Both the position numbers and the translations under genes were made by a program. From contig CM119373.1 of the NCBI GenBank assembly GCA_051294905.1, positions 3,164,001 to 3,228,000 of the forward strand: DNA of 64,000 bases, given 5' to 3'. The stretch comes from Botryllus schlosseri. Taxonomy: Eukaryota. Each line of letters starts with the position of its first letter. Within the stretch, counting starts at the first letter, position 1. Below are positions 1-64,000 of this stretch, one piece after another. Under the pieces are notes generated by a model that was not told where the DNA came from, did not search any database, and was given only the letters and a program-made list of their open reading frames with translations.

Positions 1-752
1 GTTTTAGTTGCTTTGTAGCAAAAATTTTCTCGAAATAACCAGCTTTCCGTTTGTGAATATTTAGTGACTCTCTGCTCTGAGCTTGACCCGCAATCATACA
101 ACATCACGAGCGATATACGTAGTCAGCGAATGATGCTTATTCAACCAATCAATGACATTGATATCGTCTTCTGATGTAAAAAATCGAACGGGTGTACGGG
201 GTCAATCTTGACTTCATATCTTTATACCGTATCATTAAAACCAAATCCGTGCGATTAAGGTGCTTGTTACTGCTGCATAACTTGTTGTTGTTTGTGGTAT
301 CGGTAGCGAGTATAGAAACCCGTTGTACACTCTGCTCAATATCAATGTAGCAATACTCAGACTCAGAACACATTGTCCGGTCTGGCTAAGACCGTTAAGG
401 CGTAAGCTTATATTCATTGGTAAGTCCTCGTTGAAATTGTTGGCAAAGCGACGGAATGTATTGATTTTACGCAATTATTATATCCTTTGATTACCGCTGT
501 TGATACATTTAGCGACGTTGAAAATGCCGATATGTACTTCAGCATTGTGGCATTATGTGGACCGAGTCTTCGCTAGGTATCGTGTACATTAATATATATA
601 TATAGGCTATCACTTCATTGGAAGATAGGGTTGGAATTAGCAATATGACGTCACGTGACGTCACGAGGTTCACGTTCGTGTTCACACAGAACCTTTCAAA
701 AAGGTTCGCGTTCACACGAACCCGAACCTTTCAGAGGTTCACACCATCCCTA
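1..752 (+). mobile_element. TAGGGATGGTG-family MITE, left part outside the window
   Basis: Ends TTCACACCATCCCTA; colinear similarity to 5990-6665. Confidence 0.8.
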
Positions 753-3700
753 TAATAAACCAATGATGATGATGATGATGATGTGGGCAAGATGTGTACC
801 AATGTGTACCAATATGATTACCGGCTGGCAACTATCTAAATTTTTCTCTCCCTTGAACGCGACGAGAGAGTGCAACAGTGAACAATGTGTGCCAGCAATC
901 TCGAAAAGGGAAGAAGTGACACGTCACGTCGATTGACATGGATCGATGTATTGTTATATAGGTTACTTTTTCGTAAAAATATTTTATCTGCAATAGAAAT
1001 ACGGTGGACATTTTAGTGTAGCGGTCCAGATTCGACCAACTGACAAACAGCTACTCAAAGGTTTATGTCCTAGGATAGGAGAGATGAAAAAGTTAATATT
1101 TGCCCAAGTTCATGTATCAGTTCCATTGCCGCAGTCTCACAAACACCAATCTGCACCCCCGGTTGAGAACCACTGAATTGGACTGATTTGAGAAGTCGTT
1201 CCCAACGTGGGCAATTTTGAGAAACAAGAAGGCGAGAATAACAAAGTGGGTCACGGGACCGGATAACCCGAACATCCGCTTTAATCGGCCAATATGATTA
1301 TGAACGAAACAGAAGTAAAATTATGCGTAAATATATCCCTAGAATTCAGATAGTTTTTCGCTTAATTCGTACACAGACTGGTAATTCCTAACATTAAGTT
1401 ATGACTGGGGCCAGTTTTGACAACTTTTGCAACTTTTGTTTTACAGCTTCCCATATGCTATGTACTATGATGTTTTAAGCTTTTTGGGGGGTTTTATAGT
1501 GCAACTTTTTGCAACTTTTCTCTCTTTTTCACACCAATTTCTACTGCAACTTTGATCAAATATTGCGTAAAAATCTAAAGGGGGTTTAAAAGCATGCTAT
1601 AAGCTATTTCTAGTAGCCCATGGTTCTATTCTCTTTGATTTGCAAAACAAATACCTACATGATGGGTTAGCTGCATCTCACTGTGTAATCTATGACACAA
1701 TCGCTTGAAAACAAGAAGTTCAACTATCCCTGCCAAGCACCACCGTGTCCGAACAATACGAAAATAGATCGCTTTATAAATTCAATCGTTTGAGATAATT
1801 TCCCGTGTGACGAACGCCCATGCGAGAACGCCGAATTTACATATTCAGGCTGTTGATTTTGTTAAAGTCGCCAAGGGTGAGTGTTTCTGCAACGCCTTGG
1901 GTCAAGTTTACAGAGCTAGGGGGTTTAGGGTGTGTATTTTGACTTGTTTTAACGAGTGGGTTATCGCTATGCTTTTGGGCTTTTTTGGGGAAAATTATTC
2001 CCGCATTGCGTAATTTTCTTGCTGTGTACCGGCAAAAAACGGAAGGTGGTCTTGCCAGAATGTTCGTGAAATGGCAAAGTGACAAATTTGACAACTCTGC
2101 AGGAACTAGGTTATACAACTGAACCTTTCGAGTATCTCATACCCTACCAATTGAAAAATTTATAAATGCAACTTTTTACTACAACTCTTGTCAAAATTAA
2201 GTGCAACTTTGTCGCGATTTTAGTGCAACAAAAGCTTGCCCTATATAGGCTACTTATGACAAAATAAACAGTACTTCGGTCGTTTTAACACAATATGAGT
2301 GATTATGATTAAAAAACGATAACTACAGCAGTAACAATCGACAATGAACTAGTGTAATACTGTGCCAGCTTTACAAAGTAATACACTATTTTTTCAATTG
2401 TCAATTGCTGTCGTATCGCGCAAATGCAATTGATTTATCACGCAACATTATGGCATGTTCAATGCGTTATTGTCTGCCTTTGTACATGACGATGAAGCGA
2501 ACAATTGGGTTTTCACCTAATTCGGACAAAGTCGTTTCATTCGGCCAAATGTGAGGAGAATCAAACGATTCGAATTAATCGTAGTGGACTGAATATTTAA
2601 GACGATGAAATTAAAATGACTCTCTTGTATTCTGAGCGGAGTGTTTATGAACACTTTGTTTGGTCGATAACTTGTAGAACAATACTGCATTCGTAACATT
2701 CCTCGTTAAATCATTAATTTCCATGTATCCTATGGGCGGGAATTTGCAGCCATCAATTATAATTGTCAAACATTACCTCCTCAAATGTCCGATTCCAACT
2801 TCCTGCAAACGCAGCGATGTCTTCTTTTCTTCTTTGTTAGCTATACGTCGACGGTATAGTCTACAACATATAGCTTGCGATACTATCTGTTTTGTTTTAG
2901 TACTGTAGGCCCTATCTGCATGTACGGGTATTTGTTTTATTTCCGCGTTGCTATGACTATTTGCAGAGTGGAATTTGGATGCATTGAAAGTCATGCGCAC
3001 ATCACAATCGTTGACGTAGTTATTACGGAAATAGAACATCAGATAGTTTCAGCTTGTGCTCCCAGCGGCAATGAGTTTGAACGATTGTTCGGTTTAATGT
3101 GGATACAGCAGTATATGTCGCAATGAAACCGCATTGTCATCTTAATCTTACTGTGATCCAATATAATTTGAACATCTACATTCACATAGATAACCAGGCA
3201 ATTAAACATCTCTCATTTCTATCCTTTATACCAGAGGTGTCAAAAATGAGTCTGAAAAGCAGACATGGGGTAATCGCGATTAGTAATCGTAATCGATTAC
3301 GACGATTACAGCATTTTCAAGTAATCGTAATCGCAATCGATTACATTCGAAAAAATCCCGAAGTAATCGTAATCGACTACTTCCCATATTTAATCGATTT
3401 CTCTGTAAAAGAACGATTACTTTTTATTTTTGCAAGGACTATGACATAAACTGAACATTCGTGAACAAGGAAGAGATAGTATACCAGGCTCGTGACAGCA
3501 CAAACGTCTGATTTTCAAATGCCACAGCTCATTATTACGTCAGAAGCAGCCTATTAGCTTTGCGCGTCATTGCGTAAGAACTATCCACACTAATATATAT
3601 AAATAGATATTCGATGTACACATACGTCGCACATTAGTGTCATTGTAAGAACACCCGTCGTGCTATATATCAGGTTATCAACGCGTTCCACTACCTCGCA

Positions 3701-4270
3701 GCAGGATAATTCATCTCCGCTCTGCCCAGTTTAAAATTGTAATTTATGGTTGATGTTTGGTTATGCTTGTGCTCCGTTATACGCTATTTGGCCGTAACTG
3801 CTTGGCAAGCAGTAGGCCTATTACGTACATCAAGATTTGAAATTTTGTACTCGTCAAATAAAACATTGCGATTTCCACAACGAAGCAGTAAAAATCAACA
3901 GCTGGTGATATATATATATATATATATATATATCAAAACCGAGCCGTTTTTGCCGTGTCTCGTATCGGCAGCTTGCAGTACAATATCTGTATTAAGTTGA
4001 AGGCAGAATTTTATGTTCGCTTCGTCTTATTCTCATATGACTCTACTCGAAACGGGCGCCAATCTTTACTCAACATTGGGACCTGCCGCCATGGCCATGG
4101 GCCTATATATATCATGTTAGCATGCTGGGCTGTAGCTGGAATTAGGACCCCATACCGTCCCCGTAGGGTGGAAATCGCAAGATGAAGACTAAATTTCGTC
4201 AATAATTGCATTATATTACTATTGATTTTTAATCCTCTCTCAGCCCCCGATGGTCAGATTCACCTGTAGA

Positions 4271-4535
4271 GTTTGTTTGTTTGAGGTAATCGTGGTGTTT
4301 GTCGACTACACCGGTCACTTACACCAGGTCGATTTCTTCATTTTTGATTCCGTATCTGCCGACTTGTAGCACGGCCCACTTCCAGGCTTATTGTAAGACA
4401 CCGCTTACGCGGATGAGGCGGCGAGGAGTAGCCAACACTTACAAAGGATTTCTGAAGTCGACCTCGGTCGGACGCGAACCCGCAACTCAATGGCGTTGCA
4501 GCCGTGGATTATACCACTGCGCGATCTCGCCACAG
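4271..4535 (-). mobile_element. tRNA-derived SINE, family B (apparently full length)
   Basis: Same head as 16312; (CAAA)n tail; absent from the sister element at 60149-62192. Confidence 0.85.
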
Positions 4536-5756
4536 AATTACCTGCATGTAGAGCTGCGGCACGTAATTCATAATTATAACCTCTGGTATCTTGTTATAAT
4601 TACTTAAGTGTATGTTGGTAATTCGTGACCTCCGGTTTCTTCCAAACGATATTGTAGTGGATCAAGCGTAGCAGACTAGAAGAAAAACTTTCGTGAGTCG
4701 CACAAACAAATTGTAATGTCTTTATATCTGAATGCATGTTTAGCAACTCAAGTTGTAAATTAACAGGGTCAGTGGCCACATTAACTACAATAGGACTTGA
4801 AAACATTTTCATTATGGCGAAAAAAGCATTCCTTCCGTCAATGCGGCCGTTGAACTCAACAATCAAGTCAAATGATCCATTGGTTTGATGGTCAGATAGC
4901 TTTGTAAAACGTGTTGCAACACCACCGGCACTTAATTAAGTCTGATGATGAGCAGACTTAAATTTGAGTGACGATCCAAACGCATTTGAGTGTGAGCATA
5001 CTTCTTGACGTGAGTTGAGTAACGAAATCGTTGCTGAGTAGAGAATCGCTACTCGACAGCAAAGGAATTGGTCTCCACCCATGATTATAAACTCCAGATT
5101 CCAAGCCAAGCAAGTGTAATTTTTGAAAATCAATTTTTTGTTTGTTCTAAATTGATTTTAAAATATTTTTGTTGGATTTTCCCACGTCAATAGGAGCAGC
5201 AAGTTGGCTAGCTCGGAGCCGCATGTGGCTCTCAGAGCCGCGGTCGGGAATCACTGATCTAGAGAGGATTTTCAAGTTAATTAGATCTCTCAAAAATACT
5301 CTATAACAGTGGTTCTCAACCTTTTCCACCTCGCGGACCGGTAAAAATTGAAAAAATATTCGGCGGACCGGCGGACTTTCAAAAATTGAAATCAACTCAT
5401 AGCGTGCAGTATGCAACTGTTTTATGCGAGTATATGGTGCTAGAGAGTAACATTTTGAGGCTTTTTATTGTAATTAATTATGTTCATTGCGGCATCCATC
5501 TGATTTTACCGTAGTGAGTCTGCTTAGTCGAGGTAAAATCGCCTTGCCTAGATAAACGTGCTAACGCCGAGAGTCGTTTACAGTCTTTCGCGCCGAAGTC
5601 AATGGATTTAACCGACCAAGCTAACTCGAATATTAATATTCTCTTCGACAGTATCGAGAGAACGAACGTTTCGGGGTCGAACTAAGCACCTTGACGTGCT
5701 GCCTTGCTCATTGCCCATTACCACTAGTCGTTAATTGGTTTTATTATACTATGAAT

Positions 5757-6665
5757 TACGGATGGTGTGAGCGTGAGATTCATGTTCGCGTTCTGTGTGT
5801 GAACGTCAGAAATTTAGAGGTTCACGTTCACAAACGGATCTTCGTAGGTTCCGCACCGTGAACCATTTTCATATATTAAAGTTTTTCACATCATAACATC
5901 ATTGGTTGAAATTCTTTGCTTTTCAACTTCGGGTCACTATGCATGACGCTGGCAATATAAAAATATCAACATATTATAGTTTGCACGAAATATCCAGCTT
6001 TCCTTTTATGAATATTTAGTGAGTCTCTGCTTTGAGCTTGACCCGCAATCACACAACGTCAAGAGCGAAATACGCTACATATAGGTAGATAGCGAATCAT
6101 GCTTCATTACACCAATCAATGAAATTGATGTAAACATTACATCAATGTCTACTGTAAAAAATCTAACAAGCGTACGGGATCCATCTTGATTTTATATGTT
6201 TATTGTATCATAAAAACCAAATCTGTGCGATTGGTGTGTTGGCCTCTGTATAACGTGTTAATGGGATGCAAGTATACAAGCTCGTTTAACACTCAGCTCA
6301 ATATCAATATATCAATAGTCAGACGCGGAATACATTGTCCGGTCTGGCACAGATCGTCAAGCCGTAAGCTTGTATTCCGTTGCAGGACCTCGTCGAATTT
6401 ATTGTTGGCAAAACGACGGAAGATATTAATTTTATGGGAATATTATATCATTTGATTGCTCCAGTTGATACATTTGCTGACTTTTAAAAAAATCAGCATG
6501 TACTTCAGCATTGTGGCATAATGTGGCCTCACTCGTCGCTGTACGTTACAAGTACATTAATATATCACTTCATTGAAATATGTAAGGTTGGAATTTGCAA
6601 TATGACGTCACGTAACGTTCGCGTTCACACGAATCTAAACCTTTGAGAGTTTCACACCATACCTA
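5757..6665 (+). mobile_element. MITE of the TAGGGATGGTG family; other copies at 1-752 (+) and ~23910-25090 (-)
   Basis: Ends TACGGATGGTGTGA / TCACACCATACCTA; near-TSD CTATGAAT/CTATGAAG; ~700 bp of internal similarity among the three copies. Confidence 0.8.
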
Positions 6666-7244
6666 CTATGAAGACAATGCGCCGCACGAAAACACCCGAC
6701 AACAGCTATACCTGGCCAGTGGCCATCCACATAATCACAAGCTGATCGTCAGCCTAACTGCTCAAAGACAGTGGTTTGGGCCTACAAGGCGATAAACCAA
6801 TACTTCCAGGGGTCATCGCCCAAGACCTCACAGCTGATTTGTTGTTTCCACCAGTACTTGTGAACACATTCAATCTACTGAGTATAGGCAAAGAGTTTAC
6901 TAAACGTAGTTCATGACCGAATCGATCAATAAAATGGTTAATTGCATATATATTGCAGTAAATTTTTATACTCTCAGAATTGTCAGACGGTGGAGATGAT
7001 TGAGGTGTCGTGTTGGAAAATTTAGGACACGTAATTAATAAGTTGGGTTGGTCTGTTGGAATAAATACCTCATTGATTATCAATCTTTCGTCACCTACTG
7101 TCTTAGATAGATATTGAAATCATCCAAGCGTACTAAACTAAAGGACGCACACGATTACAAACTGGTATTTCTTAAGTGATGGGGTATGGCCTGACGCCGA
7201 AATGCCCATTTCTATAATTCATGAGTATATCTTGAGGGAAGGAC

Positions 7245-8491
7245 CAGGGCTTTGGAGCCGGATCCGGAGCCCGGATCCGGAGCCCCGGAGCCGTGCATTT
7301 TCACCGGAGCTGGAGCCGGAGCCGGAGCTCTACATAAAATTTAGCCGGAGCCGGAGCCGGAGCTGGAGCCCGTTATTTGAGGAGTAGCTCCGGCTCCGAC
7401 CTATTTCATATAAGATGCTATTATATATGCAACAACCACATCTGCTAATTTATCATAATTGAACTGAATTTTAATGCTGTGCACAGCAATGGCATGGAGT
7501 AAATTGCGTTCTAGTGCAACTATGATGTTGTCGACAATTGACAAGTATTCAGTATGAAGTCACAAGGCGGCACGGCGGCACCTATATGTCTTTGTTGCTA
7601 CATCGGATGTTACTGACGGCTGACGGACTCTAGATTACTATAGATAACTAACCTATTAGTAGATTAGTAATCTATATAGACCAGGAATGGCCAACCTTTT
7701 CGGCTAAAGGGGCACATGAAATTGACGAACGAGTGCGCGGTCCACTAGCCACGCCAAGCGGGTACAATTTTCTAAGTTTATAAATAAAGTAGGAGAGTAT
7801 TGCGGGTCTATTGTATACCACCCGCTAGGCTCAGCTGCAAAGACACGACTATTCGGCGTCTGGACACATCGATATCGAAGGTCTCCGATAATATGCGACA
7901 ATCATTTTGTGCCTACATTTCACTGTCGACGATTTTTATGCGATCGCACACGCGAAAAGACTTTCTTCCGTAATTGCGAATACAGTTAGATTCAATCGGG
8001 TAAATTAGGCGTTTTTTTCATTTTCAGTAGGGGGTAGGATGCCAAGCAAGAAATCATGTGACAATTAATCACGCGAAGCGTGAAGAAAAATTTCGCTACT
8101 ATTTTAGTTTATTGTGATGTACGATGATTTACTGAAAATGTGACTGGACCCTGGATCTGCCAATGCGTAGGAACTGATATTTTAGTCATCAACATCCCAA
8201 GTGTCGCAGCCAGAATTGTAATTTTTGGTTGGCATTGCAAGTTCACAACCTGAGCAATTCATTTTCGATAATATAATAGGACATTACCTCGCGGGCCACG
8301 CAAAACCCTATCGCGGGCCACCCCTGATATAGACAGGACCATTCGATAATTTCATAGCCGGAGCCGGAGCTGGAGCCGGAGCACTGGGTATAATGCGGCT
8401 CCGGAGCTGGATCCGGAGCTAATGTATGATAGAAGAGAGCTCCGGAGCCGGAGCTGGAGCCGTTTAAATTTACGGCTGCTCCAAAGCCCTG
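7245..8491. mobile_element. hAT-type MITE with CCGGAG subterminal repeats, third nesting layer
   Basis: TIR CAGGGCTTTGGAGC / GCTCCAAAGCCCTG; TSD GGAAGGAC (7237-7244, 8492-8499). Confidence 0.92.
7682..8326. mobile_element. hAT-type MITE, fourth nesting layer
   Basis: CAGGAATGGCC / GGCCACCCCTG; TSD ATATAGAC (7674-7681, 8327-8334). Confidence 0.85.
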
Positions 8492-10798
8492 GGAAGGACG
8501 CCTAATAATAAAAACATTTAGCGGCACTACCTCGAAAGTTTAGTTATAAAATTGCAAAATACCTCGCGGACCGGCTGGAAAGTCGTCGCGAACCGGCACC
8601 GGTCCGCGGACTGGCGGTTGAGAACCACTGCTCTATAACTTATGTTGGTTTACGAAATACTTTTTGAGTCCCCTTCGAGCTCGCTCCCCACCACATTGGG
8701 AAGGGGGCGGTAATTATGGCCCTGGCAAGAATGCAAATCATTGCGCGCGATAAATTGACCCCTATAAAAATGGGCAATGGGTACATTATGATGTAATAAG
8801 CAGATGACGCATCTCTTTTAAAGGGAGTTTGTTATCTCATTAGGCCTCTTCAGCGCAATCCATATATATTGTCTTCCAACATAGCTTCTAAGATGCAAAA
8901 TAAATGTAATCGTGAGTAATCGTGATTACTTTTCCAATGTAATCGTAATCGTAATCGACTACTTCCTGATGTTGCTGTAATCGTAATCGTAATCGTAATC
9001 GCGTCATTCATAAGTAATCGTAATCGCAATCGATTACAATCATAAAGTAATCACCCCATGTCTGCTGAAAAGTGACTAATACAGGTGTTCATTTCACCAG
9101 ATGGTTCGTTACTTACTTACTTACCCAGATTCACGCACATCCAAGTCTTTCAACGCTTGCCCGTATGACTATACGCGTAGCCAAGATGAATATTTTGGGG
9201 CTTTTGCATAAATTGTATATTAGTTGGGATTTTCTTCACAATGCTGTGACGTCACATAACCACTATGACGTAACACCCGCAGATGATGTCACAATAGGTT
9301 GGGGCGAATGTCTAACGCTTTGAGGGAAAAGGTCACCTAGTTAGACTAGTTATTGCTGGAGTGGAATCTCGTAGGCATACTTTTGGTGGAGTAGGTAGCC
9401 TACCTTCGTTAACCTTACGACACTTCCTCCCTCAATATCCAACAAGGTGGGCAAAACCCATGCTTTGAATTTATACAAATTTCACCGTTTCCATACGAAT
9501 ACATTCAGTATTTCATCCTCATCGCCGAATTAAAGCTTCAGGATACATCAAGCATGGTCGTAATGTACGTTTCTGTTACATATGATGCTTGAGTAGTATT
9601 CGATACTGACGAAACGATGTTAATTTATTCGCAAGTATAATTGAACATAGCTGCTTCCAGGATAAGACAAAACTACTGTTAGCACAGGGCTTCATAAAAT
9701 TTTGTGGTCGCGGACCCTTTCGACTCTATTTAGGCTATTTATAAATGCCGGAAATTAGCTAACTACTGTCTATAGACGTGGTAGCGTAGTCCCACTCCAA
9801 GCGTCATTGTCCGAGGATTGTTATCTGGTTTTGCAGTTTCCTGATGACGTAATTCAACATTATGCCCTTTGATGGACCTTCTAATATTAGTCCGCGGTCC
9901 CAAGTTAGACGGCCCATCTCAAAGAAGGAGTAGAGGACTGGCTGAAAAGTACTCCAATACGTAAGGTGTCGCAGATTTTTATCAGTCGAACGCAGGTGAT
10001 AATTTCATGACGCACCGCGGCCAAAAGCTAAAGTGATGCCGCTAAAAGCTGTATTTTTTTAACCATATCATGTTACCGTATTATGATGGATATCGTTGGG
10101 ATGTATAGATGACAGTTTCCCTCATCAAACTAAGCGAATGTAAACTACGTTTTATAGTACCAAAGTTAGTTGCATAACGAATATGTTTGTAAGCCCTAAA
10201 GTCTTTTGAATTTCGCTGGAAATGGTTTAAAAACAGTAATACTCGGTTCAAACCCTACTGCCCAACACTCTTGATTTGAGAATGCTTGACGGCTAGAAAT
10301 ATAATCCGACCCACAGCTTGAGATGCCTTGCGACAAACGGTCCATGCTCTCTTCTACACGGTAAGTACGAGATGGCAGAATCGCGAAATTATCCGCTTGA
10401 GGCATCACAAAGGAGAGATTTCAGTGCATGGCCGCCAACGAAGCTAGGCGCTATAGAGAAAATTTCTCTTTTCCGCTTTGCGAAAGTTCTGTGTCCCCGT
10501 CTCGCTCTTTTGCGATTCAACGTGCTGAGAAGATGACAGGAACTGGTTGTGCTGCAGATTTCAAAACTTTCTTGGCGAGTAACGGCGTTGCATAGCGCCA
10601 TATCAAGAAATTGGAAGGTAGATAAATAGCTTAAGCATTAATGTACCCTGTTATATAGATATCTGATATAAAGTACGATCCTAATCTGTATCTAGCTCAC
10701 TCACGCATAGCTTAAGCAATATGCCCTGTTATAACGCAGCTATAGCTATTTATATATAGCTCTCCGCTTTAAACTTGTAACATTGCGTAACTAGCGAT

Positions 10799-11724
10799 TA
10801 GGGCTGGGCACAATGATTAAAGTACGCGAATTTTGAATGAGTATCAATTTTACTGATTTAAGTGTAGTGGTAAAAGACGATATTTTCAAGTATGAGACGC
10901 TCTTCGCCATGAGTACCGGTATCAATTTTTCAACTGGAATTGAAGTTGCAATACTTTTTTCTACTGTGTTAGCAGTATTTTACAAGATGTTCTGTTATGA
11001 ATCTGTATTTACCTAAGGCTCATCACAAAACCATTGCCTATCAAGGTCCTCTAATATGGAACTCCATTCCTTCGCATATTAGGAGCAATACTTTATATGT
11101 ATTTAAAACCATGTATCGTGCCTTCCTTATTGAATCATACAAAAGCTAAAATGTATTTTTAGTGCGAACTAGTACCGGTCAACATATCTTGTTTGTTTCA
11201 GACCAGTACAATTTCTGTTCTTTTCCTCTATTTATCCTAATATGTGCTCTTTCATTTACCCTGTCAGTCTTACAACTCACTGTTGCAGTACGATGTATGT
11301 AATTTATAGCCAATCTACTTCGATCAGCTGCAGTAGACTCGATGATCAACAGATCACTTCGCTGCAGCTTCATCTTGCAATCATAATACATATTGGCCAA
11401 TTCTATGAACTGTATATCGTATTCGTACACATCTCATTTGCTTTGAAATTGACACTGTCACCATTTTTTTGTATGTGTCCGTGATTCTGAAGCTTTGCTA
11501 TTTTTTTACTGTTTTGTTATCTTGCGATGATGAATAAAAAATTCTTTCTCTCTCTCTCTCTGATTGGCCGTATTGCAGCGTACCAACCATAGTAAAAAGC
11601 TTTAAATCCTGTCAATTTACATTCTGTTTTGGTGTCATAATGAGTGGTACTAGAATACTCAACTTGAAGCATGAGCCGTGATCTAGAATCGAAGCACTAT
11701 GGCACTCGATTTTGCCCAGCCCTA
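10799..11724 (+). mobile_element. TAGGGCTGGGCA-family MITE carrying a LINE tail; second copy 30250-30769
   Basis: TIR TAGGGCTGGGCA / TGCCCAGCCCTA; near-TSD CTAGCGAT/CTAGCGTT; second copy near-TSD CTTGTAGC/CTAGTAGC. Confidence 0.8.
10960..11560 (+). mobile_element. CR1/L2-group LINE 3' end
   Basis: TIAYQGPLIWNSIPSHIRSNTLYVFK...stop (WNxLP motif), then 3' UTR ending AATAAAAA plus (CT)n; absent from the sister MITE at 30250-30769. Confidence 0.7.
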
Positions 11725-11863
11725 CTAGCGTTGGTAATCTACACAATTGAGTGAGCAGTTGTGATCGATGCATCTTGTAGGGTGTTAAATGGTGTTACGA
11801 ATAGTGATCTAGAATGTTTTTCTTTGCATTTTGTCTAGAAGTAATTATATTAGAGTGTCGTAA

Positions 11864-13120
11864 ATGTCAAATGGAAAATGTTGGCTGTGCCCGTTCGTTG
11901 GGAGTTCGGATCGGATTACAAATCATCTCTTGAAACGTCGCAAGGACCATCCGAGTCTGATTTATACATGCAAGCTCTGTGGAATAGTGTTTCACGATCA
12001 TCATCAGTTAAAAAATCATTGCCGGAGACGTCATAAGAGTCGAACAGAATTAGATTTGAGTGATATGCTCGATGAAACTACTAGTGGAAATAGCTTATTA
12101 GAGGTTATATGGAGTGTGATCAATCATCACATGTCGTTGAAAGTCCTGTCGCGCCCTTGTTGAAAGGCTCAAAGATGATGGCTTACCAGAATTTATTTGT
12201 ATTGATAAACTGTTGTATGTAAATGATCAAATATTTTGCAGCTACCATAAACTGGATGTTTGTACTTTTAATTTCACAATGAATTCATTCGGTATTAGAC
12301 ATAGCAATATCTGTGGGTTGTACTGCATTTATGGTCATGAATTTCAGTGGCCTCAAATCAGTCATATTATTGATGACCAGCAATTTGTAATGACGAGGCA
12401 TGTTGGACATGTGTACTGCTTGTAACGATGGGGATTATCCGTCATATTGATGTTACGTTCAAAATTGTTACATTGTTTTTTTAGAGAATGACGTCAATTC
12501 GTAGAGCCGTCAGTCCGCTGTGATTTAGCTTCTTCAGAAGCAGCTACGCCAGTAAGTATTTGATAAAATTTTGCAATGAATTTAGCTAACCTGTCTGCCT
12601 CAGCAGTCCACACTTCCTCGAGAAGACGACAACTCGACATATCTCCTTGTGGATGATATGGTAAATATCCACATTATTCTAGTAGGACACTAACTCATAT
12701 TTTCATCAATTAACAGCCACCATGCAGTATCAAGCACCTCGATCCTCCGATGCCCTTGCCGGAATTCAGTGTGAAAGTTGAACTAGCACTGAAGCAACGT
12801 ACAGCTTATGAAGTTATCAACCTCGTAGTGGAGATGTGTGCAAATCACATCCTGAACAATGGTGACATAACCAATAAGTCATCGTATCGAAAGTTTGGAA
12901 AGGCACTCGTGGAAAAGTATCCGTGCTTAGGATCTACCTTACAGAACCCCCCCTGAGTAAAGTAAACTGGTCTCATTGGTCTAAATTCATTTGCACTGAT
13001 CATCTCGTTTTTTTTTCTAGGAAAATTTCAACACGAAACTGTCTCAGAGATTGAGAGCGCTCAGACTTCTCAGACAACATCCTGCTTCCCTTAAAAACGC
13101 TTCTATGTCAGCAGTGTCAG
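11864..13120 (+). pseudogene. EnSpm/CACTA-associated gene fragment: two C2H2 zinc fingers plus SAMD3-like region
   Basis: CWLC...H and CKLC...F...LKNHCRRRH fingers; SYRKFGKALVEKYPCL...NPP(stop, likely TGG>TGA)|GT..AG|ENFNTKLSQRLRALR resembles accessory proteins of animal EnSpm elements (recalled, not searched). Confidence 0.55.
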
Positions 13121-13125
13121 GTAAA

Positions 13126-13878
13126 TTACTGCGAGTATATAAAAGTAGTCCGTTAATGTGGGCCAGTTTAATTACAACATAGTTTGTACTGTGAGTATAT
13201 AGAAGGAGTCCGTTAATGTAGGCCATTTTAATTACAACATAGTTTGTACTGTGAGTATATAGAAGGAGTCCGTTAATGGAGGCCAGTTTAATTACAACAT
13301 AGTTTGTACTGTGCGTATATAGAAGGAGTCCGGTAATGTGCGCCAGTTTAATTACAACATAGTTTGTACTGTGCGTATATAGAAGACGTCTGTTGGTGTG
13401 CGCCAGTTTAATTACAACATAGTTTGTACTGTGCGTATATAGAAGTGGTCTGGTGGTGTGCGCCAGTTTAATTACAACATAGTTTGTACTGTGCGTATAT
13501 AGAAGGAGTCCGGTAATGTGCGCCAGTTTAATTACAACATAGTTTGTACTGTGCGTATATAGAAGAAGTCCGGTAATGTGCGCCAGTTTAATTACAACAT
13601 AGTTTGTACTGGGCGTATATAGAAGTGGTCTGTTGGTGTGCGCCAGTTTAATTACAACATAGTTTGTACTGTGCGTATATAGAAGTGGTCTGGTGGTGTG
13701 CGCCAGTTTAATTACAACATAGTTTGTACTGTGCGTATATAGAAGTGGTCTGGTGGTGTGCGCCAGTTTAATTACAACATAGTTTGTACTGTGAGTATAT
13801 AGAGGTGCTGGTCTGGTGGTGTGCGCCAGTTTGATTACAACATAGTTTGTACCGTGCGTATATAGAAGTGGTCTGGTG
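13126..13878. repeat. 60-bp minisatellite, ~12.5 copies
   Basis: Unit AGAAG(17 variable nt)CCAGTTTAATTACAACATAGTTTGTACTGTGCGTATAT repeats in register with the 60-bp lines. Confidence 0.97.
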
Positions 13879-14060
13879 CAATGTTCCCTCTAAGCTGCGC
13901 ACGTGCGCAAATGCGCAGTGCTGAAACGGTCTCTGCGCACAGAAAATCTAGGCTGCGCACAAAAAATCCGAAGTGATGACTTTTTTTTTTAATCGTTGCG
14001 CACTCTTGTCCAAGGCACCGCGCAGGCGCTCTGACTCGAGAAAAATGAGAGGGAACATTG
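13879..14060 (+). mobile_element. Short MITE (CAATGTTCCCT family), flanks not duplicated
   Basis: TIR CAATGTTCCCTCT / AGAGGGAACATTG; left flank GTCTGGTG differs from right flank CCAGGGGT. Confidence 0.85.
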
Positions 14061-15253
14061 CCAGGGGTAAATAGTGCTATTGCTGAAGTCTGAACCTGAG
14101 GTAGGCCAACAAGTGCGGCCCGAAAAGGCAAATGTTGCGCTTCGCGAAGCAATGAGAATTTACAATCGTTTGTGGCTCACGAAAGAGATTTTTCTTTTAC
14201 TATGGTATCGTACGCGTGAGCGATACTGATATCATATCAATAGCGCAATCCTTTGTGGGAATGGCGAAATAACATGGTTCAACAAAATTATAAATAACAA
14301 TGGGTCAGCTAGAAGTTTACTGCGAGAAAATAACGAATAGTCTTCTCCGCGTGTCATGAATATTGTGTAAGATTTACTGTACAATTACAAGCCGCGAATT
14401 TTCGAAGTCATCACTTCCATCAGGCGAATCTGATCACGTATGGTGATATAGGATAACATGCAGAATATGCAAGTACAAGCACCAATATTGTTGAAAAAAT
14501 CCATCCCTTTGCAAACGTTGATCGGGAAATGCAGCAACTATATGCATTGTAGGGCGTTGCATTAGATCAGCTTCTCAGCAGCACAAATTTGTGATTTTAT
14601 TCGATTCGTTTGAACGCGTATCTTCTGTCGATAAAAGGTCATAAGCTGATCTTGTTCTTGCTTCAATCAGACTTGAATATTCGTATCATTATATCTGACT
14701 GTATACCTGACTTAAGATGCCTTGCGATAAACGGCCCGTGCGCTCTTCTAATGGTTTCCAACATTCATGAATAACGGGCTACCACGCAGCATATACTGGA
14801 ATCTTGTAGTCCCGTATTGTCAACATCGATAAGATGTCCTGTTCCCAAAAGAGATCTGAACCTAGTTTTATTCGGTTAACTATTTACCTTTATTACAAAA
14901 AGACCATCATCGAACACGCAAATCTTTAAATCCATTTAATCCATCAAAAAATGATCAATATCTATTTCACGGGAAAATGCCCTCCCGAGTATAGATTAGG
15001 CGACATCAGAGTCACTATACGTCCTGTCGAAATGGAGATTCTTTATTTCTTGATAGACCTACGAAAGCGTATTAAGTGATACAAAACATCATTAAGTGAT
15101 ACAAAACATCATTTATATCTGTACGTCCATTTCGTGTCGCTTTTAACCAATCACACGTAGCAGGATATGAAAATGAGTGCGTTTCTTCAAGTTACAGTTA
15201 AATCATATGAATGTCACGACACGGCGCAGAATATGACATCACCATACAGAGAC

Positions 15254-15586
15254 GGGGAAGCGAGTGGCGCAGTTGGTTAAACACTGCAGTCACGACATCG
15301 ATGCTTGATGGTTCGAGTCTCGGCTCTGCCCTGTTTCTATGTGTCGGAGGTCTATCTGGGCTCCTCATCGCCGAACCCGCTGTAACACAGCGCATTGAAA
15401 AAGCTCAGACAAAGAGGGAGCCGAACTCTTGAAAGGAGGCAGCAAATGAGCCGAAAAAAGACTCAAGTTCAAGAAGACATGCCATTATGAAATGTATGAA
15501 ATTTACTGTGTGGGCGCAAATAACCACGATGTTGCAAGCGCCAATTATATGCGTTAATAAAAACAACAACAACAACAACAACAACA
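15254..15586 (+). mobile_element. tRNA-derived SINE, family A
   Basis: A-box TGGCGCAGTTGG, B-box GGTTCGAGTC, (CAA)n tail, 13-bp TSD ACCATACAGAGAC (15241-15253, 15587-15599). Confidence 0.92.
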
Positions 15587-16311
15587 ACCATACAGAGACA
15601 AGCCGATTCTAGCCTTCAAATTACAGCCAGGCAAACATTCAATATTTGATTAGATTTTACCGACAAAATATATTCGCAAATTTACAAGAATGAAATGTGA
15701 TAGAAAATTTGCATTATATATACGTATGAACGTAGCTATAAGAGACAGCTATACAGTTGTTGAACTCATGGTGCGCAAAAATGAAACTATACGAACATGA
15801 ATAGGCAGGTGTGGTTATTAGTCAACACTGCCTTGAAGTGTCACATCAACAAATTGGCCAAAAAGAATGTAGCTTGAGAAAAGCGCCCCTTTTTCTGTTT
15901 TGAGTTGAAAGTTATCGCAATAAATTAGCATAAGGGGTCAGTAACAAAGTATACTTGTACCTCTACTTCAACCTCAAGTAGATTTTTCATATACTTACAC
16001 TATTTCCTCAAATGATTATGTCTTAGAATAATTCTACTCGGCAATTATCAGTTTTCAATTTAAAACTAGACCTAGAATACTTAGTAATATACTTACTTGA
16101 AAATGGCAACTGCTACTTCTACTCTAGTTTAAATATACGTCTACGCTGCTACTTCTACTACTTGACTACAGCCTCTGTAAATTAGTAGCCCGACTTCCTT
16201 TTTGGAGTACGCTTTCCAAGACCGCTTCCTTGGATCACATTAGGGTGTTTTCTCTAGTAGTCCAGTTACACTTCTACCGCTGGCTGAACAAATTCTGAAA
16301 CTAAACATATT

Positions 16312-16513
16312 ACTGTGGCGAGATAGCGCAGTGGTATAATCCACAGCTGCAACACCAATGGGTTGCGGGTTCGAGTCCGGCCGAGGTCGACTCCTGAATT
16401 CCGACCCAAGTGTCGGAGGTTTATCAAAGCTCTTCCTCGCCATTTCATCCGTGTACGCTGTGTCTTATAACTATAGTAGTCGACAAAACACTATGAATAC
16501 AACAACAAACAAA
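16312..16513 (+). mobile_element. tRNA-derived SINE, family B (internally deleted)
   Basis: A-box TAGCGCAGTGG, B-box GGTTCGAGTCC, CAA/CAAA tail, TSD TAAACATATT (16302-16311, 16514-16523). Confidence 0.85.
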
Positions 16514-16793
16514 TAAACATATTGCTCTTGTTTCTATAATCCATTCCATTTTGCTTTCGAAGCGTGAAAACGTGAAAATGAACGCCCGTATGTAAATTAC
16601 AGCAACTTGTGTCGCTTCAATAGCCTTTGTCAACATGTCGTCAAGAGGTACGCATCAAGTTACCATGTTATCACGTTATACGGGAAGTATTCGAGCAGAA
16701 ACGGAAATTATACTGTTTACAGAAGTTTGTCATGTACTGAAGGATCGTAGCTACAGCCATAGAGAGGCTGTTTCTCAACACTAAACTCTAACT

Positions 16794-19077
16794 CAGTGGT
16801 TCTCAACCATTTTTACCCGCGGACTCATCTCAAGCTTGCCAGTATATCCGCGGACTCAAGCTATATCTTACTGAAAAATATTTTTTTAAATTTCTATCCA
16901 AGAGAGTGTAATACGGTTTCAACAAAAAAGCAAGCACTGTTTTTCACTCAACCCACACTCAATGGAAGCATGCATGACAAGTTTATTGTATTCCGGAATT
17001 ATCGTTGTCAATGTAGGCCTACATCTGATGTCATCTTCCGGTTGAAGTCTATTGCTATACTTCTTTTGCTCATCGTCAGAGTTGAAAAGCCAGATTCACA
17101 CATGTAGGTGCTGTGGTCGGAAATAGCAAAAGAGCTGTTGCAGCTTGCTAACAAAGATATGAAAGACTATGCTCCATCGACTGCACATTTTGCTAAAATT
17201 GAGTCAAGGAAGCTTTCTTAAATCTGTCTTTCCACATCTGTCGGCTTTGCAATTCAAGCAACTATTCAGTAATGCAGTCCACATCTCGAGTTCCACTTAT
17301 ATTAGACAACTATAGATTGTTTCTGTGATTAGCACATGTCCCTACGATTTGTCATTTTCCAAATAGTCTGTAAGGGAACAAGTCGCCATAATCAATTACC
17401 AGCACTTAGCGTATATCGCGCCGGAAACCTGTGCAATGTGCCTACGTGCAGGACCGTAACAGCACTTCGTCAGCCCCCCAATCGGTCAACATGATCGGGA
17501 ATTGCATATATATATATATATAGCTGTAAATTTTTTATGCTATCTCTGCTCATGCATTCAGATTTATCGGTCGAGCTGAGTGAGACGTTTCGGAATATGA
17601 TATAATGATATAATTTTTCTAAAAAGTTGCATAAATTTTCAAAAAACACTCTATAATTTATGTTAATTCACGAATAGTTTTGGCCCCCCTTCGAGGTCCC
17701 TCCTCAATTATGGGGGTTTGGTGTACGGCAGTTACGGTCCCGCATACGTGTGTAGAAAGAGCTGCCCCAGGTGTTTCTAGTTATACCTAGCATATTCTGT
17801 ATGTGAATTGTGAATAGTGAACACGCAGTATTAAATTCCGAGTCCATTCGTACTAAATTCAAGTCAATCCGACAAAAATTGTAGAGTTTATGACCGTGAT
17901 AGAATTGCTTAAGACAATTTTAGCAATAGGCTACCTCGAACATAAATGTAGGGCATTTTGAAAAATTCCAGTTGGCGATAATAGGAGTTTTATACCTGGC
18001 ATGATTGGTATCAAACCATGATGATGCGACAGATGTGCAAAGCATACCCGTTTTGCCTGTGTTACTTGCAACCAACTGGTTTGCCCAAGACACAGAAAAT
18101 CTCAGGAGAACCAATAATGCTTGGAATGCTGATCAATTTGTAGTGGTGCTGTTTCGTTGTTCTTGCGTTTGAAATATACGTGGCCAAACATCGCTTATTG
18201 AGGTATCTCTAATATTGTTTTCAAAACTACATTCACTGCAGTATAATTTATTAACTGCAGCTGGCCAAAGTCAGCTGTACCGGTACTCCGGCAGTCATAA
18301 TAAAGTGATAATAGAGAATCAAATTATACAATACTCAGAAGACGTTACACAGACAATCAGCGGAATATATATTAATGGAATGTCGAAAGATTGTATACAA
18401 ACTCTTTACCCTTTTCATGGTGCCGTTAATTCTTGATAAAGGAAACCCGAAAAGTTACCGAGGTAATAAATTCTACTGCAATGAATGTAGTTCTGAAAGC
18501 ACTATTGAAGTTGAGTGCCGCCAGTCACATATTTGAGGTATCTATGCATTTTTTATGACAGCTATTAAGGTTACTAACATTTCAAAATAGGTATTTTGCA
18601 AATCACTCAGCCTAGTTCTCAAATCGGAATTTGACGAAACCGGACCAGGATGGGGCTCATTCACTTTCGGAACAAAAACCTATTTTCTCCATAAGGCTGC
18701 AATGACTTTGGTCCGAAAGTGAACGAGCCCCGTAGGTCTGTCAATTACATGTTCCGAAATCATATCGAGAGTGGAAGAAAAAGTTGAAAATTTTGACATT
18801 TTCGTGGATTTTCGACTTTTCAATCTAAAACTAAGTCCGTAGACCCCTAAATTATTATCCATGATCGTTTCTTAAGGTTTTATCGGTATAAAATTACCTA
18901 AAATATCAAATTCACTATGAGTCTTTCCACTGAAAAACCCGAGGAAATACCTGGTTGACATTCTGTCAACGTGTGTGCCGAGCCGATTAAGTTACTTAAA
19001 ATTTCTGTGCTCGCGGACTCACCAAGGACCTTCCGCGGACTCAAATGAGTCAGCGAACTCGGGGTTGAGAAACACTG
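16794..19077 (-). mobile_element. Buster/Charlie-like hAT element remnant
   Basis: TIR CAGTGGTTCTCAACC / GGTTGAGAAACACTG with GCGGACTC subterminal repeats; minus-strand TYMCESGFSTL...KKKYSNRLQPEDDIR near 17020-17110; TSD not matched. Confidence 0.7.
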
Positions 19078-19362
19078 AACTACACCATTAAATCATAGTG
19101 ATCACAACCAAATCGCGCTTACTGCGTTTGAGCTACGTCATTCTCACCATTTAACCAACGGCAATTTACGGAAATATTCAGACTGATTTGTCGAGCGCGA
19201 TATTTGATATAACTGGCATCAATCGAAAGCTTCCGCAGTCCTGATTACGAAAATACAAATGTTATTCTGCATGGTCCTAAACCTCCCAAATCACCCCGAC
19301 TGTGTAGAGACAAGTACCTGCTTGTTGCCGGTGTGATCAGGCCAGGCCGTTGACCTCCAAGG

Positions 19363-19536
19363 CAATGTTCCCTATAATTTTAGACGAGTCTGCGCACACT
19401 CACCAGCTCACTGCGCAGACCCTTGGAAAACAGTGCGTAACGACTAGAAAAAAGGTCATCACTTCAAATTTTTTGTGCGCAGAGACCATGAAAGCACTGC
19501 GCATTTGCGCACGTGCGCAGCTTAGAGGGAACATTG
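19363..19536 (-). mobile_element. Short MITE (CAATGTTCCCT family)
   Basis: TIR CAATGTTCCCT / AGGGAACATTG; TSD CTCCAAGG (19355-19362, 19537-19544). Confidence 0.9.
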
Positions 19537-21325
19537 CTCCAAGGTCGTATCGATCATTGCTATCTGATACCGAATATTTTGTATTTTTGTACCACCATTG
19601 TTGCTGGCTGCTTGTTATGTATTTCTGTTGGATGGAACGTAAAGACTCTCTCTCTCCCTCTCTCATCTCCGAATTTTGCATTGTGAAGGAGTTTACCATT
19701 GCGACACAATAATTCCATTTGGAACAACGATGCTGTGGTTGCATATTAATACCGGGAATATTGCCGATATAATATTACCGATATAGGCACGACCGAGAAT
19801 TACGGAATAAGTGGTCGAAAATATTAATTCACTCTGGTTGGTGCGTGACAAAGTTATTGTAAAAGTTGTGATTCGTGGAACGTCGTCAGTTCAATAAGTA
19901 CAAACGGGTCGCAGCGACAAAATTTATGGAGTCACTGTAATTAGTATCACATGAAGTTTAGTAACTATAGAGCAGTGATTCCAAAAGTGCGCGCCAGCCA
20001 GCTCGAGTGCGTTGGCGAGCGTGAAGGAGGCACTGGTCACAAAATAGGCGATTGGGAAGCACAGGCTATGAATTGCAGGATAGGAATGCTGAGAGCATAT
20101 GCGGGTGGTATAGATTTACAACGAAAACACACTGTACCATTAAAAGAATTGATTAACAAAGCATTCGCAATGTAATCAACCGCAGAATCGATGAAGTCAA
20201 GACAGTCTATGGTCGATCCAGAGCCTCGACCCGGGCCTTACGCATGACGTTGTTGCGAGCAACGAGATCAGTGACTTCGCAGACATATTCTCCAAATGTA
20301 ATTAGTCGAATCTATCCATTCGGGAAAATGAGGTAAATTTAATCCAGATCAAAACGGCAATGTCCGGCTTCAGTAGAAAGCTCTTGGTGTATCAGCGAAA
20401 TTTAGCAAGAGGTTATGTTTTTCAATTTCGCAAGGTTACATGAGCTTGACAGCGGTCACGCTGGCATACTTGATGTTATTGTAAAATTTGCAATGAGAAA
20501 ATTTTAGCTTAAACCAAAGTTCAATATATCCTACCAATCGCTCTGTCTACAGAAACAAATGAAATTGAAATATCCTCAGGTTGGGAATTGGGATAGCATT
20601 TCCCTCGTTGGATGTCTCAGATCGGATTTAGTAGAGGGTATTTTCACGTTTTAGTGCCGCGACGAAGCTTCTGGTTAATAACAGAAATCAACGTGACATT
20701 ATGTGAACGCGGAGAATTGTGATTCTTAACCAAATTGAAACCCAACGAGTAAAATGGCAATTCGTGACGCTGTCCAAGTGGGCGATAGCTACAAGGCCAG
20801 CGAACTATACTGCACTACAGCATTCCAATGACCACTCGACACATAGAGGACATGACTTTATATCATAACAAAGAGCGTGTTTTACCGAGGGGCGCTAAGA
20901 CGTAAATATGCCTACGTGGTATAACCTGGCCGGGGATCGAACCCACGACCTATAACTATCGAGAAGCCGGACGCATACCCATTACACTACCTCACTCGGT
21001 GTTTGTCGACTACTATAGTCATTTACACCAAGCCAATCTTCTTCATTCATAGCTGTCATGTCATTAATACTAAAACTATAACCGCGTTATGGTACAAGAG
21101 TTGGGGTTCCTACGCTGCGATTGAGTGTGATTATTATGGTGTTAAAGTCACTGCCCCGCACCTGCTGTCTGCCAACACCCCAACATTGTTGTTTCATGGT
21201 CCGCCAAATACATTCCGAGCTTATTCCATTGGCAATCATTATCATAATTTTGCATCCTACGTTTTAACTGGCGTACAGGATACTGAGACGATGATAGTGT
21301 TCAGTCACGCGACCATAAAATTATA

Positions 21326-21331
21326 TTTATT
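21326..21331 (-). promoter_or_regulatory. Candidate polyadenylation signal of the host gene
   Basis: TTTATT on plus = AATAAA on minus, ~20 bp downstream of the stop codon at 21351. Confidence 0.5.
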
Positions 21332-21350
21332 AATTTAATAGCGGCTCGAT

Positions 21351-21584
21351 CTACGGGGCAAACTGACAGGAATCTATATCCTCGGTTCTGCTGCGGCAGA
21401 AATTCTGCGTCGCCAGCACCATGTCATTTTCCGCGGAGGCGTAAAATAATTCCGGAACGCCACCCTCCTCATCTCCGGTATTCTCCAGCACGAAACCGCC
21501 TCCGGATGCCAATTCTTGGAAGATGCGCATATTCGCCGCAGTCGAACTTGCCGCTAGCGGTTCAGTGATAGGCAAAATTCTTAG
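21351..21584 (-). CDS. Host gene terminal exon, end of vWA domain and C-terminal tail
   Basis: ttttcAG|CTA AGA ATT; LRILPITEP...IFQELASGG...QNFCRSRTEDIDSCQFAP-stop; AATAAA on the minus strand at 21326-21331. Confidence 0.8.
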   Translation of the reverse strand, partial: LRILPITEPLAASSTAANMRIFQELASGGGFVLENTGDEEGGVPELFYASAENDMVLATQNFCRSRTEDIDSCQFAP

Positions 21585-22225
21585 CTGAAAATAACGATCC
21601 ATATGATTCCGGTGCTTAATGAAAGAGGAAGGGCTGCGTGGCAAATTGTGAAGTGGTAGGCCTACGCTGCAAAACCAGTCCACTGATGTACTGTTACTGC
21701 TCAATTACTTCTCATGGCTTGCAGAGAGTGTCGAACAAATGCATAGAGCCATAGTGAACAACGCTATAAGTCGGTATAATGGATATGGCATCACGTACGG
21801 ACCATGCATAACATTATGGAATGCAAAACAGCAATAAGGATGACAAGCATGGTGGGAGAAGTTTATATATATATATATATATAATGCGCGGATAATGGGT
21901 ATGACTGGACATGATTTAATAATTAAAAGTTGTGCGAGTGAGTATACCGAAATATAACTAAATGGATTGTGACTACTGCGAACTGCAGTCCGTCATTAGT
22001 AAGATTGTGACACGTTGGATCGAACTCGATTAATTCGAATAGCTTTTATTTGATTTTATCTTTATTGGACTGTATCCAATTTCAATCACGAATATAATTA
22101 TTGCTATTGAGGGTAGCCTACATAACAAAAGGTTATTATACTTGGATGATTTGGGTCATAAAGTTATTATTCAATAATTTCTGCGGAGAGCCAATAATGT
22201 CCTAAACAATTCCCATGGTCTAATC

Positions 22226-22851
22226 CAGTGGTCGGGAACCTATGGCTCGCGAGCCTTATATGGCTCTTTTGGGTATAAGATATGGTTCTTTGAAATATTT
22301 TCAATTTCGTACTTATTTATCGATATTGCAGTAACTTGGTAGTAAATTTCATAACGAACAGAGTAAATATTTGAGAGGTCAAGACAGTGGCATATCCAGG
22401 GCTAAAGGGCTCGGACCCCTTCGCAAAATCCTCTAGCTATTTACGTTCTTGATTGTGAAGTACCTTTCTAGTACTGCCGTTAATATTGCAGGCGTATAGT
22501 GCAACATCTATCTATGTTGCCGCCGAATACTTTGAGAATTGAGACGTCGATCAATAATTGGATTTTCGGAATCAGTGTTACAGTTATATTAGATTAATAT
22601 CGGGTATTATAAATTCCGAGCTATTTACGTTGAATTGCGTTATCACAGGATAATTAGTATCCTACGAGTTTTTACAGAGAAAATATGGCGCCCACGACGA
22701 ATCCCGTGTAGTGAGTTCAAAGTACCACAATGACGTCACGTATTTGCAATTGTTACGTAACAATTGATTGACATGTATGGCTATTTGGGAGTTAAAATCG
22801 AAAATATATGGCCAACATGGTTCTTCAGACGAAAAAGGTTACCGACCAGTG
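22226..22851 (+). mobile_element. hAT-type MITE (TGGCTC family)
   Basis: CAGTGGTCGGGAACC / GGTTACCGACCAGTG; TSD GTCTAATC (22218-22225, 22852-22859). Confidence 0.85.
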
Positions 22852-23385
22852 GTCTAATCGCAATTGTGTTCCGAAAATGAACTATGGTACTCCCGACTCT
22901 CCAAAATAAACTAATGTAATATTTATCTTACTATTATAATTAAAGGACGAAAAGGGTACCACGATGCGCTTATCACCTTATTGGTCTGGTGCACCACGGG
23001 CGAAAATTAGCGTCAAAAATCAGTTGGCGATAAATGGATTAAATTATCGCAATACTGACACGGAAGTTGGCTACTAACTCAGCGAGATGTAGAGTCGGAT
23101 CAATCAGGAATCTGAAATCACAACACGGCTTAATTTTCGAAAATAAAAGCAATCCTCGAACATGTCTTAGGTGTGGTTAAAATATGAGCCCAGAAAAATG
23201 GATTCCGCATTCCTATTCACTATGACTCAGTATACCGTGACAGTGAATAGGCTTGATCGGACTGGGACTATATCAACCAACACTTCAAGCGGTTGATTTG
23301 CGGTAAGTTGAGAGACGCGCCTGACACCTGACATGGTTTACTACCCGAAACCAACCACTTGGTGCAACATGAATATAAATCTTAC

Positions 23386-23543
23386 GTGTATTCTTTTCTC
23401 TAGAAGTGACCTGGTGGATTCACGTGCTACTGCCAAATCACTGGGTGCCCTCGTCGTTAGTAGGAATATCACAGGTACCCGGTAATCGTGGAATCCGAAT
23501 ATATTATCCAATGCGTATTGCAATGCTTTTCCAGAGTTGGATT
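23386..23543 (-). CDS. Host gene exon, vWA domain part 3 (158 bp, phase 1-0)
   Basis: tttacAG|...|GTaaga; SNSGKALQYALDNIFGFHDYRVPVIFLLTTRAPSDLAVARESTRSLLEKRIH matches vWA TxTGxAL..A and VILLTDG.S.D motifs in degenerate form. Confidence 0.85.
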
Positions 23544-23909
23544 CTGTAAATCATCAACCAAATGATTATATCTATTCCCTCACAGGCAACAGAGGTAAGG
23601 GACAGTTTGTCACATTTTCATATATACTACCGCTGGGCGTTAAAGACGTTGATTGGGCTATAATAAGTATTTTCAAATCGTCTACATTGGTTTGTAGGTG
23701 GTGAGGTTTAGGCAATTCTATGTCAAACATAGATTTTTGCGCCATAATTGAAAGCTGAATATGAATCGGGTTGGTATTCGCAAAACATATCGGTTGTATA
23801 CCAACTGATATGTCATCGCGAATGTGATGTCGACATGCTTACACCGGCATATATTCGTTGGTATATGCAGCATTTTCACAAAATTTGAGTTGTTCAACTT
23901 ATTTATTGT

Positions 23910-25090
23910 TAGGGATGGTGCGAACCCGTAATGGTTCAGGTTCGTGTGAACGCAAACGTGAACCTCATGACGTCACGTGACGTCACATTGCTAATTTCAA
24001 CCCTATTTCAGTGAAGTGATAGATTAATGTACAAACGACGACTCAGGCCACATTATGACACAATTTTTAAGTACATGCTGACTTTTTAAACGTCCCCAAA
24101 TGTATCAACTTGAGCAATCAAATGCTATAATGATCGCATAGAATCAATATCTTTCGTCGCTTTGCCGACAATTTCGACGAGTATTTGCAAGGGAACACAA
24201 GCTGACGCCTTAACGGTCTAGGCCAGACTGGACAATGTATTCGGCAGATATTGAGCCAAGTGTAGAGCGGGTTTTTTATTCTTGCTACCGATATTAACCT
24301 ATAAACAAGTAATACAGTGTAGCCAACACCACAATCGCACGGATTTGGTTTTATGATACAATAAACATGTTAATCCCGTGGATCCCGCAAGCCTGCTAGA
24401 TTTTTTTTTTAATTACACAACGATGTTTTTTATATCAATTTCACTGATTGGTTGAATAAGCAGCACTCACTTACTACCTTGCTACATGTATTGTATTTCG
24501 TTTACGATGTTCTGTCTTTTTAATTTTTTTATTCACACATAATTGGCGCTTTTAACAACTTGGGTCATTTGCGCCCGGCACGGAAATTGCATTAAGATCA
24601 TTGTCTTTTGCGGTCTTTTTCTGGTCATTTGCTGCCATCTTTCCAGAGTTCGGCTCTCTCTTCTTCTGGGCTTTTGAAGGCGCTGCGTATACAGCGAGAT
24701 CGGCGATGAGGAGCCCAGATAAACCTCCGACACATACAAACATGGCAGAGCCGTGACTCGAACCACCAACCATTGGTGTCGTGACTGCAGTGTTAAACCG
24801 AGTGCGCCACTCGCTTCCCCTACGATGTTCTGTGATTGCGGGTCAAGCTCGCAGCAGAGCGACACTAAATATTCACAAACCGAAAGCTGAATATTTCGGG
24901 CAAACTTTTGCAATCAAGCATGTCAGATTTTTGAGATTGGCAAAGTGCATGCTCATTGCTCATTAACTGTTGAGTTTTTTATGCTGCCAGCGCCATGCAT
25001 AGTGTGGTCCGAACTTGAAATAAAGATAATTTCAACCAATGATGTTATAATGACGTGAAAAATTACAATATATAAAACTTTCAATCGCCT
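23910..25090 (-). mobile_element. TAGGGATGGTG-family MITE interrupted by a SINE
   Basis: Starts TAGGGATGGTGCGAACC; reverse-complement similarity to 1-752; distal end approximate. Confidence 0.7.
24516..24820 (-). mobile_element. tRNA-derived SINE, family A
   Basis: Reverse-complement homolog of 15254-15586 with A-rich tail; 13-bp TSD TACGATGTTCTGT (24503-24515, 24821-24833). Confidence 0.92.
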
Positions 25091-25955
25091 ATTCAACAAA
25101 AAAGTGAGTTCATCAAACAATATTGTCGAATTCGCAGTGTGTTTGTGATATTTTGCTGTTCGTAAACGTAAGATCAAGTCATTTTGTACCGCTTATAGCC
25201 AAAGGTATTTCGAAGATATCTGGAGTGCCACTTTCTACAATGTTTGGCATTCCTCGTTCCAGTAGCAGTTCATATTTCTAGCACAGCGGACCAGTGCCGG
25301 GTTCTTAGACAGATCAGCCCAACATCATTGTGTTCCGTCACCAAACGAACAACAATGGAGCAGTTACGACAACATTATCACATCCGATATTTTTCCTTGG
25401 GTAATGTCAGGCCTACTGGAGATACTGCCAAATATGAACATGGCACGCCGCGAATAAACTATACGAAAAGAAGATACGCGCGAGGTTACGGATACCTGAT
25501 TTTGAAATATTGTACGATATTGTTACACGGCAATTCCCTCTTCCACCGATTTCTTACATTTCGCATCGAATGTGCCTTAGACATGAGCCTTTTCTAAAAC
25601 CACAAGCTCACGCCGGGAATGCCGATTAGAGTCTATGCTTAAATTTGTATATTTTGCGGTTAATCTTAAACTATTTCTGAATATTGGTGAGCTAGATACA
25701 GAATGCTCTGCTGGCTTATATCATAAATTTTGTACAGATTTCTACCATCGTTCCTCGGTGTCAACACGATTTGAATTTTGACATATGATGCCAAATATTT
25801 ATCATGGTGGTGCTAGATTTTAAAGTGTCTGTATTCAGAGTATGGGAGTTGGTTATAGATTCGTAATTGCACGAAAAAAATTGGCAATTCCTGGATTCAC
25901 AGCAGATCTGAAATCAAGATATGCGGTGTTTAGATAGATTGTTGTACAAGCTCAC

Positions 25956-26128
25956 CTCTGTCAGCTACCGGCGTAACACCAGCCATCGCTACCTCCAGGA
26001 AATCGGATTCTCTGTAGTTTTCGTCATCGTCAACCATCATGAAATCCACTCGATTAGCGACATCCACATCCTCCCCAAACGGTATGATGGTGATGTTTAG
26101 GAAATAGCCTCGGAATTCCGTCAGAAAA
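25956..26128 (-). CDS. Host gene exon, vWA domain part 2 (173 bp, phase 2-1)
   Basis: aattcAG|...|GTgagc; FLTEFRGYFLNITIIPFGEDVDVANRVDFMMVDDDENYRESDFLEVAMAGVTPVADR; phases match both neighbours. Confidence 0.8.
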
Positions 26129-26462
26129 CTGAATTATTGTCGTGTTTCGTTTCCAATATGCCAATTGCAATATTTATCGACTCTTTATCAACTATTTATC
26201 AGTCTTTGGAATGTAGCTTGACTCAACCAATTATTAATGCTACGATAAGGATGGATATTCCCCCTGCCAGCGAGAGAAAATGGTTTTACTTTTTAATTTG
26301 AATGACTTTTCAATCAATATAGTTATATGCCCCGTGAAATTTAGCGTGAGAGATTAGAATAAGTTAAATAAAGTAAGCAGCTACTATGCCATCATTCCCC
26401 TTAATCTTAACAACCAAAATAATGCATATAACATCACCTATACGATTCATATCCGTACTTAC

Positions 26463-26562
26463 TGCGCAAACTCTCCCAGGAACTCAAGTCGTGCGTCCCA
26501 GTAAACCGGTTCAGTATTGTCCAAAAATACAACCAGATCCAGATCAGAATTGATTATGCAAG
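26463..26562 (-). CDS. Host gene exon, vWA domain part 1 (100 bp, phase 1-2)
   Basis: gaaacAG|...|GTaagt; CIINSDLDLVVFLDNTEPVYWDARLEFLGEFA resembles the vWA beta-A strand (DLVFLLD); joins in frame to the sushi exon. Confidence 0.8.
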
Positions 26563-27492
26563 CTGTTTCAAAAGTAATGCAAACACGTTCATGCAGCGGC
26601 ACGAATTCAACAGATTACGCTTGTTATTAAGGCTGGGCGAACTTGAGTAGCTGAGCAATCTGATTTTGAACCGAGTACTAGGCTACGTGTATGTAGTAGG
26701 TAGACCTTTACAATGTCATTCTTCATGACATCAGCATATCGTAAAGATGACTAGTAATTCAAAGAAAATTATGTCAGTTGTACACTACACTGTAAAAAAT
26801 AAAGGTGGGTTTTTGGCTAAAATGGAGGTGGAAACGATAATTCCTCCTTTCACGAGAGGTAGGAACATGCTATACACCTCTGAAGAAGGTGAAATACGTC
26901 TTCCCACCTCCGACAATAGATCTTCCACCTCCCAAAACCCTCCTATAAAGTGATATACGATACATCGCTTTATAAGGAGGGTTTTGGCAGATGGAAGATG
27001 TATTTTCGCGCGAGATCATATACTGCGTCGTCGTCAACAAATATACAAAAGCTGTCGTAACGTCGTTTTTGCTAAACCCGTGATATATTACAAATGCTGC
27101 GGAACGAGCCCCCTATGACTTGGAACGGCAGTCCCAACACATGGCGTCAGATGACACGCGTAAGTTGACGAGTTCGGCATAGCTGATTGGTCATGCAACG
27201 GAAATTTATTAATGTTTGGGTTGCTACATACGTCCGTAAATGTCCGGAATTTCAGTGCAATTAAATTCAATTTCCAGGTTTTTCGAAATCAGTTATGTTT
27301 TATAATTTATGAAAATCTGCACAGCTCCGACAGTTATCGAACATGTCCACATTCAAATCAAAATACACACAATTTATACTGAATCAATACCATAGTCAGA
27401 TCAAGATTACAGGACCACAGCCTGACTTATCGATCTCGCCTTCAACCACATTTTTTATCACCTGATAATGAATCTGAACGCGAATGCATAAT

Positions 27493-28265
27493 TGTAAAAG
27501 ACCTCCATCTGTAATTGATCATGATCACACACGATTCAACAATGCTGAAGAGACTTTATTACACGTCCGTCCGCCGAAGCGGTCAGTAGCAAAAGCGGAA
27601 GTGAAAGCACGATGCGATGATACTACAACTGATGTAACGAGCAGTATAGAACACAGCTGCTACACTATTCCGATCGAACTTGAGAAGTGCCTATAACAGC
27701 AGTCTCACAAAATACCATAAAAAAGTTAAAAATCATCAACAAAACCGCAAACACGCATATAACCGCACCACATTAGCAGAACCCTAGCCCCAAACTAACA
27801 TCAATGAACATATTCCCTAAACTAAAACCCTAACAACGCCGCGCCACATCACGGGGAGAGTTACATGCTCCATCCCCTCTTCGTAACATCGGACGGGAGA
27901 GACACAAGCTCCATCCCTTCCACGCGCGCTTACATCAGTTCCAAAAGTGAAACAGTTATTATGAAGTGAAGTAGCCAGTCAAGTCTTCAAACTTCTCGTA
28001 TTGATTCAAAACTGCTTCTTCAATCGGTTCAGATAGCCAATGCCGTAATCGAATTTCTGCCAATCTTTCAGCATACCGTTACCGTCCAGGAATCTTGAGA
28101 ATTGCAGCCAAATTAATGAAGTAACGGTTTTAGCGTGCTCGCCATTGTAAAAAACCTCCGTCTGTACTTGATCACACACGATTCAACAAAGCTGCAGAGA
28201 CTTTACTACAAGTCCGTCCGCCGAAGAGGGCAAAAGCAAAAGAGGAAGTGAAAGCACAATGAGAT
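27493..28265 (-). mobile_element. Candidate miniature LTR retrotransposon (TRIM-like), 5' LTR truncated
   Basis: TG...CA unit 27493-27865 preceded on the minus strand by purine-rich GAAGAGGGGATGGAGCA; direct repeat of its 3' part at 28146-28265 followed by PBS-like TGGCGAGC. Confidence 0.55.
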
Positions 28266-31200
28266 GAATTCAGAGATGGGCGCATTCCAGATTTGGGGAA
28301 TCCGTATCCGTCCTGATCCAACAGTCAAATAGGATTTCGGAGTCCGACAGCTGAGTAACAAAATTAGGATCCGAAAAAAAATCCTGCTATTGCTTTAGTG
28401 CTATTTCACATAAATATAGCCTGCAAAACAGATATGAACATTATAATCAACAAATTAGTATCAACAAATGCCTTACAAGGGTTTATATATATTACATTTC
28501 AAATCAATAATGTTAGGTACGGTATATATTTTGAATATAAATCCAAGTGGTAGGAACTAGGCAGGGAAAATAAGCTAAAAAGACTGCGAGAACAGAGAAA
28601 GCAATATTAGTTGCTTTACGCAGAGGGTAAATATAAGTAACCCAGGCATGCCATGATGCATTGCTGATGCCAACAACAAAATTAAATATTGTGTTACTGT
28701 GACTTGGCCAAGACCACTAGGCCTCCTACCATAGTACCTACTCCTGAAGAATGAAACTAAATTTTCACAAGAAGTAAGCAATCACAGAACAGCCATGTAT
28801 CAAACAAAATGGATGAATTAATCAAAATTATCACTTGATAAAGCAGCACAGCAATGGATAGGAAATATAAATATTATTATATAATCAGCATGATGATGTG
28901 CGCAATCAATCAGAGAGTACCGGTAGTACTTTAGTTCTAGTGTGTTTCCGAAATCATAAACATGACCAATTGACCATGCCAGCATATATTCATACATTAC
29001 CTCACCACACAATCATTACAAATGACGTCAGAAATCAGAACCACCAGTTACGGTACCTCTGCAACAACACCGACACCTCGCTCTTCTGTCATCCTGACAA
29101 CTGATATCAAGTAACCTAATGGCTGATGAACAGGCAGGATAAGAATCAATGTCTGAATTCGAAAACTAACACTTCTGCAGTGCAGCTCGCTTGCAGGAAC
29201 CTGCCGTCGTCCTCGTTCAGCATTCATCATCACATCACTGCACAGAAACTTCACTATGTTGCTTACGCATTTCAACGACGTGACTGGTATCAGCGGTTTC
29301 AACGTTGTCGTCCATTCCCGGAACCAGCCTGGGCTTGATCCATAGCAATGAATGCATTTAACTACGAAAATAATATCGAATAATATATACTAAATTAATG
29401 CAACGCATCAGTTACTTGCGCGGCGATTCTGTGAAGTCAGTTGAGTTTCCGCGGGAACCACATTCTCAAGGGAAACCCCGTTCAACCATCGAGTTTCATA
29501 AACACCGATGAGCTTATGGTTCGACTTACATCTTACTATCCTATTCAGTCAATTTCTAGTCAGTACTCAATAATGATAGTTATAATATTTATTTAGTGTA
29601 CCAAGTAGTAAGTCGAACACAAAAAGCGAATATTCTAATATCTCATGCTGACTGATCAGCCATGTCGGTTACGCTTTAATTAATCAGCGGCCGAACCTCG
29701 AAGCAGACAGATTGAAGAGACCGCGTTGGCGCCTCGGCGGCGCATGTCTTCTCCTCTTGAACTTCATTATGAAGCGAATTCTTATGAGTTGTGCTTATTC
29801 TTATTACACAGGCAATAGTTGCGTACGTTTTTAAATATGAACCGCTTCTTCCTGTTAAGGAATGCGGTATGAACGCATTCTGTTCTCGCTATCATAAACC
29901 CGTATATAGTTGCTCAACTGTTCCTGTCGTTGTCGGCTGTCTGACGATCGGCCGCCATATTGGAGAATGGAGATTACATTACGCCACGTGAAGAAATGGA
30001 AGGTGAGACGATAATGGACTAATGAATGAATTTTCATGCTTCAAAATTGATTTTTCAAATTTACATGCTTAAGTCAGAGTCAGAGTGATCTTTGTTTCAG
30101 TTCAGTTGAAATAATTGTTTGAAAATTTTAGAAGTAACTGCAATTTATGGTCATTTTCTAATATGAAACCATGCTATATAGTAGATCCAGTAGGGAATTG
30201 GTGTACGCAGCACAATTAGGCGACTGGCAGGCTGACTATCACTTGTAGCTGGGGCTGGGCACAATGATTCGAGTACCCAAACCTGAATCTAGTATTAATT
30301 CTTATGATTCGAGTCGAGTAGTAAAATACGGTATTTTCTAGTACCGGTACTGATATTACGCTTCTCTCCACTGAAAGTTAATTTATACCCGAGAATTATA
30401 GTTTCGATACTAATTTTCACAGTTGAAGCCTTAAACCTTGATTGGCGGTATCGTAGCATACGAAACCTATAGTACAAAAGCTACCAAGGTTACTGGATGT
30501 AGCATATTTCCGAAGTCATGATCATCCAACAGCATTGTCACCAAGTCGAATGAAATTGGTGAAGTCGAAAAATACCAAAGCATTTTATATGTGATGGATA
30601 AAAGGCATTAAATTCTTGGTGGTGGCATAAACGGTACATATTTTAACTTTGACATCTTACATTCTGTTATGACGTCATAATGAGTGATACTTGATTACTT
30701 GACCCGACTCGAAGCATATTACGTGATTCAGAATTGAATCACTCAGGTACTCGATTTTGCCCAGCCCTACTAGTAGCATGAAAAGTTCGACTGGCTCACC
30801 AAGGCAAAGTAAAGCCTATAAATTCAAATCTGCTCATTTTTGCTGCTTCACCTGTTGAAAAAATGATTTGAGGTTCGGTTTCACAAATTTATTCTCCCAA
30901 TGAAATTTTTATTCGTTTCACTGCATATTTCAAATTTCGACTGCTTTGCAGAAAACGGTTTCGTCTTCTGTCCCTGAAGACGAGATGAGCATGATTTCCC
31001 CGCAACGCGGAATTGGTTGAAAATATGATTGATAGGATGAAGCGCAGAAGCTGACATCGATGTCCCGAAGACAAAATGATGGATTGTGATTGGTATGTTT
31101 TTCTCTTTCTGCTATTATATCTATTACCTTTGTTGTAATAAAGCTGTTGATTTTGACATAAGCATTGATCTCTTCAAATATTTGTATTGAGTAGGTAATT

Positions 31201-31420
31201 TCCATCTATTAATTGCCTCTCATGATATAGGCCTATAAAGCGTTCTTCAGTCATGTTGCAATTGCACGGCATCAATTTTCGCACTGTTTTTAATCTATAC
31301 TAATCCGTCATTACGACGCGACGCGTTGACGCACTCCACTCTGCTGTATTGTAATGAGTTAATGTTGACCTGTATGTGTTCAGTGATCAACTTGGACTTA
31401 TAATATATTTTGTTTTATAG

Positions 31421-32709
31421 CATCTCAAAATCTAGACCAGATTGTTTCTATACCTACAATTTTTCATGAAGGATGTGGCAATTTCTTCCAGGTTCAACAG
31501 GTACGGATTTTTATAAATATTATAAGTACCTGTTTGCTTAAAATTTGGGATGGGAAAAACTATTCCACTACTGGCACAAAATCGAGCTTCATCTGTAGTC
31601 GAGTCGTGGAGATTCGGAGACAATTTTAAATACTGAAAATTACGTTTTATAATATCAATTATAGTATCAATACATTTCTCTCAATGTGGTGTATTCAACC
31701 TTTTTTAGTGAGGAGCAAACCTAAAACCGGTGTTACAAGCCCATGCTCCCTTTTCAGCTCGGTCCCACAACCCGCAGTTCTAACTCTGGGTCCGTGAAGC
31801 ACATCTTTATGGTGTTTGCAGACCTCTAAATTTTTAACCTGAATGATAATATAATTTGTGATTTTCTTAGCTCGGGTAAAGCATCACTTCGGATATTTCT
31901 AGGTTAGTACAGTGTAGAAGTAGTGATTTCAAATCCATGTCAAAGCTACTTCAACCAAGTAGGAAATGAAGGGCTGCAAAGTACTCAAGTAGTTTCAAAA
32001 AGTAGATATCAGCAGTTATCCGAGGTTGCTACTTCAAACTCGCCAATATGTACCTTTGCAACTTGCAAAAAAGGACTATTGACAAGAGGTGGATGGCGGT
32101 TGCACTATTATTGAGCATGATTTGAACTAAAACTTTAGGGGTGTCTGCACGGATGCCTTGCCTTGATGGTTAAGAAAAGGGGTCCGCACCGACAAAAAAT
32201 TGAGAGCCACTCTACTAAAGGTTACTGTTCACATTAGCTGATGACTCAAAATGGTCATCACTTCCACCTGGCCAAGTCCGCATATACATTGGCCTATTTG
32301 CTATTTGATATCATATGTTTACTGAAAATAGGATCCGCAGTGCCCTGCTGCCGGTATATTTCATAAGCTGATTACTGAAATAACATCAATGTGTGTCTGT
32401 GTGTGTGTGTTAAGTGTATGTTTGACCTGATGCTTCTTTCACATAATAATATATTTCTTTAAGACACCCACATCCGCGTGTCCTACAATTTGCTACGATA
32501 CAATGAAGAAAGAGTGGACCGTCTGGTTTGATGTGGAAAAGGTGAAGAATATCGAGAGCTTCCATGAGGCATTTGCAGTGATGCTAGAAATTCATTGGAT
32601 CTTCGAAATGCAGTTTCTGACTGTCATGTCAGTTTTTCTGGCGCGTTTGCCAGGTGTAAAAGACATCAGTACTGCAGCTTATGCCAAACTGGATCACACA
32701 CATTCGTGA
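31421..32709 (+). pseudogene. 3' exons of an EnSpm accessory (SAMD3-like) gene
   Basis: SQNLDQIVSIPTIFHEGCGNFFQVQQ|GT (31421-31500) and PTSACPTI...SFHEAFAVMLEIHWIFEMQF...VFLARL (32464-32709). Confidence 0.5.
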
Positions 32710-33553
32710 CTAATTTGCAAATAAAGGCATTGGAATGAAGGTGATTTAGTGTTTTGTGAAGGCTTAAAGTGTGGTTATATGCTGTACCTCGAGGATATCC
32801 GGGTAGGATGAAGCGGAATCCGGATAGGACAAGGTGGAAAGTTGCCCACCTTATGATGAGGTGGGGAAATAACCACCAGGTGAGATAAGGTAGAAAATTT
32901 CCCTCCTCTTTTGAAGGTTTTTTTTGGAACACCTTAAAAGGTGGGCCCAGTTTTTAGAGTGTAGATGAAGATAATTGTTAATTCGGTATTTTACGACAGT
33001 GCGTTCCTACTACATTGCACTTGGTGAGAAATGGTGTGGTTTGGGACCGACCTCATAGAAATGTCATTTCCAATAATGTGCGTACGGCGTAGCTTTGTGC
33101 TACACGTTTCGGATGCTATGATACGAATAAAACCGAGGTCTAGGGCCTTCATGGGGGAGAATCGAAATTATAGGTCTGTAGCTGTCGTTGATGACCACAG
33201 AGTTAGTGGATAGGGTCGTAGTACTTCAGTACTTGAAAAAAAATTCTCTATCTTGTCGACACATATCATTATACTTTAATACCCGATCCGTAATACATGC
33301 GGCAGCGTAGGTCAGAAGTGGAGCTGTCAAGGAAGATTATTTCAATTTTTATCATCGGTGATAAATGAAATGCAGTCCGAATATTGGCCCGTTTAAAGTA
33401 AACATATAGATCGCTTGTACAAGCAAATCCTAGAAAGGTTCAGTTGATACGATATCGCATAAAGTGTAGACAAACGGTAGTACTTGAGATTTTGAGCATA
33501 TCCACACGTCTGTGTGCGCACAGCGTTGAGCAAAACGTTACAAAATAGCATAC

Positions 33554-33790
33554 GAACGCAACACAGCTCCGCCGGCGTCCACGTATCCCGAGCTATACAT
33601 TCAGTGGTGTATTCCAAACGTTTTGCCCGATATCCTTCGTTGCAAACTAGGTCGCAGCGTGCGCCGACTCGCCAACCTTCGCGGCCATCGCGGTCGTTCT
33701 CAATTCGGTGCGACGGCAGGCGGCATGTTATGCTACCTACATCCGCGCGCGGGCTTTGTCCAGGCAGTGGAAAATTGCCACACAAATTAG
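33554..33790 (-). CDS. Host gene exon, sushi/CCP domain (237 bp, phase 1-1)
   Basis: ttccAG|...|GTatgc; NLCGNFPLPG...GSITC...VGARCDLVCNEGY...TECIARDTWTPAELCCV shows the CCP pattern (C..P, CxxxCxxGY, C...W...C). Confidence 0.85.
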
Positions 33791-35031
33791 CTGGAAGGTA
33801 AATACATAATCCGTTTATTCCGTGGTCCACAATTATTTTGACCCTATCAAAGAGATAAATTGTTGGCGGCACCCCGGCACTGAATCAACTTTTTGAGTTA
33901 TCACCATTTCAAATACAGGTAACAAAATAGCGCCTAATAAGTTTTACAGTATAGCGCAGTGATTGCCAACTTTTTTCCACCCACGTACAATTGAATGGTT
34001 TCATACAGTGCTCGCGTACCACCTATATAAGTTACGCGCGCCAAAGGCTGTAAAAATGTTTCTTACGTGTTGAGGTGCCGAAAGCAGCGAGAAAGAAAAT
34101 AAACTGCCCATTTTAACTCTTTCGACGCCGAGCTAAATTTGACGATTGTCTTCAAAACGCCGCGATTTTCACCAAATAACCCCAATTTCAACCGATCGTA
34201 ACTTCGTCGCTACCTTAGCTACCGAGACGTACCTACTTCCGTATTGTAGCCGCAAACGATATATATCTAATGATGCGTAACGTGCGTTGATTGGTGCTGT
34301 CGTGCTGCTTGGACAGGCTTCGGTACGAACTGAAGTTTTGCCGATTTCAGGCGCGCTGCTGCCAAGGTATGGATTTTGTTGGTTTTTCTATGGTACTTAT
34401 AGATTAGCTGTGGCGTTGTAAATTTCACAGAATATTCTTATTATATTATATATTGATAATATATTATCATTTAATCGTTAATTCCTTTTCGATGGCAATG
34501 CGGAGGTTTAGAAACTTCGTAAAATACTGCTGCCGACAAGATCTTCGGCCGTCGATGCTTCAAGGTTATCATTGTGACGTCAAATCAGCAATAATGGCTC
34601 GAAATTTTGACTTCTGCTAGTACCGGTACTCAAGTTTGTTTTTCAGGCGCAGTAACATACCGGCGGAGCCCATTTGTGTACGATTATAAGCATCGATCTG
34701 CACAAAAACATCATTATTTGTCACCGTTGGGTCTTCGTCATCTCCCGATGCAATTTTACGTTTGAAAAACTTGAATAAATACGTATATATTGGTGTGAAG
34801 TCCAGTGGCGTAGCAGCCACTTGGCGGTTTTGGCTCTGAGCCAGGGGCGGCAGGCTCCAAGGGGGCGGCAAAATGAAGCTGCACAGTGAGAGAGAGATTG
34901 AGAGAGATTCTATTCTATTTCGCCTGCACAACCGAGATGTTTAGGCGACGGAGATGCGATACGGACTTCATAGTAAGATCAACTAGCCTGCACCCCCGTT
35001 TTTGTCATCCGTCATTGCTGACCGCCTAGCG

Positions 35032-35632
35032 CAGGGGCGGGCAACTTCTCCAGTCGGCGGGCCGGATATAGGAAAATTAAGTACTTGGCGGGCCGGATTG
35101 ATGAATCGATACATTATTCGCCCATATATCTACATATACAAGGAATAAATCGTACCTAATGTATTTTACCGACAGCAATGTCACTGCAAAGCCGTATATC
35201 GCCGATAATGACGAAGACAATGTAGATTTGAGAACAGCATTGTTATACAGGCGCCGTCTGTTTCTCTCTAATCAATTAACACAAGGTGCAATCCTTAAAT
35301 AGATTTCAAGGCGTTCTATATGCCCGGTACCCACAATTTACCGAGATATCAATTCATTAGGGTTGAGTACATGGTAAATATATATCGGTATACCGATACT
35401 GCAAGTCTTGCTTCGATGAACTTACGCGTGAGCTCTACTCTCGCACAGTGCGTACACAAGTATATAATAACATACAGTCACTATAATTTGACGCTTACGC
35501 AAGTAGCGCGGTATCTCGGCGGAGTGGCGCTGCGGGCCACATTATCATGTAAGACGGGAAACTGTCCGCGGGCCGGACAAAATCCCTTCGCGGGCCGGAT
35601 CCGGCCCGCGGGCCGTATGTTGCCCACCCCTG
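35032..35632 (+). mobile_element. hAT-type MITE (GCGGGCCG family); related copies at ~36090-36961 and 52733-55500
   Basis: TIR CAGGGGCGGGCAAC / GTTGCCCACCCCTG; TSD GCCTAGCG (35024-35031, 35633-35640); interrupts a SINE. Confidence 0.9.
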
Positions 35633-37470
35633 GCCTAGCGGGATAACCGCTGATACCAGTTTTCGAGTCATTGGTTTGACCCGGCCGGGGGGTCGAACCC
35701 ACGACCTACCGACCAAGAAGCCTTACGCATCACGATTACACTATCTCGCTCGGCACAGTGTACACAGCCGGCTAAAAGAAACGTAATTGGTAGTCCTATA
35801 GCTGGCGTCCAGTGAGCTAAAATTTAATCAAACAGGTCTCAATCGGAAGCTATAGTGTCGCGCTGATTCCGAAAACACGAATTAATATGTTAACATGGCA
35901 ACGAAACCACTCCGAAATAGCCGTCAAGGCCGATTGTTCGGAGAGTTCGCGGAAAAAGGAGAACGCCTGGCGAACAATCAGAAGATGCTTGCGTCAGTGT
36001 TGTTGAAGAAGTTAGACGATGCATGTTTCAAGCTCTGGGCAGATTTAAACTTGAAGCCGAAACTAGGTTTACATGCACACCACTTAAATCAGGGGCGGGC
36101 AACTTCTCCAGTCAGCAGGCCGGATATAGGAAAATTAAGTACTTGGCGGGCCGGATTGCTGAGTCGATCCATTATTCACCCATTTATCCACATATGCAAG
36201 GAATAAATCGTATTTAATGAATGTATTTTTTTAACGACAGCAATGTCACTTCAAAGCCATCTCTTACCGATAATGGCGATGACAATGTGGATTTGAGAAT
36301 AGCGTTGTCATACAGGCGCCGCCATGTCTGGTTCACTCTGATCAATCAACACGCAGTGCAATCCTTAATTAGGGTTTCAAGGCGTTCGATAAGTCCAGTA
36401 CCCAAAATTTACAAATATATCAATTCACTAGGGTTGAGTACGTGACGAGATACCGTCGTTGTTCAACTATGTGGCCTAATTAGTGGCAATATTGAATTCA
36501 TGAGGCCTGCGTCCTCTACGAAATTTGAAAAGTATCCCGAGACCCGTTTTGAGTTGGCAACCACTGGCATAAGCGGTGTCTTACAAGCTTAGAATTGTGC
36601 CGTGCTACATGTCGGCAGTTACGGAATCAAAAATAAGAAATATCAGCCTGGTGTAAATGACCATTGTAGTCGACAAACACTATGATTACCACAAACGACA
36701 TTAGGGTTGAGTACATGGTAAATGCGGATAATGCAAGTCTTCTCGCTTGTACGAACTTACACGTAAGCTCAACTATCGCACGCTGCGCATGCGCATACAC
36801 TACACGTATATAATAACATACAGTCACTAAAATTGGACCTAGTAAGCAAGTAGTGGGGAATCTCGGCAGACTAGGGCCGCGGGCCATATTATCATGTAAG
36901 ACGGAAAACAGTCCGCGGGCCGGACAAAATCCCTTCGCGGGCGGCAAGTTGCCCGCCCACGACTTAGAGATATGTTTGGATTTTTGAATTCCCACGCGCT
37001 GCTGCAAAGCGAAAGTCACAATGTATTCACCAGCGCTTTTAGAAGCACTTGCGACGGCGAGGTGGACTTTTCGGAGCTAGCTGCGAATATTGTCACGCCT
37101 TATGGCTGGCTTATACCTTCAAATTAGGGATCTTATATATCAGAAGATTGCTAGCTTTTCGTACAAACCAATATGAGGCCTCTAGGACGTACACAAATTA
37201 AGTTATGATCATATGAAGTTGTTCAACTTGAGATTTTAAATGGGTCAAGAGGCTGATGCGGAGCAGTGAAACCACGTTTGATCGTAGTGCAACAGCGTTT
37301 AATGTTTTACCATGGTTAGTTAATGCAAAGCTACTTGATTCGACACGATATTTAATCTCGTGCTCGTGTCTGAAACTTTATCTGACCATTGGTGTTTCAA
37401 TTGCGAGCTGCGTGAGGAGCTTCTCAAAGCTCAAACTGATTAAGCCTTATTTACGTTCTACCATGAATGA

Positions 37471-39146
37471 CTACAGGGTTGGTGCGATGACATGCAAAAT
37501 AAGGTCAAAAACATGCAAAATAAGGTCAGTCGCGACATGCAAAATAAGGTCAGTCACATGCAAAATAAGGTCAGTCGCGACATGCAAAATAAGGTCAGTC
37601 CGCGCATAAATCCAAATCTGTACTTCAATTACAAATCCAACTCTTTTTCTTATGAAAACGAAATTCAAAATATCTTTCCTGTATAGTAGCCTACTTTCAA
37701 CATTGAAATTCCTTATCTATCCTAAATCTTAAGATGTTTCAATCAAAAGATAATCATGATTTTCTTGATTATGAAGTCAGTCGCATGTACAATATTATTA
37801 TCAGTCCGCGCATAAATCCAAATCCTTATTTCAATTACAAATTCAACTCTTTCTCTTATGAAAAATAAATTTAAAATATCTTTCCTGCATAGTAATTTCA
37901 TGATTGACATTCCTCATCTATATCCTAAATCGCTGAAGGTGTTTCAACAAAATATAATCAGACGATTATTACGATTACGAGGTGAGCCGCATAAACAGTA
38001 CGCGTATATATCCAAATATTTACTTCAAATCCAATTTTTTTTTCTTATGCCACTGGCCTTAGTCTGCACTCTTCATGTGGCGACTGACCGTGTTTCGCAT
38101 GCGACTGACCTTATTTTGCATGTGACTGACCTTATTTTGCATGTGACTGACCTTATTTTGCATGTGACTGACCTTATTTTGCATGTGACTGACCTTATTT
38201 TGCATGTCGCGATTGACCTTATTTTGCATGTGACTGACCTTATTTTGCATGTCGCGATTGACCTTATTTTGCATGTGACTGACCTTATTTTGCATGTGAC
38301 TGACCTTATTTTGCATGTGACTGACCTTATTTTGCATGTCGCGATTGACCTTATTTTGCATGTGACTGACCTTATTTTGCATGTCGCGATTGACCTTATT
38401 TTGCATGTGACTGACCTTATTTTGCATGTGACTGACCTTATTTTGCATGTCGCGATTGACCTTATTTTGCATGTGACTGACCTTATTTTGCATGTGACTG
38501 ACCTTATTTTGCATGTCGCGATTGACCTTATTTTGCATGTGACTGACCTTATTTTGGATGTGACTGACCTTATTTTGCATGTGACTGACCTTATTTTGCA
38601 TGTGACTGACCTTATTTTGCATGTCGCGATTGACCTTATTTTGCATGTGACTGACCTTATTTTGCATGTGACTGACCTTATTTTGCATGTGACTGACCTT
38701 ATTTTGCATGTCGCGATTGACCTTATTTTGCATGTGACTGACCTTATTTTGCATGTGACTGACCTTATTTTGCATGTCGCGATTGACCTTATTTTGCATG
38801 TGACTGACCTTATTTTGCATGTGACTGACCTTATTTTGCATGTCGCGATCGACCTTATTTTGCATGTGACTGACCTTATTTTGCATGTGACTGACCTTAT
38901 TTTGCATGTGACTGACCTTATTTTGCATGTGACTGACCTTATTTTGCATGTGACTGACCTTATTTTGCATGTCGCGATTGACCTTATTTTGCATGTGACT
39001 GACCTTATTTTGCATGTCGCGATTGACCTTATTTTGCATGTGACTGACCTTATTTTGCATGTGACTGACCTTATTTTGCATGTCGCGACTGACCTTATTT
39101 TGCATGTTTTTGACCTTATTTTGCATGTCATCGCACCAACCCTCCT
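37471..39146. mobile_element. Foldback/Mutator-like element with modular tandem-repeat inverted arms
   Basis: Inverted arms start AGGGTTGGTGCGATGACATGCAAAATAAGGTC (37475) and end at 39143; CATGAATGA duplicated at 37462-37470 and 39147-39155; interrupts the hAT remnant at RSTMND|DRLS. Outermost 3-4 bp do not match. Confidence 0.75.
38098..39128. repeat. Tandem array of 47 units: 21-bp TGCATGTGACTGACCTTATTT and 24-bp TGCATGTCGCGATTGACCTTATTT
   Basis: Directly visible; 34 short and 13 long units counted from the repetitive translation. Confidence 0.97.
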
Positions 39147-39639
39147 CATGAATGATGATCGGCTATCAGCTCTATCCATTTTGTCTACAGAAAGAGACTA
39201 TACGTTCAAAAACTCGAATTTGAGGGTATTATCGCTGATTTTGTTTGAAGCGGCTATTGATTTTCTATTTGCACAATACAGTCGTTCGGTATTTATTGTC
39301 TTTATTATTTTTGGCCTTATCAACGTTGAGGCTGAGACGCGGCATATTATTTGTAATTATTTTTATTGACAAGTTGCTTGAACATGAATCTATGTCGAAA
39401 TTTGCTGCGGTCTACTTAGGGGGGTGGCACTTTAAGCGTTAGCCAGGGGCGGCAGCACATGCTGCTACGCCAGTGGTGAAGTCTGTGTCGTCGCAGTACA
39501 TGTACTGCCTTGGTGGCTTCAGTACATCCGTATATCAACTTTACGCGCGATGTGTCGCTAAGGATTGGAGATAATGATGTAAAATGTCTTTAGGTATTGG
39601 CATCTGTTGGAACTCATTACCGTCGTGGAAATATATAAC

Positions 39640-40770
39640 CAGTGTTGCCACTCTAGGTTCCCGGAAAAACACAAGATTATGTCGTGAAAAAACACTAGAT
39701 TGGCGAAAAAAACACTAGATTAGTAAATTGCAGGAAAAATTTGCCATTGCCAAGTAATCATGATGACCAAGGTACAAATCCACAGATAAGAAGTGTTCCA
39801 CATATGAATTCGATACATATGCATGATATTTTGCATGATTATTTGACGAAAATTAATGAAACGAATTGATATAGGACTGCATGATTATTTAAAGAAAATT
39901 ATTGAATTCGTAAGAAAAAATCAAATATTGTCGCTTTCGAATTGTACGGGATCATAAAAATTATCTTTCGATTGTACATCATCCATCAAACATAAGTATC
40001 TTTTGTGCGCCATCTTGCTCACTACCGTACATCTTCAACCAAGCAACGGGGAGGTGTCCATGTGCAGCATACTTCATTTCCACGAATGCAGTGAAAAGTG
40101 GCAATGCCAAGAGATTCGTCATGAGCTTCCCCAGTAAAGGGAATTTTGATTCACCGAATCCATTGTGCACAGATTTCAATTTTTGCAAAAAATCTGTTGG
40201 AGGGCATTGACTGATAACCTGCAGCTGATTTTGCGGATTTGCCAAAGCAACCCATTCTTTTGACAAATCATCAAATTTATCAAATAATATCACAGAGGGA
40301 AATTGCACAGCTTGAGGAATGATTGATATTACTTTTCTTTGTGTTGATAAGGCTGTTAAGATTCAATACACTCAAGACACTCAAGTGTTTTGTGCTCGGC
40401 AAATATCGCCCGAATCTGCAGACTGAGTTCAACAAGAAACGACAGAGCATCAGAGCGAAATCGCTCTTCATTTTTTCAGAGACTTTCGCTCATGAGTACG
40501 GATTCACAGCGCACCTTGTTACGTAATAATTGCTTGTTACTGCACCACCACACAGAATTGTGGAAAACAAACACAGCCAGAGTCACCAAATCGCCTTATT
40601 AGCGATAAATTTAGCGTATAATTCAGTCGTCTAATGATAGAATATTCATTTTTCGCACGATTGCAGAAAAACACTAGATTAGCAAAATTGTGCGAAAAAA
40701 AACACTAGAACACTAGGACGACCGAAAAAACACTAGATCTAGTGTTAAAACACTAGGAGTGGCACCACTG
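39640..40770 (-). mobile_element. Internally deleted hAT element with transposase C-terminal remnant
   Basis: TIR CAGTGTTGCCACTC / GAGTGGCACCACTG; TSD TATATAAC (39632-39639, 40771-40778); AACACTAGA subterminal repeats; KFPLLGKLMTNLLALPLFTAFVE resembles the hAT dimerisation domain. Confidence 0.85.
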
Positions 40771-41285
40771 TATATAACAAATAAAGTTGCTATTCCGTAT
40801 AGGTAATCGAGCGAAATTGCCTCTCAGTAGCAAGTCTTGAATTTTGAATTCATTACCGCACAATGCCCCGATTGGCGTTAACGGAAAACGGCATGTCAGA
40901 TTTTCGAGACAAAAATACGCTCTCTCGATTTAGCGAACATATGGGGATACGCGGCGTTTTGAAGACAATCGGTAGCGAACATATGGGGATACGCGGCGTC
41001 GAAAGAGTTAAGACGCATTTCTGTAGTGGATCCGTTTGGATTTTTTGCGGTTTAATATATGAAAACGGGATTTGGTTAGGAAGGAACCCCAATGCTTACG
41101 ACTAGATCTTTTCCAGTGGGCCGTCATTGGTGGGATTTCCCACCGATGTCATTGTCACCAATCGATTTTCATTGAGGGAGTCACCCGACCCACGACGATG
41201 ACGGCTTCAAAAAACTCAAAATCAATCCCACCTGAACTAATAACTCCCTGAGGTCAAAAAAGAATCTACTCGCGTACCACTAGTA

Positions 41286-41791
41286 CAGTGGTTCCCGAAC
41301 GGTGGCGAATTCAATGGATTCAGGTGGGTAATAGGCCTATTTGGTGTACATTATATACAGGATATTCTACATATTTACAGAGACACATGCGCAATTACCG
41401 TTACCAGTTAACTGCTCTGGAATGTATATATGTAACGAAAATTATAAATTGAAAGTGTCATCAGCGGACGCCTAAATGTCCTATTTTTTGGTAGCTTGTC
41501 CTTTTTTTCGCTGAATTCCACGGAAAATACGACCCCGACGCAGCGAGCGTCAGAGTTTCGTAAAAACAATCGGGAGCCGCGAGTAAAATGGTGACCTTTT
41601 TCTGGTCGATTTTTTTTAATCACCAGTTCTTTTGGAGCTTTCAGAATTTATAAATATCAGTGTTCTCTTTCTGGGATCTCGAAATATGATAACCCTATTT
41701 AAAAGGAATATAGGAGTTTTGGGTAGTGGGGAATGAAGACTCGGAATAAATTTGAAGTGGGGAATGAAGACAAAAAGGTTGGGAGCCACTG
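41286..41791. mobile_element. hAT-type MITE
   Basis: CAGTGGTTCCC / GGGAGCCACTG; near-TSD CACTAGTA/CACTAGTG. Confidence 0.8.
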
Positions 41792-41960
41792 CACTAGTGG
41801 GAACCACATAGCGTATGTGAATAATCATATTTATTCTATTTTACGTGTAACATTTGTGCAAATTTATAATGTGACAATAATAGCGAGGTGGCTTCGAGAG
41901 TCATGTTGATAACATACCATTGCTTCCTTGCAACGCAGCATGTCATTTATGATAAATTGG

Positions 41961-43207
41961 CAGATGTGGTCAAAGTAGTCAAGAAAGCTACTCAAAGTAG
42001 AAGTAGAAGTAGCAACGGAAAAATCTAGTCAAGTACGAGTAGAAGTACTTCATCCATAAGCCACCTAAAACTACTTGAAGTAGAAGTAGAATTGACTGAC
42101 TTTAAATCAACTCAAGTAAGTAAGAAGTTTTGAAAACAGTCTTAATTCGTTCGCACGGACTGTCCAAAGCTGCAAATCGAGCTATGCGGAAGACACAGAG
42201 AGCTTGATTCATATTGATGCTTCCCAGGAGGTATCGATTTTCGACAGAATAAGCATTCTTTCGCATCATGGGATGCAAATTATAGTTTTGATATGAAAAT
42301 GCGATAATAACCCTTTGTTTACTAGAAGACCGCAGCCCGTTTTAGAGAATATCATGGCATTTGGCATGGCGCCCGATCCCATATTATAAGGCCCCAAGTT
42401 TAGGCGAATAGTAATACGGAGAAGTTGTGTCGGATACGTTTTCAGCACTTTGCGCGATTAGTATACGTTAACAACAAATATTGTGGATCGAAAATGTTAT
42501 ATTTAGTGTAGCTTTTTTTTCGGAAAATAGAGGCATTACTACGCTTGTTTTTATGCTTTAACATGTATGTTGTGCAGACTAAAGAACTGAAAGTACTTAG
42601 AACTCAAGGTATGATACTCGGAATTGAAAGTGAAATACAATAGGCTACTACTTCTAATAAGCGGAAAATACATTTCATGTCTTTTGTCCATAAAGCTTCA
42701 AAGGTGATCTGCTAAAACAGGTGTATCTTTCGAAAAGGCCGGATTTTTCAGATTAGCAGGACACGTCATGGACGGCTAGATTACGAAATGATAGGTAATC
42801 GCTAGATTGCGAAACGTTATCGTGGGCCATATTTACCGCGATGAAATATTTGATATGGGCGACAATGCGGTGTGAGCGGAACCAAGCAATCCGGTATACC
42901 TATATAATATTCACTGATACTTCCGTGAAAACATGTTTGTCAATCCATAAGTACAGTGCGCGAAGCGCAACAATATTTTTGGGCTTTATTGACTTTTATG
43001 AATAATAAATGCTGGTACTTCGTGAAAACAGCCCCGAAATTCCTCAGGCTATCTTTCATATTGGGGGATTAAACTACTTCTACTTGACAAATTGAAAATA
43101 GCGAAAAGTAAGTAAGTAGATCACAAAATATTACGAAGTAGAAGTAGAGGAAAATTACTTGAGTACTTCAAAAAAGTAGAGAAGTACTTCGTTACTGACC
43201 ACCTCTG
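41961..43207. mobile_element. hAT-type element with AAGTAG subterminal repeats
   Basis: CAGATGTGGTCA / TGACCACCTCTG; TSD TAAATTGG (41953-41960, 43208-43215). Confidence 0.88.
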
Positions 43208-43298
43208 TAAATTGGCTTAGGCTACTGAAGGAAAATCACACACAACTATCACATACAAATATAAACATTTTTGGTCTTTATGACTACACGTTATAGAC

Positions 43299-44117
43299 CA
43301 GGGGTCACCAACACGCGGCCCGCGAGGTCATATTTTGCGGCCCGCGACTTCATTTGAGATTTCGGAAGAAAGCTAAGAAAACATTTTGAAATGCTGAAAT
43401 TAGCGTGTAATGGCCTAAACACTGCTAAGACCGATGCGCTTAGAAACCGTCGGCTTAAGGCAGTGGTTCTGAAACTGGGGGCGTGAAAGCATCTGAATGG
43501 GACGCGGAGCTGCGGGAAACCGAAAAAATATTCGCGCTATGCGCGATTCACGTCTAATTCATAGTTATTAATTATTATTACTCTGTGTATAATAGTCCGG
43601 AATTCATATTATAGAATTCTCCCATCAACATTCATAACCTTCCATGCCATCAAACTATTCGTTGGGATTGCTAGCTTTATGGGTGCATTTTGTGATATGA
43701 CGATAAGTGGGAGGCGCTAAATTTTTAGTATCAGGGGGCGTATTTAAAAAGGTTTGAGAACCACAGGCTCAGGATTTTCAGACAAGATCAAGCTTTACGC
43801 GGGGATGGTCTTTCAACTATAGTAACGTATCTCGCTAGACCCCAAAGGCGTTTCAGGTACCGTGCACAGTTCAGAGTTCAAAATATAATGAAATTGATGG
43901 CAATGATCTCTTGTTGTATTTTTATTCCTTTAATAAAATATTACTTCTTTTGTGGTCACTATGCCTATCGCCTATGTTAGGTATCATAGCGTTGTACTGA
44001 AGTCGAGTTTTATAACGTGGTTGCCTATACTAAATACCGATATTTAATGCATGCGGCCCGCGGCCGCTACGAATTTTGAAAAGTGGCCCGCGACCCCTTT
44101 TGAGTTGGCGACCCCTG
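43299..44117. mobile_element. hAT-type MITE containing a second MITE (~43461-43767)
   Basis: CAGGGGTCACCAAC / GTTGGCGACCCCTG with GGCCCGCG repeats; TSD not matched. Confidence 0.7.
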
Positions 44118-44410
44118 GCTTAGAGCCTAGAGAGTTAACTGTTGTTAACCGCTATTGTGACTATTGCCTCGACGATGACGTGATCTTTCTATGTAGAAAA
44201 CTTGTTATCCTATTCTGTAATTGTATGAGTTACATTTGACCGGGTCTCAGGGGAAGGCTCGGATTATAGGAAGCAAAGTAAGTGAGGTGGTAGTCTCAAT
44301 TCGAGTTGGCCAGCTACTCGACAAGCCTAAAATTGTTACAGCCAAAACTCTAATCAAGTAAATATAACGAACTATCGTTTGAGCTAGGCAACGACCAAAA
44401 CGTACGTTAT

Positions 44411-44600
44411 AGAGGGAAAGAGGCAATGTAGCCGTCTTGCCGCACCGCAGGCCTTTGCTCGCCTCGCCTTAAGTGCTTTTCCAGAGTCCACGCCGTCAAT
44501 ACCGAGGTATACAAAACTCTTGACATTCTTGGGCCTGATTTCTCCAAGTTTAATTGGTGCGCAGCTGCGAAGGGTGTGAGAGTACTCACTGGGCAGCACG
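44411..44600 (-). mobile_element. Inverted fragment of the same RTE-like LINE
   Basis: VKSFVYLG...DSGKALKARRAKACGAARRLHCLFPS; ~90 bp are the reverse complement (few mismatches) of 45262-45352. Confidence 0.7.
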
Positions 44601-45261
44601 GAATGGTGCGATACTCTTGTGTCTCATCACAGATAAACATTGCGCTATTAATCTCGGATGTCCATAATTTCTCTATCGATAGCCTTCTATTCTACGACAA
44701 CGTAAGCAATATAGTCTACGCCAGGGTTCTTCAACCGGGTGTATCGTACACCCTAGGGCCTAGGGTGTACCAAAACTTCCAAAGGGTGTAGCACTCGAAT
44801 GGGGTGTATTGGGTTGTACCAAATCCGCATTACAATGGACCAAGGACTAGCTATCACAATAAATAGGCAAGACTATGCGTCAACACAGGTTGACCGGATT
44901 CGCAATATCGGCCACACATCTGAAGAAGATCCAGGTTATCCAGAGTAAAGCTTTACGGATCTGGAAAAATGCCATGCGTAGCACCCTGATTTGCGTTATT
45001 CAAGCCAAATGTCGGGAAACGCCTCGACATCCGCGGCACAAATTTATTTCCATGTGGTCACCTGATGAACCAGGAACCGTGAGACTCGTTCATCAGCCAA
45101 ATTATTGAAGATTCCTGGCATGACATTTACAGTCTCACAAATCTAAGCTTTCAGACATTCAACACGTGGATCGCTATTCAATGACTTCATATTGGACAGG
45201 AACCGGTTTCCCTCGTCTCCTCCCTGGTTCTTACCTCTGACATGAGTACCATGAACACCGC

Positions 45262-45509
45262 AGTATTGACGTCGCGGACTCTGGAAAAGCACTTAAGGCG
45301 AGGCGAGCAAAGGCCTGGGCCGCGGCAAGACGGCTACATTGCCTCTTCCCCTCAAGGGCCTCACCCCGCATTTTCCGTGCCACTGTCGAGCAGGTTCTTC
45401 TCTACGGAATAGAGGCACTCACGCTGACAGAGAAGCTGGCTAAGACGCTCAACGCCAACTACGATGTACTTCTCCGCTACGCCCTCGTCATCCACCACCC
45501 GGAGCACAT
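45262..45509 (+). mobile_element. RTE-like non-LTR retrotransposon, ORF C-terminal fragment (left half)
   Basis: IFRATVEQVLLYGIEALTLTEKLAKTLNANYDVLLRYALVIHHPEH is typical of the post-RT region of RTE-clade LINEs; continues in frame at 56609. Confidence 0.75.
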
Positions 45510-45731
45510 TGGGCTCGAAAGTCACGTGACTGGGGCCAAACCATTATCTTAGATAGGCGCTGCCCGTGTTAATGTCCGATATTGGTCTGTTTTCAATTCG
45601 TATTTTCTGTCTTAGTGAGGTTGTTTGTAGTATAGTTTGAGGTTTTATGGTATCATCGTAGTATAATTAGCGAGTTTCAGGGTTTTTAAATGGTTACTAG
45701 AATGTATTATGTTATTTTTCAGTCGCTCAAA

Positions 45732-48397
45732 ATGCCACAGTGTTGCGTGCCACCATGTCGTAATAGAAGAGAAACCAATCCAGAGTTGTCTTTCTATCGA
45801 CTTCCGAAATGCAAGAAAGCCATGGGGAAAGTGGCTGAAATTAATAAGGCAAGGGGTGGATGATAAATTGTATTTAAATTAAAGGCTCTGCTTTTTGTAT
45901 GCCAAGACCGTGTAATCAATGGCAATTATTTTGAGATGAACGACTTGAATTATTTTTTTTGAAATGTATTTTAGGATAGAGAAAGGGTTTACGCCAGGGA
46001 TTCTCAGCCCTTTTTTGGCCGTGGCCCATCTCTAATCTTAAAGTCATAATCCCGTACAATGTGTGGTAATCGACGGCGCCGATATGCCTATTTCTCTAAA
46101 ATATGCGCATTTTTGTCCCAATTTACTGATGAAATTGAAATATAACATCTCGGGGCATCGGACAATTTTCTAGTTGAATGAATATCTTCCAACACACGAC
46201 CAACGAAATAATCTTGGGCTCCTTCTAGCTCCCCCTATCAGGGGTTTGGGTGCGGCAGTTACGGCTCTGGTAGATTATATGCTAAAACTTCTGAGTATTT
46301 TAAGATCGTCCGCGGCTCCATTCGCTTCACGTAACACAATGATCGAATTCCCGCATAACACTGTGTGATTGGGATTTTAGTTCCACTATTGAGGGGAATA
46401 GTATAATCATTCTGGGCCAGCTTCAAACAATTCATTTGTGAATGGGATACTACAGAGGAGTGGAGAGATTTTCTTATGTTGCACAATGTACATTGTAGGC
46501 CTATGTCACGTAGGCCTACTGAACCAACTGAAGTTGCGATGTCGGAATATTCAATCCATGATACTATCAATTTGTGTGACTCTTACATTATGTACATTGA
46601 TTTCCAGGCATGACATTTTAAACAGATTCCAAATATTATTGCGCTCCGCTGATACCTCAATCCATTACTATTCGTTGCGGTGGTGCAGTATACCTCAATC
46701 AGAAGTTGCTAATAATTTGCAATTAAGGCCATTTTCAACTTACAATAATACGCACTGCCGAAGTACAGTAAATCCCATTTTCACTTCATTCCGAGTTTAT
46801 TGCACACCCCTTGCAACGGCATACGACATTATGACCCTGCCGAAATACCTGGTTACTTCAGCATAACCTTCCAGGTATTATATATGCGAAATTATTTTAG
46901 TTGCTGTTAGCCATAGGTAGTCATAGCTAGTGTAATAAGCCGCCGTTTCTGCCTCCCATTTTCGTCTTGAAATGCTGACTCCATACGTACCACTACGTCT
47001 CATCAGAGTCCGATGAAAAGCTTTACTAATATGAATTTATTTTTAGTGATTAACACAACAAATGTTTCTAAACTTACATTATTTCTAAAATTTTCCCAAT
47101 AGCTCTGTGGCCCACCTCAAATGATCTTGTGGCCCACCAGTGGGCCATGGCCCACCCTTTGAGAACCCCTGGTTTACGCCAACGATAAATACAAGAATAT
47201 GCAGCTGGCATTTTCCAATGGGGAAGGTGGCAGGACCTACTAGATTTGAATGGAACGAAGGCAAGAGAATAGACCGCAGTAGCCCCGAGAAAATAATGAG
47301 GATATCCACCCCAAAAAACATTCAGATTTGTTGACCACAAATAGTGAATGTCCTACACCTACAAGGATACATGCAGAAAATGATGATGTGGAAGAAATGA
47401 AAAAACAAATATCTATTTTCAGGAAACGTGTGTTAGCTCTTAATGAGAAAGAAAAAGAAGAATTACGTTCAGACAATATAAAGTTGAAACAGGCCAATCA
47501 CAAGCAATTCATCCACAGTTTCAAAGATAGTGCAGAGAAGATAGCTATGTATACTTCGTAACCGGACAAAAAAAACTTTCGACATAGTTGTTGCAATGAT
47601 ACAGCGGTTTACGGTTAAGTATCATTCGAACTGGAATGTTAAAATCCTCTCAATCGAAGACCAAGTGTTGCTAACTCTGATGAAACTAACACTCAACTTG
47701 CCAAATCTAGATTTGGCTGTTCGCTTCAATGTTAGTACAGGCACTGTTACCAATGTTTTTCTAAGTTTGATTGAGGTCATGCATGCCATTTTCCACACAG
47801 TTATTATGGTCAAAAAGTTTCCGTCATTGCTCAAATGCCAGATGAGTGCTCCAGAGTGTTTCCGTAGTTTTCCTAACTGCAGAGTAATTTTAGATTGTAC
47901 TGAAGTACGAACAGCCAAACCCGATGATCTTGGCAAAAATTGTCAAACGTTTAGCCACTACAAAAAAGGTAACACACTGAAAGCATTAGTTGGAGTCGCA
48001 CCTAATATGGAACGATAAGTTTGTGTCAGAACTTTATGCAGGCTCCACGTCAGATGAGGCCATTACAAAAGATTGTGAAATCCTTGACTTATTGGAACCT
48101 GGGCACCTGATTTTAGCTGACAAGGGGTTTGCAATTCACATCATACTTCCTCCAGGAGTTACTGTGAACCATCCATCATTTTTAAGCAATCCTCAATTCA
48201 CTCCTCAGGAAGTATCAGCCAACAAAGAGTTATCGCGAGTCCGTATTCATGTTGAAAGGGCGATACAGCGAATTAAAGTTTTTCGTATCTTGGAGTTCAT
48301 TCCACACCATTATCGACACCTATCCAGCAAGATCTTTCAGTGTGCTTCATGCTTGGCAAATCTGCAGACCCCAATCATCCAAAATGCTTATAAATAG
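45732..48397 (+). pseudogene. THAP + HTH + DDE (Harbinger/ISL2EU-type) transposase, disrupted
   Basis: THAP: MPQCCVPPC...SFYRLP (45732-) and FTPTINTRICSWHF (split by a MITE at 45995-47171); HTH: LSIEDQVLLTLMKLTLNLPNLDLAVRFNVSTGTV; catalytic motifs ILDCTEV, FSHYKKGNTLK, ILADKGF, RIHVERAIQRIK. Frameshift near 48010 and stop near 47560. Confidence 0.9.
45995..47171. mobile_element. hAT-type non-autonomous element inside the THAP exon
   Basis: Termini CAGGGATTCTCA / TGAGAACCCCTG; 8-bp TSD GTTTACGC at 45987-45994 and 47172-47179. Confidence 0.85.
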
Positions 48398-48741
48398 TTA
48401 TTTTATTCATATTATGTACCTATTGTTTTTTAGGCCAAATCCCTTGTTTATAGTTGATAACAATCCTACTCTTTCTTTAGATACTAATGCTTCTGAATAT
48501 ATAATGAATCAAGGTAACGATGGATGCAAGACTGCGGTGTCAAACTGTCCTGTATTGAATACTTCAACTTGTCAAAAGGTTGGCTGCAATATAGCCTGGA
48601 TAACACCGAGATCATAAAAGATAACTTTTCTGGATCATCGCGACGTATTGCATGATGTGCTTGGTGACTCTGCCAAGAACTGCACACTGGAAGACATTTT
48701 CTTCTTTATTGCCATAAAAAAAACACTCGGCTGCCCTGCAC

Positions 48742-49705
48742 CAGTGTTGGGATGACTCGAGTCATGACTTGACTCGAGTCAGACTCGAGTCACATTTTCG
48801 TATGACTTGACTTGACTCGAGTCACTTAGCTAAAATGACTTGACTTGACTTGACAAGCGTATCAGAAATGTGGATTGACTCGTGACTCGGAGCAAAATTC
48901 ACGAGTCAAATTCAAGTCATCAAGTAGGCTAATCGGTTTCGATCAAATTCCCTGTATCTTGCATATGTTCGGGTTGTTCGCGGAACGCTGGTGTAACCTG
49001 TGAGAGCGACCAATCATTCAATGATCGTGCGTTTTACTGAGCCTCCATTGATCGCAAACGAAGTGCTCGAAGCTTACAACCTACGTTGCCGTAAACTGTA
49101 TAGTATAGTTAAGTAATTTAATAGCAAAATGTCTCTTTCTGTTCTGTGTTCTTAACTTAACCAAACCTCTTGTTTTACTGAAATTTAATTCGAAAATAGT
49201 TTATATAGTCCTCAACCATTGGCGCAGGCTCGAATTGTATCATGTCAATTTGCAAAAGGGTAATGTATTGCATCCTATCTATTCGTTTCTCTATTCTCTA
49301 TTTTGTTTGGTAACTATAAACTGAGGCTGTGCAATTACTTACGTAGCTTATTAGTTCTACTTATATGTGAGCGATACAGCGCCTTACTTGCGTGTATATT
49401 TACCACTATATTCGTTCATCGGTTCAAAATCAATGACAACCCAATCTGTATTTCAGACAGCTAGCAAAATACAATGACGTAATCACGCCTCATACCTCGA
49501 AAAGGCAATTTGACTCGAATTGTGACTTGACTCGTGACTTGACTGGACTTGACTCGACTTAACTCGAGTCACCTCCAAAAATCGACTGACTTGACTTGAC
49601 TCGAGTCACCTTCGAAAATCGATTGACTTGACTTGACTCGAGTCAAAATGTGCAATGACTCGAAATGACTCGTGACTCGAAGGTAGTGACTTGATCCCAA
49701 CACTG
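48742..49705. mobile_element. hAT-type MITE with GACTT/GACTCGAGTC subterminal repeats
   Basis: TIR CAGTGTTGGGAT / ATCCCAACACTG; TSD CCCTGCAC at 48734-48741 and 49706-49713. Confidence 0.9.
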
Positions 49706-50129
49706 CCCTGCACCCCATTGGGAACTTGCTATGGCATGGGGTTATTGTATGGAAGTGGTGCGAACAATTCAAACACCTACCAACTTTTGAAGTCGTCCCC
49801 ATGTGCAGTTGCAGAACTTGGTAGACAGACCGCCGTGATGTCGACAAGAAGCAACACCACAGCTACTGCATGTCAGGACTCAGTGACAGCCACATTGCCG
49901 GAACTATGCTCGCTTCTACAAACTTGCACTGTATAAACAGTCCCCTTCGTTTTATTGCTCGCCCAATCCCATGCCAACTCCACCCCGTGTAGTCCACCTT
50001 TTCCATTCCTTAATTCAGCAAGCAGACCTAATCTGGGACCAATACTTTTTCATTCTTGGTATGAAGCAAATACATTTTCAAGTTCTGAATTTGTTGTCAA
50101 ATTTATTACGCAACATTTTACCAGCACTC

Positions 50130-52095
50130 TCAGAGTTCAAGCGATAGCAGGAGAGGTAAAATGGTATTCCTATAAAAGTCTCTCAAGAGAATTAAATTGT
50201 TCTCCCAGTCACTATCCTTAGGTATTCTCTGGACCAACAGTTCTGTTGGTGTCCAAACCACAAAATGGCATAACTCCGCGTTTGCCAAGTATAAGCCACC
50301 CTGCACCTGGTCATAGTACTCGTGATTTTTGTCGAGTACCAAATTATCCCCAGCTATTTTCAAAAAGAAGTCCTTTTTCGTCACGGCCAAATCCATCAAG
50401 GAGGTTGATTTCGCGGAATAGGGACACTTCACCTCTATTAATTCATTTTCATCAATGATGGCGTCGAGTGATGTTCCAAGCATGCCAGTGGGATCGATAC
50501 ATAACCCACATTGTGATATTTCACAATTTACTTGCTGGGCATATTGATGCAGGGCGTCGGATTCGTGCACGACTCCCCACTTTATAGCCTGTAATGATAT
50601 TGTCGAAGGTTTACAGCCTGCAACTAACCTACGTTATCTTAATTTGTGTTTAAACCAAGTGTCATAATACTTACTGGAGCTTTGACTGCAGACGAATATT
50701 GACCAAGTAGCGTCTTCATCAATGAGTCAGAGTAACGACCTCTTTTAATGGACCGAAGTACCTTTCCAAAGTTGCTTGATGTAACTCTACCTTGTCTTAT
50801 TTGGTTCCTGCAATTGGTTGAGAAATACTGTGTGTTCACTCTCACGATGAAATGGTGTGTGCTATGTGAAACCGCTTAACTACGGCTCAATGACCCGCCA
50901 TTACAATTGGGTGAATATACCAAAAAGTCATTCATTTACCAGATCTGGTTGTTGTGTTGGCCTTTCGTCAAAGTTAACACGGAAGTTTGCTCATTACCGT
51001 CCAAACGGAGAAGTGATAATATTAAGCCTATTCGCTCCTTCTCATTGTCGACACTGTAAGTTTCTTGCAGAAAATGTGCAACTGTTTTGTCATTCAATGT
51101 CTGTAAGAGGGGAGAAATTAGCATCAAAACTGCAACATAAAACATAGCACTTACAGCAGCAGGTCCTTTGGATAAGAGCCAACCAAATCCTGTAGGTCTA
51201 TTCAAATTTGCTAATCCCTCTTTGAAAACTAGGATGTCATCGTCGTTGACGTCACGATCCGTAGTAGCTGAAATATATTGTTCACGTCGAAATACAATGC
51301 TGTATGCCATTAAAAAAAAAACTTATACCTTGTCCTTGATTTGGCCAGATTTGAAAAATTCTTTTACCAGCGCTTTCAATTTACTTTCTCGGCTTTAACC
51401 ACTGGCATTCAACATCGGTGCGTGTTATGTTTTTGCATAGCCAAAGAAGAACCGCAGCCATATGGTGGCACTGGAATTGGCCATTTGGACAGCCGCAATG
51501 TGCGCGACAAATCTTCTGATCAGTAATGTGCAGGATCTGAGACAAAACCATGTCATCTGAAAGAGAGAGAGAGATATGGTATTCTTTTTCGCCTGCGCCA
51601 CCGAGATGCTTCGACGATGGAGATGCGATACGGCCTTTATGGTAAGGTCATCTAGTCTACATCCCCGCTCCATGCTATCCGTGATTGCCGAGCGCCTAGC
51701 AGGATAGCCGCGGATACCAGTTTTCGAGTCTTTGGTCTGACCCACGACCTACCGATCGAGAAGGCGGACGCACAACCATTACACTATCTCGCTCGGTATG
51801 AGTCAATAAGATGCCAGAGGAGTTGTTACTCAAGTACAAGAAATGCTGTAAATTTCCACTGAATTTCAAGTAGAGGTAATCTTTCACAAAGCTTTCTGGT
51901 AATTTAGCTGTTACCAACCTCAATTTCGTAAACTTTCTGCTCGTAGCTGTACTGAATACGGCCCACCGCTCTACCGTCACCACCATACTTCGCTGATACT
52001 AAATGATCGCTGTCTAAAGCATTTTGACCTCTTCTAACCAGATTCGGGTCAGTTTTAAAGAAATCACATATCGTAAAAGTAGTAACCAAATCCAT
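50130..52095 (-). pseudogene. SWIM zinc finger + YqaJ (lambda-exonuclease-like) protein of the ISL2EU element, multi-exon, probably disrupted
   Basis: Exon 1 MDLVTTFTICDFF...RRGQNALDSDH (52095-51919); exon 2 from 51536 HCGCPNGQFQCHHMAA (SWIM CxC..CxH); later exons TKGQHNNQIW, RQGRVTSSNFGKV, WGVVHESDA, GTSLDA, IEVKCPY, YYDQVQGGL, CHFVVWT (YqaJ motifs). Apparent frameshift near 51380. Confidence 0.88.
51561..51796 (-). mobile_element. tRNA-derived SINE, family C, in intron 1 of the YqaJ gene; other copies ~34888-35753 (-), ~56069-56361 (+), head ~20925-21000 (-)
   Basis: Head CCGAGCGAGATAGTGTAATGG, central GACCAAAGACTCGAAAACTGGTATCCGCGG..CTAGGCGCTC, (CT)n tail; B-box GGTTCGA(T/C)CC intact in the other copies. 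Confidence 0.8.
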
Positions 52096-52957
52096 CTGAA
52101 AGGAAATACATTGTATCACTTATACTGATATACTATACGGTAAATGTAAGTGTTACTGTTACTAAATGTCTAATCCTAACGAACTACCGTCTCTCTATAC
52201 TTTACCCTCCATTTGTAAGTAAATAAATTCTTCTTGCAGCCACTGGCGTAGCAGCATGTGGTGCCGCCCCTGGCTCTCGCTGAAAATGCCCCCCCCCCCC
52301 AGCAAATTTCGACATAGATTCATGTTCAAGCAATCTTGTCAATAAAAATATTTACAAATAATATGTCGCGTCTCAGCCTCGCCGTCTCAACGTTAATAAG
52401 GCCGAAAACAATAAAGACAAGAAATAGTGAACGAATGTGTTGTGCAAATCGAAAATCAATAGCCGCCTCAAAGCAAAATCAGCGATAATATCCTCAAATT
52501 CAAGTTTTTGAACGTAGTCTCTTTCTATAGACAGAATGGATAGAGCTGACAGCCGATCATCATTCATGGTAGAACGTAAATAAGACTTAATCAGTTTGAG
52601 CTTTGAGAAGCTCCTCACACGGCTCGCAATTGAAACACCAATGGTCAATGGTGTCGAATCAAGTAGCTTTGCATTGACTAACCACTGTAAAACATCAAAC
52701 GCTGTTTCACTGCTCCGCACCAGCCTCTTAACCAGGAGCGGGCAACTTCTCTAGTCGGCGGGCCGGATATAGGAAAATAAAGTACTTGGCGGACCGGATT
52801 GCTGTAACGATACATTATTCGCCCATTTATCCACATATACAAGGAATAAATCGTATTTAATGAATGTATTGTAACGACAGCAATGTCACTTCAAAGCTAT
52901 TTCTCTCTGATAATGAGGAAGACAATGTGGATTTGAGAATATAGCATTGCCACACAG

Positions 52958-54885
52958 CAGTGGTCTGGAACCTATGGCTCGCGAGCCAAATATGACTCTT
53001 TTAGTGATAAGATATGGCTCTTTGCCAAATATTTATTTTTGTACTGAATTGCTCAATGTTGCAGCGACTTGTTGGTAAATTTTCATCACGATCCGAATAA
53101 TTATTCCCGTGGCAGTATAAACATGTCTTTGAGAGGTAAAGGCAACGCTATCTGCAGGTTTAGGAGCTCGAACTGTTTTCAAAATCCTCAAATTTAAGTT
53201 ACTGTTGCGCCGACGACCAATATCACCCGCGAAAACGATATATCCTACCCGCTTCGAAATCTTGAATTGCGCGATACGTTGATTGATACAAGAGAATAAC
53301 AGAAATGGCGACACCAATATGACAACGCAGTTTTCAAATACACATTGTCTTCCTGTTTTACGGCGCGAAATGAACTGCCGTGGACATGACATTCACAATT
53401 ACAAACTCGATTTACAAACAACGTTCTTGATTGGCAAGTAGCTCTACCGGCGGTAAATAGGCGTCTATAGCGCAATGTTATATGTTACGGCTTTGAGAAT
53501 TGAGAAGTCGATCAGTATTTAAATTTTCGGAATCAGTGCCACAGTTACATTGGATTTTAATATCAGTTATAATAAATTCCAAGCTATTTACGATGAATTG
53601 CGTTATCAATGGTGAGGCATATGGCCCGCCTGTGCATTACCACTAGTTTCGCGTTTTATTTTCGATTAATACAGGGCCGGCCAACCCGTGGCCCGCGGGC
53701 CACATTTGGCCCGCGAGAAGGTTTTGAGTGGCCCGCGAGGTAATTTCCGAAATTACTAATATTATCAAAATTGAATGGCAGAGATTGTGAGCTTACAAGT
53801 CTAATCAAAAATTTGATCAGCTTGGCCGCAACACTTGAGATGTGATGACTAAAATATCAGATCCGACGCATTGGCAGATCCATGAGCCAGTCACATTTTG
53901 GTAGATCTTCGTACACTACAATAAAGCAGAATAATTTGCGATAGATTTATCAAAAGTAAAAATTTGCTACACGATTCGCGCAACATGTTGTCACTCGATT
54001 TCTTGCTATTAATGTTGTTGCCCCTTTGTGAAGATGAAAGAACGCCTAATGTATCAGATCGAGCTTAGCTATATTCGCCATAACGAGACAAAGTGTCGTT
54101 CAACCTATGCGACCTTGCTTTTGCGATCGCAGAAAGACCATCGACGATGAAACCTAGGCACAAAATGATTGACGCATGTTGGTCGAAGCTTTCGATATCG
54201 ATATGTCCATTGTCCAGGTGCCGAATAGTCCAGTCCTTGCAAACTGAGCCCAGCGATATACAGCAGGCCCGCTATATAGTCAAGTGACAATATGATTGAC
54301 CTATGAACTTCGAAAAATTTTCGCGCTTCGCGCGGCTAGTGGCCCGCGCAATATTTCGTCAATCAAATGTGGCCCTTTGGCTGAAAAGGTTGGTCACCCC
54401 TGGATTAATAGAATGCAATAAAATAAAATAATAAAATGCAAAATGTGGGAATTTGAGTGATGAATGTTCAAAATCTAGTCTTTCATGAACATCAATAGAA
54501 AATACCAATAATAATTGAACGTTAACAGCTTAGATTGGGTAGGCCTATATATAGATTGCTGTAGTGACCATGGTTGGCTCCCCCTACGCATGTGATCATA
54601 GGTTCTCGCATTTATAAGGAGCGTCAAGGCGAACCTACGTTCTCGTAACTAAAGTTTTGCATGCTCAAGTAAGGCAACCATCATGATAAGTTCTAGTTTT
54701 TACAGAGCAAATGTGGTGCACACGACGAATCCCGTGTAGATAGTTCGAATGAATACTACCATGACATCAGAAATTTTCAATTGTGACGTAATATCTGACT
54801 GACATGCATGGCTCTTTGAGAGGTAAAATGGAAAAAAATAAGGCCAATATAGCCCTTCAGACAAAAAAAAAGTTCTGGACCACTG
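52958..54885 (+). mobile_element. hAT-type MITE (TGGCTC family), nested
   Basis: TIR CAGTGGTCTGGAAC / GTTCTGGACCACTG; TSD CCACACAG/CCATACAG; homologous to 22226-22851. Confidence 0.8.
53672..54402. mobile_element. hAT-type MITE (GGCCCGCG family), innermost insertion
   Basis: Termini CAGGGCCGGCCAACC / GGTTGGTCACCCCTG; TSD GATTAATA (53664-53671, 54403-54410); related to 7682-8326 in reverse orientation. Confidence 0.85.
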
Positions 54886-56608
54886 CCATACAGGCACCGC
54901 CATGTCTGCTCTCTGATCAATCAACAATCCCTAATTAAGATTTCAAGGCGTTCGATAAGCCCGGTACCCTAAATTTACCAAGATATCAATTCATTAGGGT
55001 TGAGAAGGTGACGAGATAGCATCGTTGTTCAACTGTGTGGCCTTAATCTCGATATTGAATTCATGCGACCCGCGTCCTCTGCGAATTTTGAAAAGTGGGC
55101 CGCGACCCGTTTTAAGTTGGCGACCCCTGCCAAACGCGGTGTGTTGCAAAAGCCTAGAAGTGTGCCGCGCTACAAGTCGGCGGTTACGGAATCAAAAACA
55201 AGAAATATCAGCCTGGTGTAAATGATCATTGTAGTCGACAAACAGCATGATTACCACAAATGACATTAGGATTGAATACATCGTAAATGCCGATAATGCA
55301 AGTCTTCTCGCCTCGACGAACTTACGCGTAAGCTCAACTCTCGCACGATACGCAGTGCGTACATGCGTATGTAATAACGTACAGTCACTAAAATTTGACC
55401 TGGTAAGCAAGTAGTGGGGAATGTCGGCTAACAGGCGCCACGGGCCACATTATCATGTAAGACGGAAAACTGTCCGCGGGCCGGATCCGGCCCGCCTCTG
55501 CTCTTAACCCTTTTAAAATCTCAAGTAGAACAATTTCATATGATCATATCTTAATTTGTGTACTTCCTAGAGGCCTCATATTGGTTTGTAAGAAAAGCTA
55601 GCAATCTTCTGATTTATATGATTCCTAATTCAAAGGTATAAGTCATGACAATTTTCGCAGCTATCTCCAAAAAGTCCTCCTCGTCGTCATGAGTGCTTCT
55701 AAAAGCGCTGGTGAATAAATTGTGACTTTCGCTTTGCAGCAGCGCGTGGGAATTCAAAAATCCAAACATATCATTTCAGTGATGTATGCCGGTAAACCTA
55801 GTCTTAGCTTCAAGTTTAAATCTGTCCAAAGCTTGAAACATGCATCGTCTGATTGTTCGGTAGGCATTCTCCTTTTTCTGCGCACTCTCTGAACAATCGA
55901 CCTTGACGGCTATTTCGGAGTGGTTCCATTGCCATGTTAACATATTAATTTGTGTATTCCGAATCAGCGCGACACTAGCTTTCGATTGAGACATGTTTGA
56001 TTAAGCTCACGGGACGCCGGCTATAGGACTACCAATTACGCTTATTTTAGCCGGCTGTGTACACTGTGCCGAGGGAGATAGTGTAATTATAGAATGAAAA
56101 ATGTTTATAAAGGTTTATAAAATGTTTACATTGTATAGTGTAATGGTGATGCGTCCGGCTTCTTGATCGGTAGGTCGTGGGTTCGATCCCCAGCCGGGTC
56201 AGACCAGAGACTCGTAAACTGGTGTCCGCTAGGCGCTCAGCGATCACGCAGGAGAAAAAACGGGGGTGCAGATTGGATGACCTTACTATAAAGTCCGTAT
56301 CGCATCTCCGTCGTCAAAGCATCTCGATGGTGTAGGCGAAAAAAAAAACATATATCTCTCTCACAGTGCAGCCTCATTTTGCCGCCCCATTGGAGCCTGC
56401 CGCCCCTGGCGCAGAGCCAGAACCGCCAAGTGGCTGCTACGCCACTGCTTGCAGCTAGCCCTTTCGTTACACGAACACCAGAATTGATGAGAAACTCCGA
56501 ACAGTGGCACAAATTGCGAATTGAAAATGCGTTCACAGAATACCAAAACAAGCGCTTGGACCCAAACAGCGGTTGTTATGAAAACAAGTCACGTGACTTT
56601 CGAGCCCA

Positions 56609-57000
56609 ATGTCCACCATTGCATTGCGCAAACTCACAAGAACGGTACCATGCCGCTTGTTGGCTGCTGAACGACGCTTCCGCCTAATCGGTCATCTAGT
56701 GCGGCATCAAGACGATCAACCAGCCGCCGTCACCATCAACCACATTCCGACGGAGCCATGGCGCAGAGGTGGCTGGAATAGAACCACATGGCGCTCGACA
56801 ATAGAGACCGAACTAGCGCAACGCGGGCTATCGCTTGAAGACGTCCACGACCGCCCACGCCGGAGGCGCTTAAAGGCCTCTGCACACCGAGCTCGCGACC
56901 CGATAAAACGAGAGAATCGCGCCTGTCTGCGACTGGACCATGCAGACCGGAGTCGCCGGCAACTCGCAACATGCCGTCTGCGACAGGGTTGCGCAACAAT
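56609..57000 (+). mobile_element. RTE-like non-LTR retrotransposon, ORF C-terminal fragment (right half)
   Basis: MSTIALRKL...ERRFRLIGHLVRH...PWRRGGWNRTTWRSTIETEL..RGL matches the RTE C-terminal RRLxxxGHxxR and RxRGRPxxxW motifs; right end approximate. Confidence 0.75.
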
Positions 57001-57394
57001 TTTCAACTTTGTCCCGAGTTGCGAGCGACTGGTCAGCAGTTACTGATCGTTAACTCTATGTCACCGCAATAGTTTGTCCGGGTATTGCGTGTTTTGGCAT
57101 CTATAATTGTTTCCTCATTGAATTTAGACTGATTTGAGGCCATTTTAAAACTAGAAGCTGAACTGCAAGAACGCATTCTACTGTAAGCAGTACCGGTACT
57201 TGGTAATTACCAAAGGCCAACCAGCTCCGGCAGTACCGATACCGCGAAACTCTCAGTCATTGTATATCTACAGGTGGATTTATTATATATATACCTTGTC
57301 TGATTCATTTTAACCTGTACAGTGTACATTGGTTGGAAACTGGGTTAAGCAGGTACATATAATCTTTCAATACAACATCCATTGTAGCAGTATA

Positions 57395-58166
57395 TTTATT
57401 AAACTCGAAGACTTTTCGGGTGCCTCTTTTCAAGAGTTATCGGCACACTGAAGGGATTTAAACAGATTTAAAAGCAAAACCAAAAAGGCAAAGTATGACG
57501 CAACAATCAAAATCACAGACCATCAAATTCGCATTGTATCAATGGCAACAATAACAGACTACGAAGTATACGGACATACGGTACTATAGTAGCAGCACAA
57601 TTTGTAAATAAACATTTACACGCACGGAACAACACGCACTAATGAGAAATTTGTAGGTTATAGAGGAAATCTTTCTGTCTGCATAAAATAGGTTTGCTCA
57701 ACTGAATAATAGTAGACTCCAACACTTTTAAATGAAACACAGACATACCCCGCGCAATGACAGTGAACATATTGTCATCATAGTGCCGTGCACAGGCAAG
57801 GTTTTCGCTCAGATGCTGACCGATTGACGAAGCATATGCTTGGTAATCATCATAGCAGTCTGTTTTTGCAGCCAATTTGCACTGACGTGCGAGCTCCGTG
57901 CGATCATTTGCGCATGTTTTTGACCGAATCAATTTTGGGATATGCTGCTTAATACGCTCAAACAATCTTTGAGATGTACGTCCTACATACCTACTATCAC
58001 AGTGGCACTTGTATTGGTAAACAACATTACTTGCATCAAAGGCAGGAAGTACATCTTTTCGAGAGTTGGGTAACAAGGGTTTCGTCGTGTACACTACATG
58101 CGTGTTAACGCTGTAATAGCAACGGTGAACAGCCGATTTAATAAGCTTTTCAAATCGGCTAGACAC
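57395..58166 (-). mobile_element. Penelope-like element 3' fragment with GIY-YIG endonuclease
   Basis: NVVYQYKCHCDSRYVGRTSQRLFERIKQH...SSIGQHL...LKVLESTIIQLSKPILCRQ (ORF 57639-58166); 3' region ends in a hammerhead-like motif and AATAAA. Confidence 0.88.
57402..57438 (-). ncRNA. Candidate minimal/variant hammerhead ribozyme of the Penelope element
   Basis: Minus strand AACTC-TTGAAAA-GAGGCACC-CGAAA-AGTCTTC-GAGTT: closing stem AACTC/GAGTT, variant of CUGAnGA, and GAAA. Confidence 0.45.
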
Positions 58167-58244
58167 GTTACCTAGCCAAGGTAGGTGACTCGAAGCCTAA
58201 ACTCGAATCATAAATTCGGCTGTAACTAGAAGCAATACACTTAC

Positions 58245-58364
58245 CACTGCAGTTTTTTCCATAATATTCGTCGGTGCAATCACACGTATGGTACGGCTTA
58301 GTGTCATTATTTAGACATGTCCCGTTATGTTGACAAGCATTCGGGTGGTGTTCACAATATTTCT
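58245..58364 (-). CDS. Host gene exon, EGF-like domain 2 (120 bp, phase 1-1)
   Basis: atgcAG|...|GTaagt; translates KYCEHHPNACQHNGTCLNNDTKPYHTCDCTDEYYGKNCS; paralogous to the exon at 59676-59795. Confidence 0.9.
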
Positions 58365-58435
58365 CTGCATGGAAACGAAGCGAAAAATGGGTCAAACCTA
58401 CTCACGTTGTAAACGCAACCAAGCATTGTGGCGAT

Positions 58436-59535
58436 CAGTGACGTGCGGTCCAATGAGGCAAGGTGAGACAGTGCCTCACCTGTCGTCTGGGTGCGAGTAA
58501 GTGAAAATCGTGAAAACCCTCGATGATTCGATCATTATTGGTGTTTTACATCGATATTCATAAATAACTAGATTTGAACATTTTTTTTCACCCAACATCA
58601 TCAATTTGCATCATTATTATTCAAAAATCCAGCGCGAAATGAGAGGTGAGGCACATGTGGGGCACGGGCGGGTCGTGCCTCAGCTGCGGCAATGCAATTC
58701 ATCATAAATAGCTCGGAATTTTTGTTAATAACTGGTATCAATCCAATGCTATCGTCACACTGATTCCGAAAATCCAAATATTATCAGTGTCAGAGCACCA
58801 GAACCCCCCAAAATCGGCAATGAAGATGACATTCGGCTTTATGACAGACAATGCCCTCTCAGAGAAACGATGGCCAGGTGAGGCACAGACGAATCAGACT
58901 CATGCACTATTCGCTAACAATTGGACAATCGAAGCGCAGTGAAGCGCTCTATCAATTTCGGAATCTAACAGTCTTGTAGGAATTATATAGTAGCGACGGC
59001 CAATACGTAATGCGGAGCCAATACGTTCCCCTACTTACGTAGCTGTTATGTATTTTCTATCCATAGCTACGTTATATTGTTGTATGTGATAGCTACTTGC
59101 ACAGGCTGCATTGTCATTGTTTGTGTCCTTTATGCTGTATTCAACTGCAATACCCATAACCCCTACTTGTGGTATTTGATACAGGCCTACTTACATAGCC
59201 TGCGTTGTCGTTGTTTGTGGTTAGGGGTGCCACTCCTAGTGTTTTTGCACTAGATCTAGTGTATTTTAACTTGACCTAGTGTCCTAGTGCATTTTCTTTC
59301 GAGATTCGGCAAATCTAGTGTCTTTTTACTGAAACAAATTTATAACTGAGGATGCTATTTTCATGTGCTTCGAATAATTTATACCGATACTTGAAGAGAG
59401 TGATTATTATCCGTCTAAACTAGCCTATTTAGCACAATAGCGAACAGTCCTACATGTATTGTAGAATATGGAATTGCAATGGCTATCAGTGTGCAAAGAA
59501 ATTGCTCTCTATACCCGCTGCCATTGCTACGTGCG

Positions 59536-59573
<38 letters not shown>

Positions 59574-59616
59574 GGGGGCGTGCCTCACTAGCCATGAATC
59601 TCACTGCACGTTACTG
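58436..59616. mobile_element. hAT-type element between the two EGF exons
   Basis: CAGTGACGTGC / GCACGTTACTG; TSD GTGGCGAT (58428-58435, 59617-59624); TGAGGCA subterminal repeats. Confidence 0.88.
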
Positions 59617-59675
59617 GTGGCGATGAGCTAGTCTTCTTTTTTTCATAGATCAAGAATTATAAGCGATATACTTAC

Positions 59676-59795
59676 GGCTGCACTTTCTTCCATAATATCC
59701 GTCGGTGCAATTACACGTATAGTACGGTTTAGTGTCATTGTTCAGACATGTTCCGTTATGATGACAAACATTCGGCTGATAATTGCAGTAGTCGC
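59676..59795 (-). CDS. Host gene exon, EGF-like domain 1 (120 bp, phase 1-1)
   Basis: tgcAG|...|GTaag; translates DYCNYQPNVCHHNGTCLNNDTKPYYTCNCTDGYYGRKCS with the six-Cys EGF pattern (CxCxxGYxGxxC). Confidence 0.9.
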
Positions 59796-60148
59796 CTGCA
59801 TTGACAAACAGCGACATCATGTTAAAGTTTCTGGTGTTAGGTAGATGCGGCGAATGTGCTGGATCCCGACTATATCATTTCTTATCGACAATCATAAACG
59901 TAACAAGAACTATCATCGGCAATCCTACGGATACAGTTCACTGGTTCACTTGTATGTATACTCGTATAGTAGGCCTACTATTACTTACATTTCCTCAAAA
60001 ATATCCCTCCAATTAAACAGCGATTCGGTAAGGGCCTATGTTGTATACTGTATACGCTGGACCAAAACAGCAGTTAGTTAGTCAGCCCCGTCCCCCCTAC
60101 CCCCTACCCACAAAAAAACGTTGGTCTTGGGCCACTACAGGATGATAG

Positions 60149-62192
60149 CAGACATGGGGTGATTACTTCATGAATGAAATCGATAGCGATTAGGATTACT
60201 TCTGAATCACGCGATTACGATTACGATTACAGCAAAATCGGGAAGTAGTCGATTACGATTACGATTACATTTGAAAAGTAATCACGATTACTCACGATTA
60301 CATTTATTTTGCATCGTAGTGGTTATATTGGAAGACAATACATGGATTGCGCTGGAAAGGCCCAATGATATAACAACTGTCTTTAAAAACGATGGGACAT
60401 TTCCTTGTTTCGTCATAATGTACCCATAGCGGACGGTTTATCGCACCCAATGATTTGCATTCTTGCCATGTCCATGACTGCCGCACCCCCAATTCCCCAA
60501 TAGGGTGGGGAGCGTGGTTGGAGGGGACTCAAAAGTATTTTGTAAACCAACATAAATTATAGAGTATTTTCGAGAGATTTCATTAACTTCGAATTTCTCT
60601 TTGAGCTTTGCGATTTAAATGTCTCTAGATAGCTTGATTTCGAAATGCATATACGTCTCCCCCTCAAGAAATAAAGCATGCATATTGCATAATTCACAGT
60701 AATTGGCATTTAGGTGCCAGTCAATACCGCTCCTCGACACATCAAAAGACTTATGCAGTTTCGGCCAACATGAGACTTCACGAAGTGTGCTATTAAAAAG
60801 ACATTGGCCAAAACTTAGCGTATGTGTCCATTGTTAGTAGCCGCGCTGGGTGGGCGTGACTAACAGTCCATTCCTTCCAATCTGAGCCCACGATGCAAAT
60901 GCCACCCGGGCACCCACGGAGCATTAGTTAGACATGGCAATTTGTGTGTGCGTCTCACGCAAGTTTTTCTGTTAGTCTGTTGTTTGGGCCACTACTTTTG
61001 GCTATATAACAGACCGGAGGTCACGAATTAACAACATACAAAAAATTAATTATTGCAAGATACCAGATGTTATAATTATGAGTTACGCCCCCCCCCCCTC
61101 GCTCTTCAGGTAAGTCTGACCTTAGGGCGCTGAGATAGGATTAAAAATGCAATATAATGCAATTACCAATACTATTGACGAAATTAAATCGTCAACTTCA
61201 AATTGACTACCCTATGTGGGCCCAAAACCAAAGTTTGGTTGGGGAACGCTTTTGCTGTTTTGATCCTGATTCTAGCTACAACCCACGCTAACATAGTATA
61301 TAAGCCGATGGCTATGGTAGCAAGTCCAAATGTTCAGTAAAGAATTGTGAAATAGCGATTGGCGCCCGTTTTGAGTAGAATAATATGAGAATAACAGAAA
61401 TAGAACATAAAATTCTGCCTTCAACTTAATGCAGATAATGTAATGCAAGCTGCCATTACGAGAAACGGCAAAACAACGGCCCAGTTATGATACATATCAG
61501 CAGCTGTTGATTTTAATGCTTCGTTGTGGAAACCGTAATGTTTTATTTGACGAGTACAAAATTTTAAACCTTTGTCTGCTGTATGTTCGTACTATATAGG
61601 TCTACTGCTCGCCAAGCAGCAACGGTGAAATTGCATTTACCTCTAGAATTAGAAGTATTACATTCTACAGTTTAACTACGCATAACCAAACATCAATACA
61701 AAAGTTGCTATTTTATCTAAGGCAGAGAGGTGATTATGATTAATTATCCTGATGCGAGGTAGTGGTGTCTGAAATGTATTGATAAACCGATGTACAGCAA
61801 GGTGGGTTTCTTACAATCACACCAATGTACATCGAATATCTATTTACTATGTGTGGACACTTCCTACGCAAAGACGAACAAAGCTAATAGGCTACCTCTG
61901 ACGTAATAATGAGCAGTGGCATTTAAAAATCAGACGTTTGTGCTCTCAATAACTGGTATAATATCTCTTCCTTGTTCACGAGTGTTCAGTTTATGTCACA
62001 GTCCTTGTACAAATAAAAAGTAATCGTTCTTTCACACAGAAATCGATTAAATATGGGAAGTAGTCGATTACGATTACGATTACGATTACTTCGGGATTTT
62101 TTCGAATGTATTCGATTGCAATTACGATTACTTGAAAATGCTGTAATCGTCGTAATCGATCACGATTACTAATCGCGATTACCCCATGTCTG
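60149..62192 (-). mobile_element. hAT-type element with GTAATC subterminal repeats, copy 2 (~2.0 kb)
   Basis: Same TIRs; TSD GATGATAG (60141-60148, 62193-62200); reverse orientation to copy 1. Confidence 0.9.
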
Positions 62193-63734
62193 GATGATAG
62201 ACCCAACTCTGGGAGGACTTCACCCCAAGACCCCCATCACGATCTACGTTTTTTGCCGCTACTTATCATCAACATACGCTGCACTCATTAGCTTATATCG
62301 CCTACACTTCCGAATCGCGAATATTTTCTATACCTCATGATCGAATAGGTCAATATGTTCGGGAATTGCATATATTTTGCTATCAATTTTTATCCCCTCT
62401 CTGCACACGTAATCAGATTTACCTGTAAAGCTGAGTGAGGTGTCTTGGAAAATGTATAGGGCCCAAAATAATAATTAAACATATACTTCAGCGGCCCCGT
62501 TGTTATAATGACTTCGTTACATGATGTTATTTTATGACTTTCTGTCTGCTATGTCAAAAGATATTAAAATCGCCCAAACGTACTAAACTAAAAGACGCAC
62601 ACGACTTATAATTGGTATTTCTTCACTGGCAAATAATATTTCTCTGCGGGATGGCATTTGTCTTGTGGGGTTCAGATTTCCAGGACAGGAACATTCGGCG
62701 CCCGCCATTTAGGCGCCTATGGACAATTGAACATACATGTATTTATATCGAAGTTTTTGGTCAGTATAAGGACATTCCTTGTCGACCAAGGTTTTCCCGC
62801 TGCCGATTGTTCTGGCACACTTTATATACGTCTAGGTGCGGTGTGGCGCCGAAATGTTTCTATAAATCAAGCAGTTTTTTTCTTGGGAAAAGGGTACCCA
62901 ACAATCAAGACATTTGACAACACGAAATCGTGCGCGGCGCGAAAAAAAAATTGAAGGATTTGCCTGAATTTTACAAAAAATACTCTGTAATTTATGTTAA
63001 CTCACGATATAATTTTGGCCCCTTCGAGCTCGCCCTCCCCTTCCCCCAGTTGGGAATTTGGGGTGAGGTAGTTACTGTCCTGGGTATACGCCTCGTGGGA
63101 TTGGTTTATTATTTAGCTTAGCCTGATACAGTTGTGTTACTGAATACTATGTTGCTGCCCCAGTGGTTAAACATGTTCCTGTTATGTCGTTCACCATTTA
63201 TTGTATAATTCAATTCAAACACTTTGCTGTTGAATGCCACGGCGACATCATGAATTCTATATTTCAAACATTTCAAGAACATTTACTAACGTTGTTCCTG
63301 ATCTGATTCATCCTAACAACTTGAAGAATATTAAATTTAATTTAATTTTTATGAACATAGTTTGAAAATTTATATATGGTGTCGTTACAAATATATATTC
63401 TTATCATTTCTCTATTTATGAATATTTCTGAACACGCGTTTTCCTAGTATAATAAGACAGATAAAACTGAATGTTTCACTGCTCATCATCTTCATAATCT
63501 GCCCATAGCTCTGTGGCTCTCGGTCAAGTGATGGCCCCTCGGTTAAGAATCACTATGCGTGAATTAGTTCACAACCTTGGTTGTTTGGTTGGTCGGCTGG
63601 TTGATTAGCAAGCGCTGACAGCGTCGCAAACTAGTGAATTTTATTTTCACTCCCCGAAACACATACGCAACGCAAGATATGGGCCCATATCATCTGATCT
63701 CGGTGTATCCATGTCATTAGTATATTTTTCTTAC

Positions 63735-63833
63735 CTGAGAAGTCATAGGTCGAATAGATGATGGTTTCAATTTTACAGCCGCCATCAACACAGCTCGAAA
63801 ATAATGTTTGGAGCTCCGCCAAGTTACTCGGAC
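63735..63833 (-). CDS. Host gene exon (99 bp, phase 1-1), upstream of the EGF exons; domain unassigned
   Basis: Minus strand cctgcAG|GT CCG AGT...TTC TCA G|GTaaga; open frame PSNLAELQTLFSSCVDGGCKIETIIYSTYDFS; phase matches the downstream EGF exon. Linkage to the same gene is inferred. Confidence 0.6.
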
Positions 63834-64000
63834 CTGCAGGTGTATAAGATTTAATCATGCGATATCGAAATCAGCGTATAGCGTAGCGTTCGCCTGTTCA
63901 GTATTATAGTAAAACGCTATTGCCGTGCGAATATAGAAACGATTCCAGACAGCGTTATTGTTACAGCAGAACGAGGTGGCGAAGTAAAAGCGGCCTATAT

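Follow-up and report, generated by a model that had tools for sequence, protein, structure and literature searches.

A decayed ISL2EU transposon of Botryllus schlosseri keeps the sequence that sister copies exchanged for a histone-cluster fragment

The ISL2EU group belongs to the PHIS (PIF/Harbinger-ISL2EU-Spy) superfamily and includes elements such as ISL2EU-1_CS, IS4EU-1_BF and IS4EU-2_DR, which share short terminal inverted repeats (TIRs) and an AT target-site duplication (TSD) (PMC4482050, PMC4122938, PMC9179366). According to the accessible parts of these sources, the transposase carries THAP, HTH_Tnp_4 and DDE_Tnp_4 domains and is accompanied by a second gene with a YqaJ domain; ISL2EU-1_CS is 4382 bp long and encodes a 454-aa transposase. 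The function of the second ORF is stated there as unknown (PMC4482050), and no functional test of it was found in the literature, judged by titles and the beginnings of abstracts. An accessory exonuclease next to a DDE transposase also occurs in KolobokE and KolobokD, and it is lambda-like in KolobokE; as far as the available text goes, however, these elements represent another superfamily with a TTAA TSD, and the KolobokE nuclease is fused downstream of the transposase (PMC9587614).

We analyzed a window of 64,000 nucleotides of B. schlosseri (contig CM119373.1, positions 3,164,001 to 3,228,000), in which an ISL2EU-type transposon had been proposed from the letters of the DNA. The element (Table 1) is almost certainly a full-length but decayed member of family B, an autonomous ISL2EU family of low copy number (about nine loci); having inserted at an AT within a high-copy repeat, it was later struck by three TIR elements. 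The original prediction held for the 22-bp perfect TIRs 11.1 kb apart, the AT duplication, the two genes and their enclosure by the TIRs, the ISL2EU identity, and the poorly understood role of the second ORF, on which the accessible text of PMC4482050 says the same.

Table 1. Features of the element, in coordinates of the window
Feature	Position	Strand	Remarks
Left AT target-site duplication	45508..45509	.	empty-site comparison
Left TIR, 22 bp, begins 5'-TGGG	45510..45531	+	
Transposase exon 1, THAP N-terminal half	45732..45848	+	carries 1-bp insertion in window copy
Transposase intron	45849..45974	+	GC-AG type, inferred
Transposase exon 2, remaining THAP + HTH_Tnp_4 + DDE_Tnp_4	45975..48397	+	interrupted, frameshifted in window copy
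Non-coding TIR insertion, 8-bp TSD, within THAP coding region	45995..47171	.	hAT-like by TSD length
Spacer between the two stop codons	48398..50129	.	760 bp without insertion
TIR insertion, internal short repeats, 8-bp TSD	48742..49705	.	empty site in L063
Ancestral 3' region of ORF2	49833..50125	-	AATAAA at +23 and +174 past stop
ORF2 exon 6, YqaJ/lambda-exonuclease core	50130..50588	-	
ORF2 exon 5, W..R/TSS motif of 5'-phosphate pocket	50675..50807	-	
ORF2 exon 4	50940..51100	-	
ORF2 exon 3	51155..51267	-	
ORF2 exon 2, SWIM finger (CxC..CxH)	51329..51536	-	nonsense codon at residue 110 in window copy
SINE-like repeat, ORF2 intron 1	51561..51796	-	common to all family-B copies examined
ORF2 exon 1	51919..52095	-	
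Deleted hAT element, 8-bp TSD, upstream of ORF2	52241..56447	.	
Right TIR, 22 bp	56587..56608	-	
Right AT target-site duplication	56609..56610	.	empty-site comparison

The inverted repeats at 45510-45531 and 56587-56608 match perfectly, and none of 20 shuffles of the window contained a 22-bp inverted repeat within 15 kb. Their length falls within the 6-259 bp of ISL2EU TIRs surrounding both genes, whereas their first bases, TGGG, differ from the GG with which such TIRs usually begin in the accessible descriptions (a tendency, not a rule). The left TIR includes a 10-bp palindrome with a CACGTG core; behind the TIR lies an 11-bp deletion specific to this copy. Identical ends enclose both genes in three other copies (L056, L063 and L066). 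The motifs of these TIRs were not found in the accessible text of three supplements of PMC4482050.

AT flanks the element on both sides. In all seven copies of the flanking repeat that were found by both flank searches, the left and right matches, read from match coordinates, overlap by exactly 2 nt; thus, AT is present once in the empty site, the element itself runs from TGGG to CCCA, and its leading T is not derived from the target. This overlap rules out a blunt Spy-like insertion (ATT|AAT); Spy elements insert at AAA|TTT without TSD, whereas AT is duplicated here. PIF/Harbinger elements sensu stricto, with a 3-bp TWA TSD and a Myb/SANT second ORF, likewise differ from this element with its 2-bp TSD and SWIM-YqaJ protein. 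AT lies on both sides of 35 out of 36 paired TIR-matched elements, and the preceding base at 82 ends is C (35), T (39) or A (8) but never G. The target preference is Y|AT|R, in contrast to the extended target A|AT|T given for 25 families in the part of PMC4482050 available. The flanking repeat resembles the end of a non-LTR retrotransposon ORF; a Pfam search of it yielded no non-LTR retrotransposon match.

In total 156 TIR matches were revealed in the genome, most of which seem to represent family A, a non-autonomous family of 3.7 kb, as do 32 of the 35 elements fetched. The DDE core is missing from this family: none of the 32 pure family-A elements matches the transposase past residue 285. 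Family A was considered as the autonomous partner and ruled out, since the majority sequence built from 21 of its copies has stops and is devoid of the DDE core. At one locus, L061, a single AT-flanked unit begins with the left end of family A and closes with the right end of family B. Family B itself is plausibly uncatalogued, as its best transposase match is 65% identical; the homologues, THAP-HTH-DDE proteins that pair with YqaJ genes, are unnamed.

The majority reading of four family copies gives open frames of 451 aa for the transposase and 415 aa for ORF2. Fragments of the window transposase match HTH_Tnp_4 (E 1.3e-14) and DDE_Tnp_4 (E 5.7e-9 and 5.2e-24) in Pfam, and the DDE triad corresponds to D284/D359/E404 of the family protein. 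The unspliced 39-aa and 27-aa window fragments gave no Pfam match to THAP; evidence for this domain comes from the spliced family protein, which scores 112 bits against a profile that we built from 19 THAP-bearing homologues. We infer a GC-AG intron because this choice of donor restores both the frame and the THAP motif. The Ka/Ks ratio of the transposase is 0.39-0.56. A third gene or a second SWIM relic in the spacer, an idea formed by eye, was dropped: no Pfam match below E 0.02 was found in 12 frames and no tblastn match with 214 homologues.

ORF2 consists of six exons on the minus strand with splice sites canonical at 39 of 40 positions in four copies, and its window fragments match YqaJ (E 1e-8) and SWIM (E 2.4e-4; 21.0 bits with a cut-off of 19.6). 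Its profile aligns to W24, R28, S35, E85, S117, D119, E129, K131 and Q157 of lambda exonuclease, among which R28, S35, S117 and Q157 form the 5'-phosphate pocket, as described in the accessible part of PMC3239189. Residues E272, S303, D305, E315, K317 and Q357 (numbering of the 415-aa protein) lie in exon 6. The catalytic D/E/K and the pocket R/S/S/Q are thus kept, and they are invariant or nearly so in sets of 54 and 74 homologues. A structure model of an oyster homologue, used in place of Botryllus ORF2 itself, has the same fold as the YqaJ-family nucleases LHK-Exo (Z 16.8, rmsd 2.6, 170 aligned) and lambda exonuclease (Z 16.2). ORF2 differs from these nucleases in having about 200 extra N-terminal residues including SWIM, and the element has no annealing-protein partner. 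SWIM is not named in the accessible parts of the ISL2EU descriptions (PMC4482050, PMC4122938, PMC9179366), yet it is general in homologues; judging by their sequences, the SWIM-YqaJ fusion is not special, both motifs being present together in 41 of 47 full-length homologues (seven transposase rows left out). Ka/Ks of ORF2 (0.27-0.55) is about as low as that of the transposase by a method that ignores transition bias; once this bias is modelled (neutral synonymous share 0.25), no branch class within family B is significant for ORF2 alone (p 0.07-0.25).

The window copy has the ordinary anatomy of an ISL2EU element, and it is dead. Five frameshifting indels, an in-frame stop and the 1.18-kb insertion in the THAP region disrupt its transposase, and ORF2 is stopped at codon 110; the claim of a near-complete autonomous element is therefore not supported, and with lesions in both ORFs the copy falls outside the ISL2EU class called potentially active (two intact ORFs). 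Three of the four insertions proposed earlier, 45995-47171, 48742-49705 and 52241-56447, are real, each with an 8-bp TSD, and the site of the first is empty in L056, L066 and the C1 copy. The fourth, the SINE-like repeat at 51561-51796, is present in all five other family copies examined and is thus no lesion of the window copy; it is absent from family A and L069. The label SINE is based on size, tail and dispersion, ARAGORN having found no tRNA. Within the hAT element lie what remains of a hAT dimerisation domain (near 52520-52650), a second copy of the SINE (near 56135-56362) and the nested TIR elements 52958-54885 and 53672-54402. Removal of all four segments leaves 4491 bp, in agreement with the predicted core of about 4.5 kb; the family core of 4.5-4.7 kb is similar in size to ISL2EU-1_CS. 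From the described ISL2EU elements, as far as the sources were accessible, the family differs in the putative GC-AG intron, the family-wide intronic SINE and a sub-lineage that captured histone sequence. Nor is the copy a unique template for a two-component system: matching transposase/YqaJ gene pairs are annotated in anchovy and oyster, and the closest named fish homologues of both genes adjoin in anchovy (consecutive accessions XP_063045654.1 and XP_063045655.1; 48% and 37% identical).

Nucleases of the lambda-exonuclease/YqaJ type form toroidal trimers with processive 5'-to-3' activity. Given the conserved residues and the purifying selection, ORF2 quite likely has 5'-to-3' exonuclease activity on DNA, with SWIM as an adaptor domain, and is needed by the element. 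From the DDE triad, the TSD and the flank counts, an active-form transposase would bind the 22-bp ends, excise the element and integrate it, with a stagger of 2 nt, at Y|AT|R. Tentatively, the likeliest job of ORF2 would be resection of the 5' ends that remain at the donor site, allowing a copy to be restored when the gap is filled from the sister chromatid by homology-directed repair. The far more numerous family A was probably mobilized by family B as well, or else by a relative sharing its ends, and a template switch during the repair of a donor break could have put the histone fragment into one sub-lineage, which went on transposing. The combination of these steps with the decayed family-B copy is, on balance, the probable explanation. 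Against it, the element codes for no annealing-protein partner, and the host has resection enzymes of its own.

Two other roles for ORF2 can be considered. In Tn7, TnsA acts beside TnsB on the non-transferred strand, and by analogy ORF2 might be a subunit of a two-subunit transposase that cuts or trims this strand at the element's own ends and not at the donor break. The PD-(D/E)xK fold and the fusion of 12 out of 94 YqaJ matches to the Mutator-like transposase domain PF20700 agree with such a role, as do, in the available text of PMC9587614, the lambda-exonuclease-like domain fused behind the KolobokE transposase and the authors' proposal that the KolobokD exonuclease degrades transposition intermediates. 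We nevertheless regard it as unlikely: the closest folds are those of processive exonucleases that have a 5'-phosphate pocket. TnsA did not occur among the 50 fold matches listed for the oyster model, which does not tell against this role, and the mobility of family A in trans is compatible with both models. Still less likely, ORF2 might be mainly a non-catalytic helper comparable to the Myb-like ORF1 of Harbinger, with SWIM as an adaptor in end binding or nuclear import. PIF/Harbinger transposition requires both proteins, ORF1 binding the TIR and importing the transposase (PMC2836001, accessible part), and the N-terminal 99 residues of the oyster model match the SWIM region of ZSWIM8 (Z 10.0; profile E 3e-5). 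Against this stand the near-invariant catalytic and pocket residues of the homologues, and the transposase has THAP and HTH domains of its own. Donor-site resection remains our preferred role; the histone capture does not single out ORF2, since TIR elements without a nuclease also commonly capture genes with microhomology (PMC8277862, accessible part).

Four sister loci form one clade, younger than the uncaptured copies, in which the equivalent of 49833-50125 was swapped for roughly 800 bp from the H1/H4 histone repeat of the host. The cargo represents the convergent 3' ends of H1 and H4, and its parent is a 5808-bp histone array on C8. The clade occupies three independent sites; four independent transpositions were rejected, as a single left junction, within a copy of family A, is common to the C1 and C3 copies. 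The swap removes the two nearest AATAAA signals of ORF2 and sets one histone stem-loop downstream of each transposon gene. In the described cases of animal multicopy Pack-TIRs (PMC8277862, accessible part), too, a host fragment lies in a TIR element with short junction microhomology and later spreads by transposition. Only the sister clade has the identifiable parent locus (the C8 array) and distinct insertion sites of such elements; it differs from them in that the carrier kept both genes and that convergent H1/H4 cargo replaced the proximal poly(A) signals of one gene. The origin of the fragment is best explained by a template switch during donor-break repair.

It is highly probable that the fragment is inert filler, with ORF2 using the AATAAA 901 nt past its stop, which survives in the captured clade, or with the clade moved in trans. 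The junctions show 2-nt and 1-nt microhomology, as is typical of Pack-TIR gap filling (PMC8277862, accessible part), both histone pieces are without 5' ends and are decaying by indels, and Rfam Histone3 at the gathering score matched three captured H4 stem-loops, while no H1 stem-loop and no stem-loop of the native array reached it. On the other hand, both captured stem-loops fold and are correctly oriented, the young clade includes L056, a copy with both frames open, and its internal branches carry 7 synonymous versus 5 non-synonymous changes (p 0.015, both genes pooled). These points would fit a very unlikely alternative: a single switch traded the converging transposase/exonuclease 3' region for H4/H1 3' ends, and with the proximal poly(A) signals of ORF2 deleted both mRNAs would mature through the stem-loop/U7 pathway and be present in S phase, at a time when the gap repair promoted by ORF2 has a sister chromatid to draw on. 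Among the matches listed, the literature holds no case of a transposon borrowing S-phase histone mRNA control.

If true, the S-phase reading would make the capture adaptive and explain why the clade is the youngest part of the family; the transposon would be borrowing host S-phase mRNA control if the captured stem-loops are used. The question of ORF2 function is made no easier by the window copy than by intact pairs elsewhere, which leave it no unique experimental handle. The copy is chiefly valuable for showing the original sequence traded by its sisters for a piece of the histone cluster. Through the window the ancestral state and the junctions become visible and the events can be ordered; this uncaptured state gives the direction of histone-gene capture in an autonomous transposon and the signals that were lost.

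A 21-nt piece of the TIR, searched with up to one mismatch in the 495-Mb genome, gave 156 matches (80 forward, 76 reverse), and its reversed control gave none. One hundred of these places were listed, and 35 stretches between facing matches were picked from them and fetched; both ends were present in all 35. Because every end reads AT+T+GGG, empty sites were needed to define the boundary of the element. The host site of the window element is a high-copy repeat, and seven loci were common to the best 40 matches of each flank. In all seven, the left- and right-flank matches overlapped by exactly two bases; therefore, the target AT is duplicated and the T is part of the element. AT was found on either side of 35 out of 36 paired elements, and a pyrimidine precedes it at 74 of 82 ends. 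The perfect 22-bp TIRs and the AT duplication of the original prediction were thus borne out.

In most copies the TIR reaches as far as a 14-bp palindrome around CACGTG, the 10-bp core of which resembles an E-box of the CLEAR/USF type. Such E-box-like sites, scattered by about 156 ends, could drive the two genes, both of which face inward. Each end also has, at a distance from the TIR that differs between the two, a second TGGGGCCAA-type motif in subterminal position, which is a candidate THAP binding site.

Features of the window and of related loci in the same genome
Feature	Position	Description
TIR pair	45510-45531 and 56587-56608	22 bp, perfect; non-chance match; includes the palindrome around CACGTG
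Subterminal motif	45532-45540 and about 56563-56571	
Second copy of the hAT element (52241-56447) and its nested repeats	34803-37470 and 39147-39475	rearranged; about 18 kb upstream; 80-88% identical
Tandem array	38058-39143	21/24-bp unit
Tandem array	13007-13906	60-bp unit
Inverted copy of the 38058-39143 array	37475-37600	
Region of the SINE's CT-rich tail and the exon-2 acceptor	51537-51580	about 25 nt separate the end of the tail from the downstream acceptor of ORF2 exon 2
Older relative (L069)	G000:C8:25357000-25361200	79%; ORF2 present, SINE absent, DDE core not detectable; served as outgroup
Family-B copy inside a family-A left arm (L061)	G000:C3:6993377-7000418	histone-bearing; inserted at about position 1098 of the family-A copy
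Tandem histone unit (L068)	G000:C8:28416200-28422600	5808 bp; H1, H4, H3, H2B, H2A
Other histone array variants	C1:6.16-6.19 Mb and start of C6	more divergent (78-81%)

The domains expected in the two genes were recovered in the window by Pfam (HTH_Tnp_4, DDE_Tnp_4 and YqaJ, with SWIM marginal). Comparison of four family copies gave a transposase of 451 aa encoded in two exons; since GC is the only donor that preserves both the frame and the THAP motif, we infer an intron of the GC-AG type. ORF2 encodes 415 aa in six exons. The window copy itself is dead and not, as had been proposed, a near-complete autonomous element: its transposase carries five frameshifting indels, one stop and a 1177-bp insertion, and its ORF2 has a stop at codon 110. 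Three of the four proposed insertions (45995-47171, 48742-49705 and 52241-56447) have 8-bp TSDs, and sister copies show the corresponding empty sites. Within ORF2 intron 1, the fourth (51561-51796) is a SINE-like repeat that five of five other examined copies of the family (family B) also carry and that two older relatives lack. The CT-rich tail of this SINE may act as the pyrimidine tract of the exon-2 acceptor, which could account for its family-wide tolerance.

Among 854 homologues of the transposase the best is 65% identical. SWIM-YqaJ proteins of about 415-435 aa were revealed in oysters, corals, fish and insects; SWIM and PD..ExK motifs occur together in 41 of 47 full-length homologues (54 rows minus seven transposase rows). 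In anchovy and Crassostrea virginica, several loci carry the pair under consecutive accessions, and such pairing is general. This pairing agrees with ISL2EU as defined in the available text of PMC4482050, PMC4122938 and PMC9179366, so the proposed ISL2EU-type identity stands. Two reported tendencies, to a TIR starting with GG and to an A|AT|T target, are not seen here. The element is a dead member of this already known group, and its family is probably uncatalogued.

A structure model of an oyster homologue of ORF2 (pLDDT 84.5) matched LHK-Exo (Z 16.8), lambda exonuclease (Z 16.2) and EBV alkaline nuclease (Z 15.4). Its residues 1-99 resemble ZSWIM8, a cullin adaptor, in the SWIM region (Z 10.0), and the likeness reaches past the zinc knuckle. 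In a profile alignment, ORF2 was matched to W24, R28, S35, E85, S117, D119, E129, K131 and Q157 of lambda exonuclease, and all nine are retained in family B; they include residues of the 5'-phosphate pocket, as described in the available text of PMC3239189. Ka/Ks of ORF2 lies at 0.27-0.32 in comparisons with older relatives and at 0.33-0.55 inside the family, with similar values for the transposase; for ORF2 alone, with transition bias modelled, no within-family branch class reached significance. Conservation gives good support to the prediction that ORF2 is an active 5'-to-3' nuclease which the element requires. As to its role, we tentatively favour resection of the donor break by ORF2, after which the sister chromatid would serve to repair the gap, the site of action being the part that we infer. 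It is rather unlikely that ORF2 is instead a second transposase subunit processing the element ends, and a role as a non-catalytic helper appears more doubtful still.

Family B comprises about nine loci with 88-96% BLAST identity across the transposase region. The 3.7-kb family A, with the same ends, makes up 32 of the 35 fetched elements and resembles the window only in patches (64-79%). The DDE core is absent from its majority sequence and from every copy, and family A is non-autonomous. Most of the DDE region and the spacer are swapped for other sequence at about 1200-2300 of the majority sequence, an interior without a homologue match among the proteins compared. The B-in-A junction of L061 is shared with the C1 copy (L002/L067, C1:876.5-881.1 kb). 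At L061, AT stands on both sides of the stretch that begins with the family-A left end and finishes with the family-B right end, which suggests that one transposase accepts the ends of both families. L061 appears to have transposed as a composite.

In the family-B copies L056, L066, L061 and the C1 copy, about 800 bp of histone sequence stand in place of window 49833-50125, with parts remaining in the latter two. The piece runs from the H1 tail and stem-loop through the spacer into the H4 stem-loop and most of H4, and matches the C8 tandem array at 88% BLAST identity (92-94% without gaps). Most differences between the captured H4 and the C8 unit are silent, so another array variant, or an older one, may have been the donor. 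The junctions show microhomology of 2 and 1 nt. The original sequence is retained in the window, in the sister copy L063, in the C3:13.66-Mb copy (by match coordinates only) and partly in two older relatives; thus, the histone state is derived. The four histone-bearing loci represent three independent insertion sites and group into a single clade (bootstrap 100, 25 diagnostic sites) with branches shorter than those of uncaptured copies; outgroups agree with the window against this clade in 15 of 18 scored comparisons.

The swap starts 4 nt past the ORF2 stop and removes AATAAA at +23 and +174, so that the H1 stem-loop lies at +232 and the next AATAAA at +901; the H4 stem-loop is 741 nt downstream of the transposase stop. 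Both frames are open in L056, with one ORF2 splice acceptor altered. Internal branches of the clade carry seven synonymous and five non-synonymous changes (p 0.015 pooled; p 0.11 for ORF2 alone). That the transposon borrowed S-phase control from histone genes seems very improbable. An inert filler is likelier, because capture with microhomology followed by transposition is already known for animal Pack-TIRs, according to the available text of PMC8277862. The added value of the window copy is that of an ancestral reference for the histone capture.
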